Source: a virus
Taxonomy: Duplodnaviria > Heunggongvirae > Uroviricota > Caudoviricetes
Length of the DNA: 24,587 nt
Virus record (IMG/VR): IMGVR_UViG_2724679236_000014
Coordinates: 1 to 24,587 of that record
Direction: 5' to 3' (one strand)
The notes under the pieces were generated by a model, which was not told the origin of the DNA, made no database searches, and worked only from the letters and a program-made list of their open reading frames with translations. Below are positions 1 to 24,587 of this stretch, one piece after another. The translations under genes and the position numbers were made by a program. How positions within the stretch are numbered: the stretch's first letter is position 1; the number at the start of each line of letters is the position of its first letter.

Positions 1-72
1 CCAGAGCACGACCAGCGCGGATTGCTCCGCTTTTGTACACTCATTCAGTGTTTCCTGCCGGATATCCTGCAT
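1..72 (-). CDS. L: Minor tail protein L, N-terminal 24 codons only; the gene continues beyond the window start
   Basis: Reverse complement of 1-72 translates to [24 protein letters not shown], which matches the lambda gpL N-terminus as remembered. Its ATG (72..70) overlaps the stop of the M-like gene (TGATG). Confidence 0.8.
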   Translation of the reverse strand, partial: MQDIRQETLNECTKAEQSALVVLW

Positions 73-404
73 CAGTTCACCACTTCATCAAACTGACACG
101 AAAAATCGGTATAGGTGATATGTTCTGTAGCTGACCACGTTCGACACACCACTCTGATTTTTCTGTTAACACCCGGTGGACGCCAAAAAAAAGATTTATA
201 GCCTCCATGCCGTGCTAAAAAATTTTCGAATGAATCACGTTCATTCGCCTCAACCTTGAAATCACAGGTGAAAACACGTAGAGAATGATTAAGTCCATTT
301 GGACTTCGTTGCTCATAACCATCGCCAAATCTTACAGTTTTTATCGATGGTTTATTTTCTGTTTTCATTCCATCCTCTGGTAACCAGTGGAATTCTTCAG
401 CCAC
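72..404 (-). CDS. M: Minor tail protein M-like (110 aa)
   Basis: Supplied ORF; contains VRFGDGY, HGGYKSF and a C-terminal F(D/E)xVVN resembling lambda gpM; sits between the tape measure gene and L. Confidence 0.8.
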
Positions 405-3400
405 TTAACATTCCTCCATCACGTCGCATATTTAACAAAGTGCCCTGCACTCGCTGATCAACCATTCCCATAAGTGTTCTAATTGCCTGAGGGCCAATCT
501 CTCCATTCTGTCCGTCATTTTTGATAGTAATTTGATATACAGGAGAGTAATTAATGTCTCCGCCTCCATTACCGCCTTTATTATTAATCGCCCTGACACC
601 AAGAGAACCATCGGAAGTTCGTGTTAATGGCATAATAGCTTCCGGTCCAGCCTCACCAAAAACACCAGCACCTTTTGCAAAAGCAAAAAATTGCGGGGAA
701 TCATAAATACCGTTTGAATATGTACTCAATGATGGAGACTCATAAACACCGCCCTTTGCATTAGGAATAAATTTACTAACAGCACTTCCGATAGTTCCTA
801 AAATCCCCCCAGAAGAACTGTTGCTAATGCTGTCGAAAATCCCGGTAATTGAAGCCTTTAATGCTATTCTGCTAAGATCTGAAATCACGGAGGTAGCGAA
901 AGAACGAAAATTTGCCTTACCTGTCGTGACAAAATCACCAAGCGCATCTGTCATCCCATCAAACATCTGAGTCGTGGTTGATTTTATCTGCCCGCTAATA
1001 TCCTTAGTGTTATCCAACCAGTTATTGAATCCTTGGGACGCCCCACTTACCCAGTCTCCAGCCTGAATATCGAGCTGCTCATTTTTCTGCCTGATAATTT
1101 CTTTTTCCCGCTCCACAGCATCATTCAGGGCCTGTATTTTTTCCTGAAAAACACGTTCAGACATTCCACGAGATTTATCCGCATAGTCACGTTCAAGTTG
1201 CAGACGCCGGTTGTTATATTCACGTTCAATCCGCAGTAATTCCTGCTGACGTTGCTGATTTTTATCGCCAAGTCCATAACCAGCGATCTGAATGTCATAC
1301 CCCTGCTGATGATTATCAATAGAAGCCTGCAATGAACTACGCCATGCGGCTATTTCGGCTGACTCCTTGATTAGCCTGTTATTTTTTTCAATCGCAACAT
1401 TTTTCTCCATCAACGCGGTTATTTCTTCCCGGTGTAAGAGAAGCGATTTCTGATCCTTAGTTAATTTTGATGTCGGACGAGATTCAAGATCGACTATTTG
1501 CTGGCGCCACTTAACCAGTTCCTGCTCAGAGGAACTTAATTTAACTGTCAATTCAGCTTGTGAACTTAGTAACGCATTCTGTTGATTCAGATGGTCAATC
1601 ATTCGTTGGGCGGCATCATCTGAATAATTCCGTGTTTTTGGTGATTTTGGATCTTTATATAATTCATTAATGCGAGAAATATTATTATTATATTGCTCTT
1701 CACTAATAGCCCCTGCATCCAAAAACTTCTTCTGCTGCCTGATTGCTTTACTTCTTTTTTCTGCATTAGTTAGATACTGTTGGTTAACACGATCGGCCTC
1801 CTGTTGAGTCTGAATTCGTTCTTGCTCAGCTTTACTTGCTGCAGAAATGGCCCCAGTAATATCTGCCTGAGCCGCCATAGTTAGCTGAAGAATGTTTAAC
1901 TCTTGCTCAAGCTCTTTTCGACGTGAGGCAAAAACAGTTTTTCCACCGACAGCGTTATCAATCCAATCAAGCTCCTTGCGGATTTGAGTGATACGCTCAT
2001 TTCCACCAGACACACGACCAACATCAAGCATTGCATCCCAAGCTTTTTTCGCTGTACCAGCTAAACCATCCCAGGCTTTTTCAAGAAGCCCAAGATTTTG
2101 CTGGATTTCTGATGTACGCTGCTGTAAAGCCTGAGAATAAACGTCAGAAGCTACCCTAGCCGCCTCCTGCTGGTTCCCTTCATCCTGTAGCGCCTTAATC
2201 TGGTTATAAGTCGCCAGTGTCAGAAAATGGTACTGATCATTAAGTTTTGATATGGCACTGACAGGATCCTTTGCAATTTCATTGAAATTATTAACCAGTT
2301 GATCGGTCGATATTCCAGTTAATTCGCTCGTTTTTACTATCGCTGTCGTCACCTGCTCCAGCGAACTGCTCGCGACCTTTCCCGAACGCACAAGCTGGTT
2401 TAATACTGCCGCCGCAGCGCCAGTTGTCGAATCAGCAGCATCCCCGGCACGTTGAGCTATATCGGCTAATTGCCCGCTGGTTGTCCCCAACTGATTTCCG
2501 GTAAGAATAAGAGATTTATTAAATTCGTCCTGCTCCTGAGAACCTTTATAGTAAGCTAGCCCCAAGGCGCCAACGGCTGCTGCGGCCAGGGTAAAAGGAT
2601 TAATTAATCCCAGCACATAAGAACCAACACCTTTGATCGCCGGGCCAATCCCACCGAACATATCTTTTAGCTGGCCGCCCTGCTGCATTAACACCATAAA
2701 TGGCGACTGACCAGTGGACAACCCAACAACAATATCCGTCATTTGTGCAGGCAACATGCGCATAGCAAAAGCTGTTTGTTTTGCTGACATTCCGGTTTTG
2801 CTGAGTTGCGATTGAGTAGCCTCAAGCTCACTCCGCATAGCATGGAGTTTTCCTGAAAGCTCCTCATACATTTCAGGAGAAAGCATCCCCTTGGCTTTTG
2901 CTTCGCTGAGTTGCTTTTGCTGCTCTGTCAGGCGGTTAAAAGCTGTTCCAACAGGATCGAGTTGAGCAATCAGACGTTGCAAAGCAGCAACTTGTTCATC
3001 ATGCGCTTTTGCTGCTTCTCGTTCTGCCTGAGCCTCTCCTGTTAGCTCTCGCCGCGTTTCCTGTATTTTTCGGCTGTAATTATCAAACTGAGAGCCATTT
3101 ATTTTCCCGGAAAAAAGTGCAGCATTAAGTTCATCCTGCTGTTGATCAAGATTTCTTAGCGCCGCAGCCAGAGGGTCGATCTTGTCCAGCATTCTTTGAA
3201 AGGCCTGAGCCTGCGCTTCCTGCTGGGCGGCAGCAAGTTTTCCGGCCTTCTCGGCCTCTCTCTGCGCTTGCGCAACCCCGCTCAATTCCTCTGTGGTTTC
3301 ATTAAGTTTACGGGCAAGAAATTCATATTCTTCTTTATCAATAAGCCCTTTATCGAAATATTTCTTTAATTCAGAATAGCGTCGACCGACAGTATCAATT

Positions 3401-3606
3401 GCGGCACCAACTGGATCAATAGCTGCTTTTAATTTTGCGAGCGCGTTCTTCTCGTCTTCTGTTGCCTTAGTCACTTTCCCTGCGCTATTTGCAGCAGTTT
3501 CCCCGGCCTGCGTCATTTTGACTAATGATGAGGTCAGATTATCAGCATTATTTTTCGCTCCAGAGCTATCAATAATTATTGCAAGACGTGAGGTCTGCTC
3601 TGCCAT
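397..3606 (-). CDS. Tail tape measure protein (1069 aa)
   Basis: Very long Ala/Gln/Glu-rich coiled-coil ORF with a Gly-rich hydrophobic central segment, located downstream of the tail chaperone genes. AGGAG lies 9 nt upstream of the ATG at 3606. Confidence 0.9.
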
Positions 3607-3622
3607 TTATTAAAACTCCTGA

Positions 3623-3651
3623 CAACAAAAAAAACCCACCGAAGTGGGTTT
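3623..3651 (-). terminator. Intrinsic terminator-like hairpin with U-tract immediately upstream of the tape measure RBS
   Basis: Plus strand 3632-3651 is aaacccac-cgaa-gtgggttt (8 bp stem, tetraloop); on the minus strand it is followed by TTTTTGTTG and then AGGAG and the ATG. Confidence 0.45.
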
Positions 3652-3771
3652 CAGGCGACATAATAGTAGATATAGCGATTACGAGGCCACGCAATGCTTT
3701 TCTCCAGGAGCATCATCGATTTAATTAAAGACACTATCACATCTCTGTAACAGAGTGTACGTAATTAACAA

Positions 3772-4529
3772 CTACACACACTGCTCCTGAAAATACTGGT
3801 CATCCAGTGCAAAGATCACTGCTTCAAATTCATCGCGCTCAATCAATACCGGATGAGTGGCTAAATATTCATTTATCTCTGACAGAGATAAAGGCAAAGG
3901 CACCCCAGCCATTCCAGCATAACGCCGGGCACGGGATATCACCGAATAGGCGTACAACAATTCCCTAATAACCGGATCTATTTCTGGCTCCGGGAGCGGC
4001 GGCAACCTGAGCTTTTCTCGTTTCCACCTTGCCTTTTCACCCTTTTCTCCCCCGAACTCCGATATCCACCGCTGGGCGGCAATGGCTTTTTTATCGTATC
4101 CTGCTTTTGCTGCTCTTTTCCCTGGGCGATTCTGGCGGCTTCTGCAAGGATTTGCCAGTACAACTCTGGATTCTGCTTGAGCAGCGCAGCACCTCTTTCT
4201 GGTGTATATTCCAGCGCGACCTCAACACCATCTACCAGCTCTCCAACCCCTTTCCAGTCTTTCAGCAGATAACGAGCGGCGTTATCAATGAGTAAATCAT
4301 CAACAGAGTCCACCTCGACGACCTTTGCAATATCAAACGCCTTCGTTCCGACATGCAAACTGGCATCCATTTTCTCAATGTGGCGACGGATTAATGCATT
4401 ACGGGAGCGATACTGATCATTATCACTGCTTGCCACCAACAGTTGTAACCCAGCAATAGGTTCTAAGTCTTTCATTGGCGTAAACCAGCGTTCTCCACCG
4501 ATGATAATTTTCTGTTCAAGAATAAACAT
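3772..4529 (-). CDS. Tail assembly chaperone GT-like fusion made by programmed -1 frameshift at 4122..4116
   Basis: The -1 frame is open from upstream of the slippery heptamer G GGA AAA down to the stop at 3772 (supplied 77-aa ORF is its tail, called with a TTG start); arrangement matches lambda G/GT. Confidence 0.65.
3978..4529 (-). CDS. Tail assembly chaperone, gpG-like zero-frame product (183 aa)
   Basis: Supplied ORF between major tail and tape measure genes; GAGG RBS upstream of the ATG at 4529. The last ~46 residues after the slippery site are K/R/S/G-rich and look like a low-complexity tail. Confidence 0.7.
   Translation of the reverse strand: MFILEQKIIIGGERWFTPMKDLEPIAGLQLLVASSDNDQYRSRNALIRRHIEKMDASLHVGTKAFDIAKVVEVDSVDDLLIDNAARYLLKDWKGVGELVDGVEVALEYTPERGAALLKQNPELYWQILAEAARIAQGKEQQKQDTIKKPLPPSGGYRSSGEKRVKRQGGNEKSSGCRRSRSQK
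4116..4122 (-). promoter_or_regulatory. Candidate -1 ribosomal frameshift slippery heptamer G GGA AAA
   Basis: Plus strand 4116-4122 is ttttccc, i.e. GGGAAAA on the minus strand, with GGA and AAA as zero-frame codons of the G-like ORF (X XXY YYZ form). Confidence 0.6.
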
Positions 4530-4549
4530 CTATAACCTCATTCAAAACG

Positions 4550-4576
4550 CCCCCTGTTGCGCAATATCACAGGGGG
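4550..4576 (-). promoter_or_regulatory. Stem-loop between major tail and chaperone genes, possible attenuator
   Basis: ccccctgt (4550-4557) pairs with acaggggg (4569-4576), 11-nt loop; only a short U-tract (GTTTT) follows on the minus strand. Confidence 0.3.
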
Positions 4577-4588
4577 AATAACGGAAAA

Positions 4589-5551
4589 TCAACTAATCGA
4601 CTCAGCACTGGCTTTTGCAATCACTGCAGCCGGGGAAGCTTTTTTTCTGGTGATAGTTGGCGCTTCGTCAGCAGCGGTAATGCTCAACTGAACCTGGATA
4701 ATATCGGTATTACCGCCGTCAGGCCATTCACCTGATATCTGAACTTTAGGAAAACTGAAAGTGTATTCCCCCTCACCATTCGAAAGCGTGAAATTGAACG
4801 GAACAGTCTCCCCTGTCAGCGTTTTACTCCATATTTTCCACGCAGCTTTAGACCATGAAAGCGTCACAGTACCGGACGGTGTGAAGGTTGTCGGAATATT
4901 AGCTCCGGCATAAGGAGAACCAGTCCCGACACAACGCTGGGTCTGAAGTTTGTTATCGAACTGGATATCAAAGCTGTCGATACAAAAACCGTTACCTCCG
5001 GCAACACCATTCAGACTTACAGCTGAAACTTCCTTAAACGAATAACGTAACTTTCCTGCACTATCTACAGGCTCGCCTTTGATAAAATTCGTATCATCGG
5101 CCTTTGATTCCCAGTCCAGCCCGGCAAAAGTGACTGTCGCAGTAATATCACCGTCGTTAGGGATCTGCATTTTCCACGATCCAACCTGTGCCCCCCTGAC
5201 GATAGAGGCAATTCCCACATCTGACGCATATGTTGCCAGAGAAAATGTTATTCGCTCATTCCCCATAGTCAGAGAATCTCCTGACCATTCCGCGCCGAAA
5301 CAGGATGCAAGGAAATCATCATGTTGGCCCCAGCGAAATTTGGTACCAACATCACCGCCGACATCCACAGTGCCAGGCGTCGCCCCCTGAGCCATACGAG
5401 AACCACCGATCTCATTATTTTCGCCTTTATTCTGGGTTGGTTTTACTCCCCAGCTTGTGCGCTTTAATAAACTCCAGTCACCACTAGCTGGCGTGGTGCC
5501 TGCAATTGTCTCCCGGATAAATGCCGAGATAACCTTTGCACCTGAACTCAC
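4589..5551 (-). CDS. Major tail (tube) protein with a C-terminal Ig-like region (320 aa, GTG start)
   Basis: Supplied ORF; start codon is GTG (plus cac at 5549-5551) with AGGAGG 5 nt upstream; Ser/Thr/Gly-rich beta-type composition; position directly upstream of the G/GT chaperones. Confidence 0.8.
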   Translation of the reverse strand: MSSGAKVISAFIRETIAGTTPASGDWSLLKRTSWGVKPTQNKGENNEIGGSRMAQGATPGTVDVGGDVGTKFRWGQHDDFLASCFGAEWSGDSLTMGNERITFSLATYASDVGIASIVRGAQVGSWKMQIPNDGDITATVTFAGLDWESKADDTNFIKGEPVDSAGKLRYSFKEVSAVSLNGVAGGNGFCIDSFDIQFDNKLQTQRCVGTGSPYAGANIPTTFTPSGTVTLSWSKAAWKIWSKTLTGETVPFNFTLSNGEGEYTFSFPKVQISGEWPDGGNTDIIQVQLSITAADEAPTITRKKASPAAVIAKASAESIS

Positions 5552-5577
5552 AGGAGCCTCCTATGTCATTAATTGCG

Positions 5578-5970
5578 CTAGAGCGCTCGATATGGAATTT
5601 GAAGATTAAGCTGGAACCAGCCATTCTTTTCACCAACGGCTATTGAGGAAACAGCCTGGTAGCTGAGACGATCATCATCCTGAAATTCAAACAATTCTCG
5701 CAATTTATCCGCCGTCTCAGTAATAAGTTTTGAGCCAGAGCCTGCGGGAACAAATAACTGAATAATAATTATCCCCGTGCGATAAACAACCGGACCCGCA
5801 CCAATTTCATTAGTCCCAGCCAGACCGGGGATATCACTTAACCGCGCCCAGATTAACTTACCTGACGGATCGAATGTTGGCCCGTTTGGATATAATACAT
5901 CTTTTCCATCAATAACCGTCTGTGCCGTCATTCTGGAAATAACAGCATTTCTGATTTCAGTAAAAGTCAT
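5578..5970 (-). CDS. Tail terminator / tail completion protein (130 aa), functional analogue of lambda U
   Basis: Supplied ORF; size and position immediately upstream of the major tail gene; start overlaps the preceding gene. Confidence 0.5.
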   Translation of the reverse strand: MTFTEIRNAVISRMTAQTVIDGKDVLYPNGPTFDPSGKLIWARLSDIPGLAGTNEIGAGPVVYRTGIIIIQLFVPAGSGSKLITETADKLRELFEFQDDDRLSYQAVSSIAVGEKNGWFQLNLQIPYRAL

Positions 5971-6347
5971 TTATAAATCTGCGAAACACCATTAAAAGCA
6001 TTAGCATACACACCTGTTGGCGCTTGTTGAGAATGTCCATCCTCAATAGATTCGGCATAAGGCAGGTTATTCTGGATGTAGATGATTCCGTAATTCGCCG
6101 CTTTTGAAATAACCCCGATTCCACGTTGAAGTGCAATCGTGCCATTCGGATCCACATTATCAGATATACTAAAATCTGGGTGCTGTAACGATACCAGATT
6201 ATTATTTCTGAAACGCCCGGTATCAACCGGAGCGGCAATATCAATAGCTGTAAGAATCTGAATAGCGATGTAGCGAATTTTCAGTCCCACATCTTCCTCA
6301 ATCATCCCAACAAATATTGACGGTTCCAGATCCCATGCCTTTGCCAT
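5967..6347 (-). CDS. Head-tail joining / tail component protein, possibly HK97 gp10-like (126 aa)
   Basis: Supplied ORF in the head-tail joining block; ATGA-type overlaps with neighbours indicate translational coupling. Confidence 0.5.
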   Translation of the reverse strand: MAKAWDLEPSIFVGMIEEDVGLKIRYIAIQILTAIDIAAPVDTGRFRNNNLVSLQHPDFSISDNVDPNGTIALQRGIGVISKAANYGIIYIQNNLPYAESIEDGHSQQAPTGVYANAFNGVSQIYK

Positions 6348-6734
6348 TTACTTTCTCCTTAACTGGATAGAATAAACCGATGCGGAAGGATCTACATGTA
6401 CTGTAATTATCTCGTATCGTTGTAACTGCCTTGATACAGGATCATAAGTCTCAATAATATGTCCGATAGCAGGTTTATCCGTAACCTCACAGGCCAGAGC
6501 AGTTAACTTAAGGTCGCCGTGCAAAATATTAATTCCATCAACTCTGCCAAGCTTATAGCGTGCCAACACACCTCGTCCGGTATATGTTGTTGTAAGTTCG
6601 CGGCCTGTCTCCGTCACAGGCTCCCAACCCTGGTGCGTAACGTAAGAACCAGAAAAATTATTCACCGCGTCAGCTAAATCACCATCAAAAGCAGCGGCAA
6701 CCTCATCCTGAATCTCATCACGAATCCCCATCAT
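6348..6734 (-). CDS. Head closure / head-tail adaptor protein (128 aa)
   Basis: Supplied ORF; position and size; overlaps upstream gene by 4 nt. Confidence 0.5.
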   Translation of the reverse strand: MMGIRDEIQDEVAAAFDGDLADAVNNFSGSYVTHQGWEPVTETGRELTTTYTGRGVLARYKLGRVDGINILHGDLKLTALACEVTDKPAIGHIIETYDPVSRQLQRYEIITVHVDPSASVYSIQLRRK

Positions 6735-7126
6735 CCCCCCCTCACAACCCTGACTTGTGAGTGACTCAGTCCGTACGGTTTCAGCAGCGCCAGCGCAAGC
6801 TGTAAATCGGGCTCAAGCAATGCAGTGCTGTTTGCTGATAATTCAGCAAATGATTTCGATACACTAACCCCATCAGCCGACACAGTTTTATTTATAACAA
6901 CACCAGAATCATTTTTCTGCTGAAATAACTTACCTACAGAAGCGACTCTGGCAGCATATGCTCCAGCGAGCTTTACCTCGTCAGGAATACTGGATGGATC
7001 AACCTTCAGACTAAAGTTATTCAACCAGGCATTGGCCATTAAAACCGCTTTATTTTTAACATCCTCATTCGCCCAGTTTTTCCCAAGCGTATTATCAACA
7101 TCATCACAGGTAACGTAAGTGATCAT
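6731..7126 (-). CDS. Head-tail connector protein, gp6-like (131 aa)
   Basis: Supplied ORF; position after capsid and small head gene; size typical of gp6-like connectors. Confidence 0.5.
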   Translation of the reverse strand: MITYVTCDDVDNTLGKNWANEDVKNKAVLMANAWLNNFSLKVDPSSIPDEVKLAGAYAARVASVGKLFQQKNDSGVVINKTVSADGVSVSKSFAELSANSTALLEPDLQLALALLKPYGLSHSQVRVVRGG

Positions 7127-7129
7127 GCG

Positions 7130-7354
7130 CTACTCCTGTGTTTTCCAGCCCAGCGCCTTCCAATTGTCAACTTCATCAGGATGAACATTAGCGATTGTTG
7201 GGGCACCGGGGTATATCTGATTCTCGGTCATCATAACTACCAACTTAATCGGTGTTTTTTGTGGTTCCCTGGTTTGCGCCGCCTTCCGCTCCGACACTGC
7301 ATTTTTTTGCGCGGCATCACGCTGTGCTCTTTGATCTTTAGTCAATCCAGCCAT
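7130..7354 (-). CDS. Small head-associated protein (74 aa), function unknown
   Basis: Supplied ORF directly downstream of the capsid gene terminator; charged, Gln/Ala-rich N-terminus. Confidence 0.4.
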   Translation of the reverse strand: MAGLTKDQRAQRDAAQKNAVSERKAAQTREPQKTPIKLVVMMTENQIYPGAPTIANVHPDEVDNWKALGWKTQE

Positions 7355-7364
7355 ATACCCTCCA

Positions 7365-7391
7365 TTAAAAAAGGGACCGAAGCCCCTTTTT
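7365..7391. terminator. Bidirectional intrinsic terminator between major capsid gene and downstream head genes
   Basis: aaaaaaGGGaccgaagCCCcttttt: short GC stem flanked by an A-run on one side and a T-run on the other, so a hairpin plus U-tract forms on either strand. Confidence 0.45.
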
Positions 7392-7395
7392 GATT

Positions 7396-8535
7396 TTATC
7401 CAATAATCAGGCAGCTATGCGCAGGTTTCACTGACGAAACGCCCCATGCCAGCCCAACTTCATAACGTACCTGACGATACTGACGATACAGTGCAATCTG
7501 AAATGTAATTCCCGAGATTGGGTCCGTAACATTCATTACATCATCAGCGCTATCGCCGCCCTCCGGCATTGCCGGGGTACGGGATGCCAACAGAAATGCG
7601 TTGCGATCGAACGCCATATTTGCAGTAAATGAGCCGACAACCGTGATTGCAGTATCATCAGCCAGATCCTGACGTAGACCTGGTGCAGCAAGGGTAATCA
7701 GATTACTGGTTGCAGCAGCCACAACATACTGATTAGGATCGCCATCGAAAGTAACAATCTGCCCTGCCGAAATATTCCCCGAACCAGTATCAATGGAAAT
7801 AAGAACATCACCTTCTTTCTTCTCACCATTCACAAGATAACCAGTTGCAGTGGCTTTTGGTACTCGTTTTACACCTGCCGAACTGTGAATACTGAATCCC
7901 TCCAGGCGCCCCAACACACCCTCGCGCAGTAGCTGCTCAGTGCCAGATTCATTCACTTTAAACAATACGGACTGTTTTCCGCGCAAATTAGCAATAGCGG
8001 TGGAGCCAAGTACCATCTGTAAATCGGTTGTCGGTGCCCCGTTATCCTCCAGAATCTGACGAGCCAGAGCCGCATCAGAAAGATCATCTTTAACACCAAA
8101 CGGCGTTGTCCCCGCGGTCCCAACAGCACGAGAAGCACCGAAATACAGTGCGCCAAGATCAGCCTCAACCTCGTTTGCAAGTGCTCGAAAAGCTTGCTTG
8201 AACTGATCAGCCAGAATGGTGTTGTAAGTCCCGGAAGGACCAAGCGCCAGTTGTTCTTCACCATTCCATTTAACTGGCGCCATTTTAGATTTAGTAATTT
8301 TTACATCAACAGTGCCAATATTTTGATCTCCAGTATTCGGAGCTGACGGGCCCGGTACGATATCTTCAGTTTTCGCATCAGGCGCAACTGGCGCGGTTAC
8401 CGTCTGATCTTTTGCTGCAGCGTCAGCTTTTGCGTTTTTTGCTACCGCAGGAATAAAACCTACCTGCTCACGGGATACAACATCCAGGGCGGTGTAAATA
8501 GTCGGGATCAACCCGGTCAGGGTATTTCCAGCCAT
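7396..8535 (-). CDS. Major capsid protein (start placed at internal ATG 8535; 379 aa)
   Basis: The supplied 410-aa ORF has a 31-codon N-terminal extension with no RBS; the ATG at 8535 (MAGNTLTG...) is preceded by AAGGAA. Size, Ala/Gly/Thr-rich composition and position after the scaffold gene. Confidence 0.75.
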   Translation of the reverse strand: MAGNTLTGLIPTIYTALDVVSREQVGFIPAVAKNAKADAAAKDQTVTAPVAPDAKTEDIVPGPSAPNTGDQNIGTVDVKITKSKMAPVKWNGEEQLALGPSGTYNTILADQFKQAFRALANEVEADLGALYFGASRAVGTAGTTPFGVKDDLSDAALARQILEDNGAPTTDLQMVLGSTAIANLRGKQSVLFKVNESGTEQLLREGVLGRLEGFSIHSSAGVKRVPKATATGYLVNGEKKEGDVLISIDTGSGNISAGQIVTFDGDPNQYVVAAATSNLITLAAPGLRQDLADDTAITVVGSFTANMAFDRNAFLLASRTPAMPEGGDSADDVMNVTDPISGITFQIALYRQYRQVRYEVGLAWGVSSVKPAHSCLIIG

Positions 8536-8634
8536 AATTAAATATTCCTTAAAATTTTGCGTAATTGTAAATGAATTGAGTAGTGAGCTATCCAGCCCTG
8601 ACGCCAGTCCCCATCCAGGAACTGGCAAAATGTG

Positions 8635-9399
8635 TTAGTCAACGATAGTGATACCGTCTTTCAGTGCGTTTTGCTTACCTGCAACATCCAGTGCATCAAA
8701 AGCTGATCGCTTCATCGTTTTCTGACCAATATCATGCTGTGTCGGACGGGAGCCGCCACCATTGTTGCCACTGGCTTTCAGGATGTAGTCTTTCTGAGGG
8801 TAATTTTCGACGAGGAACTCCAGCGCCTCATCAAACTGCGCCAGTTCGCCTGGCTTCGTGCGGGAGTAAATTTTGTTGCCGGAAGCGTCATAAGCAACGA
8901 TCTTCCCTTCTTCCACTTTGAATGACTGTCCGAAGCGGGCCTGTAATAAATCTGCCGGGATCGCAATTTTATCGGCAATATATTTTGAACCAGCAAAACT
9001 ACCGCCAATCATGGAATCATAAAGCTGCTTCTCCAGCATCTGAGAGCGTTGCTTTTCTTCGTCTAATTGCTGCTGAAAATTTTTCGTAATTTCTGCTTTA
9101 ACCTGGTCAACCTGTCCCGCATCAATCAGTTTTTTCTGGTCAATTTTGGACAGCATTTCCAGCGCCTCAATCGCCTTTTTCGGGTCATCGATGGCAGCGA
9201 ACCTGGCAAGTTTTTCCTCTGCGGCCTCTTTAGCCAGACGATGATTTTTCGCCTCGCCATTAAGTTCTGTAATTTTTCTGGCTGCCAGCGGTGCATCGAA
9301 GCCGATTTCTTTACCATCATCATGCACATAAACTGGCAGACCAGCAGTGTCGATTTCTGCGTATTTTTTTCCGTTAATCTCTACTGTTTTCAGTTTCAT
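8635..9399 (-). CDS. Scaffolding protein (start placed at internal ATG 9399; 254 aa)
   Basis: Coiled-coil, charged protein between the head morphogenesis and capsid genes; the supplied ORF's N-terminal extension runs into the terminator at 9457-9483, while MKLKTVEING... at 9399 has an AGGT RBS. Confidence 0.65.
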   Translation of the reverse strand: MKLKTVEINGKKYAEIDTAGLPVYVHDDGKEIGFDAPLAARKITELNGEAKNHRLAKEAAEEKLARFAAIDDPKKAIEALEMLSKIDQKKLIDAGQVDQVKAEITKNFQQQLDEEKQRSQMLEKQLYDSMIGGSFAGSKYIADKIAIPADLLQARFGQSFKVEEGKIVAYDASGNKIYSRTKPGELAQFDEALEFLVENYPQKDYILKASGNNGGGSRPTQHDIGQKTMKRSAFDALDVAGKQNALKDGITIVD

Positions 9400-9456
9400 A
9401 TTAATACCTGATTTAAGTCTTCCGACTGTTACACTGCTCACTATCCAGATTGCAGC

Positions 9457-9483
9457 AATAAAAAAGGCCACCCGAAGGTAGCC
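9457..9483 (-). terminator. Intrinsic terminator-like hairpin upstream of the scaffold gene
   Basis: Minus strand reads GGCTACC-TTCG-GGTGGCC (one mismatch in the stem) followed by TTTTTTATT. Confidence 0.4.
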
Positions 9484-9503
9484 TGTTGTAATAAATAATT
9501 AAT

Positions 9504-10619
9504 TTAAATCCCGGCTTTTCTGAATGCCTGAGCATCACGCTCACGGAGTTGTCCCAGCGTCAACCATTCACCTTTATCGGTGTAAAATTCATCTGGTGAC
9601 ATACCTCCATCACGAATCAGTTTTGCCCGTGTTTCTCCCACTATTTGTTTTTGCCTGGCATAAGGCTGGCGCAAAAACCATTCCTTGTAAGTCGTATCTC
9701 CGGCTACAACCCCATCCATACTTGCCCTCTCGGCAGGAGAAACATCCCGAACATCAATCCCCAGTTCCTTCGCAGATTTCAGAATAAACGTTTCTGTTGA
9801 ACGGCAGCAGAAATGAATTTTTCCCGGCCCCTGTAAATAAGGTACTTTGTGACCAATAGGTTTATTATCCAGCGTATATTTGAGGCGATCCCTGATTCGA
9901 CACTGTGGTGTAGTACGATTATCAAGTGTGGATAACCATTGTTTGCCCTTTATCAAATCATTGTTTGCCATGGCGAAACTCTCACGGGCAGTAGCGGCAA
10001 GATGCCCAACCGCTGTTTTTGCAATACTGGCCGCATTAACTCGACTCATCTGCAATGCACCATCCTGAAATCCCTTGCTGACATGCCCACGAATTTTTCT
10101 TGCGATCTGCTCATTGGTATCCCCCAGCAAAAAACCCTGACGTACCGTATTTGTAATACGCCTGAGCCGATCTGCTTCAAGGTCTGAGGCCCATTCGTTG
10201 AGTAGTCTTCCCTGAAATGGACGCGCCATTGCAGCGGCATAAAGGGTGTCAGGTGAGATACCAATCAGAGGATGAATATCCGCCACAAAATCAGGAAGCA
10301 AAGAGTCAAACAGACTTAACTGATAGCTAGCCTCATATATCGCCAGCTCGTTTAACTCTCCTGAGAGACGAGCAAACATACTGTTAATAGCAGTGCGGTT
10401 AACTTCCCTCACACTCACCAGAAGTGATTCCAGACGCGTAACGGTGAAACTCCCCGGCCCAAGATTATCCAGAGCCACCAGCAAACGAGCTGTAAGCTCT
10501 GCGTCGCTGTCGTTCAGCGTTTTCACCATTCTGGCCGCTACACCTGTGCTATAGCGAGATATCCAGATAGCATGGGCAATCGATTCATCACGCAGCCGTT
10601 CATTCACTGTTTGCATCAT
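9504..10619 (-). CDS. Head morphogenesis / minor head protein, SPP1 gp7 or Mu F-like (371 aa)
   Basis: Supplied ORF immediately downstream of the portal gene; this size and position are typical of the gp7/F family; contains a TTPQCR motif. Confidence 0.7.
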   Translation of the reverse strand: MMQTVNERLRDESIAHAIWISRYSTGVAARMVKTLNDSDAELTARLLVALDNLGPGSFTVTRLESLLVSVREVNRTAINSMFARLSGELNELAIYEASYQLSLFDSLLPDFVADIHPLIGISPDTLYAAAMARPFQGRLLNEWASDLEADRLRRITNTVRQGFLLGDTNEQIARKIRGHVSKGFQDGALQMSRVNAASIAKTAVGHLAATARESFAMANNDLIKGKQWLSTLDNRTTPQCRIRDRLKYTLDNKPIGHKVPYLQGPGKIHFCCRSTETFILKSAKELGIDVRDVSPAERASMDGVVAGDTTYKEWFLRQPYARQKQIVGETRAKLIRDGGMSPDEFYTDKGEWLTLGQLRERDAQAFRKAGI

Positions 10620-12006
10620 TGATTCCCATCAGCGTTACGCCCTGATTTTTTAATTCATCGATCACTTCCTCTGGGCGGGAGTCCTGATCGATAAATTTCA
10701 ACGCCTGCAACACCCGAACCGCATCAATCTGACGTATATCACCGCCCTGACGCAATGACTGAACAGCCAGCGCGGAGGATGAGTCAAACACCTGGGCAGA
10801 TACATCCAGTTGAGTGCGTACATCCACATTACCGCCACTGCTTTCACCTATCCATTCTGCCATTATCTGGAGGATATTATCGAGAGCATCTTCGAGAGCA
10901 TTTGCCATCGTATAGAGTGGCGAGTTTTCCTGCATCCGTTCTTCATTGGTCTGATCCACAGATTTAGTGGATGTATTTTCAGCCCGAAGAAGTTTAGCGC
11001 CAGCATGACGCATCTGATTTTCCAGTTTCTCCAGAGATGTTTCGCCAGACTCTATCGCGGCACCGCTATGCTCAACATATTCAAGGCCATTTTTTGCCCT
11101 GTCATCAAAAATCGTCGCGGTCGATGCTCCTACCATCAGTTCTTCGTTCCTGTCCAGTCCGTAAGCCACCAGCAATGGAACCCGAGCAACATGCAGAATA
11201 TTGTCCTGCTCACTCTGGCTTTGCCAGTGCTTGATATTCAGCAAACCAAGATTAAGCAATGGCGGTGTACCACGCATAAACCCTGTTTTCTTCGTATACA
11301 GTGTTACCAGAGGAATATCATCACGACTGGTATTCCATGACTCGTGAAGCGTCCAGACAGATTCGCCATTAGTACCTTCACTGCGCCGATAAATTTCAAC
11401 GCGACGGGGCATAATATGGCGGATCTGCTCTACCTTCTTCTGCCCGAAATCATCACCATCAATAATGATGACCTCTTTTATACGCAAATCAGTGAGAACA
11501 ACTTTCCCTTTTTCAACTTTCGATTTCCATCCAATAACCTGGCGTGGATTCAGCATCGTAACGTACGGGCGACCACCGGCCGCGTTTTCATCGGCTTTTG
11601 TCCGAATCTCTTTCATATCCGTTCGTGGATAGTCTACCAGCGCATGCGCCACACCATACTGAAATGCGAGGCTGAAAAATTGCTGCGCCCACATATCCAG
11701 TCGGCTCCCCTCCATGTCGATATTTTCTGCATATTCCCTGATTTTTTCCGGCGTCTCTTCACTCAGCACTGTCGGCTCTGCAAATATGCGCCCAATATTT
11801 TGCTTAATACTTTCTTCATACACAGGAAGTAGCGTAGCCACAGACAAGCGTTTTTTATATGTGTCTTCATCTTCATTAGGCCATTTAGGGAGATAATTTT
11901 CCCCCTGCCTGCGCATTTCAAGCGTGCCACCCATCAGTGCGTCGTTAATATCCCACGCCTCCAGCATATCGTTATAGTCGAGGTTGGGTGTTGATATATC
12001 AGCCAT
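10600..12006 (-). CDS. Portal protein (468 aa)
   Basis: Supplied ORF directly downstream of the large terminase gene (stop to start gap of 2 nt); size and acidic C-terminus typical of portals. Confidence 0.75.
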   Translation of the reverse strand: MADISTPNLDYNDMLEAWDINDALMGGTLEMRRQGENYLPKWPNEDEDTYKKRLSVATLLPVYEESIKQNIGRIFAEPTVLSEETPEKIREYAENIDMEGSRLDMWAQQFFSLAFQYGVAHALVDYPRTDMKEIRTKADENAAGGRPYVTMLNPRQVIGWKSKVEKGKVVLTDLRIKEVIIIDGDDFGQKKVEQIRHIMPRRVEIYRRSEGTNGESVWTLHESWNTSRDDIPLVTLYTKKTGFMRGTPPLLNLGLLNIKHWQSQSEQDNILHVARVPLLVAYGLDRNEELMVGASTATIFDDRAKNGLEYVEHSGAAIESGETSLEKLENQMRHAGAKLLRAENTSTKSVDQTNEERMQENSPLYTMANALEDALDNILQIMAEWIGESSGGNVDVRTQLDVSAQVFDSSSALAVQSLRQGGDIRQIDAVRVLQALKFIDQDSRPEEVIDELKNQGVTLMGINDANSE

Positions 12007-12008
12007 AA

Positions 12009-14324
12009 TTAAATCCGAAGTGATGTAACTCTTCCGGTCGGTTTGACAATAGGGAATTGCTTAACAATAAAATAACCTCCGGCATCATTCGGGTGATCGT
12101 TGCCAGATTTTTTATCAGGCTCACCCTTGTCATCCCAGACCTGTTGCTCCAGAGATTCGGCATATACCGGACAACGCTTCACATTAACTTTATAGCGACG
12201 CTCACCATTGGCATTGCAGAACATTGCATTCATTGAGTTAACGCGATCTTTTACTGGCGGATTCGAACTGTTTACAACAACGTTAAAACCAGCCTGTTTA
12301 AGTTGAGCAATATCCGTCGCACTTGCGTTATTTGATTTTCTGGAATCCCCGGATGCATCAGGATAAATATAAATTTCCCTTACTTTCCGATAATCATTCC
12401 CGTCATATAACCAGAAGCGCTCTTTAATAATACGGATCATATCTGGTGTATCGTAAGCGTTAATGATTTCAGTTACTGCACATGGAAGCCCAAAACGTAA
12501 CACATGAACGACTCCAGCCATTTTTCCGACGTTAAAATCCATCCCGATATATATCGGCTCACCTGGCTGTTCCTCTTCTTCGCAATTATTCAGTTTTCGG
12601 TCAAACTGATGGTAAACAGTACCACTTGTCAGGTTAGTAAACTGTCCTCGAAGATAGGCTTTAATCAGCTCTGGAGGATATGACTCAAGGAGCGAGGGAA
12701 TGTAATCTGCTGGCAAATTCTTTTCATTATCGAAAGTAGATGCCTGTACCAGACCATACAGTGAGACCAGCTCTGTTTTTTCACGTACGGCTTTAACAAA
12801 CTGCTCGTAGACAAATTTGAATCCTTCCGGCGTGGTTGTAACGTCAATACCGTTGCGAAGTCCATCAACCTTATAACGCATACGCGCAATTATCTTGCGC
12901 CACGCTGTTCTGGCTTTTTCCTTCGGCAAAATGTCCAGTTCATCCACCAGCGCATTACCAATTTTGAAACCGACGATCGTTTGCGGCTTCTCCATCGATC
13001 TGCAGATAGTGGTTCCCCGATACTGACGTCCGTAATAAAAATGAACTTCTTTATTTCCCTCGTTAATTTTTACATTTAGCCCCCAGTCGGCAGCAACTTC
13101 TTCAACTGTGGGATAAAAAATATCGCGAATTTGTGGATATGTAGGCGCAAAATATCCCTGATTGATACCCGGATGCTCCCAAATCCCCTTACATATGCCA
13201 CCACACCCAACCCATGTTTTACCGCTATTGTGATGAATCGTCCCATCAGCAGTTACGTAGCAGTTATTATCCAATACCTGGAGGTCATAATATGGCTCGG
13301 CCTCCTGCAACAGTGTTACACTCAATATGTTGCAGGTTTCGATTAAGGAGTTTGGTTTTGACGCCTCTTGACCATTTAATTTGTGATTTAGCACATCCAG
13401 AACGTACCGTTTCAGAAGTTGCTTCTCTGGCAGGTTGTGACCGCAGTCATGTTTATCGTTGCATATCTCGTTATGGGTTAACGCTGAAACAACGCCAGAA
13501 GCCTGTCCCTCGAGAAAATGCGAAGGACAGAATCCTCGCTCTTGCTGATGGTCACCGTACGTCGGCAGAGATCGCGGCGGAAGTTGGTTGCACAGAAAAG
13601 CACGTTCAAAATATTCTCCGAATTCACAACGCCAACCGGCTCCCCCGTGGCGCCAGAAAGGGTGAGTTGAACCCCAGCTTTCGTGGTGGTCGAATTGTTG
13701 ATCTGGATGGATATGCCGTTGTTCCAGCGCCTGCTGACCATCCATATATGCGCAGAACAGGCATGATGTTTGAACATCGTTTGATCGCTGAAAAGAAGCT
13801 GGGGCGTTATCTGCTGCCATCAGAAGTTGTTGACCATATCGACGGGCTTCATCTGCATAACACCCCAAGTAATCTGCGAGTTTTTGATTCAAACGTGGAT
13901 CACCTGCGTGCAACGATTTCGGGACGGCGGCCAAACTGGTCAGAAGAAGGTTTTGCGAAGATGCAAATACCTTCACCGATTCGTCCAGACTATCCACAGA
14001 TCGATAGCTACCGTCAGCGCAAAAAACGCGGTGATGTCCGCTTGCTACAAATTCTCCTCGCTGCGTCACTACTCGGTATAGATTCGCCACACCTTTTGGG
14101 TACGCACCACCACTTAGCGAAAGCTCAAATCGATTATTCTCATCCGACCAAGATAAAACGCGCATTGGTCGAGTTATTTCCTGAATGGGTAGAATCCCAT
14201 TCTCTGTAACCACAGGCGTACTTCCCCTCAGGCAACCAAAACCAGCAACATAGGCTTTAAATTTATGATGCATAGAAAGAAATCGCGCCTGAGGCACATT
14301 AAGCGTCGGAGAGATCATCTTCAT
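12009..14324 (-). CDS. Terminase large subunit interrupted by an in-frame intein in the Walker A P-loop; predicted spliced product about 435 aa
   Basis: Exteins join as ...KAYVAGFG + SGKTW..., giving the Walker A motif AGFGSGKT; Walker B-like ALVDELD and nuclease-type IYIGMDFN and YPDASG motifs lie in the C-extein. Start is uncertain (ATG at 14324, 14318 or 14345); the supplied ORF's further N-terminal extension to 14756 overlaps terS in another frame and is not taken as coding. Confidence 0.85.
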   Translation of the reverse strand: MKMISPTLNVPQARFLSMHHKFKAYVAGFGCLRGSTPVVTENGILPIQEITRPMRVLSWSDENNRFELSLSGGAYPKGVANLYRVVTQRGEFVASGHHRVFCADGSYRSVDSLDESVKVFASSQNLLLTSLAAVPKSLHAGDPRLNQKLADYLGCYADEARRYGQQLLMAADNAPASFQRSNDVQTSCLFCAYMDGQQALEQRHIHPDQQFDHHESWGSTHPFWRHGGAGWRCEFGEYFERAFLCNQLPPRSLPTYGDHQQERGFCPSHFLEGQASGVVSALTHNEICNDKHDCGHNLPEKQLLKRYVLDVLNHKLNGQEASKPNSLIETCNILSVTLLQEAEPYYDLQVLDNNCYVTADGTIHHNSGKTWVGCGGICKGIWEHPGINQGYFAPTYPQIRDIFYPTVEEVAADWGLNVKINEGNKEVHFYYGRQYRGTTICRSMEKPQTIVGFKIGNALVDELDILPKEKARTAWRKIIARMRYKVDGLRNGIDVTTTPEGFKFVYEQFVKAVREKTELVSLYGLVQASTFDNEKNLPADYIPSLLESYPPELIKAYLRGQFTNLTSGTVYHQFDRKLNNCEEEEQPGEPIYIGMDFNVGKMAGVVHVLRFGLPCAVTEIINAYDTPDMIRIIKERFWLYDGNDYRKVREIYIYPDASGDSRKSNNASATDIAQLKQAGFNVVVNSSNPPVKDRVNSMNAMFCNANGERRYKVNVKRCPVYAESLEQQVWDDKGEPDKKSGNDHPNDAGGYFIVKQFPIVKPTGRVTSLRI
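13227..14234 (-). mobile_element. Intein (336 codons) inserted in the TerL P-loop
   Basis: Block A-like CLRGSTPVVTENG starts with Cys at 14234..14232; block B-like SGHHRVF; C-terminal blocks YYDLQVLDNNCYVTADGTIHHN end with His-Asn (Asn codon 13229..13227) and are followed by Ser(+1). Codons were checked against the plus-strand sequence. Confidence 0.8.
13358..14209 (+). CDS. HTH-HNH homing-endonuclease-like ORF encoded antisense inside the intein (TTG start, about 283 aa)
   Basis: Plus-strand translation contains HNH_3-like EHRLIAEKKLGRYLLPSEVVDHIDGLHLHNTPSNLRVFDSNVDH and two HTH-like segments; TAAGGAG (13344-13350) lies 7 nt upstream of an in-frame TTG at 13358. The C-terminal ~95 codons overlap the intein N-terminal blocks on the other strand and look like non-coding read-through. 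Confidence 0.55.
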   Translation: MTPLDHLICDLAHPERTVSEVASLAGCDRSHVYRCISRYGLTLKQRQKPVPRENAKDRILALADGHRTSAEIAAEVGCTEKHVQNILRIHNANRLPRGARKGELNPSFRGGRIVDLDGYAVVPAPADHPYMRRTGMMFEHRLIAEKKLGRYLLPSEVVDHIDGLHLHNTPSNLRVFDSNVDHLRATISGRRPNWSEEGFAKMQIPSPIRPDYPQIDSYRQRKKRGDVRLLQILLAASLLGIDSPHLLGTHHHLAKAQIDYSHPTKIKRALVELFPEWVESHSL

Positions 14325-15393
14325 CACACCTAACTCTGGCATCAACCACATTAATATTGATCGCCACAGGCTGGGGATGTTCATTACCCTCCACCGTTTC
14401 GATCTCTTTGCGCAGTTTCTGGTTTTCCATTCTGCGCCGTTCAATTTCCAGTTCCTGTAGTCGCTTATCTGCACATAATGCCCCGCCAGCGGAAAGCAAA
14501 CGCAATAATTCACGCCGGGCGGCAGCTTTATTCTCCAGCAGGATCTCAACGCCGAATTTTCCGAGCTTTGCTCCTGCATACAATTGCCGCGCATTTCCAT
14601 CAAGCAAAGTGGTATCAGCCATATAAAGCTGACCTGTACCTTCTCCACCGCATTTCGGACAGTCTGGATTTGGTATGGCGCTATCAACGAAACCGAGGCC
14701 ACCATATTCAGGTTCTGGTTTACCATCTTTGGATGCCTGCGCGGCAGCCCTGTCAAATTCTGCTATATCGCGCCACTGATAGAGGTGATTCTCCCCCCAG
14801 CAATAGCGACAGTTAACACGGCGAAATTGCGCAAGCTGATTGGGATCAGCCTGCACGATGGCCATCAACTGACTCACCAGTAAATCCAGGTCTGCGGTAT
14901 AGCGTTTCTGGTAATGATTGCGAAAGTAGCTGATGGCACGAAAAACCCTAGCATTTCTAAGCATACGACTGGCATTGCTGTTTGCTGTCGCACCTTGCCC
15001 CTCGTAACCAGCCAGGCGGTATGCCTCTGTCGGCTTTTTCCCCTGAGCAACCAACATGGCGAATTTTGCCTGCTGGTCAGAAATACCGAATTCATCGGGG
15101 CAAAACGAAATTTCTTCCGTGTCCCCCTCAATCAGGAGTGCATCGGATACAGCCTTTTTTTTCTGAGATTTTCCGTTTTGCTTTTGCGCAGTCTGCGCAG
15201 TTTTTTTTCGCGCACTTTTTTGCGCAGTTTTGCGCACTTCTGTCTGCGCATTTTTCGGAGGTTTCTTGATGTAACGACGGGCTGTTGCGTAATTCAGTCC
15301 CTTTGCTTCACACCACGCCACCGGAGATACACCGGAGCGGGTGTATTCAGCAATATATTCCTGCTGCAACGCCCCCCAGTCCGGTCTGCTCAT
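14299..15393 (-). CDS. Terminase small subunit-like protein (364 aa): N-terminal HTH, Lys/Arg-rich repeat linker, C-terminal CxxC...CxxC zinc ribbon
   Basis: Supplied ORF immediately upstream of and overlapping terL; N-terminus (EYIAEYTRSGVSPVAWCEAKGLNYATARRYI) resembles TerS DNA-binding domains; CRYC and CPKC pairs. Confidence 0.6.
   Translation of the reverse strand: MSRPDWGALQQEYIAEYTRSGVSPVAWCEAKGLNYATARRYIKKPPKNAQTEVRKTAQKSARKKTAQTAQKQNGKSQKKKAVSDALLIEGDTEEISFCPDEFGISDQQAKFAMLVAQGKKPTEAYRLAGYEGQGATANSNASRMLRNARVFRAISYFRNHYQKRYTADLDLLVSQLMAIVQADPNQLAQFRRVNCRYCWGENHLYQWRDIAEFDRAAAQASKDGKPEPEYGGLGFVDSAIPNPDCPKCGGEGTGQLYMADTTLLDGNARQLYAGAKLGKFGVEILLENKAAARRELLRLLSAGGALCADKRLQELEIERRRMENQKLRKEIETVEGNEHPQPVAININVVDARVRCDEDDLSDA
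15185..15250. repeat. Array of six (T/C)GCGCA palindromic hexamers separated by T-tracts, inside terS
   Basis: Hexamers start at 15185, 15194, 15209 (cgcgca), 15221, 15231 and 15245, spaced 9-15 bp apart with intervening T runs. Confidence 0.6.
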
Positions 15394-15396
15394 CAG

Positions 15397-15648
15397 TTAG
15401 TCCTGATTTTTATCCACCCTGAGTAATGCACGCAGAGCAAAGGCATCCCCTTTTCTGGCAAGCTTAAACAATGCCGCCCGTAGCTCGGCTTCACCTTTCG
15501 CTCTGCCCTTACGGATGGACGCATAAAAATTTGTCATTGTTTCCCGATTTTCTTTCAGTCTGTTCAGATCAACATCCAGAACGTCAGCGATTTGTTGTGC
15601 AGTCATCCGGCATGCTGCCAGAGACTCGACTTTCGAATACGGAATCAT
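15397..15648 (-). CDS. Small HTH-containing protein (83 aa), possibly packaging-associated or regulatory
   Basis: Supplied ORF ending 3 nt before the terS start; TAQQIADVLDVDLNRL resembles a helix-turn-helix. Confidence 0.4.
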   Translation of the reverse strand: MIPYSKVESLAACRMTAQQIADVLDVDLNRLKENRETMTNFYASIRKGRAKGEAELRAALFKLARKGDAFALRALLRVDKNQD

Positions 15649-16516
15649 TTATCACCCCCATTGATATGCAGGGTGTCTTCTTCCTGTATTTTTCGTGAAG
15701 GATTTTTACTGCAGCGTTGTTCCAGGTGACCTGATGGTGAATGCGTTTATGGCTGGCGCCCATCAGTGAGATTTTTACGCACGACGGCGCATACATGACG
15801 GAGTAAAAACTTTTAACGTAGGTACCGGAATCCAGATACAGTTCGGTCATTCCGCCGCTGTTTTTCTGCGTTTGCTTCTGCCCTAACTGGACAGCGCCAA
15901 TCGTCAAAAACAATTCACCACGACGACCGAGATTCGTGTATGTATTCACATCCTCGTTAATACGCCCCATAAATGAGAATGGTCGGTCAACAGAACAAAT
16001 AAAGCTGTTCATTGCTTTGCGTTTCACCCATGCAGCATGACCACCATTATCACCAAGAAAGTCTCCCCCCTGCGCCATAGCGATGGAAAGCGCAGGAATT
16101 GATTCGTAATACGCCAGCATTTCAGAAAGGATCGCGTCCAGTTTCCTTATCGGAAAATAAGCCTGGTCATAGTTGCGATCTACCCGAAACTGAAACTCGT
16201 GATAGTCGTCATCAAGCTGGATGTAGTATTTACACCCAACCTTTTTTGCCAGGCCCAAACAGGCATTCCTAGCATAAAAGATTGAACGTCGATCGCCAAA
16301 GTTGTCGGCTTCGTCAAAACGACTGGCGATATCGGCTTTGGAAAACACCAGCACCTGCTCACCAAATTCTGCTACGTACTGATGCTGGGTTTTATCTTCA
16401 TCATCAACAACGATAAAAATTTTCCCGGTATAGCCAGCACGACGCAACGTCCGGTAAGTCAGAACTTTGTCCGGTCGCCCGTGAGTCAGAATAAAGGCGC
16501 AAAAATCATCACGCAT
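15584..16516 (-). CDS. GT-A fold (family 2-like) glycosyltransferase-like protein with no obvious membrane segment (about 310 aa from ATG 16516)
   Basis: N-terminal FILTHGRPDKV...IFIVVDDEDK resembles the GT2 signature (hhhPTYNR...IVVDDGS); a DDD (DxD-like) motif sits in YIQLDDDYHEF. The ATG at 16516 follows GAGGAGGAG and the ParB-like stop (TAATATG). Confidence 0.45.
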   Translation of the reverse strand: MRDDFCAFILTHGRPDKVLTYRTLRRAGYTGKIFIVVDDEDKTQHQYVAEFGEQVLVFSKADIASRFDEADNFGDRRSIFYARNACLGLAKKVGCKYYIQLDDDYHEFQFRVDRNYDQAYFPIRKLDAILSEMLAYYESIPALSIAMAQGGDFLGDNGGHAAWVKRKAMNSFICSVDRPFSFMGRINEDVNTYTNLGRRGELFLTIGAVQLGQKQTQKNSGGMTELYLDSGTYVKSFYSVMYAPSCVKISLMGASHKRIHHQVTWNNAAVKILHEKYRKKTPCISMGVINDSVFESRVSGSMPDDCTTNR

Positions 16517-16517
16517 A

Positions 16518-17297
16518 TTACTCCTCCTCGCCATGCATGATCTCCACCATGCGCTGCGTCATCCTGACAAACCCATTTTCAATTGCCTGCTGATAATCAA
16601 TGATCACCAGAGCCGATTCCTCAAAAAGGCTCTGAATTTCAGCGGGGGCGTGAGCGTAATAGTCCGCGATTCTGCTGAAATTAAACACCGTGTGACGTTC
16701 TGCCGCGCACAGAAGGAATTTCTCAATATCAGGATCAAGGGACACCGAACGTATCCGGCTGATCAGCTCCTGAGTTTTCGTATCGTCGTACAGTTCACAG
16801 ATATCCGGTTTATCGCCTGACGGCTCATAAACAGGCGTATCAATTTTCGTCGTATACGGCTCCTCCTCATTTCCTGTACCAGGCAAAATATCCGTCAACA
16901 GTTCATCAATTTCTGTCGGGCTGAAGCCTGTCAGGGAGACATCAAAATCAGCATTAATTAGGTCCGACAGCTCCATCCGTAACAGATCTTCATCCCAGCC
17001 AGCATTCATCGGCAGGCGATTATCTGCCAGACGGTACGCCTTTTTCTGATCATCCGTCAGACCAGACAGAACGATGACCGGAACGAAATCCATTTTGAGC
17101 ACTTCAGCCGCCATAACGCGACCGTGACCCGCAATAACTTCGCCTTTTTCATCAATCAGCACCGGATTAGTCCAGCCAAATTGCTTAATGCTTTCTACCA
17201 GTTGCGTCACCTGCTCAGGGCTGTGTGTCCTGGCATTGTGTGCATACGGAGACAGTTCTTGTAACGGGCGATAGACGATCTTCAATTTCTCGCTCAT
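16518..17297 (-). CDS. ParB-like nuclease domain protein (259 aa)
   Basis: N-terminal ParB/Srx-type motifs: YAHNARTH and GHGRVMAA (GxxRxxA box); acidic C-terminus; GAGG RBS upstream of the ATG. Confidence 0.75.
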   Translation of the reverse strand: MSEKLKIVYRPLQELSPYAHNARTHSPEQVTQLVESIKQFGWTNPVLIDEKGEVIAGHGRVMAAEVLKMDFVPVIVLSGLTDDQKKAYRLADNRLPMNAGWDEDLLRMELSDLINADFDVSLTGFSPTEIDELLTDILPGTGNEEEPYTTKIDTPVYEPSGDKPDICELYDDTKTQELISRIRSVSLDPDIEKFLLCAAERHTVFNFSRIADYYAHAPAEIQSLFEESALVIIDYQQAIENGFVRMTQRMVEIMHGEEE

Positions 17298-17582
17298 ACA
17301 GCCTCGCTTTATTAATAAAAAAGCCCGCTATCGGCCAGTGCGCAGGGTGCGCGGCGGGTGCAGATAACGAGCTTTGACATTATCGAAGCCCCCTATCAAA
17401 GGAGCTTCTGTAATGTCAGTCCAGAACGAACGTAACCTTTGTATTTGTCGCTCGCCGTACAAGACGCGCTGCTTCGCGTTGCATTTCATCGATAACTTTT
17501 GGCGTCATCGGCTAATGCGCATGTTTACATTCAATCACTGCAAAAAATCCCGTTCATCGTTTCGCTGTCTGGTGGGATAACT

Positions 17583-24587: not shown

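Follow-up and report, generated by a model that had tools for sequence, protein, structure and literature searches.

The G and GT proteins of bacteriophage lambda are produced by a programmed -1 frameshift on the heptamer G GGA AAG, in a ratio of 30:1 (Levin 1993; Xu 2004, 2013, 2014, summarised in PMC5009743). The gamma and tau products of Escherichia coli dnaX involve another heptamer, A AAA AAG, at which the sole tRNA-Lys pairs more strongly with the AAA of the -1 frame than with AAG, and here a 3' stem-loop accompanies a product ratio of 1:1 (PMC5009743). A_AAA_AAG_25 is also the cluster to which Sharma et al. (2014, PMC4066793) assigned ECs1801 of the E. coli O157 Sakai prophage Sp9, a case described as 'safely inferred'. 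The same authors measured all 64 heptamers in E. coli reporters (Table S3). Given in turn for no stimulator, the IS911 stimulators and the IS3 pseudoknot, the frequencies of -1 shifting were 0.29, 4.3 and 39% for AAAAAAG, 0.28, 3.8 and 43% for GGGAAAG, the lambda heptamer, and 0.12, 0.51 and 17% for GGGAAAA, with an unstimulated background of 0.055% for a reporter that holds no motif. AAAAAAG is therefore comparable to the lambda heptamer and 2.3- to 8-fold above GGGAAAA in E. coli, where G_GG.A_AA.A is among the motifs named as inefficient (PMC4066793).

We describe a locus very probably of this kind in a stretch of viral DNA of 24,587 nucleotides (the window), in which a zero-frame gene on the minus strand, G (4529..3978, ATG start, 183 aa), overlaps a -1 frame that runs to 3772. 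As in lambda, the two overlapping ORFs are flanked by the major tail gene on one side and the tape measure gene on the other. The former, encoding the tail tube, is directly upstream of G (5551..4589, minus strand; Pfam Phage_tube_2, E 3.3e-30; PHROG 290), and a tail terminator gene is also found upstream; the latter, of 1069 aa, lies downstream (3606..397, minus strand; PHROG 24, 1057 bits), in agreement with an initial annotation of the sequence that had placed the chaperone gene just before it. That annotation had also predicted a -1 frameshift leading to G and a longer GT product. The type of event and the conserved -1 ORF stand, but the site most likely does not: we put at roughly 0.85 the probability that a lambda-style programmed -1 frameshift is used here and that it would occur at A AAA AAG, 4092..4086 on the minus strand.

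The identification of the zero-frame product as a tail assembly chaperone holds up well. The G part matches PHROG 313, 'tail assembly chaperone', with an E value of 7e-44 over profile positions 21-148 of 258, and the T part aligns further along this profile, at positions 180-246 (E 5.2e-3), and also finds phrog_1189 (E 1.2e-35). Against Pfam, the T part finds PF23812, Phage_TAC_18, at E 3.8e-4 and 20.9 bits, below the 27-bit cut-off, while the G part finds no family at E<=1 and has no match in NCBIfam; the precomputed family assigned to the homologues is PF27119.1. An AlphaFold model of the fusion has pLDDT values of 70-89 in the G part and below 60 in the T part. When this model, poor in its T part, was used for a fold search of BFVD, 15 matches were returned at E<=1e-3, all the named ones being tail assembly or tape measure chaperones, with target-normalised TM-scores of up to 0.58 (0.68 for a match at E 1.9e-3). 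Several are chaperones of 230-270 aa, the length of the fusion, and align across the entire model. Foldseek of the same model against the PDB gave nothing at E<=0.001, and a PDB sequence search gave one chance match (E 0.36). Judged by family and gene order, with which the BFVD matches agree, the gene at 4529..3978 very probably encodes a tail assembly chaperone of G type and belongs to a lambdoid prophage that is Rac-like (YdaY family).

The slip site first proposed was GGGAAAA at 4122..4116 (minus strand). Its register is as had been described, the ORF reading CAG GGA AAA at codons 137-138 in the form X XXY YYZ, and the -1 frame is indeed open to the stop at 3772, from 4221 to TAG 3774..3772. 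A shift at this position would place the linker in the -1 frame from codon 139 (RAAKAGYDKK...), with the predicted junction ...IAQGKRAAKAGYDKK..., and the motif has in its favour a likeness to the G GGA AAG of lambda and a reporter frequency above background. A heptamer in register is, however, no more than chance would supply in this A/G-rich overlap of 245 nt: of 5000 shuffles that preserved dinucleotides, 56% held at least one (mean 0.84), and of 5000 shuffles of the zero-frame codons, 48% did (mean 0.69). By itself, such a motif is weak evidence in an overlap of this composition, and it was comparative data that decided between two candidates lying 30 nt apart.

Our survey comprised 236 analysable loci from genome and viral collections, representing 102 distinct contexts of 180 nt, from prophages of E. 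coli/Shigella, Citrobacter, Klebsiella and Serratia type in which the identity of G to that of the window goes down to about 60%. These loci are not phylogenetically independent, so that the counts given here overstate the number of independent events. By megablast, about a fifth of the complete E. coli genomes carry the locus (1073 of 5426); nearly all of these copies are 90-95% identical and only two reach at least 99%. Across the 102 contexts, the first codon at the position of GGGAAAA is GGT in 81, GGC in 9, GGA in 9, GGG in 1 and GCT in 2, and the codon for Lys138 is AAG in 55 and AAA in 47, such that both codons vary synonymously and the site is slippery, as G GGA AAA, in only 9. The combination of GGT or GCT with AAA or AAG creates a TAA in the -1 frame in 83 of the 102 contexts (208 of the 236 loci), at which a ribosome that had shifted here would terminate immediately. 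Two phage relatives of about 92.7% identity illustrate the point, since both have G GGT AAA, and thus the -1-frame TAA, at this position; the same pair retains A AAA AAG CCA TAG further on, with a G of 149 aa in each. Together with the low efficiency of the motif in reporters, this makes it most improbable that G GGA AAA is the programmed site. We consider it probably a lineage-specific synonymous variant, GGT to GGA, which would serve at most as a minor or weak secondary slip site.

The second in-register heptamer of the overlap, which the initial annotation missed, is A AAA AAG, 30 nt downstream of the first at 4092..4086 (minus strand), where it covers the codons for Lys147 and Lys148 and follows ATA. 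This position is occupied by A AAA AAG in 100 of the 102 contexts and by G GGA AAG in the remaining two. Lys147 is encoded by AAA in all 100 contexts that have a lysine, the synonymous codon never being used, and Lys148 by AAG in all 102. The codon before A AAA AAG is invariably ATA or GTA, the last base of the preceding codon matches the heptamer in every one of the 102 contexts, and the -1 frame is open at the site. The two exceptional contexts come from four loci on viral contigs (L168, L170, L171 and L174), in which GTA AAA AAG has become GTG GGA AAG. This replacement involves three bases and changes lysine to glycine, yet it retains a top-ranked slippery X XXA AAG, exchanging the two best slippery heptamers of E. 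coli for one another at a single position.

The pattern of substitution points to the same place. As a rough measure of constraint we took, for each frame, the number of extra amino-acid types divided by the number of extra codon types. Over codons 1-136 this ratio is 0.33 in the zero frame, 0.86 in the -1 frame and 0.80 in the +1 frame, and over codons 149-183 it is 0.85, 0.51 and 0.89, respectively. Between the two candidate sites the values, which rest on small numbers, are 3/6 in the zero frame and 5/5 in both the -1 and the +1 frames; most substitutions in this stretch are silent in the zero frame, whereas every one of them alters the residue in the -1 frame, which again tells against a shift at the upstream heptamer. 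Synonymous variation and conserved residues in the -1 frame begin with the first codon past A AAA AAG, where the residues are A (GCC in 102 of 102), I or L, E or A, A, Q, K or R, and W (102 of 102). From this switch at 4092..4086 we infer that translation continues in the zero frame through the upstream heptamer and that the frame changes at A AAA AAG.

We suggest that expression of the locus would proceed as follows. Most ribosomes would remain in the zero frame and produce G, while a small fraction would slip back by one base on A AAA AAG, two tRNA-Lys re-pairing from AAA-AAG to AAA-AAA, and would then read GCC ATT GCC... in the -1 frame as far as TAG 3774..3772. The T part thus defined has 104 codons (4085..3772, minus strand); its first codon, GCC at 4086..4084, shares the last G of the heptamer. 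Joined to residues 1-148 of G, it would give a GT fusion of 252 aa, for which we predict the junction ...EQQKQDTIKKAIAAQR... and the junction peptide DTIKKAIAAQRW. If the division of labour is that of lambda, the tape measure protein would be coated by G together with the G part of GT, and the T part would recruit the tail tube protein, with the low rate of slipping setting the ratio of G to GT. That ribosomes slip, how often they do so and what G and GT do are inferences; the anatomy of the sequence, the pattern of conservation, the family assignment and the fold matches are as observed.

An identical junction (KK-AIAAQ) would also result if RNA polymerase, slipping on the run of six A, added one A to some of the transcripts, and some bacterial and IS genes do use transcriptional slippage (PMC5009743). 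The run at this locus, however, is only 6 A, and the replacements found in relatives (G GGA AAG, G GAA AAG) contain no more than 3-4 A in a row although they keep the potential for tRNA re-pairing. Productive transcriptional slippage normally needs homopolymer runs longer than 6 A. The strict use of AAG as the last codon is, moreover, predicted by ribosomal slippage with tRNA-Lys and is not needed by a homopolymer. Polymerase slippage is accordingly a very improbable source of GT, and ribosomal slippage on A AAA AAG remains the preferred reading.

We found little around the site from which the efficiency of such slipping could be judged. When the 63 nt starting at each of the two heptamers were folded, for the window and for three relatives, the result was no better than with shuffled sequences (z from 0.41 to -1.32). 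A CCGC-CCA-GCGG hairpin 6 nt past the heptamer was considered as a stimulator and rejected: it is present in the E. coli clade, its sequence is not conserved in the Citrobacter and Klebsiella clades, and folding is no better than for shuffles. A scan with Rfam for frameshift elements found none, its best match in 3500..4600, rsmX (E 0.96), falling not at the slip site but at 3629..3759. With no significant RNA structure and no Rfam element, the rate of slipping is not predictable. Upstream, an invariant AGGA lies 6 nt before A AAA AAG and overlaps conserved Gln-Asp/Glu codons. It could conceivably be an unusually close Shine-Dalgarno-like modulator. The stimulator of this type in dnaX is found 10 nt upstream of its heptamer. 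The site in the window thus resembles dnaX in its A AAA AAG and in the logic of tRNA-Lys re-pairing, but differs from the dnaX type of cassette in that its only Shine-Dalgarno-like element is the AGGA at 6 nt, not 10, and in having neither a significant structure nor a stable stem-loop downstream.

Since both heptamers of the window are in register and feed a single open -1 frame, it may be that both are used, with A AAA AAG as the main site and G GGA AAA as a minor one. The reporter frequencies of the two (0.117 against 0.291% unstimulated, and 0.51 against 4.26% with the IS911 stimulators) would allow the latter roughly a tenth to a quarter of the GT, perhaps, and would lead us to expect GT in two forms, alike in length but with 10 different residues in the linker. 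Both heptamers are carried by 16 of the 82 close loci; this state is nevertheless in the minority and scattered over clades, as would fit neutral drift of the third base of the glycine codon. We regard a minor contribution from the upstream heptamer as a tentative proposal, its chances falling somewhat short of even, alongside the main shift at A AAA AAG.

Database records offer a different view of the locus, in which a short -1-frame 'hypothetical protein' is annotated separately, and on this basis T might be translated without recoding, from an internal start (TTG at 4005 or the ATG of the annotators), or the locus might be the remnant of a decaying prophage. The latter idea draws on two relatives. 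The first is ydaY of the Rac prophage in E. coli K-12 (L248 2493-2852, MG1655), which is 92.9% identical over query bases 105-776, retains A AAA AAG CCA TAG and has a tape measure pseudogene, ynaA, after it. The first ~35 codons are missing from this ydaY, which overlaps ynaK at the latter's end and lies in a deleted, defective prophage; its annotation as 'protein YdaY' gives neither function nor recoding. Judged by this alignment, the K-12 'protein YdaY' is an N-terminally truncated remnant of the chaperone gene of the window. The second is the copy in E. coli MEI003 (L247 4597-4953), 99.4% identical to 3760-4535 of the window, which the NCBI annotation pipeline marks as an incomplete pseudogene ('missing C-terminus'), a call that is likely due to the loss of a TAG and the resulting departure from the 149-aa YdaY model. 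The prophage of the window may be defective, its usual G stop being lost and this near-identical copy being annotated as a pseudogene. The neighbouring structural genes of the window, however, are all intact, and no start codon in the -1 frame after the heptamer is conserved in a per-codon table of the 102 contexts. Conservation of the coding type begins ahead of the TTG by about 28 codons and ahead of the first ATG by 67, and the matches to PHROG 313 and in BFVD treat G and T as a single polypeptide. An origin of T without recoding therefore has very little in the way of probability, and a shift on A AAA AAG is preferred here also.

In one natural relative, protein P0001 (E. coli NB16F79_39920, 240 aa), G and T are already fused in frame in the genome. 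The fusion was apparently brought about by a deletion, in which ILAEA is joined to GYDKKAIAAQRW... and which is 12 residues shorter than GT. A copy of this type would yield GT alone, with no free G.

The initial annotation had also noted that, unlike lambda, the zero frame runs on past GGGAAAA for about 46 codons of low complexity. The run-on is real: we count 45 sense codons before TAG 3980..3978, and the zero frame extends 35 codons past A AAA AAG. Its explanation is a simple one, in that most relatives have a G of 149 aa and the usual stop, TAG, has mutated to TTG (4080..4078, minus strand, by alignment), hence the low-complexity tail. This change, from CCA TAG to CCA TTG, adds 34 codons (the tail PLPPSGGYRSS...SQK) to G and is found in 7 of the 82 close loci, the window counted, G being 149 aa long in 64 of the 82. 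Over the 102 contexts, the zero-frame stop is one codon past the heptamer in 80 and otherwise 7, 25 or 35 codons past it. Read against the -1 frame, the 'low-complexity' tail is simply the start of T translated out of frame.

Nearby point changes distinguish the window from the common YdaY-type prophages, among them GGT to GGA, which creates an additional slippery heptamer, G GGA AAA, and removes the -1-frame TAA, and TAG to TTG, which removes the G stop. If they acted together in this minority lineage, the result would be tandem slip sites and a basic G tail of 35 residues, and the G:GT ratio and the mixture of isoforms could be retuned. We think such a joint effect unlikely.

Deeper relatives were sought by tblastn of annotated phages with the 252-aa fusion, and these distant phages, too, hold G and T in two frames. 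The Pseudomonas phages phiPSA1 and Aurca01, at ~33% identity, read CTG GAA AAG CCA TTG at the junction, where G GAA AAG provides A AAG for slipping but has an imperfect codon in the P site; their zero frame continues for 20 codons. In the Acinetobacter phage Ab1656-2 the junction is CTG GGA AAG, giving G GGA AAG, and the zero frame continues for 24. Run-ons of 20-24 codons in these phages mean that a long zero-frame tail is not unusual in the wider family. In the Pseudomonas and Acinetobacter phages the junction lies 27-30 residues ahead of a conserved T motif, PxPxEP, and in these alignments it is the AAG codon for the A-site lysine that appears as the constant feature across the wider family.

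Set beside the described systems, the pair in the window is closest in organisation to lambda G/GT. Besides the overlap in the same place between tail genes, it shares a -1 shift, predicted here, on a heptamer of the form X XXA AAG towards the end of G, a shift that leads to a longer GT fusion, and we count as a further likeness that no RNA stimulator was found at the locus; the lambda heptamer itself, G GGA AAG, occupies the position equivalent to 4092..4086 in four related loci. It differs from lambda in having A AAA AAG as its heptamer, with a zero frame of 35 codons beyond the site, in a gap of 165 nt with a terminator-like hairpin between T and the tape measure gene, and in that neither G nor T has detectable sequence similarity to the gpG and gpT families, the Pfam models of lambda gpG and gpT giving no significant match to either. 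In position, heptamer and coding constraint, three of the criteria of the class (Xu, Hendrix and Duda 2004), the pair corresponds to the lambda arrangement, and it would appear to work in the same way. The class is further defined by the production of G and of GT, at roughly 30:1, and by a need for each of them in the assembly of tails. ECs1801 has the same heptamer, the AGA AAA AAG TAG geometry seen in most relatives of the window and the same location between the major tail and tape measure genes. It is, however, not homologous, with no BLASTP alignment at E<=100 and a length of 124 aa as against 149-183 aa, and so does not belong to the same family as the chaperone of the window. The locus is, on this comparison, an ordinary and unannotated example of a well-known phage device, and no new mechanism is implied. 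GenBank and RefSeq carry no recoding annotation for it, the products being labelled 'protein YdaY' and 'hypothetical protein', and a literature search combining ydaY with frameshifting found no paper that links the two. The main gain is one of annotation: the ydaY family, the Rac remnant of K-12 included, would acquire a function, and the gene pair its correct product of 252 aa.

Some further features of the window deserve mention. The hairpin in the gap between T and the tape measure gene (3771..3607) consists of GAAACCCAC TTCG GTGGGTTT followed by T8, at 3652..3631 on the minus strand, and so separates the stop of GT from the start of the tape measure gene within what is presumed to be a single late operon. 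The content of this gap varies by clade: a Citrobacter locus (L004) has another hairpin and T-run, in two loci of Klebsiella type, L087 and L192, it holds a small ORF that resembles a lipoprotein gene (MKKVIALALGALLLSGC...), and a further locus (L238) has a membrane-protein-like ORF. The gap looks like a slot for inserted accessory genes.

Elsewhere in the window, the adjoining genes at 16534..15584 and 17297..16518 (both minus strand) encode a TET-associated glycosyltransferase (Pfam TAGT, E 1.5e-35) and a ParB_N-domain protein, the ParB_N match falling just under the Pfam cut-off. The terminase genes follow directly downstream of this pair, whose domain content suggests that it is a cassette for modifying phage DNA. 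The frame of the large terminase subunit itself (14756..12009, minus strand) is open for 915 codons from a TTG, and the Terminase_6N and Terminase_6C domains cover only residues 511-899 of it. Its upstream half overlaps, in a different frame, the ORF of the small terminase subunit (15393..14299), and this upstream extension is probably a mere open frame and not a real part of the protein.

Follow-up and report, generated by a model that had tools for sequence, protein, structure and literature searches.

The terL locus and its in-frame insert

The window, that is, the whole stretch of viral DNA analysed (24,587 nucleotides of IMG/VR record IMGVR_UViG_2724679236_000014), carries on its minus strand a gene for the large terminase, TerL, coding for a predicted precursor composed of an N-extein (28 aa), an intein (336 aa) and a C-extein (405 aa). 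The start at 14318 was inferred from the 20-nt terS/terL overlap of an intein-free homologue, and the translation opens MISPTLNVPQARFLSMHHKFKAYVAGFG, directly followed by C. The elements of this strand are:

12009..14318, minus: terL precursor ORF, 769 aa and stop; Pfam Terminase_6N (8e-31) and Terminase_6C
14235..14318, minus: N-extein, 28 aa, ending with the first half of Walker A (AGFG)
13227..14234, minus: predicted class-1 intein, 336 codons, Cys1 to Asn336
13935..14234, minus: N-terminal splicing module, about aa 1-100; block A CLRGSTPVVTENG, block B SGHH, invariant His68
13344..13934, minus: intein interior, about aa 101-297, an unconstrained spacer translated from the reverse complement of the HNH gene described below
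13227..13343, minus: C-terminal splicing module, aa 298-336; blocks F and G, YYDLQVLDNNCYVTADGTIHHN
12012..13226, minus: C-extein, 405 aa, Ser+1 and then the remainder of Walker A (SGKT)

The insert comprises 1008 nt that separate, in frame, the AGFG and SGKT halves of the TerL Walker A motif. On the minus strand of 13227-14234 it reads CLRGSTPVVTENG, SGHHRVF and YYDLQVLDNNCYVTADGTIHHN, with zero stops and with SGKTW next. In intein-free relatives with 93% DNA identity, precisely this segment is absent. The empty site has the sequence GCTGGTTTTGGC/TCGGGCAAAACA and the filled one GGT/TGC...AAT/AGCGGTAAAACA, the insert sitting between GGC and TCG of the empty allele, which in phage vB_EcoS-473R12 contains GCTGGTTTTGGCTCGGGCAAAACATGG. 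A preliminary description, made from the sequence alone, had proposed that a 336-codon insert splits the Walker A motif and that its excision would join AYVAGFG to SGKTW, and the comparison with the empty allele bears this out. The join of the exteins at the P-loop is gapless, as the description had anticipated: the predicted spliced TerL (433 aa) aligns with the intein-free TerL of vB_EcoS-473R12 in a single block with 422 of 433 residues identical.

The residues expected to carry out splicing are conserved throughout the family. C1, H68, H335 and N336 are each present in 57 of 57 relatives and D317, from block F, in 56. Block B of the window is S65-G-H-H68, and its T/S position varies among the 57 relatives (S in 28, A in 11, T in 9, N in 8 and L in 1); the +1 residue is Ser in 87, Cys in two and Thr in one of 90 loci. 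The Cys1 start, the SGHHRVF block and the terminal motif followed by Ser, all pointed out beforehand, each contain residues that are invariant or nearly so. The intein family profile matches the solved DnaB, DnaX and gp41-1 mini-inteins through both modules (1.4e-8), the N-terminal module aligning with those of DnaB and DnaX. Pfam Intein_splicing recognises 47 of the 57 family members at E < 0.01 (best 6.4e-16). With 18.5 bits the intein of the window is under the cut-off of 35.8, and its membership is argued from the family profile together with the motifs and predicted fold. In the AF2 model, built from an 18-row protein alignment, pLDDT is 91-98 for aa 1-95 and 93-98 for aa 298-336, the N-terminal module is rich in beta structure, and each of the 50 top Foldseek matches in the PDB is an intein or a Hint domain (4o1r, for instance, at rmsd 1.6 A). 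The two modules are hence predicted to form a Hint fold. Precise in-frame insertion, canonical invariant splicing residues, family-profile matches and the modelled fold all agree with the original intein reading, and the interruption of the TerL Walker A loop by an intein is supported at the level of sequence and model.

The gene on the opposite strand

The plus strand of the insert contains the following elements:

13292..14209, plus: predicted HNH homing-endonuclease gene, 305 aa and TAA, nested antisense in the intein (PHROG, Pfam, homologues, pN/pS, AF2)
13280..13284, plus: Shine-Dalgarno GGAGG, 7 nt upstream of the HNH ATG and inside the intein block F codons (sequence reading)
13382..13624, plus: two helix-turn-helix (HTH) modules of the HNH protein, 13382-13474 and 13532-13624 (Pfam HTH_29 and HTH_28; AF2 helices)
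13775..13885, plus: HNH (beta-beta-alpha-metal) catalytic core, EVVDHIDGLHLHNTPSNLRVF (Pfam HNH_3; invariant residues)

The plus-strand product matches PHROG 10730, HNH endonuclease (4.7e-49), and Pfam HNH_3 with 25.4 bits against a cut-off of 24.8, and HTH_29 and HTH_28 also exceed their cut-offs. Residues D181, H182, D184, H189, N190, N201 and H204 are invariant in 63 sequences, and the homologues of the protein number 389. Its AF2 model has an overall pLDDT of 84, the C-terminal domain reaching 81-92. A Foldseek comparison of the whole model with the PDB gave no significant match, only weak similarity to bipartite HTH proteins (Mos1/Tc3), and the HNH identity thus rests on sequence profiles; judged by these, the product is an HTH-HTH-HNH endonuclease. 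An in-frame ATG upstream, at 13214, would produce a 331-aa ORF, as annotated by RefSeq. A simple scan of 12700-14500 found no sigma-70 consensus promoter for the gene.

In the intein interior, only the HNH frame shows constraint. The pN/pS of this region, from 14 pairs that are in part phylogenetically non-independent, is 1.98 in the intein frame and 0.18 in the HNH frame, and the intein frame gives 0.10 at aa 1-13 and 0.20 in the C-terminal module. The same zone-wise pattern was repeated in 55 variable sites among four Pectobacterium phages and in the codon-position entropy of 57 sequences. With the antisense protein held fixed, 6-9 stops would be expected in the intein frame and none is seen, in four members from three divergent lineages (p <= 0.001 each). 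Of 97 related loci, 95 have an opposite strand that stays open along the full length of the HNH gene, and the frame relation between the two strands is identical in all of them. The intein residues 149-293 have pLDDT below 50, and the interior is predicted to be disordered. The only interior residues with apparent conservation in the intein frame, Y126, R131 and G134, reflect the HNH catalytic motif encoded on the other strand.

The interior had been described as W/C/H/R-rich sequence with no recognisable endonuclease motif, as if only kept stop-free. Compared with the C-extein it is enriched in Cys (4.2%) and His (6.8%), as stated, and also in Gln (8.4%) and Leu; for Trp (1.6%) and Arg (5.8%) there is no enrichment. 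The two other remarks were correct. Pfam and PHROG scans of the intein frame, family members included, revealed no nuclease domain, and an in-frame endonuclease was rejected on this basis; the missing stops and the pN/pS of 1.98 are those of a frame that is kept open and little else. What escaped that description is the cause: the interior looks odd because it is the reverse complement of a genuine plus-strand HNH gene. As read from the sequence, the endonuclease is not missing but is encoded on the opposite strand.

A conventional intein whose in-frame endonuclease decayed beyond recognition, the plus-strand ORF being a functionless product of chance, would also lack a nuclease motif in the intein frame, and long antisense ORFs can arise by chance. 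Such an ORF would not be expected to match HNH and HTH families over curated cut-offs, to have 389 homologues with invariant catalytic residues, to show purifying selection on the same DNA where the intein frame shows none, or to be preceded by a consensus ribosome-binding site, and a decayed domain would not hold the opposite strand open in nearly all loci. This origin is consequently regarded as next to negligible. A group I intron carrying the HNH gene was rejected as well, the terL frame being continuous and the insert a Hint domain.

Database records suggest another reading, in which a free-standing HNH gene inserted in terL and destroyed it, leaving a pseudogene. In RefSeq, terL of strain MEI003 is 'incomplete; missing N-terminus' and only the HNH gene is annotated, and the GenBank record of phage PHS3 consists, at this locus, of a truncated terL plus an HNH gene. 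However, the terL frame runs unbroken through the insert despite the stops expected, the insert starts with Cys, ends with HN before Ser and has the invariant splicing residues and modelled Hint fold, and purifying selection acts on its splicing modules when these are read in the terL frame. Moreover, Pectobacterium phages of the genus Ymer, which were plaque-purified, are strictly lytic and reach titres of 1e9-8e10 PFU/ml (PMC11445585), carry the insert in their only terL. Destruction of the terminase is accordingly held to be very improbable, and the reading preferred here is that of an intein with a separate endonuclease gene on its other strand.

Overlap of the splicing module with the endonuclease

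One further element is shared by the two genes:

13935..14206, both strands: putative dual-coding zone, intein N-terminal module (minus) over the HNH C-terminal helical domain (plus)

The helical domain corresponds to HNH aa 239-303 (14006-14200, plus), and the overlap of the N-terminal splicing module with the C-terminal domain of the HNH protein extends over about 87 codons. Synonymous rates are depressed in both frames of 13935-14206 (pS 0.06 and 0.046 vs 0.23-0.36 elsewhere) and entropy shows a flat profile over the codon positions. In this zone the HNH frame stays open, and a mini-intein of the family without the HNH gene has three stops over the same stretch. A reciprocal stop-codon shuffle over aa 14-100 gave only modest per-lineage p values of 0.01-0.17, partly because many members have the stop codon of the HNH gene itself in this zone, so the argument leans on the low synonymous rates, the flat entropy and the mini-intein control, and not on the shuffle alone. 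Both frames look constrained in the overlap. Most database matches to the HNH protein stop near query residue 225, without the C-terminal domain that overlaps the splicing module. The balance tilts slightly towards the about 270 nt of 13935-14206 being true antiparallel dual coding, in which the catalytic N-terminal half of the Hint domain and a folded, probably DNA-binding endonuclease C-terminus would both be under selection, the HNH tail having been overprinted on the intein. In that case the family would be the most abundant antisense-endonuclease intein known, mostly unseen because gene callers retain the HNH ORF and drop the terminase precursor. The overlap of Hint and endonuclease would be a natural example in which antiparallel dual coding can be followed through a clear functional read-out on either strand, useful for testing models of overlapping-gene evolution and the view that free-standing endonucleases invade pre-existing mini-inteins.

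Mobility, proposed cycle and related systems

At least 291 viral contigs and 389 protein clusters carry the cassette formed by the intein and the HNH gene; their lineages include Proteobacteria and Planctomycetes, among others. The cassette occurs in TerL of both the Terminase_6N and the Terminase_3 type, with clean boundaries of the form G/C...HN/[STC]GK[ST] in 90 of 97 loci. Its distribution is sporadic. Among 5,426 complete E. coli genomes it occurs in only one, versus about 784 with the empty allele, which is also found in ten phages. Cassettes are 92.5-93.2% identical where the terL C-exteins are only 71% identical, and the nearest terL (93%) is empty. Intein and HNH gene travel together, moving between diverged terL genes as a single unit. 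On this sequence evidence, sporadic distribution and an intein phylogeny incongruent with that of the exteins, the cassette is mobile. The intein persists where the HNH gene has decayed (locus L097) or is absent, as in the mini-intein of the same family at the same site (P0126 / L105 1498-1902).

With a probability of roughly 0.85, judged from sequence and models, the Walker A loop of TerL would hold a mobile class-1 intein whose homing endonuclease is the product of a separate gene on the opposite strand and not a domain of the intein polypeptide. The minus-strand terL mRNA would be translated into the 769-aa precursor, in which the Hint modules (about aa 1-100 and aa 298-336) would co-fold, the approximately 200 residues between them, translated from the reverse complement of the HNH gene, acting as a disordered tether only. 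Standard class-1 splicing would then proceed by the acyl shift at Cys1, the attack by Ser+1 and the cyclisation of Asn336, and release of the intein would restore AGFG-SGKT in an active TerL of 433 aa. The plus strand would be transcribed as well, and translation starting at the ATG at 13292, behind GGAGG, would yield the 305-aa HTH-HTH-HNH protein. This enzyme would presumably cut or nick intein-free terL near the P-loop codons, and repair from the intein-bearing copy would transfer the whole cassette, that is, homing. The nonsense-like interior of the intein would thus have an explanation: antisense DNA is translated there, and the self-splicing domain tolerates the product as a disordered loop of about 200 residues.

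The intein might splice while the HNH protein is not its homing enzyme. The protein could serve in packaging, as do the small HNH proteins associated with the terminase in HK97-like cos phages, or be a hitch-hiker with another target that uses the intein as a safe harbour. Terminase-adjacent HNH proteins can indeed assist cos cleavage (PMC3592412). A packaging-type HNH is judged unlikely because the nearest relatives, the ten phages and the E. coli prophages with the empty allele, package without the gene. In addition, intein and HNH gene always occur together and are transferred as one unit, a build of several HTH modules and HNH_3 is that of site-specific homing enzymes and unlike the packaging HNH proteins of about 100 aa, and persistence of the intein after decay or loss of the HNH gene is what the homing cycle predicts. 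A role of this kind is hence considered improbable, and a homing function of the antisense gene is preferred.

Antisense endonucleases in inteins are already known, but rare, and of LAGLIDADG or VSR-like type. Those with LAGLIDADG are found in Synechocystis DnaX, a Chloroflexus SpoVR-like protein and the minor capsid and TerL proteins of actinobacteriophages, as described by Gorbalenya 1998 and Gogarten 2002, both cited and extended by Gosselin, Arsenault and Gogarten (bioRxiv 10.1101/2025.01.02.630785). They resemble the present case in having the endonuclease as a separate ORF on the opposite strand, an intein frame open throughout, an interior that is not foldable and a sporadic distribution incongruent with the exteins; they differ in that the endonuclease here is HNH_3 plus HTH, outside the described antisense types, and the carriers are phages of Proteobacteria and of further lineages outside the actinobacteria. 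Actinobacteriophage inteins, often in TerL, may also have an antisense VSR-like or an out-of-frame EndoVII-like endonuclease (bioRxiv 10.1101/2025.01.02.630785), a non-canonical two-ORF architecture shared with the present intein, whose nuclease superfamily is instead HNH. The same work proposes that two-ORF inteins originate when a free-standing endonuclease gene invades an intein, and it lists HNH in inteins solely in frame, with no antisense HNH. Inteins carrying an HNH endonuclease in frame were reported in 1997, as related in papers citing that work, and they too tie an HNH-type homing endonuclease to an intein; theirs lies within the intein polypeptide, whereas here the enzyme would come from the other strand and the intein frame has no HNH motif. 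The HNH version is what appears to be new, no report of an antisense-HNH intein having been found in the literature searched. HNH would then be the fourth nuclease type among homing endonucleases encoded antisense or out of frame in inteins, and antisense-endonuclease inteins would not be confined to actinobacteriophages, occurring in at least two TerL families.

Parts of the arrangement recur in simpler systems. In both sequence and predicted fold, the splicing module shows homology to the mini-inteins Npu/Ssp DnaB, Spl DnaX and gp41-1, and the HNH-less member of the family coincides in insertion site and motifs; the short loop of these mini-inteins is replaced here by about 200 translated antisense codons. 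Free-standing phage HTH-HNH endonucleases (for example L024 2743-3678; about 2,000 clusters at E <= 1e-10) have the same HTH-HTH-HNH core but are not nested in an intein. In fractured genes (Dassa et al. 2009, as cited in later work), split inteins have a free-standing endonuclease gene between their halves. A separate endonuclease ORF at the endonuclease insertion point of the intein is common to both cases; host gene and intein are there divided into two ORFs and joined by trans-splicing, while here the frame is continuous and cis-splicing is expected.

The architecture is widespread and routinely mis-annotated as a broken terminase, appearing as a pseudogene in RefSeq (MEI003) and as truncated or 'hypothetical' in GenBank, and only 6-17 precursor proteins are present in a collection of 5.8 billion proteins. 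Estimates of phage completeness and terminase-based phylogenies are affected as a result.

The window itself may derive from a defective prophage, and its own copy need not be active. Its 24.6 kb correspond to about 37 kb of the nearest phages, its YqaJ-like ORF is truncated, and the nine differences from MEI003 are mostly non-synonymous in at least one frame. These observations would fit a relic with the architecture proposed here in which splicing or nuclease activity has already been lost. Such loss is thought unlikely, as neither protein has lost any catalytic residue, both frames are open, and copies 98-99% identical to that of the window are present in four other viral contigs.

The Walker A insert as an intein

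The insert lies in a minus-strand ORF that Pfam Terminase_6N (8e-31) and Terminase_6C identify as the large terminase gene; it is stop-free and reads CLRGSTPVVTENG...SGHHRVF...YYDLQVLDNNCYVTADGTIHHN, followed by SGKTW. The features concerned are the following:

13227-14234, minus strand: 336-codon intein inside Walker A of terL
13214-14209, plus strand: 331-aa ORF, nearly coextensive with the insert in the ORF list
13292-14209, plus strand: HNH gene nested antisense in the intein
14318, minus strand: true terL start by comparison with an intein-free homologue, giving a 28-aa N-extein

P-loop inteins in TerL are an established class, to which the preliminary description had assigned this insert. 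The assignment holds: terL is found at ~93% DNA identity in ten intein-free phages, where the match does not run through the insert and is divided into two pieces with exactly 1008 nt left out. Base by base, the empty site reads GCT GGT TTT GGC|TCG GGC AAA ACA and the filled site ...GGT|TGC...AAT|AGC GGT AAA ACA. The predicted spliced TerL (433 aa) aligns with intein-free TerL in one gapless block across the P-loop, 422 of 433 residues being identical. The flanking codons (window 13224-13229 and 14232-14237) show synonymous differences from the empty allele, L001, with AGC for TCG at Ser+1 and GGT for GGC at the adjacent glycines; these could reflect co-conversion, or target-site changes shielding the filled allele.

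Across the family's intein sequences C1, H68, H335 and N336 are invariant, D317 is kept in 56 of 57, and the +1 residue is Ser, Cys or Thr in 90 of 90. Intein_splicing is matched by 47 of the 57 members in Pfam and, weakly, by the window's own product, for which it is the sole family found in Pfam and PHROG; the Pfam search of the 57 returned no nuclease family in the intein frame. The family profile matches NpuDnaB (1.4e-8), Spl DnaX, Ssp DnaB and gp41-1, and these matches take in the N-terminal as well as the C-terminal module. The AlphaFold model is confident at aa 1-95 and 298-336 (pLDDT 91-98) and falls below 50 at aa 149-293, and the 50 top-ranking PDB entries retrieved with it are inteins or Hint domains without exception.

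An endonuclease gene on the opposite strand

The interior had been described as rich in Trp, Cys, His and Arg, devoid of endonuclease motifs and kept open. The last two points are confirmed in the intein frame; as for composition, the enrichment stands for His and Cys, with Gln and Leu in addition, and does not for Trp or Arg. What looks motif-less is a genuine endonuclease gene read on the complementary strand, which explains the odd character of the interior. The plus-strand product matches PHROG 10730 'HNH endonuclease' (4.7e-49) and Pfam HNH_3, HTH_29 and HTH_28, each above the curated cut-off. Translation likely starts at ATG 13292, preceded at 7 nt by a GGAGG embedded in the codons of intein block F; this 305-aa form is also picked by gene callers elsewhere. 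In the protein model (mean pLDDT 84) there are two HTH modules, along with a beta-beta-alpha core and, at aa 239-303, a helical C-terminal domain predicted with confidence (pLDDT 81-92); this domain is encoded opposite the intein N-terminal module. A fold search with the whole model was uninformative.

Both strands bear the marks of selection, in different zones. When the HNH amino-acid sequence was held fixed and synonymous codons were redrawn, 6-9 intein-frame stops were expected; the window, Ymer, Taid and PHS3 have none (p <= 0.001 in each case).

pN/pS by intein zone (Nei-Gojobori estimates summed over 14 pairs)
Zone; intein frame; HNH frame; frame selected
aa 1-13; 0.10; not constrained; intein
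aa 14-100; 0.49; 0.73; –
Interior; 1.98; 0.18; HNH
Last 45 aa; 0.20; 2.06; intein

At aa 14-100 pS is just 0.06 and 0.046, against 0.23-0.36 in the other zones. Mapped directly, 55 sites that vary among four Pectobacterium phages follow the same zone pattern. In codon-position entropy over 57 divergent sequences, wobble falls at intein position 3 in the intein ends; opposite the HNH core it shifts to HNH position 3, and at aa 14-100 neither frame has a wobble position. In the interior, the intein-frame residues that look 'conserved' are few (Y126, R131 and G134), and their codons face precisely those of the HNH catalytic motif EVVDHIDGLHLHN. The HNH stop is at most 49 nt from intein codon 1 in 75 of 78 unique inteins.

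Recurrence, decay and mobility of the cassette

With the product of each strand used separately, tblastn leads to one and the same stretch in each of eight Pectobacterium/Dickeya phages and in Pseudoalteromonas phage PHS3, at 40-50% identity in the HNH frame and ~31% end to end in the intein frame on the opposite strand; all these TerL read ...G|C...HHN|[S/T]GKS and hold a nested antisense HNH ORF of 232-236 aa. At E <= 1e-5 there are 389 homologues of the HNH protein, which was also used to collect 97 loci (17 genomic and 80 of 291 viral). The opposite strand is open over the entire HNH match in 95 of them, always in the same register (codon position 1 facing position 1), and 90 of the 95 have clean boundaries inside Walker A, G|C...HN|[S/C/T]GK[S/T]. 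The exteins come from clearly distinct TerL lineages (GPVG|SGKS, AGFG|SGKT, GGRG|SGKS and others), of Terminase_6N and Terminase_3 types. The arrangement is a family trait and no accident. An exhaustive HNH search gave 46 cluster representatives at E <= 1e-30 and 1,985 at <= 1e-10; most weaker matches end near residue 225 and therefore lack the C-terminal domain. One distant HTH-HTH-HNH relative (L024) is free-standing, with no surrounding intein.

Stages of a homing cycle are visible: intact cassettes (76 of 78), a decaying HNH gene within an open intein, and a mini-intein. The second, L097 (2876-3547, minus strand), has a shortened 224-aa intein with its frame intact, opposite an HNH remnant of 170 open aa without HTH region and start codon, and appears to be a decaying-endonuclease stage. 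The mini-intein (P0126; L105 1498-1902, plus strand; 135 aa) occupies the same Walker A position, GGLG|CMRDSTP...TIHHN|SGKS, without an HNH gene. It serves as a natural control: its corresponding antisense frame contains 8 stops, of which 3 fall in aa 14-100 (against 3.5 expected), a stretch that stays open in HNH-bearing inteins. In a distant branch within Terminase_3-type TerL (L019-L021, P0128-P0137; GGRG|C...NHN|SGKS), the HNH stop of L019-L021 lies 205-241 nt inside the intein, and overlap with the N-terminal splicing module is therefore absent.

Copies sharing 92.5-93.2% identity with the window cassette lie in an Enterobacter prophage and in a viral contig, where the terL C-exteins are just 71% identical to the window's; the nearest terL (93%) is empty, and only 1 of 5,426 complete E. 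coli genomes carries the cassette, even at low stringency. Judged from these sequence comparisons, the cassette is mobile. Ymer-genus phages, plaque-purified three times, strictly lytic and reaching 1e9-8e10 PFU/ml (PMC11445585), carry it in their only terL, so the interrupted terminase must be made functional, for which splicing would be the only evident route. The most likely mechanism, to which we give a probability of about 0.85, is that a Hint domain with a junk loop would splice in cis while the antisense-encoded HNH enzyme would drive homing.

Separate-ORF endonucleases have been described in actinobacteriophage inteins by Gosselin, Arsenault and Gogarten (bioRxiv 10.1101/2025.01.02.630785), namely antisense LAGLIDADG (with Gorbalenya 1998 and Gogarten 2002 as the first descriptions), frame-3 EndoVII-like and antisense VSR-like types, with HNH listed solely in frame. 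These authors also describe unfoldable interiors, argue that free-standing endonuclease genes invade inteins and predict that annotation pipelines overlook such inteins. The arrangement here is of the same kind; however, the nuclease is an HNH_3 with HTH modules, and host range and abundance differ too, as hundreds of copies occur in phages of Proteobacteria and other groups. Searches of the openly available full-text literature found no description of an antisense-HNH intein; the arrangement is a new form of a known but rare architecture.

Annotation and genomic surroundings

Public annotation mishandles the cassette. The intein frame is matched by only 6 proteins (17 with the family profile) in a collection of 5.8 billion, and gene callers retain the HNH ORF and break terL. 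In E. coli MEI003 (NZ_CP071263; L002 1823-4110) RefSeq terL is a pseudogene, 'incomplete; missing N-terminus', and the antisense HNH gene alone is annotated; terL is truncated in the PHS3 record (L004 2541-4519), and the 754-aa precursor is a 'hypothetical protein' in Ymer-genus records.

Some copies lie in contigs assigned to very distant lineages, Planctomycetes MAGs (L010, L018) and an actinobacterial MAG (L014). Another copy, L015, comes from a contig of 2,987 nt in a Thermoplasmata archaeon MAG; this contig could be viral DNA placed in the wrong bin. The 132-aa Yersinia enterocolitica protein P0131, present on 275 contigs, is annotated 'ISSod4 transposase'; its first ~105 residues are the family's N-terminal splicing module, with 87% identity to the window. 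The rest is unrelated, suggesting that an IS has inserted into a copy of the intein.

Elsewhere the window contains:

15584-16534 and 16518-17297, both minus strand: TET-associated glycosyltransferase gene (Pfam TAGT, 1.5e-35) beside a ParB_N-domain gene (1.9e-5, slightly below cut-off)
20060-20602: Q-antiterminator-like gene
22193-22627: YqaJ-like ORF, matching just the C-terminal half of the YqaJ family
23352-24587: integrase

The 24.6 kb align in 8 pieces to ~37 kb of the nearest phages, and the YqaJ-like ORF covers only part of its family; deletions may therefore have occurred in the early region of the prophage. The TAGT gene lies directly upstream of terS in the terL sense; TAGT and ParB_N-type genes form part of phage DNA base-hypermodification cassettes.

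Follow-up and report, generated by a model that had tools for sequence, protein, structure and literature searches.

The terL precursor and its intein

The window, i.e., the whole 24,587-nt stretch of viral DNA that was analyzed, has on its minus strand a single uninterrupted ORF across the region of interest (12009..14318), which matches Terminase_6N (E=5.8e-31) and Terminase_6C (E=4.6e-10) in Pfam. It was assigned as a terL precursor of 769 aa, composed of a 28-aa N-extein, a 336-aa intein and a 405-aa C-extein, with the ATG at 14318 taken as the probable start by analogy with an annotated 433-aa intein-less allele. The class-1 intein (13227..14234, minus strand; Cys1 to His335-Asn336) splits the Walker-A loop of TerL as GFG|C...HHN|SGKT. 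The N-extein (14235..14318, minus) ends in ...KAYVAGFG, the first half of the P-loop, and the C-extein (12009..13226, minus; stop codon at 12009-12011) starts with the second half, SGKTWVG. An intein-less allele reads AYIAGFG|SGKTWVG at the same junction. The intein boundaries are those of a 1008-nt element that ten phage terL alleles, 93.5% identical, lack exactly and in frame. ON470581 is one of these ten phages, with an intein-less terL of 1302 nt and the junction AGFG|SGKT.

The window intein has the full class-1 catalytic set, namely Cys1 (codon 14234-14232), the block-B His68 (14033-14031), His335-Asn336 (terminal Asn codon 13229-13227) and Ser+1 (13226-13224). C1, H68, H334, H335 and N336 were invariant among 52 aligned inteins, in which the Thr of the block-B TxxH motif varies (S65 in the window copy). 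The +1 residue was Ser in 72 of the 74 unique copies, with one Thr and one Cys.

Sequence profiles gave weak matches to known inteins (Spl DnaX mini-intein, E=6e-4), and the Pfam Intein_splicing score of the window intein was under its cut-off. The AlphaFold model reached a pLDDT of 76-93 over residues 1-90 and 83-93 over residues 297-336, and the predicted Hint fold is formed by an N-terminal half with blocks A and B (residues 1-92; 13959..14234, minus) and a C-terminal part with blocks F and G (residues 297-336, ...YYDLQVLDNNCYVTADGTIHHN; 13227..13346, minus). The best Foldseek matches were all inteins (Ssp DnaE: E=3.4e-6, target-normalised TM 0.76), and the 34 matches at E<=0.001 comprised inteins and other Hint-fold domains, including two Hedgehog and several BIL domains. 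The N-terminal half superimposed on the Npu DnaB, Ssp DnaB and Spl DnaX inteins with an rmsd of 1.6-2.0 A over ~96 columns. The precursor probably splices and thereby restores the Walker-A sequence GFGSGKT. The linker between the two Hint parts (residues ~93-296; 13347..13958, minus) had a pLDDT of 22-50 over residues 97-296, and these ~200 residues are a mere stop-free antisense read-out of the gene described below, with no predicted structure. A Hint core of ~130 residues that accommodates an arbitrary insert of 200 residues may also be of practical use.

An HTH-HNH nuclease gene on the opposite strand

On the plus strand, the frame opposite the intein is stop-free from 13166 to 14209. It contains a gene of 283 aa (13358..14209, plus; TTG start at 13358-13360, TAA stop at 14207-14209), preceded by the Shine-Dalgarno sequence TAAGGAG (13344..13350, plus) with a 7-nt spacer. 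An earlier note on this DNA had proposed an HTH-HNH endonuclease gene with its own Shine-Dalgarno and TTG start, antisense within the intein, and both signals lie exactly where it had put them. The profile search that it had suggested as a check also agreed: HTH_29 (33.9 bits, cut-off 28.1), HTH_28 (30.1, cut-off 25), HTH_23 (26.5, cut-off 24.6) and, marginally, HNH_3 (25.4, cut-off 24.8) all scored over their Pfam cut-offs. The first helix-turn-helix (HTH_29; residues 57-87 of the 331-aa ORF) lies at 13382..13474 and the second (HTH_28/HTH_23, from Pfam and alignment) at 13532..13642, followed at 13775..13903 by the HNH (His-Me finger) catalytic core, EHRL...VVDHIDGLHLHNxPSNLRVFxSNxDH (HNH_3, residues 188-224), all on the plus strand.

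A collection of 5.8 billion proteins yielded 415 homologues of the plus-strand protein at E<1e-5, and PF13392 was precomputed for about three quarters of the 120 homologues listed. Across 87 sequences H140, R141, D159, H160, D162, H167, N168, N172, N179 and H182 were invariant; the catalytic roles of the conserved residues are presumed by analogy with I-HmuI. The window nuclease retains all catalytic and nearly invariant residues. The first helix-turn-helix is a feature of the enterobacterial clade and of some others, and homologues of ~232 aa lack it; the second is kept across the aligned full-length homologues.

The AlphaFold model of the nuclease had a mean pLDDT of 88.5, with ~94 for its C-terminal helical tail. 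I-HmuI (1u3e) was the sole nuclease among the 50 Foldseek matches listed, at rank 40 with a weak score (E=0.85, probability 0.82; rmsd 4.0 A over 96 columns) in a global search that is weakened by the multi-domain nature of the model. By tblastn, the HNH core matched ShiLan-type methylase loci with 43-44% identity over ~80 aa.

The marginal HNH_3 score of the window copy is what could be said for a frame that is open by chance and motif matches that are spurious. We give this reading practically no weight, and it is refuted by the 415 homologues, the invariant catalytic core and an amino acid identity in the plus frame of the core of 0.63 against 0.17 expected; the confident structure model likewise speaks against it. 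Purifying selection acts on the plus-strand protein in its own frame. The nuclease is a candidate for an enzyme that nicks or cuts specifically at the P-loop site.

Both strands are kept open across a widespread family

Among the IMG/VR relatives, the best 80 of 339 matches were inspected. Both strands were open in 92 of 93 loci, down to 40% identity and across ~16 TerL clades; the one remaining locus is truncated at the end of its contig. In each of the 92 loci checked the nuclease gene lay within the intein and nowhere else, and the pattern G|C...HHN|(S/T/C)GK was present in diverse TerLs in all 92 loci that span the C-terminal junction. Most carriers are Proteobacteria phages and prophages, with marine and other metagenomic viruses in addition. 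In the enterobacterial clade, with 75-98% protein identity, the frame was always open.

The earlier note had further stated that both strands are kept open and had proposed stop-codon avoidance across homologues as a check, which bore it out. No intein-frame stop was found across the plus ORF in the 74 unique elements against a mean of 7.8 expected from synonymous-codon permutation, these elements sharing ancestry and the counts thus being of non-independent events. A stop-free outcome was seen in 0.2% of the synonymous permutations of the plus ORF, and the remaining four frames of the 74 elements averaged about 12-15 stops. The openness of both strands is kept by selection, not by chance. Given the 40% identity and the ~16 TerL clades, an antisense arrangement of this kind can be ancient and stable and is no transient accident.

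RefSeq treats terL here as a pseudogene and labels it 'incomplete, missing N-terminus', and PHS3 is annotated with a short terL. Such entries could be read as a fractured gene whose halves are translated apart and joined in trans by a split intein, with a free-standing nuclease gene in between; loci of this type are known from phage metagenomes (PMC2677866). A split intein needs no continuous frame, however, and the intein frame was free of stops in 74/74 unique copies. The truncated annotations are gene-caller artefacts, as shown by 6 intein-frame (minus-strand) versus 415 nuclease (plus-strand) products in the 5.8-billion-protein collection, and the chance that the gene is fractured appears very slight. 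Gene callers retain the nuclease ORF and drop or shorten terL. The element has been largely missed because gene finders call one of two strands, and intein surveys based on predicted proteins will miss the family because terL is dropped or truncated. By the same token, phage phylogenies built on terL, and completeness checks that use it, will misjudge genomes that bear the element.

Zones of selection and dual coding

Codon-phase entropy and amino acid identities, compared with those expected from the opposite strand, divided the element into three zones. In the Hint-C zone the minus-strand wobble position was the most variable (H2 1.48 versus 0.41 and 0.45), with a minus-frame identity of 0.678 against 0.213 expected and the plus frame at expectation; selection here acts on the minus strand only. 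Over 13520-13960 the plus-strand wobble position was the most variable codon phase. Opposite the HTH segment minus-frame identity was 0.156, where the plus protein by itself predicts 0.143, and opposite the HNH core it was 0.312 against 0.225. Selection on the HTH-HNH core is thus on the plus strand only, and the linker is essentially without protein-level selection, just stop-free. With the nuclease frame on the opposite strand, the sole demand that it makes on the intein is a linker free of stops, and selection clearly enforces it.

The situation is different at the 3' end of the nuclease gene. Over 14000-14176 entropy was low (0.5-1.0) in all three codon phases, and identity exceeded expectation both in the plus frame (0.547 versus 0.206) and in the minus frame (0.535 versus 0.187). 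About 60 codons at the nuclease 3' end and in Hint-N are co-encoded antisense here, and both are constrained. This bidirectional dual-coding zone (14000..14176, both strands) comprises endonuclease residues 217-273 on the plus strand and Hint-N residues ~20-78, including block B, on the minus strand. The helical tail of the nuclease is antisense to Hint-N blocks A and B: its final ~65-70 codons (about 14000-14209) run through both blocks and end 23 nt before the Cys1 codon. In 74/74 copies the plus ORF ended 0-17 codons from the Cys1 codon; it overlaps Hint-N residues ~9-78. The equivalent frame of an HNH-less mini-intein relative contained 8 stops. The earlier note had placed the nuclease module in reverse orientation between the splicing blocks; the antisense placement stands, but the ORF is not confined to the interval between the blocks.

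As a natural case of extended antisense dual coding in bacteria and phages the element is clean, and it comes with internal controls. Zones selected on a single strand flank the ~60-codon zone, in which the constraint is mutual between a catalytic splicing domain and a folded domain of the nuclease. In a third coding segment, synonymous sites additionally maintain a promoter, as described below.

Expression signals

The start of the nuclease gene lies 128-131 nt from the C-terminal end of the intein in most of the 74 unique homologues, and the TTG at 13358 corresponds to this family-wide start. Stops close the frame upstream of this start in one relative (L018). The start codon is ATG in 63/74 homologues, and 61/74 share the Shine-Dalgarno position, at a distance of 4-11 nt. 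In roughly 40-45 of the 74 copies the best sigma-70-like match falls at one fixed position within the Hint-C codons. The Val codon at the -35 site is GTC in 27/37 cases, against a share of 16% for GTC among the Val codons of these inteins overall. For most relatives, these patterns point to a predicted sigma-70 promoter embedded in Hint-C codons.

The homologous site in the window (13300..13328, plus; -35, 17 nt, -10) reads GCCTCC-17-CAATAT, with GCCTCC at the family -35 position, so that the -35 element is lost. No sigma-70-like promoter site was found within 12600-14500 of the window copy. Because its promoter is unrecognisable and its start codon is TTG, the window nuclease may be poorly expressed.

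A promoter that is conserved at synonymous sites in most relatives and points into terL could also belong to a unit that is mainly regulatory. Convergent transcription or antisense RNA over the 5' part of terL, whose first kilobase is overlapped, would then tune the terminase, and the protein would be secondary. Purifying selection in the plus frame, with its variable wobble position and invariant catalytic core, is unneeded by a regulatory RNA, and the intein-less relatives do without the antisense unit; we therefore regard a mainly regulatory role as improbable.

Mobility and history of the element

Intein and extein divergence were largely correlated (r=0.75), and for this reason much of the history of the element has been vertical, and present homing activity is putative. 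Mobility is indicated indirectly by the presence/absence polymorphism and by one pair of loci (L042 and L091), whose exteins were 93% identical and whose inteins were only 61% identical. The earlier note had named inversion or invasion by a free-standing nuclease gene as possible origins. At the same TerL site a relative carries a mini-intein of 135 aa, which is compatible with invasion and would fit gain as well as loss of the nuclease.

The largely correlated intein and extein identities are also what an immobile relic would leave behind. In such a relic the intein still splices, terL being essential, and an intact nuclease that is unexpressed or no longer homing may persist as an open frame only through recent descent. 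The lost -35 element, the TTG start where 63/74 homologues have ATG, and the location of the copies nearest to the window copy in bacterial chromosomes or genome-derived viral contigs fit this picture. It is countered by the intact catalytic and nearly invariant residues of the window nuclease, the full TAAGGAG, the frame that is always open in the enterobacterial clade, and the intein-less alleles at 93.5% identity, which show recent gain or loss. On balance, we consider a relic unlikely.

The location of the nuclease gene on the map, between the coding regions of terS and terL, raises another option. HNH genes often adjoin terS and terL (PMC3592412), and the HNH protein might be a packaging accessory like HK97 gp74 of the cos phages that was lodged in terL by chance and is no homing enzyme. 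The ten phages with a 93.5%-identical terL have neither the gene nor the intein, which makes it dispensable for packaging; it is absent from their 93.5%-identical terS-terL modules and, in the 92 loci checked, was found solely inside the intein. The protein is also 283 aa long with HTH domains, and HNH_3 with tandem HTH is the architecture of free-standing homing nucleases. A packaging role is accordingly highly improbable.

Proposed homing cycle

The evidence is best explained, and with good likelihood, by a mobile intein in the P-loop of TerL that has its homing endonuclease encoded separately, in a gene on the opposite strand. Splicing of the precursor would yield a TerL with a restored Walker-A GFGSGKT. 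Transcription of the nuclease would begin within the element, in most relatives at the putative sigma-70 promoter embedded in the Hint-C codons, and in the window copy translation would use TAAGGAG and the TTG at 13358. In a co-resident genome with an intein-less terL, the nuclease would then nick or cut that gene where the P-loop is encoded, and recombinational repair would copy the entire element into the cut terL.

A broader proposal, to which we give about an even chance, is that the window copy belongs to a family of terminase inteins that is old, widespread and as yet undescribed, with intein and nuclease locked on opposite strands. With tail and Hint-N co-encoded over ~60 codons and the promoter in Hint-C codons, neither partner could be lost or exchanged without harm to the other. 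If true, this would be an unusual way to stabilise the partnership of intein and nuclease against the usual decay in the homing cycle. The C-terminal domain of the nuclease would in that case probably be DNA-binding, and convergent transcription could time nuclease expression relative to the late expression of terL.

Comparison with known systems

The earlier note had known of no intein with a separately translated antisense endonuclease and had suggested that the element may be undescribed. This goes too far, as published actinophage inteins have antisense nucleases of the LAGLIDADG and VSR-like types, several of them in TerL (bioRxiv 10.1101/2025.01.02.630785). The same work cites the DnaX intein of Synechocystis, with its antisense LAGLIDADG gene (Gorbalenya 1998, Gogarten 2002). 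Antisense HNH is absent from the list of antisense types given by Gosselin, Arsenault and Gogarten (bioRxiv 10.1101/2025.01.02.630785), and full-text literature searches found no such intein, nor an antisense HNH_3 overlapping a splicing domain. Relative to the literature searched, the new features are the HNH_3 family and the overlap with the splicing domain; antisense intein nucleases as such are already published.

The inteins of Gosselin et al. resemble the present family in having a contiguous open intein, with the nuclease as an ORF of its own on the opposite strand, at the place that an in-frame nuclease domain would occupy. Insertions in TerL, evidence for continuing transfer and a linker without recognisable structure are also common to both. 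The published nucleases are LAGLIDADG or VSR-like and were found in actinophages, whereas ours has HNH_3 with tandem HTH and occurs mainly in Proteobacteria phages and prophages and in marine and metagenomic viruses. The secondary ORF typically lies outside the splicing domain in the published cases, but here it extends ~65 codons into Hint-N with both frames constrained, and the predicted promoter embedded in Hint-C codons is a further difference. The short list of antisense-nuclease inteins thereby gains the HNH family, and its carriers now include phages of Gram-negative and of marine bacteria.

Fractured genes (Dassa et al. 2009, PMC2677866) share with the window locus a phage housekeeping gene, terminase included, intein halves, and a stand-alone nuclease with its own expression signals, and the model of that study is that free-standing nucleases invade inteins. 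The host gene is broken there and the nucleases are GIY-YIG and Vsr-like, whereas here the intein frame reads through an opposite-strand nuclease. The ShiLan domain of phage DNA methylases (Arsenault et al. 2025, PMC11855218) is likewise an HNH nested in a stop-free host frame and missed by annotation. It shares the strand of its host gene, in a different frame, and has no splicing domain, in contrast to the antisense position inside a bona fide intein.

The I-HmuI-type HNH enzymes of phage group I introns (PDB 1U3E) have the same HNH beta-beta-alpha-metal core and helix-turn-helix modules. I-HmuI is encoded by an intron and not by an intein, its domain order and C-terminal helical domain differ, and the structural match is weak, as given above. 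Host protein and kind of site, the nucleotide-binding loop of the large terminase, are shared with the canonical mycobacteriophage TerL inteins. These P-loop inteins have in-frame LAGLIDADG domains or are mini-inteins.

The terL intein and the plus-strand nuclease gene

The window contains a head-morphogenesis operon on the minus strand, with terS at 14299-15393 and a DUF4055/portal-like gene (10600-12006) that comes after terL. The terL frame is a single uninterrupted minus-strand ORF, and its product matched the Pfam families Terminase_6N (E = 5.8e-31) and Terminase_6C (E = 4.6e-10). About 340 residues near the N-terminus of this product had no Pfam match and constitute the intein. This block begins with a Cys immediately after ...AYVAGFG and ends with ...TIHHN immediately before SGKTWVG, and the Walker-A motif is therefore split (GFG-SGKT, hyphens here and below marking junctions). 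On the minus strand, the Cys1 codon is located at 14234-14232, the terminal Asn codon at 13229-13227 and the +1 Ser codon at 13226-13224, and the intein is 336 aa long. The start of the 769-aa precursor (14318-12009, minus) was set by analogy with the 433-aa TerL of intein-less phages. Its position is uncertain, with in-frame ATG/GTG codons at 14327, 14324 and 14318; the inferred start and the terS stop overlap by ~20 nt (14299-14318), as they do in intein-less relatives.

The earlier note had described, opposite the intein, an ORF with HTH and HNH motifs that starts at a TTG behind a Shine-Dalgarno sequence. This was confirmed: on the plus strand, TAAGGAG (13344-13350) and a 7-nt spacer precede the TTG at 13358, and the frame ends with TAA at 14207-14209. 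In the plus-strand profile search that the note had proposed, the translation scored above the gathering thresholds of the Pfam families HTH_29, HTH_28, HTH_23 and HNH_3. At least 415 homologues (E<1e-5) were present in a collection of 5.8 billion proteins, bearing the name 'HNH endonuclease' in Yersinia, Pseudomonas, Acinetobacter and Phycisphaerae records.

A family of loci with the same layout

Searches with tblastn extended this arrangement to Pectobacterium phage Ymer, its relatives and Pseudoalteromonas phage PHS3, each with a long terL ORF on one strand and an HNH homologue on the other. Pattern scans gave 10 loci in GTDB genomes and 79 in IMG/VR, the latter drawn from the 80 best among 339 confirmed matches. 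The frame opposite the HNH gene was open along the entire gene in 92 of 93 loci, the remaining locus being cut by the contig end, and the ORF on that side measured 2.0-2.8 kb wherever it was uncut by the contig. The pattern ...G-C...HHN-(S/T/C)GK(T/S) was found in 92/92 loci that include the C-terminal junction. Homologues with the same interior in the sense orientation, named in the earlier note as a case against its reading, were absent from this set: a single orientation was seen in 92/92 loci. There are 74 unique inteins (224-360 aa), accompanied by C-exteins that form 16 clusters at 50% identity; the TerL of PHS3 falls outside the 30% single-linkage cluster. Taxa named for the loci include Enterobacter, Acinetobacter, Marinobacter, Paracoccaceae, Zetaproteobacteria, Desulfobulbaceae and Phycisphaerae, together with one actinobacterial and one Thermoplasmata MAG. 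The element represents a large family, most of it unannotated. In the two MAGs (actinobacterial locus L010; Thermoplasmata archaeon locus L011, PUPH01000035) the element is on short contigs that may be viral and wrongly binned, and the two taxa may not be its true hosts.

Some copies depart from the common form. The 224-aa intein of locus L080 (3876-4547) has an open intein frame and an N-terminally truncated nuclease ORF of ~166-170 aa without the HTH region, which may be decaying. Only in locus L091 (3867-4733) does the nuclease frame meet no stop codon within the intein, and there it continues into the antisense of the N-extein. A mini-intein relative of 135 aa without a nuclease gene occupies the same P-loop site (GGLG-C...HHN-SGKS; protein P0126 of locus L094, also loci L095-L097). 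Its TerL is encoded at L094 1390-3195 on metagenome contig k141_756757, where the gene caller chose an internal Met right after Cys1 and dropped the N-extein.

Public annotations mishandle the terL-intein loci of E. coli MEI003, PHS3 and Ymer. The MEI003 copy (NZ_CP071263, L001 1773-4060) is 99% identical, and RefSeq gives it as an 'HNH endonuclease' together with a terL pseudogene marked 'missing N-terminus'. The terL annotation of PHS3 (L003 1694-4215) is truncated, and the 754-aa precursor of Ymer (L002 1625-3889) is labelled 'hypothetical protein'.

Predicted folds of the intein and the nuclease

Sequence comparison gave weak PDB profile matches for the intein and HTH-type matches only for the nuclease, so fold comparison was needed. 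For the intein, the Pfam Intein_splicing model scored below its cut-off, the Spl DnaX mini-intein was matched at E=6e-4, and the top PDB profile match, a designed-repeat protein, was judged spurious. Eleven positions are nevertheless the same in each of 52 aligned inteins: C1, T10, G13, G60, H68, V320, Y326, G331, H334, H335 and N336. The protein collection holds only six intein-frame products, compared with at least 415 nuclease products, and the AlphaFold model of the intein was therefore built on a 7-sequence alignment. Confident regions were residues 1-92 and 297-336, with pLDDT of 22-50 for residues 97-296. Foldseek returned 34 matches at E<=0.001, all of the Hint fold: inteins, two Hedgehog domains and several BIL domains. 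Inteins took all the top places (Ssp DnaE, Spl DnaX, Npu and Ssp DnaB, Mxe GyrA, Mtu RecA), with a best E of 3.4e-6, target-normalised TM up to 0.76 and rmsd of 1.6-2.0 A over ~96 columns. According to this model, the intein contains a genuine Hint domain, and its linker is arbitrary. Selection on linker composition beyond stop avoidance was without clear evidence, both in the third positions of the nuclease gene, which have more A and T than the locus's own extein and no depletion of A, and in linker hydrophobicity, which is slightly lower than that of the extein (0.23 vs 0.28).

The nuclease core reads EHR...VVDHIDGLHLHNxPxNLRVFxSNxDH in an 87-sequence alignment, in which H140, R141, D159, H160, D162, H167, N168, N172, N179 and H182 are invariant. 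The AlphaFold model built on the same alignment (mean pLDDT 88.5) comprises a pair of three-helix HTH modules, the beta-beta-alpha core and a C-terminal domain of four helices (residues 217-273, pLDDT ~94). Among the 50 Foldseek matches listed, I-HmuI (1u3e) was the only nuclease, and a weak match (E=0.85, rmsd 4.0 A over 96 columns). The N-terminus was matched by Mos1/Tc3-type tandem HTH transposase domains, again weakly overall, and beyond these two the listed matches of this global search were uninformative. A search with the tail by itself against 1.84 billion representatives gave 35 matches; apart from one repeat-protein outlier, all of them lay at the C-terminus of a member of the nuclease's own family.

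Third positions of the HNH core region were compared with those of each locus's own C-extein across 74 related loci. A was more frequent (0.22 vs 0.15) and C less frequent (0.21 vs 0.33) in the nuclease gene (paired p<1e-8), and its A/T-richer third positions would fit a gene of foreign or mobile origin.

Both frames stay open under selection

Stop codons expected in the intein frame were estimated by synonymous codon permutation of the plus ORF in each of the 74 unique copies. The mean expectation was 7.8 stops (minimum 1.76), and a frame without stops arose in only 0.2% of permutations, while no stop was observed in any copy, bearing out the earlier view that both strands are kept open. The other four frames contain ~12-15 stops on average. 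Conversely, in the mini-intein of L094, where the nuclease is missing, the HNH-equivalent frame has 8 stops, several of them opposite Hint-N. Judged from these counts, both frames are open through selection.

In this overlap, plus codon position 1 is opposite minus position 1, plus 3 opposite minus 2 and plus 2 opposite minus 3. Nucleotide entropy per plus codon position (H1-H3; 74-sequence codon alignment) divides the element into zones. The minus wobble position (H2) varies most (1.5-1.7 vs 0.4-1.0) at 13229-13320 and past 14180, which indicates selection on the intein only. At 13520-13960 the plus wobble position (H3) is the most variable (1.2-1.8 vs 0.3-1.2), which points to selection on the nuclease only. 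At 14000-14176 all three phases are low (0.5-1.0), leaving no free position. In a resampling test, amino acid identity was then compared, among 33 representatives below 60% identity, with that expected for one frame if only the protein of the other were kept. Observed and expected identities were 0.313 and 0.305 (plus) and 0.678 and 0.213 (minus) for Hint-C, 0.397 and 0.110 (plus) and 0.156 and 0.143 (minus) for the HTH segment, and 0.634 and 0.174 (plus) and 0.312 and 0.225 (minus) for the HNH core. For 14000-14176 they were 0.547 and 0.206 (plus) and 0.535 and 0.187 (minus). The two single-strand zones, serving as controls, matched expectation, so shared ancestry at synonymous sites does not account for the dual signal in 14000-14176. 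Here the helical tail of the nuclease faces Hint-N residues ~20-78, including the codon of the block-B His68 (14033-14031). The antisense layout proposed earlier is supported and extended, but the nuclease gene is not confined between the splicing blocks, as its tail extends over Hint-N.

Start codon and probable promoter of the nuclease gene

The distance between the nuclease start and the intein C-end is 128-131 nt in the majority of the 74 unique copies, equivalent to a start at 13358 in the window. The start is ATG in 63/74 copies, and 61/74 have a Shine-Dalgarno motif 4-11 nt upstream. Some gene calls use an upstream ATG at 13292 with GGAGG at 13280-13284 (305 aa), and the RefSeq start is earlier still, at 13214. 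The ATG at 13292 was rejected in favour of 13358: it is closed by stops in locus L018 and absent outside the enterobacterial clade. It is antisense to block F, where the GGAG stems from conserved Leu-Gln codons.

The best sigma-70-like match was at one fixed position in ~40-45 of the 74 copies. This family promoter has its -35 at nt 73-78 from the intein C-end, a 17-nt spacer and a -10 ending 26-29 nt before the start, and is a perfect TTGACA-17-TATAAT in loci L073 and L076. The -35 overlies a Val-Lys codon pair of the strand preceding block F. The Val is encoded by GTC, the rarest Val codon in these inteins (16%), in 27/37 cases, and this excess is synonymous-site evidence for selection on the -35 hexamer itself. 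The window and its closest relatives have lost the -35 (GCCTCC 13300-13305, 17-nt spacer, CAATAT 13323-13328), and a consensus scan of 12600-14500 detected no sigma-70-type promoter in the window.

Mobility of the element

Several observations are evidence that the element is gained and lost. Ten phage genomes (e.g. vB_EcoS-606R9, ON470581) have a terS-terL region 93.5% identical to that of the window and lack exactly these 1008 nt, with the junction AYIAGFG-SGKTWVG. Within the first ~150 nt of the C-extein beside the junction, 43-45 of every 50 nt match, versus 48-49/50 farther off, which is compatible with co-conversion. Exteins of loci L042 and L091 are 93% identical and their inteins 61%. 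The truncated nuclease of L080 and the mini-intein relative are in the range expected of a homing cycle. Intein and extein identities are correlated (r=0.75), which speaks against frequent transfer. Splicing, expression, cleavage and homing of the element are functions inferred solely from sequence and evolutionary evidence.

Intein-plus and intein-less alleles differ in the +1 Ser codon, which is AGC in the former and TCG in the latter. Target-site immunity through this codon was considered and rejected as a general rule: next to the intein, the family has both AGY (50) and TCN (22).

The nuclease gene is flanked by a 19-nt inverted repeat (13326-13344 / 14234-14252, 84% complementary). One arm (14234-14252) consists of the last N-extein codons and the initial base of the Cys1 codon. 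The other closely precedes the Shine-Dalgarno sequence and, read on the plus strand, is similar to the P-loop target. An invertible segment as a general feature was rejected because, across the 74 copies, the repeat match did not exceed shuffled controls outside the window's closest relatives, and because the orientation is constant in all 92 loci.

Relation to known antisense endonuclease genes

The earlier note took the arrangement as possibly undescribed. Precedents exist: antisense homing-endonuclease genes inside contiguous inteins, LAGLIDADG cases among them and several in TerL, have been published by Gosselin, Arsenault and Gogarten (bioRxiv 10.1101/2025.01.02.630785). That preprint credits the first antisense LAGLIDADG case to Gorbalenya 1998 and Gogarten 2002, and HNH appears in its list only as an in-frame domain. 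No antisense HNH gene in a terminase intein was found in the literature searched, which included few subscription journals, and an earlier description may exist; PMC5418858 and PMC6293099 held nothing relevant to the terminase-intein element. The element is best filed among the known inteins with antisense-encoded homing endonucleases, as a form of them that is new in its HNH_3 nuclease, its overlap with the splicing domain and its embedded promoter.

A broken-gene version is represented by the split inteins with GIY-YIG or Vsr-like genes of Dassa et al. 2009 (PMC2677866). The HNH genes of Arsenault et al. 2025 (PMC11855218) are out-of-frame on the same strand, in methylases without a splicing domain, and their HNH cores are detectably related to that of the window nuclease. 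HNH_3 genes that lie inside open reading frames of their hosts may have a common ancestry, since the window core is 43-44% identical to the 'hidden' out-of-frame HNH of the ShiLan insertion in mycobacteriophage DNA methylases (e.g. NC_041988 44692-44913).

Follow-up and report, generated by a model that had tools for sequence, protein, structure and literature searches.

How the small terminase subunits (TerS) of headful phages recognise their pac sites is a long-standing problem. In phage P1 the pac hexamers, of sequence TGATCA/G, fall within the terminase gene pacA, in a 4 + 3 arrangement about the cut region; each includes a GATC, and Dam methylation controls them. The P1 pac has been described as a complex site with seven hexanucleotide repeats (PMC11260489). 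The P22 pac is found within the terS coding sequence, where wobble-position engineering is tolerated (PMC9611059, PMC11260489). In SPP1 and SF6 it spans the 5' end of terS and contains direct-repeat sets in AT-rich, bendable DNA; the DNA-binding domain of the SF6/SPP1 TerS, G1P, binds it weakly and non-specifically, and the box repeats matter little (PMC4737164). A 2022 review describes TerS-pac binding in P22, Sf6, SPP1 and SF6 as weak, mostly sequence-independent and hard to study, and calls the mechanism of headful TerS-pac recognition unclear (PMC9611059). Closer to the locus analysed here, phiC725A has a homologous TerS core and its virion read coverage peaks from the terS region, headful packaging being documented for the F116/phiC725A group (PMC5217972).

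Among cos phages, lambda, 21 and N15 owe their packaging specificity to covariation between the recognition helix and the R sites; one of the R sites is in inverted orientation, and the terS gene of N15 itself contains an accessory site, rR2 (PMC4669245). In these cosB phages TerS is a winged-HTH dimer of the Nu1 type, and there are 3 sites of ~12-16 bp along with an IHF bend and a cosN nicking site.

The window, by which we mean the whole stretch of 24,587 nucleotides that was analysed, carries an array of TGCGCA-type hexamers inside terS, and its TerL has headful-type relatives. Judging from sequence comparison, we consider it probable, at roughly 70%, that this array is a cluster of sites for an HTH-like N-terminal domain of TerS and constitutes the sequence-specific recognition element of a headful pac. 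The TerL relatives are those of Jersey-like, Kagunavirus and F116-like phages. Headful packaging holds for the Jersey-like and Kagunavirus relatives as well.

The R sites of the lambda, 21 and N15 cosB may be regarded as the closest mechanistic precedent. As in cosB (lambda, 21, N15, Monarch), several short sites for a TerS HTH would lie next to or inside terS, and the site sequence co-varies with the recognition helix (here ARRYIKK with TGCGCA and AKRYIKI with TGCGAA). The locus differs from cosB in having a Terminase_2 TerS with an added N-domain, 4-7 six-bp sites within its own linker codons, and headful TerL relatives. No evidence of cos was found, and the TerS belongs to Terminase_2/phrog_51, not to Nu1. 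Since TerS is not of the Nu1 type and the TerL relatives are headful, the array would be cosB-like in its working without being a member of that group.

The other precedents resemble the array in fewer respects. The 4 + 3 arrangement of the P1 pac recalls the two opposed sub-arrays found in sister classes of the present TerS; in contrast to P1, the array contains no GATC and its TerS is not PacA-like, PacA being unrelated to Terminase_2 TerS, and on these grounds membership of the P1 type was rejected. SPP1 and SF6 (pacL-pacC-pacR, G1P) share the Pfam family of the TerS, Terminase_2, whereas G1P has neither the extra N-domain nor the long linker, and here specificity would reside in a candidate module of its own, whose motif is sharply defined. 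With regard to the SPP1-type criterion of bent DNA, A-tracts flank every hexamer and the 9-15 bp spacing keeps no helical phase. The P22 pac is likewise inside the terS coding sequence but consists of one asymmetric sequence of 22 bp instead of a repeat array (PMC9611059), and goes with another TerS family. The first-pass annotation had cited P22, SPP1 and P1 as examples of pac sites built from short repeats: P1 with its seven hexamers is a proper precedent and SPP1 a loose one, while P22 has to be withdrawn from the list. Literature searches on TGCGCA in connection with terminase, and on the termini of vB_EcoS-*R*, vB_YenM and related phages, returned nothing relevant, and we found no prior description of sites placed in the linker codons behind a reader domain or of such motif-domain covariation.

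Composition of the array and of its gene

The features of the locus are listed in Table 1. The pattern search confirmed the six (T/C)GCGCA copies that had been noticed in the first-pass annotation, as well as their location in the Lys/Ala/Gln/Thr linker codons of terS. Successive spacings are 9, 15, 12, 10 and 14 bp, and the copies are separated by T-runs on the plus strand, which are A-runs on the coding strand. Of the interval 15150-15255 proposed at that stage, the part holding the hexamers stands, and the first 15150-15184 segment does not belong to the array. The array had also been called phased. The spacings are indeed regular, but the cumulative offsets (0, 14, 24, 36, 51 and 60 bp) are scattered over the helical turn, so that helical phasing of the repeats was ruled out; Tandem Repeats Finder (TRF) detected no single period on the array, only weak overlapping periods of 10, 12, 22, 24 and 36 (73-82% matches). 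Over the whole window TGCGCA was observed 21 times against 9.8 +/- 3.1 expected, with at most 2 sites per 66-bp stretch outside the array. The Poisson estimate for at least 6 sites in one 66-bp stretch anywhere in the window is ~4e-6.

Table 1. Coordinates in the window of the terminase genes, the TerS regions and the array (plus-strand positions; hexamers located by sequence reading and pattern search and numbered in coding order)
Feature	Coordinates	Strand	Codons or domain data	Remarks
terL, large terminase (Terminase_6N/6C)	12009..14324	-		start codon approximate
Intein of 336 aa splitting terL	13227..14234
terS, small terminase subunit, 364 aa	14299..15393	-	Pfam Terminase_2 (PF03592) 31.4 bits, cut-off 26.1; phrog_51 8e-74
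TerS residues 95-160, second helical domain, canonical G1P-like (Terminase_2) HTH	14914..15111	-	pLDDT 68-84	weak match to Pam5 TerS DNA-binding domain
TerS residues 46-94, Lys/Ala/Gln/Thr-rich linker, predicted disordered	15112..15258	-	AlphaFold pLDDT <50 at residues 48-94	codons carry the array
Linker coding sequence, A-tract-rich	15150..15184			hexamers absent
Array (functional core), 5 TGCGCA + 1 CGCGCA (coding strand TGCGCG)	15185..15250		codons 48-70, peptide NAQTEVRKTAQKSARKKTAQTAQ	A-rich flanks per copy on the coding strand
Hexamer 6, TGCGCA	15185..15190		T68-A69-Q70	TGCACA in 12/23 close relatives
Hexamer 5, TGCGCA	15194..15199		T65-A66-Q67
Hexamer 4, degenerate TGCGCG (coding strand)	15209..15214		S60-A61-R62	TGCGCA in 18/23 close relatives
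Hexamer 3, TGCGCA	15221..15226		T56-A57-Q58	invariant in 23/23 close relatives
Hexamer 2, TGCGCA	15231..15236		other frame, GTG-CGC-AAA, V53-R54-K55	lost in 6/23 close relatives
Hexamer 1, TGCGCA	15245..15250		xxT-GCG-CAx, N48-A49-Q50	invariant in 23/23 close relatives
TerS residues 1-45, extra N-terminal three-helix domain	15259..15393	-	AlphaFold pLDDT 75-90

We propose that the N-terminal domain of TerS is the reader of the hexamers. In the AlphaFold model its helices cover residues 6-20, 24-31 and 35 onward, and N34-YATARRYIKK-44 is the putative recognition helix. When a 48-residue model of the domain was compared with the PDB using Foldseek, the structural neighbours were almost all HTH DNA-binding domains, including the N-terminal HTH of IstA, Aca1, NtrX, sigma region 4 and, with 1.8 A over 38 residues, the operator-bound DNA-binding domain of DeoR; with so short a query all E-values were above 0.1 and none was significant, and it is only the make-up of this match list that points to an HTH character. 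Pfam assigned no significant HTH family to the N-domain of the window's class (class A), and the N-domains of sister classes D, E and G match HTH_50 or HTH_psq. A profile search with the N-domain for other protein architectures recovered short, truncated terS ORFs only, and PDB sequence searches with TerS and TerL gave nothing useful. The model places a second confident helical domain at residues 99-160. Because the alignment is shallow, it has low confidence beyond residue 160 and is thus silent on oligomer geometry. With its early region missing, the window's prophage may be defective.

Hexamers against the peptide repeat

Five copies of the hexamer are read in one frame, as Asn/Thr/Ser-Ala-Gln/Arg, and the copy at 15231 in another, as Val-Arg-Lys. 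We resampled terS codons 45-74 synonymously with two codon sets. The mean number of hexamers expected was ~0.5-1 (~0.5 with the codon usage of the window) against 6 observed, and none of 200,000 resamplings reached 6 with either set (P < 5e-6). GCG encodes each of the five alanines in the array, compared with 7 of 41 elsewhere in terS. Codon identity could have been inherited from a recent duplication, hence the decisive evidence must be comparative.

For this comparison 219 loci were retrieved by protein similarity, 21 from species-representative genomes, 193 from viral contigs and 5 from phage records. Statistics including loci ascertained through the motif were discarded as circular and redone on protein-ascertained loci only, which left 33 non-redundant class A terS genes. 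Relatives with the N-terminal domain at 38-55% protein identity (from Superficieibacter, Serratia, Buttiauxella, Pantoea and Erwinia) contain 4-5 TGCGCA at the same position. Their N-domain consensus is ..W-C-E..G-L-N-Y..A-R-R-Y-I-K-K; their linker peptides differ, and the hexamers are read in all three frames, including as Cys-Ala (TGC-GCA). The 31 class A genes with an ARRY[IL]K[KN] helix (of the 33) all possess 3-7 TGCGCA at nt 121-300. In this interval TGCGCA occurs, over class A, at a density of 2.81 per 100 nt, 25x the 0.114 of the remainder of the same genes. The array usually starts 135-147 nt into the gene, directly 3' of the N-domain, with modal spacings of 12 and 15 bp and a mean of 13.4; 25 of 86 spacings are not divisible by three, and the hexamers are distributed over the three frames as 129, 26 and 12. 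Alanines of linker Ala-Gln pairs are encoded by GCG in 127 of 133 cases, compared with 206 of 1087 (19%) for alanines elsewhere. The class consensus of the site on the coding strand is AAAAc-TGCGCA-(a/g)AA.

In sister classes the reverse-complement halves of the array encode Lys-Val-Ser-Thr on one side and Met/Val-Glu-Lys on the other. As opposed halves code for unrelated peptides, a DNA-level constraint is the only explanation. The alternative offered alongside the first description of the array, namely that the DNA repeats simply mirror a repeated amino-acid motif, fails on the codon resampling, on the encoding in several frames and on these reverse-complement halves. A coding tandem repeat made by slippage, with one period that is a multiple of three and one frame, was likewise rejected, given the mixed TRF periods, the spacings of 10 and 14 bp and the two frames in the window. 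The array is real and has been selected at the DNA level.

The hexamer copy number varies among close relatives (4, 5, 6 or 7), and in 23 close relatives variable positions amount to 14% within hexamers and 18% between them, so that the hexamers are not more conserved than the intervals. This comparison does not discriminate within the close clade, where single copies are dispensable. In the close clade 17-22% of third codon positions vary within the block formed by the N-domain and the array (nt 1-215), compared with 71% elsewhere in the gene, which may reflect a wider DNA-level constraint or a recent spread of the module.

Motif classes, neighbouring genes and competing readings

Grouping of the N-domains by single linkage at 45% identity merged all GW-type classes and masked the motif pattern; a threshold of 68% identity was needed. 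Two representatives with an AKRYIKI helix, among them that of an infectious Yersinia phage, have no TGCGCA and possess TGCGAA or CTGCGAATTCGCAG instead. Further from class A, other motifs occupy the same place in terS, with A-tracts after each copy and usually in two opposed sub-arrays. N-domains of the GAIRKRA.KNGW type are followed by GTACGC x5 and then GCGTAC x1, those with IKALRYMAGK.GW by GGGGCA x3-5 and then TGCCCC, those with ISHTTINN..R.EGW by TTTCCA x2-3 and then TGGAAA x3-4, and those with IAK.TL.DMA by CGACC x2 and then GGTCG x3; one further lineage has TTCGC x3 followed by GCGAA x2. Classes B and C and locus L011 exhibit mostly direct repeats. No repeat array was detected in TerS whose N-terminus is the Terminase_2 HTH itself.

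Two natural rearrangements bear on the coupling between domain and motif. The terS core of vB_Apl-pPE4 is ~86% nucleotide-identical to that of the window, yet the gene carries a class D N-domain together with a class D array; from this chimera we conclude that N-domain and array travel as a single module. In Rac-SA53 the N-domain has been deleted (the gene is annotated 'fusion of two genes by deletion'), and 3 of the 5 hexamers have decayed by point mutation while the peptide is nearly unchanged. N-domain and array being adjacent and co-inherited, part of the association between class and motif is due to linkage and not to independent co-evolution.

The reverse search was made on viral contigs for three TGCGCA 3-9 bp apart, using no protein information, and 122 of the resulting clusters were sampled. 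Seventy-six of them (62%) lie between -1 and +35 nt downstream of a class A N-domain. Most of the others are simple tandem repeats from GC-rich contigs or are truncated by the end of a locus; of those checked among the remainder, four sit directly 3' of an N-terminal HTH in another TerS family, phrog_1206. TGCGCA is used by at least two unrelated HTH types, so that the mapping of motif to domain is not one-to-one. We give about even odds to the broader proposal that in at least two TerS families (phrog_51/Terminase_2 and phrog_1206) the pac element would consist of 4-7 short sites read by the N-terminal HTH of the same protein and located in the codons of the disordered linker just behind it, with motif and helix co-varying (Arg39 with TGCGCA, Lys39 with TGCGAA).

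As far as the compared sequences tell, the motif tracks the N-terminal domain of TerS and not the ParB, glycosyltransferase or TerL genes. The reading as a recognition site is strongly supported comparatively, because the motif co-varies with the N-domain and not with neighbouring genes. The candidate packaging recognition site of the first-pass annotation is upheld by this covariation, with which the motif-first scan agrees; that it is a pac is what we infer.

The same covariation would also fit an N-domain that binds the sites mainly for autoregulation, by roadblock or repression of terS and the late operon or by titration of TerS, since it reveals a protein-site pair and not its purpose; moreover, the SPP1 pac overlaps the terS promoters, and its authors discuss a gene-regulatory role (PMC4737164). 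We regard this reading as unlikely: the array is in the coding region, 135-210 nt past the start codon, and not in a promoter, DNA recognition for packaging is the sole known function of TerS, and the layout recurs in two unrelated TerS families. A dual use, in autoregulation and packaging, is possible and compatible with the recognition element of a headful pac.

Directly upstream of terS are genes for a ParB_N protein, a TET-associated-type glycosyltransferase (TAGT) and an 83-aa HTH protein (orf83), a trio that is conserved across genera. It could be supposed that one of these proteins, the glycosyltransferase system or a host protein binds or modifies the array. Locus L005 argues against this, as the array is kept there with no homologue of ParB, TAGT or orf83 within 3 kb upstream, and so does locus L010, which has all three neighbours (61-75% identity) and a TerL 85% identical but another N-domain and a GGGGCA array. 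A host factor would not account for motif shifts that, among phages of the same host genera, go with the phage N-domain, and action by any such factor is very unlikely.

We rate slightly lower still a role at the RNA level, in which the hexamers would pair in the terS mRNA, or form DNA hairpins, and control translation, stability or slippage on A-runs. The region folds somewhat better than shuffled sequences with the hexamers pairing (z = -2.19, 8 of 200 shuffles equal), the inverted half-arrays of other classes could pair too, and the long A-runs are slippage-prone, many database terS being broken in the linker. This fold signal is weak, however, the Rfam search returned no match, and classes B, C and L011 have mostly direct repeats; furthermore, pairing permits compensatory drift, yet the hexamer is identical across the lineages at 38-55% identity and shifts only with the N-domain. 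Finally, a functionless low-complexity coding repeat, produced by replication slippage with codons identical by descent, is the least probable reading and is strongly disfavoured: the copy number of 4-7 among close relatives, the weak TRF periodicity and the ordinary conservation of hexamers in the close clade would suit it, but neither the spacings that are not multiples of three, the use of three frames and the unrelated peptides of opposed half-arrays, nor the persistence of hexamers despite linker divergence, their decay once the N-domain is lost and the 62% of motif-first matches found behind one protein domain are expected from it.

Proposed working and distribution of the element

Under the recognition-element reading, TerS would oligomerise through its Terminase_2 core, which belongs to the SPP1/SF6 G1P family, and specificity would be supplied by the added N-terminal domain. 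Several N-domains, held on flexible Lys-rich tethers of ~50 residues, could dock on neighbouring hexamers 9-15 bp apart, and multiple docking would yield specificity through avidity. The A-tract-rich DNA would then wrap on the TerS ring and TerL would be recruited, presumably cutting for the first time near the array; headful packaging would follow, probably toward terL and the head genes, that is in the direction of decreasing window coordinates. In this scheme we infer the physical binding, the oligomeric state, the cut position, the packaging direction and the packaging purpose. The opposed sub-arrays of sister classes and the palindromic hexamer of the window are consistent with domains docking in either orientation. 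As the array is encoded in linker codons, the Lys/Ala/Gln-rich peptide would be largely a by-product of the DNA element and, if confirmed, this would be a clear case of a protein-binding DNA element shaping the sequence of a disordered protein segment.

The system combines a sharply defined motif with a candidate reader domain that is separable, and both specificity variants and domain-swap chimeras occur in nature. If the reading is correct, pac specificity classes would be predictable from sequence, and the co-packaging or lateral transduction of prophages, satellites and chromosomal regions could become readable in the same way, which would be relevant to the lateral and generalised transduction of virulence and resistance genes.

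This type of TerS is common, being matched in 905 of 5426 complete E. coli genomes, and was also found in Klebsiella, Yersinia, Salmonella, Serratia, Pantoea and Erwinia phages. In Rac-SA53, enterotoxin genes adjoin the TerS module.

Conservation within terS and breaks in its linker

Among 23 close relatives, 17-22% of the third codon positions are variable in the part of terS that encodes the N-terminal domain and the hexamer array, whereas this proportion reaches 71% in the rest of the gene. Such a difference suggests either that this block is constrained at the DNA level beyond the hexamers themselves or that the module has recently spread by horizontal transfer. On its coding strand the linker has A runs that are 8-9 nt long (window positions 15155-15208). 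Many ORFs of 44-81 aa found in public databases as "terminase small subunit, partial" correspond to terS genes broken within the linker (proteins P0121-P0240), and the terS gene of one comparison locus, L088 (3001-4093), exhibits a +1 frameshift in the same region. Homopolymer sequencing error, pseudogenisation or slippage could be the cause of these breaks.

Features of the window discussed in this part
Feature	Position	Strand	Description
Intein in terL	13227..14234	minus	336 aa
ORF antisense to the terL intein	13214..14209	plus	331 aa, open; HTH and HNH endonuclease matches
N-domain and array block	15179-15393 (terS nt 1-215)	minus	much more conserved than other parts of terS in 23 close relatives
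83-aa ORF	15397-15648		between glycosyltransferase and terS; HTH-like; phrog_309 (2e-21)
Glycosyltransferase (TET-associated type) and ParB N-domain protein	15584-17297		directly upstream of terS; glycosyltransferase PF20691 (1.5e-35)
nin/Q genes	20060..21488		directly next after integrase and recE fragment
recE fragment	22193..22627		aligns with 672-809 of an exonuclease profile 1242 positions long
Integrase	23352..24587	plus

TGCGCA arrays at other loci

Four viral contigs (L222, L292, L309 and L335), picked up by the DNA motif alone, encode a second, unrelated family of small terminases of about 200 aa (phrog_1206). In these proteins an N-terminal HTH is immediately followed by the TGCGCA arrays, read mostly as Leu/Val-Arg-Lys/Thr/Ser codons.

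An unrelated viral contig, L221, carries two near-identical triple clusters (4593-4626 and 5463-5496) with the layout TGCGCA-N9-TGCGCA-N7-TGCGCA, each located just upstream of the start of an ORF. They look like operator arrays for another, putative TGCGCA-binding regulator.

Genes upstream of terS

In loci from Serratia, Superficieibacter, Pantoea and Erwinia, the glycosyltransferase/ParB N-domain pair is likewise kept beside terS; it does not track the repeat motif. Neither a TET/JBP dioxygenase nor a DNA methyltransferase was found within the window. The 83-aa ORF, whose sequence shares 65 nt with the 3' end of the glycosyltransferase gene, matches one part of a PHROG annotated as "terminase small subunit"; it shows no co-variation with the array. 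In Escherichia phage Rac-SA53 (L215, KU052037.1 23297-27205), eltIIaA and eltIIaB, the genes for heat-labile enterotoxin IIa, lie immediately upstream of a terS that is N-terminally truncated ("gpO-terS fusion by deletion") and whose hexamer array is partially decayed.

State of the prophage and the terL intein

The prophage is Rac-like and lacks its early region, as seen at window positions 20060-24587. Because neither replication nor immunity genes are present, the element may be defective.

The terL intein is inserted within the Walker A motif (AGFG|C...HN|SGKT); terL is uninterrupted in the close relatives L001, L002 and L087. Since the intein and the 331-aa ORF, which matches phrog_10730 (4.7e-49) and PF13392, occupy near-identical intervals on opposing strands (13214-14234), about 1 kb is open on both strands, as though the strand opposite the intein coded for the homing endonuclease.

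Follow-up and report, generated by a model that had tools for sequence, protein, structure and literature searches.

We asked why the late genes of a tailed phage include a ParB-like protein and a glycosyltransferase directly upstream of the terminase, whether the two work together, and on what they act. The window, that is, the whole stretch of DNA analysed, comprises 24,587 nucleotides of IMG/VR record IMGVR_UViG_2724679236_000014, and the carrier element is an integrated prophage. The glycosyltransferase belongs to the TAGT (TET-associated glycosyltransferase; JGT/GREB1) family. The relevant features are the following.

16518..17297, minus strand: gene of a putative adaptor with ParB-CTPase fold, ynaK homologue, 259 aa, intact ORF
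16514..16534, minus strand: coupling junction between ParB and TAGT, read from the sequence (GAGGAGGAG Shine-Dalgarno, TAA, T, ATG)
15584..16516, minus strand: soluble GT-A glycosyltransferase of the TAGT family (PF20691), 310 aa, intact ORF
15397..15648, minus strand: 83-aa ORF that shares 65 nt with the 3' end of TAGT; context only, not shown to be a member of the module
12009..15393, minus strand: terminase genes (Pfam Terminase_2, Terminase_6N, Terminase_6C), the conserved downstream neighbours of the pair; context only
14299-15393, minus strand: terminase small subunit
start at about 14324, stop at 12009, minus strand: terminase large subunit, interrupted by an intein-like insert

The original prediction had described two translationally coupled genes between the lysis and the packaging genes, and both points hold. 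The two are minus-strand ORFs joined by a TAA-T-ATG junction, with holin, lysozyme and Rz/Rz1 upstream and the small (TerS) and large (TerL) terminase subunits downstream. The junction reads GAGGAGGAG-TAA-T-ATG, where the ParB stop codon (16518-16520) and the TAGT ATG (16514-16516) are separated by a 1-nt spacer. Since the strong Shine-Dalgarno site of TAGT is located within the 3' end of the ParB gene, this arrangement makes translational coupling plausible. The TAGT ORF is open from 16534 (316 aa); homologues begin at the ATG at 16516, which yields 310 aa. The 83-aa ORF resembles the middle part of the small-terminase family (PHROG 309, terminase small subunit, E=2e-21), and its equivalent in E. 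coli is annotated as a 69-aa "hypothetical protein". A single 18-nt inverted repeat is found upstream of the pair.

A TAGT-family enzyme and a ParB-fold protein

The 310-aa protein belongs to the GT-A enzymes of the TAGT family, and its DxD centre is intact. It matches Pfam TAGT (PF20691) with 123.4 bits, compared to a cut-off of 27.5 (E=1.5e-35, profile positions 4-205 of 205), and PF20691 is present in all homologues listed for it. PHROG 842, which bears the name of the T-even enzyme, is matched at E=2e-99. The motifs comprise T11-H-G-R14 (HGR at 12-14), DDED at 38-41 and the DxD motif as DDD at 102-104, followed by NEDV (187-190), GGMT (221-224) and HH (260-261); the last ~27 residues, which overlap the next ORF, are without conservation. 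The highest 19-residue Kyte-Doolittle mean is just 1.08, indicating that there is no membrane segment, and the AF2 model shows a soluble GT-A fold with a DxD metal/donor site. Structural searches recover a Klebsiella T4-like phage protein named beta-glucosyl-HMC-alpha-glucosyltransferase (E=3e-7) as well as TarP. No solved structure matches TAGT by sequence, and there is no NCBIfam model for it. The soluble GT-A-fold glycosyltransferase with a DxD motif that had been predicted is thus recovered by motifs, hydropathy and model, and the structure prediction and structural/profile searches proposed at the time return a GT-A fold and a glycosyltransferase family. That family is TAGT; the GT2-like label has to be dropped, as no Pfam GT2 (PF00535) match is found at E<=0.1 and the likeness exists at the level of the GT-A fold only. 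Membership in TAGT provides a more specific lead than GT2, namely the glycosylation of DNA bases. The donor is presumably an NDP-sugar.

By profile and by fold, the 259-aa protein has a ParB/Srx N-terminal domain. PHROG 620 is matched at E=9e-88, and Pfam ParB_N (PF02195), which is carried by homologues of the protein, scores 25.1 bits, slightly below its cut-off of 26.3. The GxxRxxA box is found as G57-H-G-R60-V-M-A63, so that the predicted ParB N-terminal domain containing this box is confirmed. The AF2 model consists of a nucleotide-binding domain (residues ~1-95, GHGR box at 57-60), a helix-helix segment (103-134), an acidic disordered linker (136-165) with the conserved motif PYTxKIDTPVYEPS (147-160), and an all-helical C-terminal domain (166-255). 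A HTH DNA-binding domain is not recognisable in the model. The protein is strongly acidic (pI ~4.4-4.5, net charge -25). Its profile matches only ParB/Noc nucleotide-binding domains in the PDB (~2e-5), and Foldseek recovers Noc, ParB, PadC, KorB and Srx. Two sets of predicted NTP-binding residues are invariant: G57-H-G-R60, which aligns with GERR, and N93, which aligns with the Box III Asn. The change from GERR to GHGR places a His at the position of the hydrolysis glutamate. Across 33 homologues the motifs of both the ParB-like protein and TAGT are invariant or nearly so, and the PF20691, PHROG 842 and PHROG 620 matches of the pair are far beyond chance.

The family defined by the linker and the C-terminal domain comprises 1193 clusters at 50% identity and is almost confined to the ~260-aa ParB-like architecture. 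The term "nuclease" used in the original prediction is an old domain name only: we find a ParB-CTPase nucleotide-binding fold joined to a family-specific linker and C-terminal domain, and found no evidence for a nuclease. Two other candidate identities were rejected. A canonical partition ParB (ParABS) is at odds with the missing HTH in the model, with the ORF profile scan, which detects no ParA in the window, with a TIGR00180 (NCBIfam parB) score of 34.6 bits compared to a cut-off of 58.45, and with the DNA around the pair, where a search for parS-like repeats or special DNA structure yields just short, chance-level repeats. A cryptic dioxygenase in the C-terminal half is at odds with a model that is all-helical and has only ~95 residues there.

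Spread, linkage and company of the pair

The pair is widespread and already annotated. It is matched in 1262 of 5426 complete E. coli genomes (23%), where it is named ynaK / ParB-Srx and "GREB1-related protein" (NCBI name). Moreover, it spans phages of Proteobacteria, Firmicutes, Actinobacteria and Bacteroidota and a haloarchaeal virus, with TAGT identity down to 26%, and the order ParB-TAGT-terminase also occurs in Lactobacillus, Nocardia and Porphyromonas phages and in the haloarchaeal virus. It is therefore not an oddity of this prophage. Of the 71 dereplicated loci whose downstream sequence is long enough, at least 50 have a terminase after the pair, and four TerL families are involved.

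In 158 of 174 related loci the ParB ORF lies directly upstream of the TAGT ORF and abuts it; in most of these 158 the two ORFs, with starts as placed by the ORF caller, overlap by 4-41 nt. One locus (L113) encodes a natural ParB-TAGT fusion of 522 aa. In 191-kb Vibrio phages the partner, directly upstream of TAGT, is cut down to the linker and the C-terminal domain, and the pair is located inside the replication gene cluster, not among structural genes. Because of the natural fusion, the adjacency and the reduced Vibrio partner, ParB and TAGT constitute one functional unit, and the 259-aa protein is the dedicated partner of TAGT. The proposed module thus stands as far as adjacency and coupling are concerned; that the two might be mere neighbours does not. 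The TAGT of Aeromonas phage 65 occurs without a ParB partner. The fusion and the reduced partner also point to the part of the ParB-like protein that contacts the enzyme, presumably the linker plus C-terminal domain, which bears on how phage ParB homologues activate DNA-modifying enzymes.

With dN/dS values of 0.08-0.16 for TAGT and 0.12-0.22 for ParB, both genes are under purifying selection. Some cassettes contain inserted genes: second TAGT paralogues (6 loci), a UDP-galactopyranose mutase (5 loci), a fusion of a His-phosphatase and a cytidylyl/adenylyl-transferase (4 loci) and an NAD-dependent sugar epimerase/dehydratase (4 loci). Judged from gene content, these sugar-nucleotide enzymes and extra TAGTs point to a real glycosylation pathway. 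When defence systems were searched for, PADLOC matched only the ParB N-terminus (a methyltransferase model) and nothing in TAGT.

To our knowledge, the known pathways of DNA glycosylation all begin at a hydroxylated pyrimidine, which is provided by a TET/JBP-type oxidase or a thymidylate-synthase homologue. All DNA glycosyltransferases characterised to date require a pre-installed hydroxyl (5hmC, 5hmU or 5hoC) (PMC13326640). We looked for enzymes that could make such an acceptor. Among essentially all window ORFs of >=70 aa there is no Pfam match to TET_JBP (PF12851), 2OG-oxygenases, thymidylate-synthase-like proteins or C5-methyltransferases; this search used Pfam profiles and no phage-specific profile of 5mYOX (TET/JBP) oxidases, and very divergent oxidases could be missed by it. 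The called genes of loci L002-L006 gave no Pfam match to TET/JBP oxidases, thymidylate-synthase-like proteins or C5-methyltransferases, none of these enzymes is found among the annotated recurrent neighbour clusters of 77 dereplicated loci, and none is named in the annotation that the depositors supplied for the complete c5 and phi jlb1 genomes. Furthermore, in an all-against-all jackhmmer comparison of four unrelated complete carrier genomes, TAGT is the sole family common to all four. Besides it, they share just one enzyme-like family, ParB (three by jackhmmer, and the fourth aligns), and a conserved third component was not detected elsewhere in these genomes. By these comparisons the pair appears self-sufficient. 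Since no TET/JBP dioxygenase, C5-methyltransferase or dNMP hydroxymethylase occurs with it, the usual 5hmC/5hmU acceptor is not supplied in cis. The earlier statement that the sequence does not disclose the substrate still applies.

What the pair may act on

We tentatively favour, at somewhat less than even chances, a DNA glycosyltransferase that is loaded by a ParB adaptor and acts before packaging. The two genes would form one self-sufficient glycosylation module that is expressed late and opens the packaging/structural operon. The linker motif and the C-terminal domain of the ParB-like protein would dock the glycosyltransferase, and the nucleotide-binding domain, a switch or clamp gated by NTP, would let the enzyme engage double-stranded phage DNA productively. 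Newly replicated phage DNA would then be sugar-modified shortly before or during packaging, which would probably blunt host nucleases. An NTP-gated access is suggested because phage ParB homologues do so for their cognate thymine dioxygenases and because the domain is also fused to DNA methyltransferases. A published precedent is the activation of 5mYOX by its cognate phage ParB, which is specific to dsDNA (PMC13229309), and the commonest neighbours of 5mYOX are glycosyltransferases, ParBs and terminases (PMC8256090; PMC13229309; 10.1101/2023.12.21.572611). Within 381 matching phage records, residues 1-136 of the window ParB share 40-57% identity with the N-termini of phage proteins that carry a DNA methyltransferase annotation; the N-terminal region matches the PADLOC type II methyltransferase model (4e-38) and PHROG 498 "DNA methyltransferase" (1.6e-50). 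Moreover, when E. coli prophages are compared with Lactobacillus or haloarchaeal viruses, both proteins show 40-49% identity, which, despite the four terminase families, argues for a universal substrate. As far as these comparisons go, DNA is likely the target of the pair. Against this count the pre-installed hydroxyl that characterised DNA glycosyltransferases require and that no enzyme in the window or the related loci examined supplies, the acidic ParB partner, the missing DNA-binding domain and parS-like repeats, and one eukaryotic family member, GREB1, that is reported to glycosylate a protein (PMC7968844). A literature search that covered work other than the TAGT-defining paper of Iyer et al. 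2013 returned no experiment on any ParB-TAGT pair lacking a 5mYOX.

The cassette keeps a DNA-type glycosyltransferase and a ParB-fold helper but lacks the oxidase by which DNA is normally made ready for glycosylation, and it is strongly conserved, under purifying selection, from Rac-like prophages of E. coli to haloarchaeal viruses. This might mean that a DNA modification has gone unrecognised, or that a new acceptor chemistry exists, in phage-host systems that are among the best studied; alternatively, the TAGT family might have a second, non-DNA role tied to packaging. A bolder version, in which the pair directly glycosylates canonical unoxidised DNA, or an ordinary DNA feature of every host, while the genome is being prepared for packaging, is one that we consider doubtful. 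If true, it would mean that DNA can be sugar-modified without a hydroxymethyl or hydroxy precursor, by a system present in roughly one E. coli genome in four and in bacterial as well as archaeal viruses. Because the pair is present in ordinary E. coli prophages, the question is directly testable by standard genetics and LC-MS.

The main rival to a DNA target is protein glycosylation, which we regard as unlikely, yet as a serious contender. TAGT would O-glycosylate its own ParB-like partner at the conserved linker motif, which is rich in hydroxyl residues, with Y148, T149, T154, Y157 and S160 as candidate residues, or a packaging or virion protein of the operon, and the ParB-like protein would be a substrate or scaffold, not a DNA loader. 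This would fit a self-sufficient module without acceptor-making enzyme, a short motif kept within a disordered linker and retained even in the minimal Vibrio partner, a pair that adjoins structural genes, GT2 genes beside capsid genes in some loci, and the report of GREB1 as a protein O-GlcNAc transferase (PMC7968844). However, in a nine-sequence cross-phylum alignment P155 is the sole invariant residue of the motif, and its hydroxyl residues vary in the most distant member. TAGT is 40-60% conserved even though the phages that carry it have virion and terminase proteins from unrelated families; DNA methyltransferases share the ParB nucleotide-binding domain; and the Vibrio phage pair sits among replication genes, not structural genes.

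The remaining explanations fare worse. The pair could be a remnant, or a tailoring system that depends on enzymes in trans, adding sugar to 5hmC/5hmU made by a 5mYOX or hydroxymethylase elsewhere, e.g. in a co-infecting phage, and idle alone. The family name and characterised relatives that use 5hm-pyrimidine acceptors, the structural relationship to the T-even beta-glucosyl-HMC-alpha-glucosyltransferase and a preprint suggesting that prophage glycosyltransferases could act on invading modified genomes (10.1101/2023.12.21.572611) speak for it. We nevertheless judge it improbable: both genes are under purifying selection, the pair occurs without such an enzyme in the complete genomes of both virulent and temperate phages from four phyla and of an archaeal virus, and it lies in the phage's own late operon and is not a lysogenic-conversion gene. 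TarP is a prophage teichoic-acid GlcNAc-transferase, and the Gtr proteins are O-antigen systems; by analogy, the enzyme could modify the cell envelope or a host glycan and cause superinfection exclusion, with ParB as an unrelated neighbour. Sugar-nucleotide genes do accompany some cassettes, but TAGT is soluble and has no membrane partner, the pair lies in the late operon, and the highly conserved enzyme occurs in hosts whose envelopes have no common acceptor, namely Gram-negative, Gram-positive, actinobacterial and haloarchaeal ones. With the ParB fusion and the strict adjacency also contradicting an unrelated neighbour, we give this reading very little weight. Least credible of all is that the ParB-like protein serves prophage maintenance or packaging as a partition protein or nuclease, independently of the glycosyltransferase. 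The database names "chromosome (plasmid) partitioning protein" and "ParB-like nuclease" suggest it; the protein, however, comes without ParA, HTH domain and parS-like repeats, stays far below the NCBIfam parB cut-off (34.6 versus 58.45 bits) and belongs to an integrated prophage. In addition, its linker and C-terminal domain are almost restricted to the ~260-aa architecture, the whole protein adjoins TAGT, and in Vibrio phages the minimal linker and C-terminal-domain partner alone stands beside TAGT. The roles suggested originally, DNA or virion modification or a packaging accessory function, are those that the evidence still allows.

Comparison with known systems

The closest published systems are the hypermodification clusters of phages that combine 5mYOX (TET/JBP), ParB and glycosyltransferases (Burke et al. 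2021, PMC8256090; O'Toole et al. 2026, PMC13229309; NEB preprint 10.1101/2023.12.21.572611). Like them, the cassette has a GT-A glycosyltransferase, with TarP being a structural neighbour of both the window TAGT and the published enzymes, compared at the fold level only. It likewise has a ParB homologue with a nucleotide-binding domain, a linker and a C-terminal domain and no DNA-binding domain, terminase genes are often nearby, and accessory epimerases and second glycosyltransferases occur. In contrast to these clusters, however, no 5mYOX, C5-methyltransferase or thymidylate-synthase homologue is found in the window, the related loci or the complete genomes examined, and the window ParB is paired directly with a glycosyltransferase. 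The published ParB-dependent oxidases occur mainly with kinases and amino-acid transferases, and glycosyltransferases mainly with ParB-independent oxidases (PMC13229309). Compared by description, the layout of the window ParB (nucleotide-binding domain, helix-helix, ~30-aa disordered linker, C-terminal domain) matches the one given for the 5mYOX-activating ParB176 (PMC13229309). The ParB gene adjoins that of an enzyme and is fused to it in one locus; unlike in ParB176, however, this partner is a glycosyltransferase instead of a 5mYOX.

With the ParB/Noc/KorB CTPase clamps, the window ParB shares the nucleotide-binding fold and has kept the GxxR arginine and the Box III Asn; it differs from them by the lack of HTH, ParA and parS, by the loss of the hydrolysis glutamate (GHGR for GERR) and by its strong acidity. 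The base-J glucosyltransferase JGT, which we take to be a member of the TAGT family, and the T-even beta-glucosyl-HMC-alpha-glucosyltransferase are TAGT-type GT-A enzymes as well, and they act on DNA. Their acceptors, 5hmU and glucosyl-5hmC, respectively, are provided by JBP or dCMP hydroxymethylase, and neither needs a ParB partner. TAGT was reportedly defined by Iyer et al. in 2013 (NAR). The eukaryotic TAGT-domain protein GREB1 is in the same Pfam family as the window enzyme; this large cytoplasmic protein reportedly attaches O-GlcNAc to the oestrogen receptor (PMC7968844) and, in contrast to the window TAGT, has neither a ParB partner nor a phage context. Finally, in the phage ParB_N-DNA methyltransferase fusions (PHROG 498; PADLOC MTase_II; PMC12704722) the nucleotide-binding and helix-helix module is 40-57% identical to that of the window ParB, and in both cases a ParB-fold domain is paired with a modifying enzyme. 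In the fusions, however, this enzyme is an N6/N4 methyltransferase present in cis, whereas here it is a separate TAGT that would be engaged via the family-specific linker and C-terminal domain.

A coupled gene pair between lysis and packaging genes

Both genes of the original prediction are intact ORFs at the site it gave, with the lysis cassette on one side and the terminase genes on the other. The TET-associated glycosyltransferase (TAGT) ORF is open from 16534 to 15584, and homologues set its start at the ATG at 16516. The coupling that had been described is made plausible by the sequence of the junction, GAGGAGGAG-TAA-T-ATG: the last stretch of the ParB gene includes a strong ribosome-binding site, and the TAGT start codon follows one base past the ParB stop.

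Genes of the prophage in the window
23352-24587: integrase, runs off the window
22775-23035: DUF1187 protein
22618-22854: Lar
22193-22627: YqaJ-type exonuclease fragment
20889-21488: DUF1367 protein, nin/Q region
20599-20889: YbcO, nin/Q region
20060-20602: DUF1133/Q-like protein, nin/Q region
18590-18949: holin, lysis cassette
18110-18586: lysozyme, lysis cassette
17746-18126 / 17583-17927: Rz/Rz1, lysis cassette
16518-17297, minus: ParB partner, 259 aa
15584-16516, minus: TAGT, 310 aa
14299-15393, minus: small terminase subunit (TerS)
12009 to about 14324, minus: large terminase subunit (TerL)

The spacer between Rz1 and ParB (17298-17582) contains an inverted repeat (17375-17392 / 17401-17418; 18-nt arms, 83% complementary, 8-nt loop) and a 53-aa ORF (17328-17489) without a family match; relatives carry other inserts at this spot, e.g. 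trkG in Rac-type prophages. An ORF of 83 aa (15397-15648) shares 65 nt with the 3' end of the TAGT gene and directly precedes the full TerS gene. Its match to the small-terminase family PHROG 309 is confined to the middle of that family (positions 145-215 of 319). It may be a part of the small terminase that serves DNA recognition and is encoded separately.

The TerL gene is interrupted within its Walker A motif, between AGFG and SGKT, by an intein-like insert of 336 aa (13227-14234), which starts with CLRGSTPVV, contains a GHHRVF block and ends with TIHHN followed by S; it has no Pfam match to a Hint domain. Nearly coextensive with it on the opposite strand is a 331-aa ORF (13214-14209) with HTH and HNH_3 domains, and the GC skew of the window changes sign only at this insert. 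Over its central ~200 residues, the 'intein' resembles antisense read-through from which stop codons were kept out. One of 5426 complete E. coli genomes, strain MEI003, has the insert (99% identical, HNH annotated), and the other matching genomes align to its terminase flanks only. Moreover, the prophage looks truncated in the region 20889-24587: the block of integrase, Lar, DUF1187 and YqaJ genes lies within ~700 bp of the nin/Q-region genes, with no immunity or replication genes in between. Finally, a lone plus-strand ORF (19168-19707; 179 aa, DUF2441, E=1.4e-6) in a low-GC stretch (0.40-0.42) sits between the Q-like gene and the holin, at the usual lambdoid cargo-gene site.

Identity and frequency of the two proteins

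The motifs named in the original prediction are all present and (near-)invariant in their families: T11-H-G-R14, DDED (38-41) and DDD (102-104) in TAGT, and G57-H-G-R60-x-x-A63 in the ParB partner. TAGT has no hydrophobic segment, in agreement with the predicted lack of membrane segments. Pfam places it clearly in PF20691 (123 bits, cut-off 27.5); it also matches PHROG 842 (2e-99) and has no GT2 match in Pfam. Thus, the assignment as a glycosyltransferase holds, and 'GT2-like' should be replaced by TAGT. Sequence searches detected no solved structure. The best matches to the TAGT model in a viral structure library are TAGT-domain proteins, and a T4-like 'beta-glucosyl-HMC-alpha-glucosyl-transferase' is also recovered. 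The PDB neighbour given for experimentally active phage DNA glycosyltransferases is TarP (NEB preprint 10.1101/2023.12.21.572611).

The ParB partner matches PHROG 620 (9e-88) and scores slightly below the cut-off for Pfam ParB_N (25.1 bits), which its homologues pass. Its profile matches only ParB/Noc nucleotide-binding domains in the PDB, with GHGR aligned to the GERR box, and Foldseek recovers Noc, ParB, PadC, KorB and Srx. The structure model consists of a nucleotide-binding domain (about 1-95), a helix-helix element (103-134), a disordered linker (136-165) with the conserved motif PYTxKIDTPVYEPS, and a likewise strongly conserved all-helical C-terminal domain (166-255). The whole family is very acidic (pI about 4.4). 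Linker and C-terminal domain define a family of 1193 clusters at 50% identity, which nearly always ends ~260-aa proteins. The protein does not look like a partition ParB: it scores far under the NCBIfam partition-ParB cut-off, its model has no HTH domain, and neither a ParA in the window nor a parS-like repeat around the genes was found. The ParB domain of the original prediction is retained; its 'nuclease' found no support and should be dropped. As a whole, the original observation is right and its interpretation holds in part.

Of 5426 complete E. coli genomes, 1262 contain a match to the 2.3-kb segment with the pair, at 90-95% identity (query coverage of at least 80% in 857), and an IMG/VR contig (L011) is 100% identical. 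In E. coli, NCBI names the genes 'ynaK: ParB/Srx family N-terminal domain-containing protein' and 'GREB1-related protein'; the terminase genes come next in these Rac-like prophages. Thus, both identities are already in databases at the level of domain names, and the module, predicted to lie outside the canonical lambdoid late operon, is a standard option among enterobacterial lambdoid prophages. One deposited 'complete phage genome' (ON032529.1, 'Salmonella phage SPF_0923') holds trkG and the host genes sitABCD, uspF, ompN and a ydbK-like gene; this looks more like a prophage region at the Rac locus, flanked by chromosomal DNA, than like a packaged phage genome.

Pairing of ParB and TAGT across viruses

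The order ParB-TAGT-terminase is found in metagenomic phages with HK97-type, lambda GpA-type and T4-type terminases, in Nocardia phage NTR1 and, at only 26% TAGT identity, in Porphyromonas gingivalis phages. In Lactobacillus gasseri phage phi jlb1 and L. delbrueckii phage c5 the pair is ORF1-ORF2 directly after cos, and in the haloarchaeal virus HHTV-2 it lies eight small ORFs from TerL. An alignment shows that nucleotide-binding domain, linker motif and C-terminal domain are common to the ParB partners of all these viruses.

We gathered 174 loci and scored each with profiles of both proteins. ParB lies directly upstream of TAGT and abuts it in 158, mostly with an overlap of 4-41 nt (starts as placed by the ORF caller). 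Two loci have no upstream sequence, which leaves 14 exceptions: a natural ParB-TAGT fusion of 522 aa (L113), a second TAGT paralogue between the two genes (6 loci), an inserted histidine-phosphatase and cytidylyl/adenylyl-transferase fusion (4 loci), an inserted radical-SAM enzyme (one metagenomic phage, L148:936-1904; 322 aa, CxxxCxxC), a frameshifted TAGT (1 locus) and TAGT alone in the T4-like Aeromonas phage 65. The radical-SAM enzyme is possibly a clue to the chemistry, as an acceptor-making or sugar-modifying enzyme. In 191-kb Vibrio phages, replication genes surround TAGT, and the 139-aa protein that precedes it consists of only the linker motif and C-terminal domain of the ParB partner. 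Between TAGT and terminase, five loci carry a UDP-galactopyranose mutase and four an NAD-dependent sugar epimerase/dehydratase. Dereplication yielded 77 clusters, with at least 3 kb of downstream sequence in 71 loci. A recognisable TerL, belonging to one of four Pfam families, lies within six genes downstream of TAGT in at least 50 of these 71, and most of the remainder have a 450-570-aa ORF at its position. The dN/dS ratios of enterobacterial alleles range over 0.08-0.16 (TAGT) and 0.12-0.22 (ParB). Adjacency, fusion, inserts, the minimal Vibrio partner and selection together show that TAGT is a real glycosyltransferase whose donor sugars differ between loci, that the two proteins cooperate, probably through physical contact, and that linker and C-terminal domain are the TAGT-linked portion of the ParB partner.

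Besides the pair, one metagenomic phage encodes two glycosyltransferases of the GT2 family immediately behind its capsid genes (L002:15837-16894 and L003:8659-9716); they constitute a glycosylation system of their own, the second in this genome.

The putative acceptor

The TAGT family owes its name to an association with TET/JBP dioxygenases. Every DNA glycosylation characterised so far takes place on a hydroxyl installed beforehand, in 5hmC, 5hmU or 5-hydroxycytosine (PMC13326640), and 5hmC and 5hmU derive from TET/JBP dioxygenases (5mYOX) or thymidylate-synthase homologues. No acceptor-making enzyme was found in the window, among the genes called on those metagenomic loci for which Pfam matches were precomputed, among those gene families recurring next to the 77 dereplicated loci that were annotated, or in the depositors' annotation of the complete c5 and phi jlb1 genomes (32-38 kb). 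Four complete carrier genomes that are unrelated to each other (c5, phi jlb1, Porphyromonas phage005b and HHTV-2) were compared with jackhmmer: TAGT is recovered in all four and ParB in three, the fourth aligning at 40%. They share no further enzyme-like family; the pair is therefore self-sufficient. In the NEB survey (10.1101/2023.12.21.572611), ~65% of glycosyltransferase-containing viral contigs have no neighbouring base-modification enzyme, which is left unexplained there; the ParB-TAGT cassette is a well-defined, very large subset of these.

The main rival reading is protein glycosylation: the acceptor could be the linker of the ParB partner itself, which is conserved and rich in hydroxyls, or else a protein of packaging or of the virion. 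It is favoured by the self-sufficiency of the pair and by the protein O-GlcNAc activity reported for GREB1 (PMC7968844). However, the ParB domain is common to methyltransferases, the structural proteins of the carrier phages are unrelated, and P155 is the only residue of the linker motif that is invariant at long range. We consider this alternative the less probable one. A tailoring enzyme that is idle or depends on functions supplied in trans is unlikely in view of purifying selection and the complete genomes. Modification of an envelope glycan is very improbable, and a partition or nuclease role of ParB unrelated to TAGT even more so, since both clash with solubility, host range, fusion and adjacency.

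We tentatively favour a model in which a ParB-loaded TAGT acts on phage DNA before packaging. The C-terminal domain and linker of the ParB partner would hold TAGT, its nucleotide-binding domain would be an NTP-dependent loader, and the target would be phage DNA late in infection. Several observations speak for this DNA model. Over the N-terminal domain of phage proteins annotated as DNA methyltransferases, ParB residues 1-136 share 40-57% identity (within 381 matching phage records); the region also matches PHROG 498 'DNA methyltransferase' (1.6e-50) and a PADLOC type II methyltransferase model (4e-38); ParB-methyltransferase fusions are enriched in phages and prophages (PMC12704722). TAGT and ParB are each 40-49% identical between E. 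coli prophages and Lactobacillus or Haloarcula viruses, whereas the adjoining terminases and capsids are unrelated, which points to a universal substrate. Varied donor sugars are expected for a glycan exposed to host defences. Finally, activation of a cognate thymine dioxygenase by a phage ParB homologue has been shown, and it is specific to double-stranded DNA (PMC13229309).

The accessible literature yielded no account of a role for a TAGT-ParB pair without an oxidase, and the TAGT-defining paper might already note the arrangement. The pair lends itself to direct tests in E. coli, and a transfer of sugar onto unoxidised DNA, among the outcomes still allowed, would be new chemistry if true. 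The ParB partner described here has the same domain layout as the dioxygenase-activating phage ParB homologue (PMC13229309).
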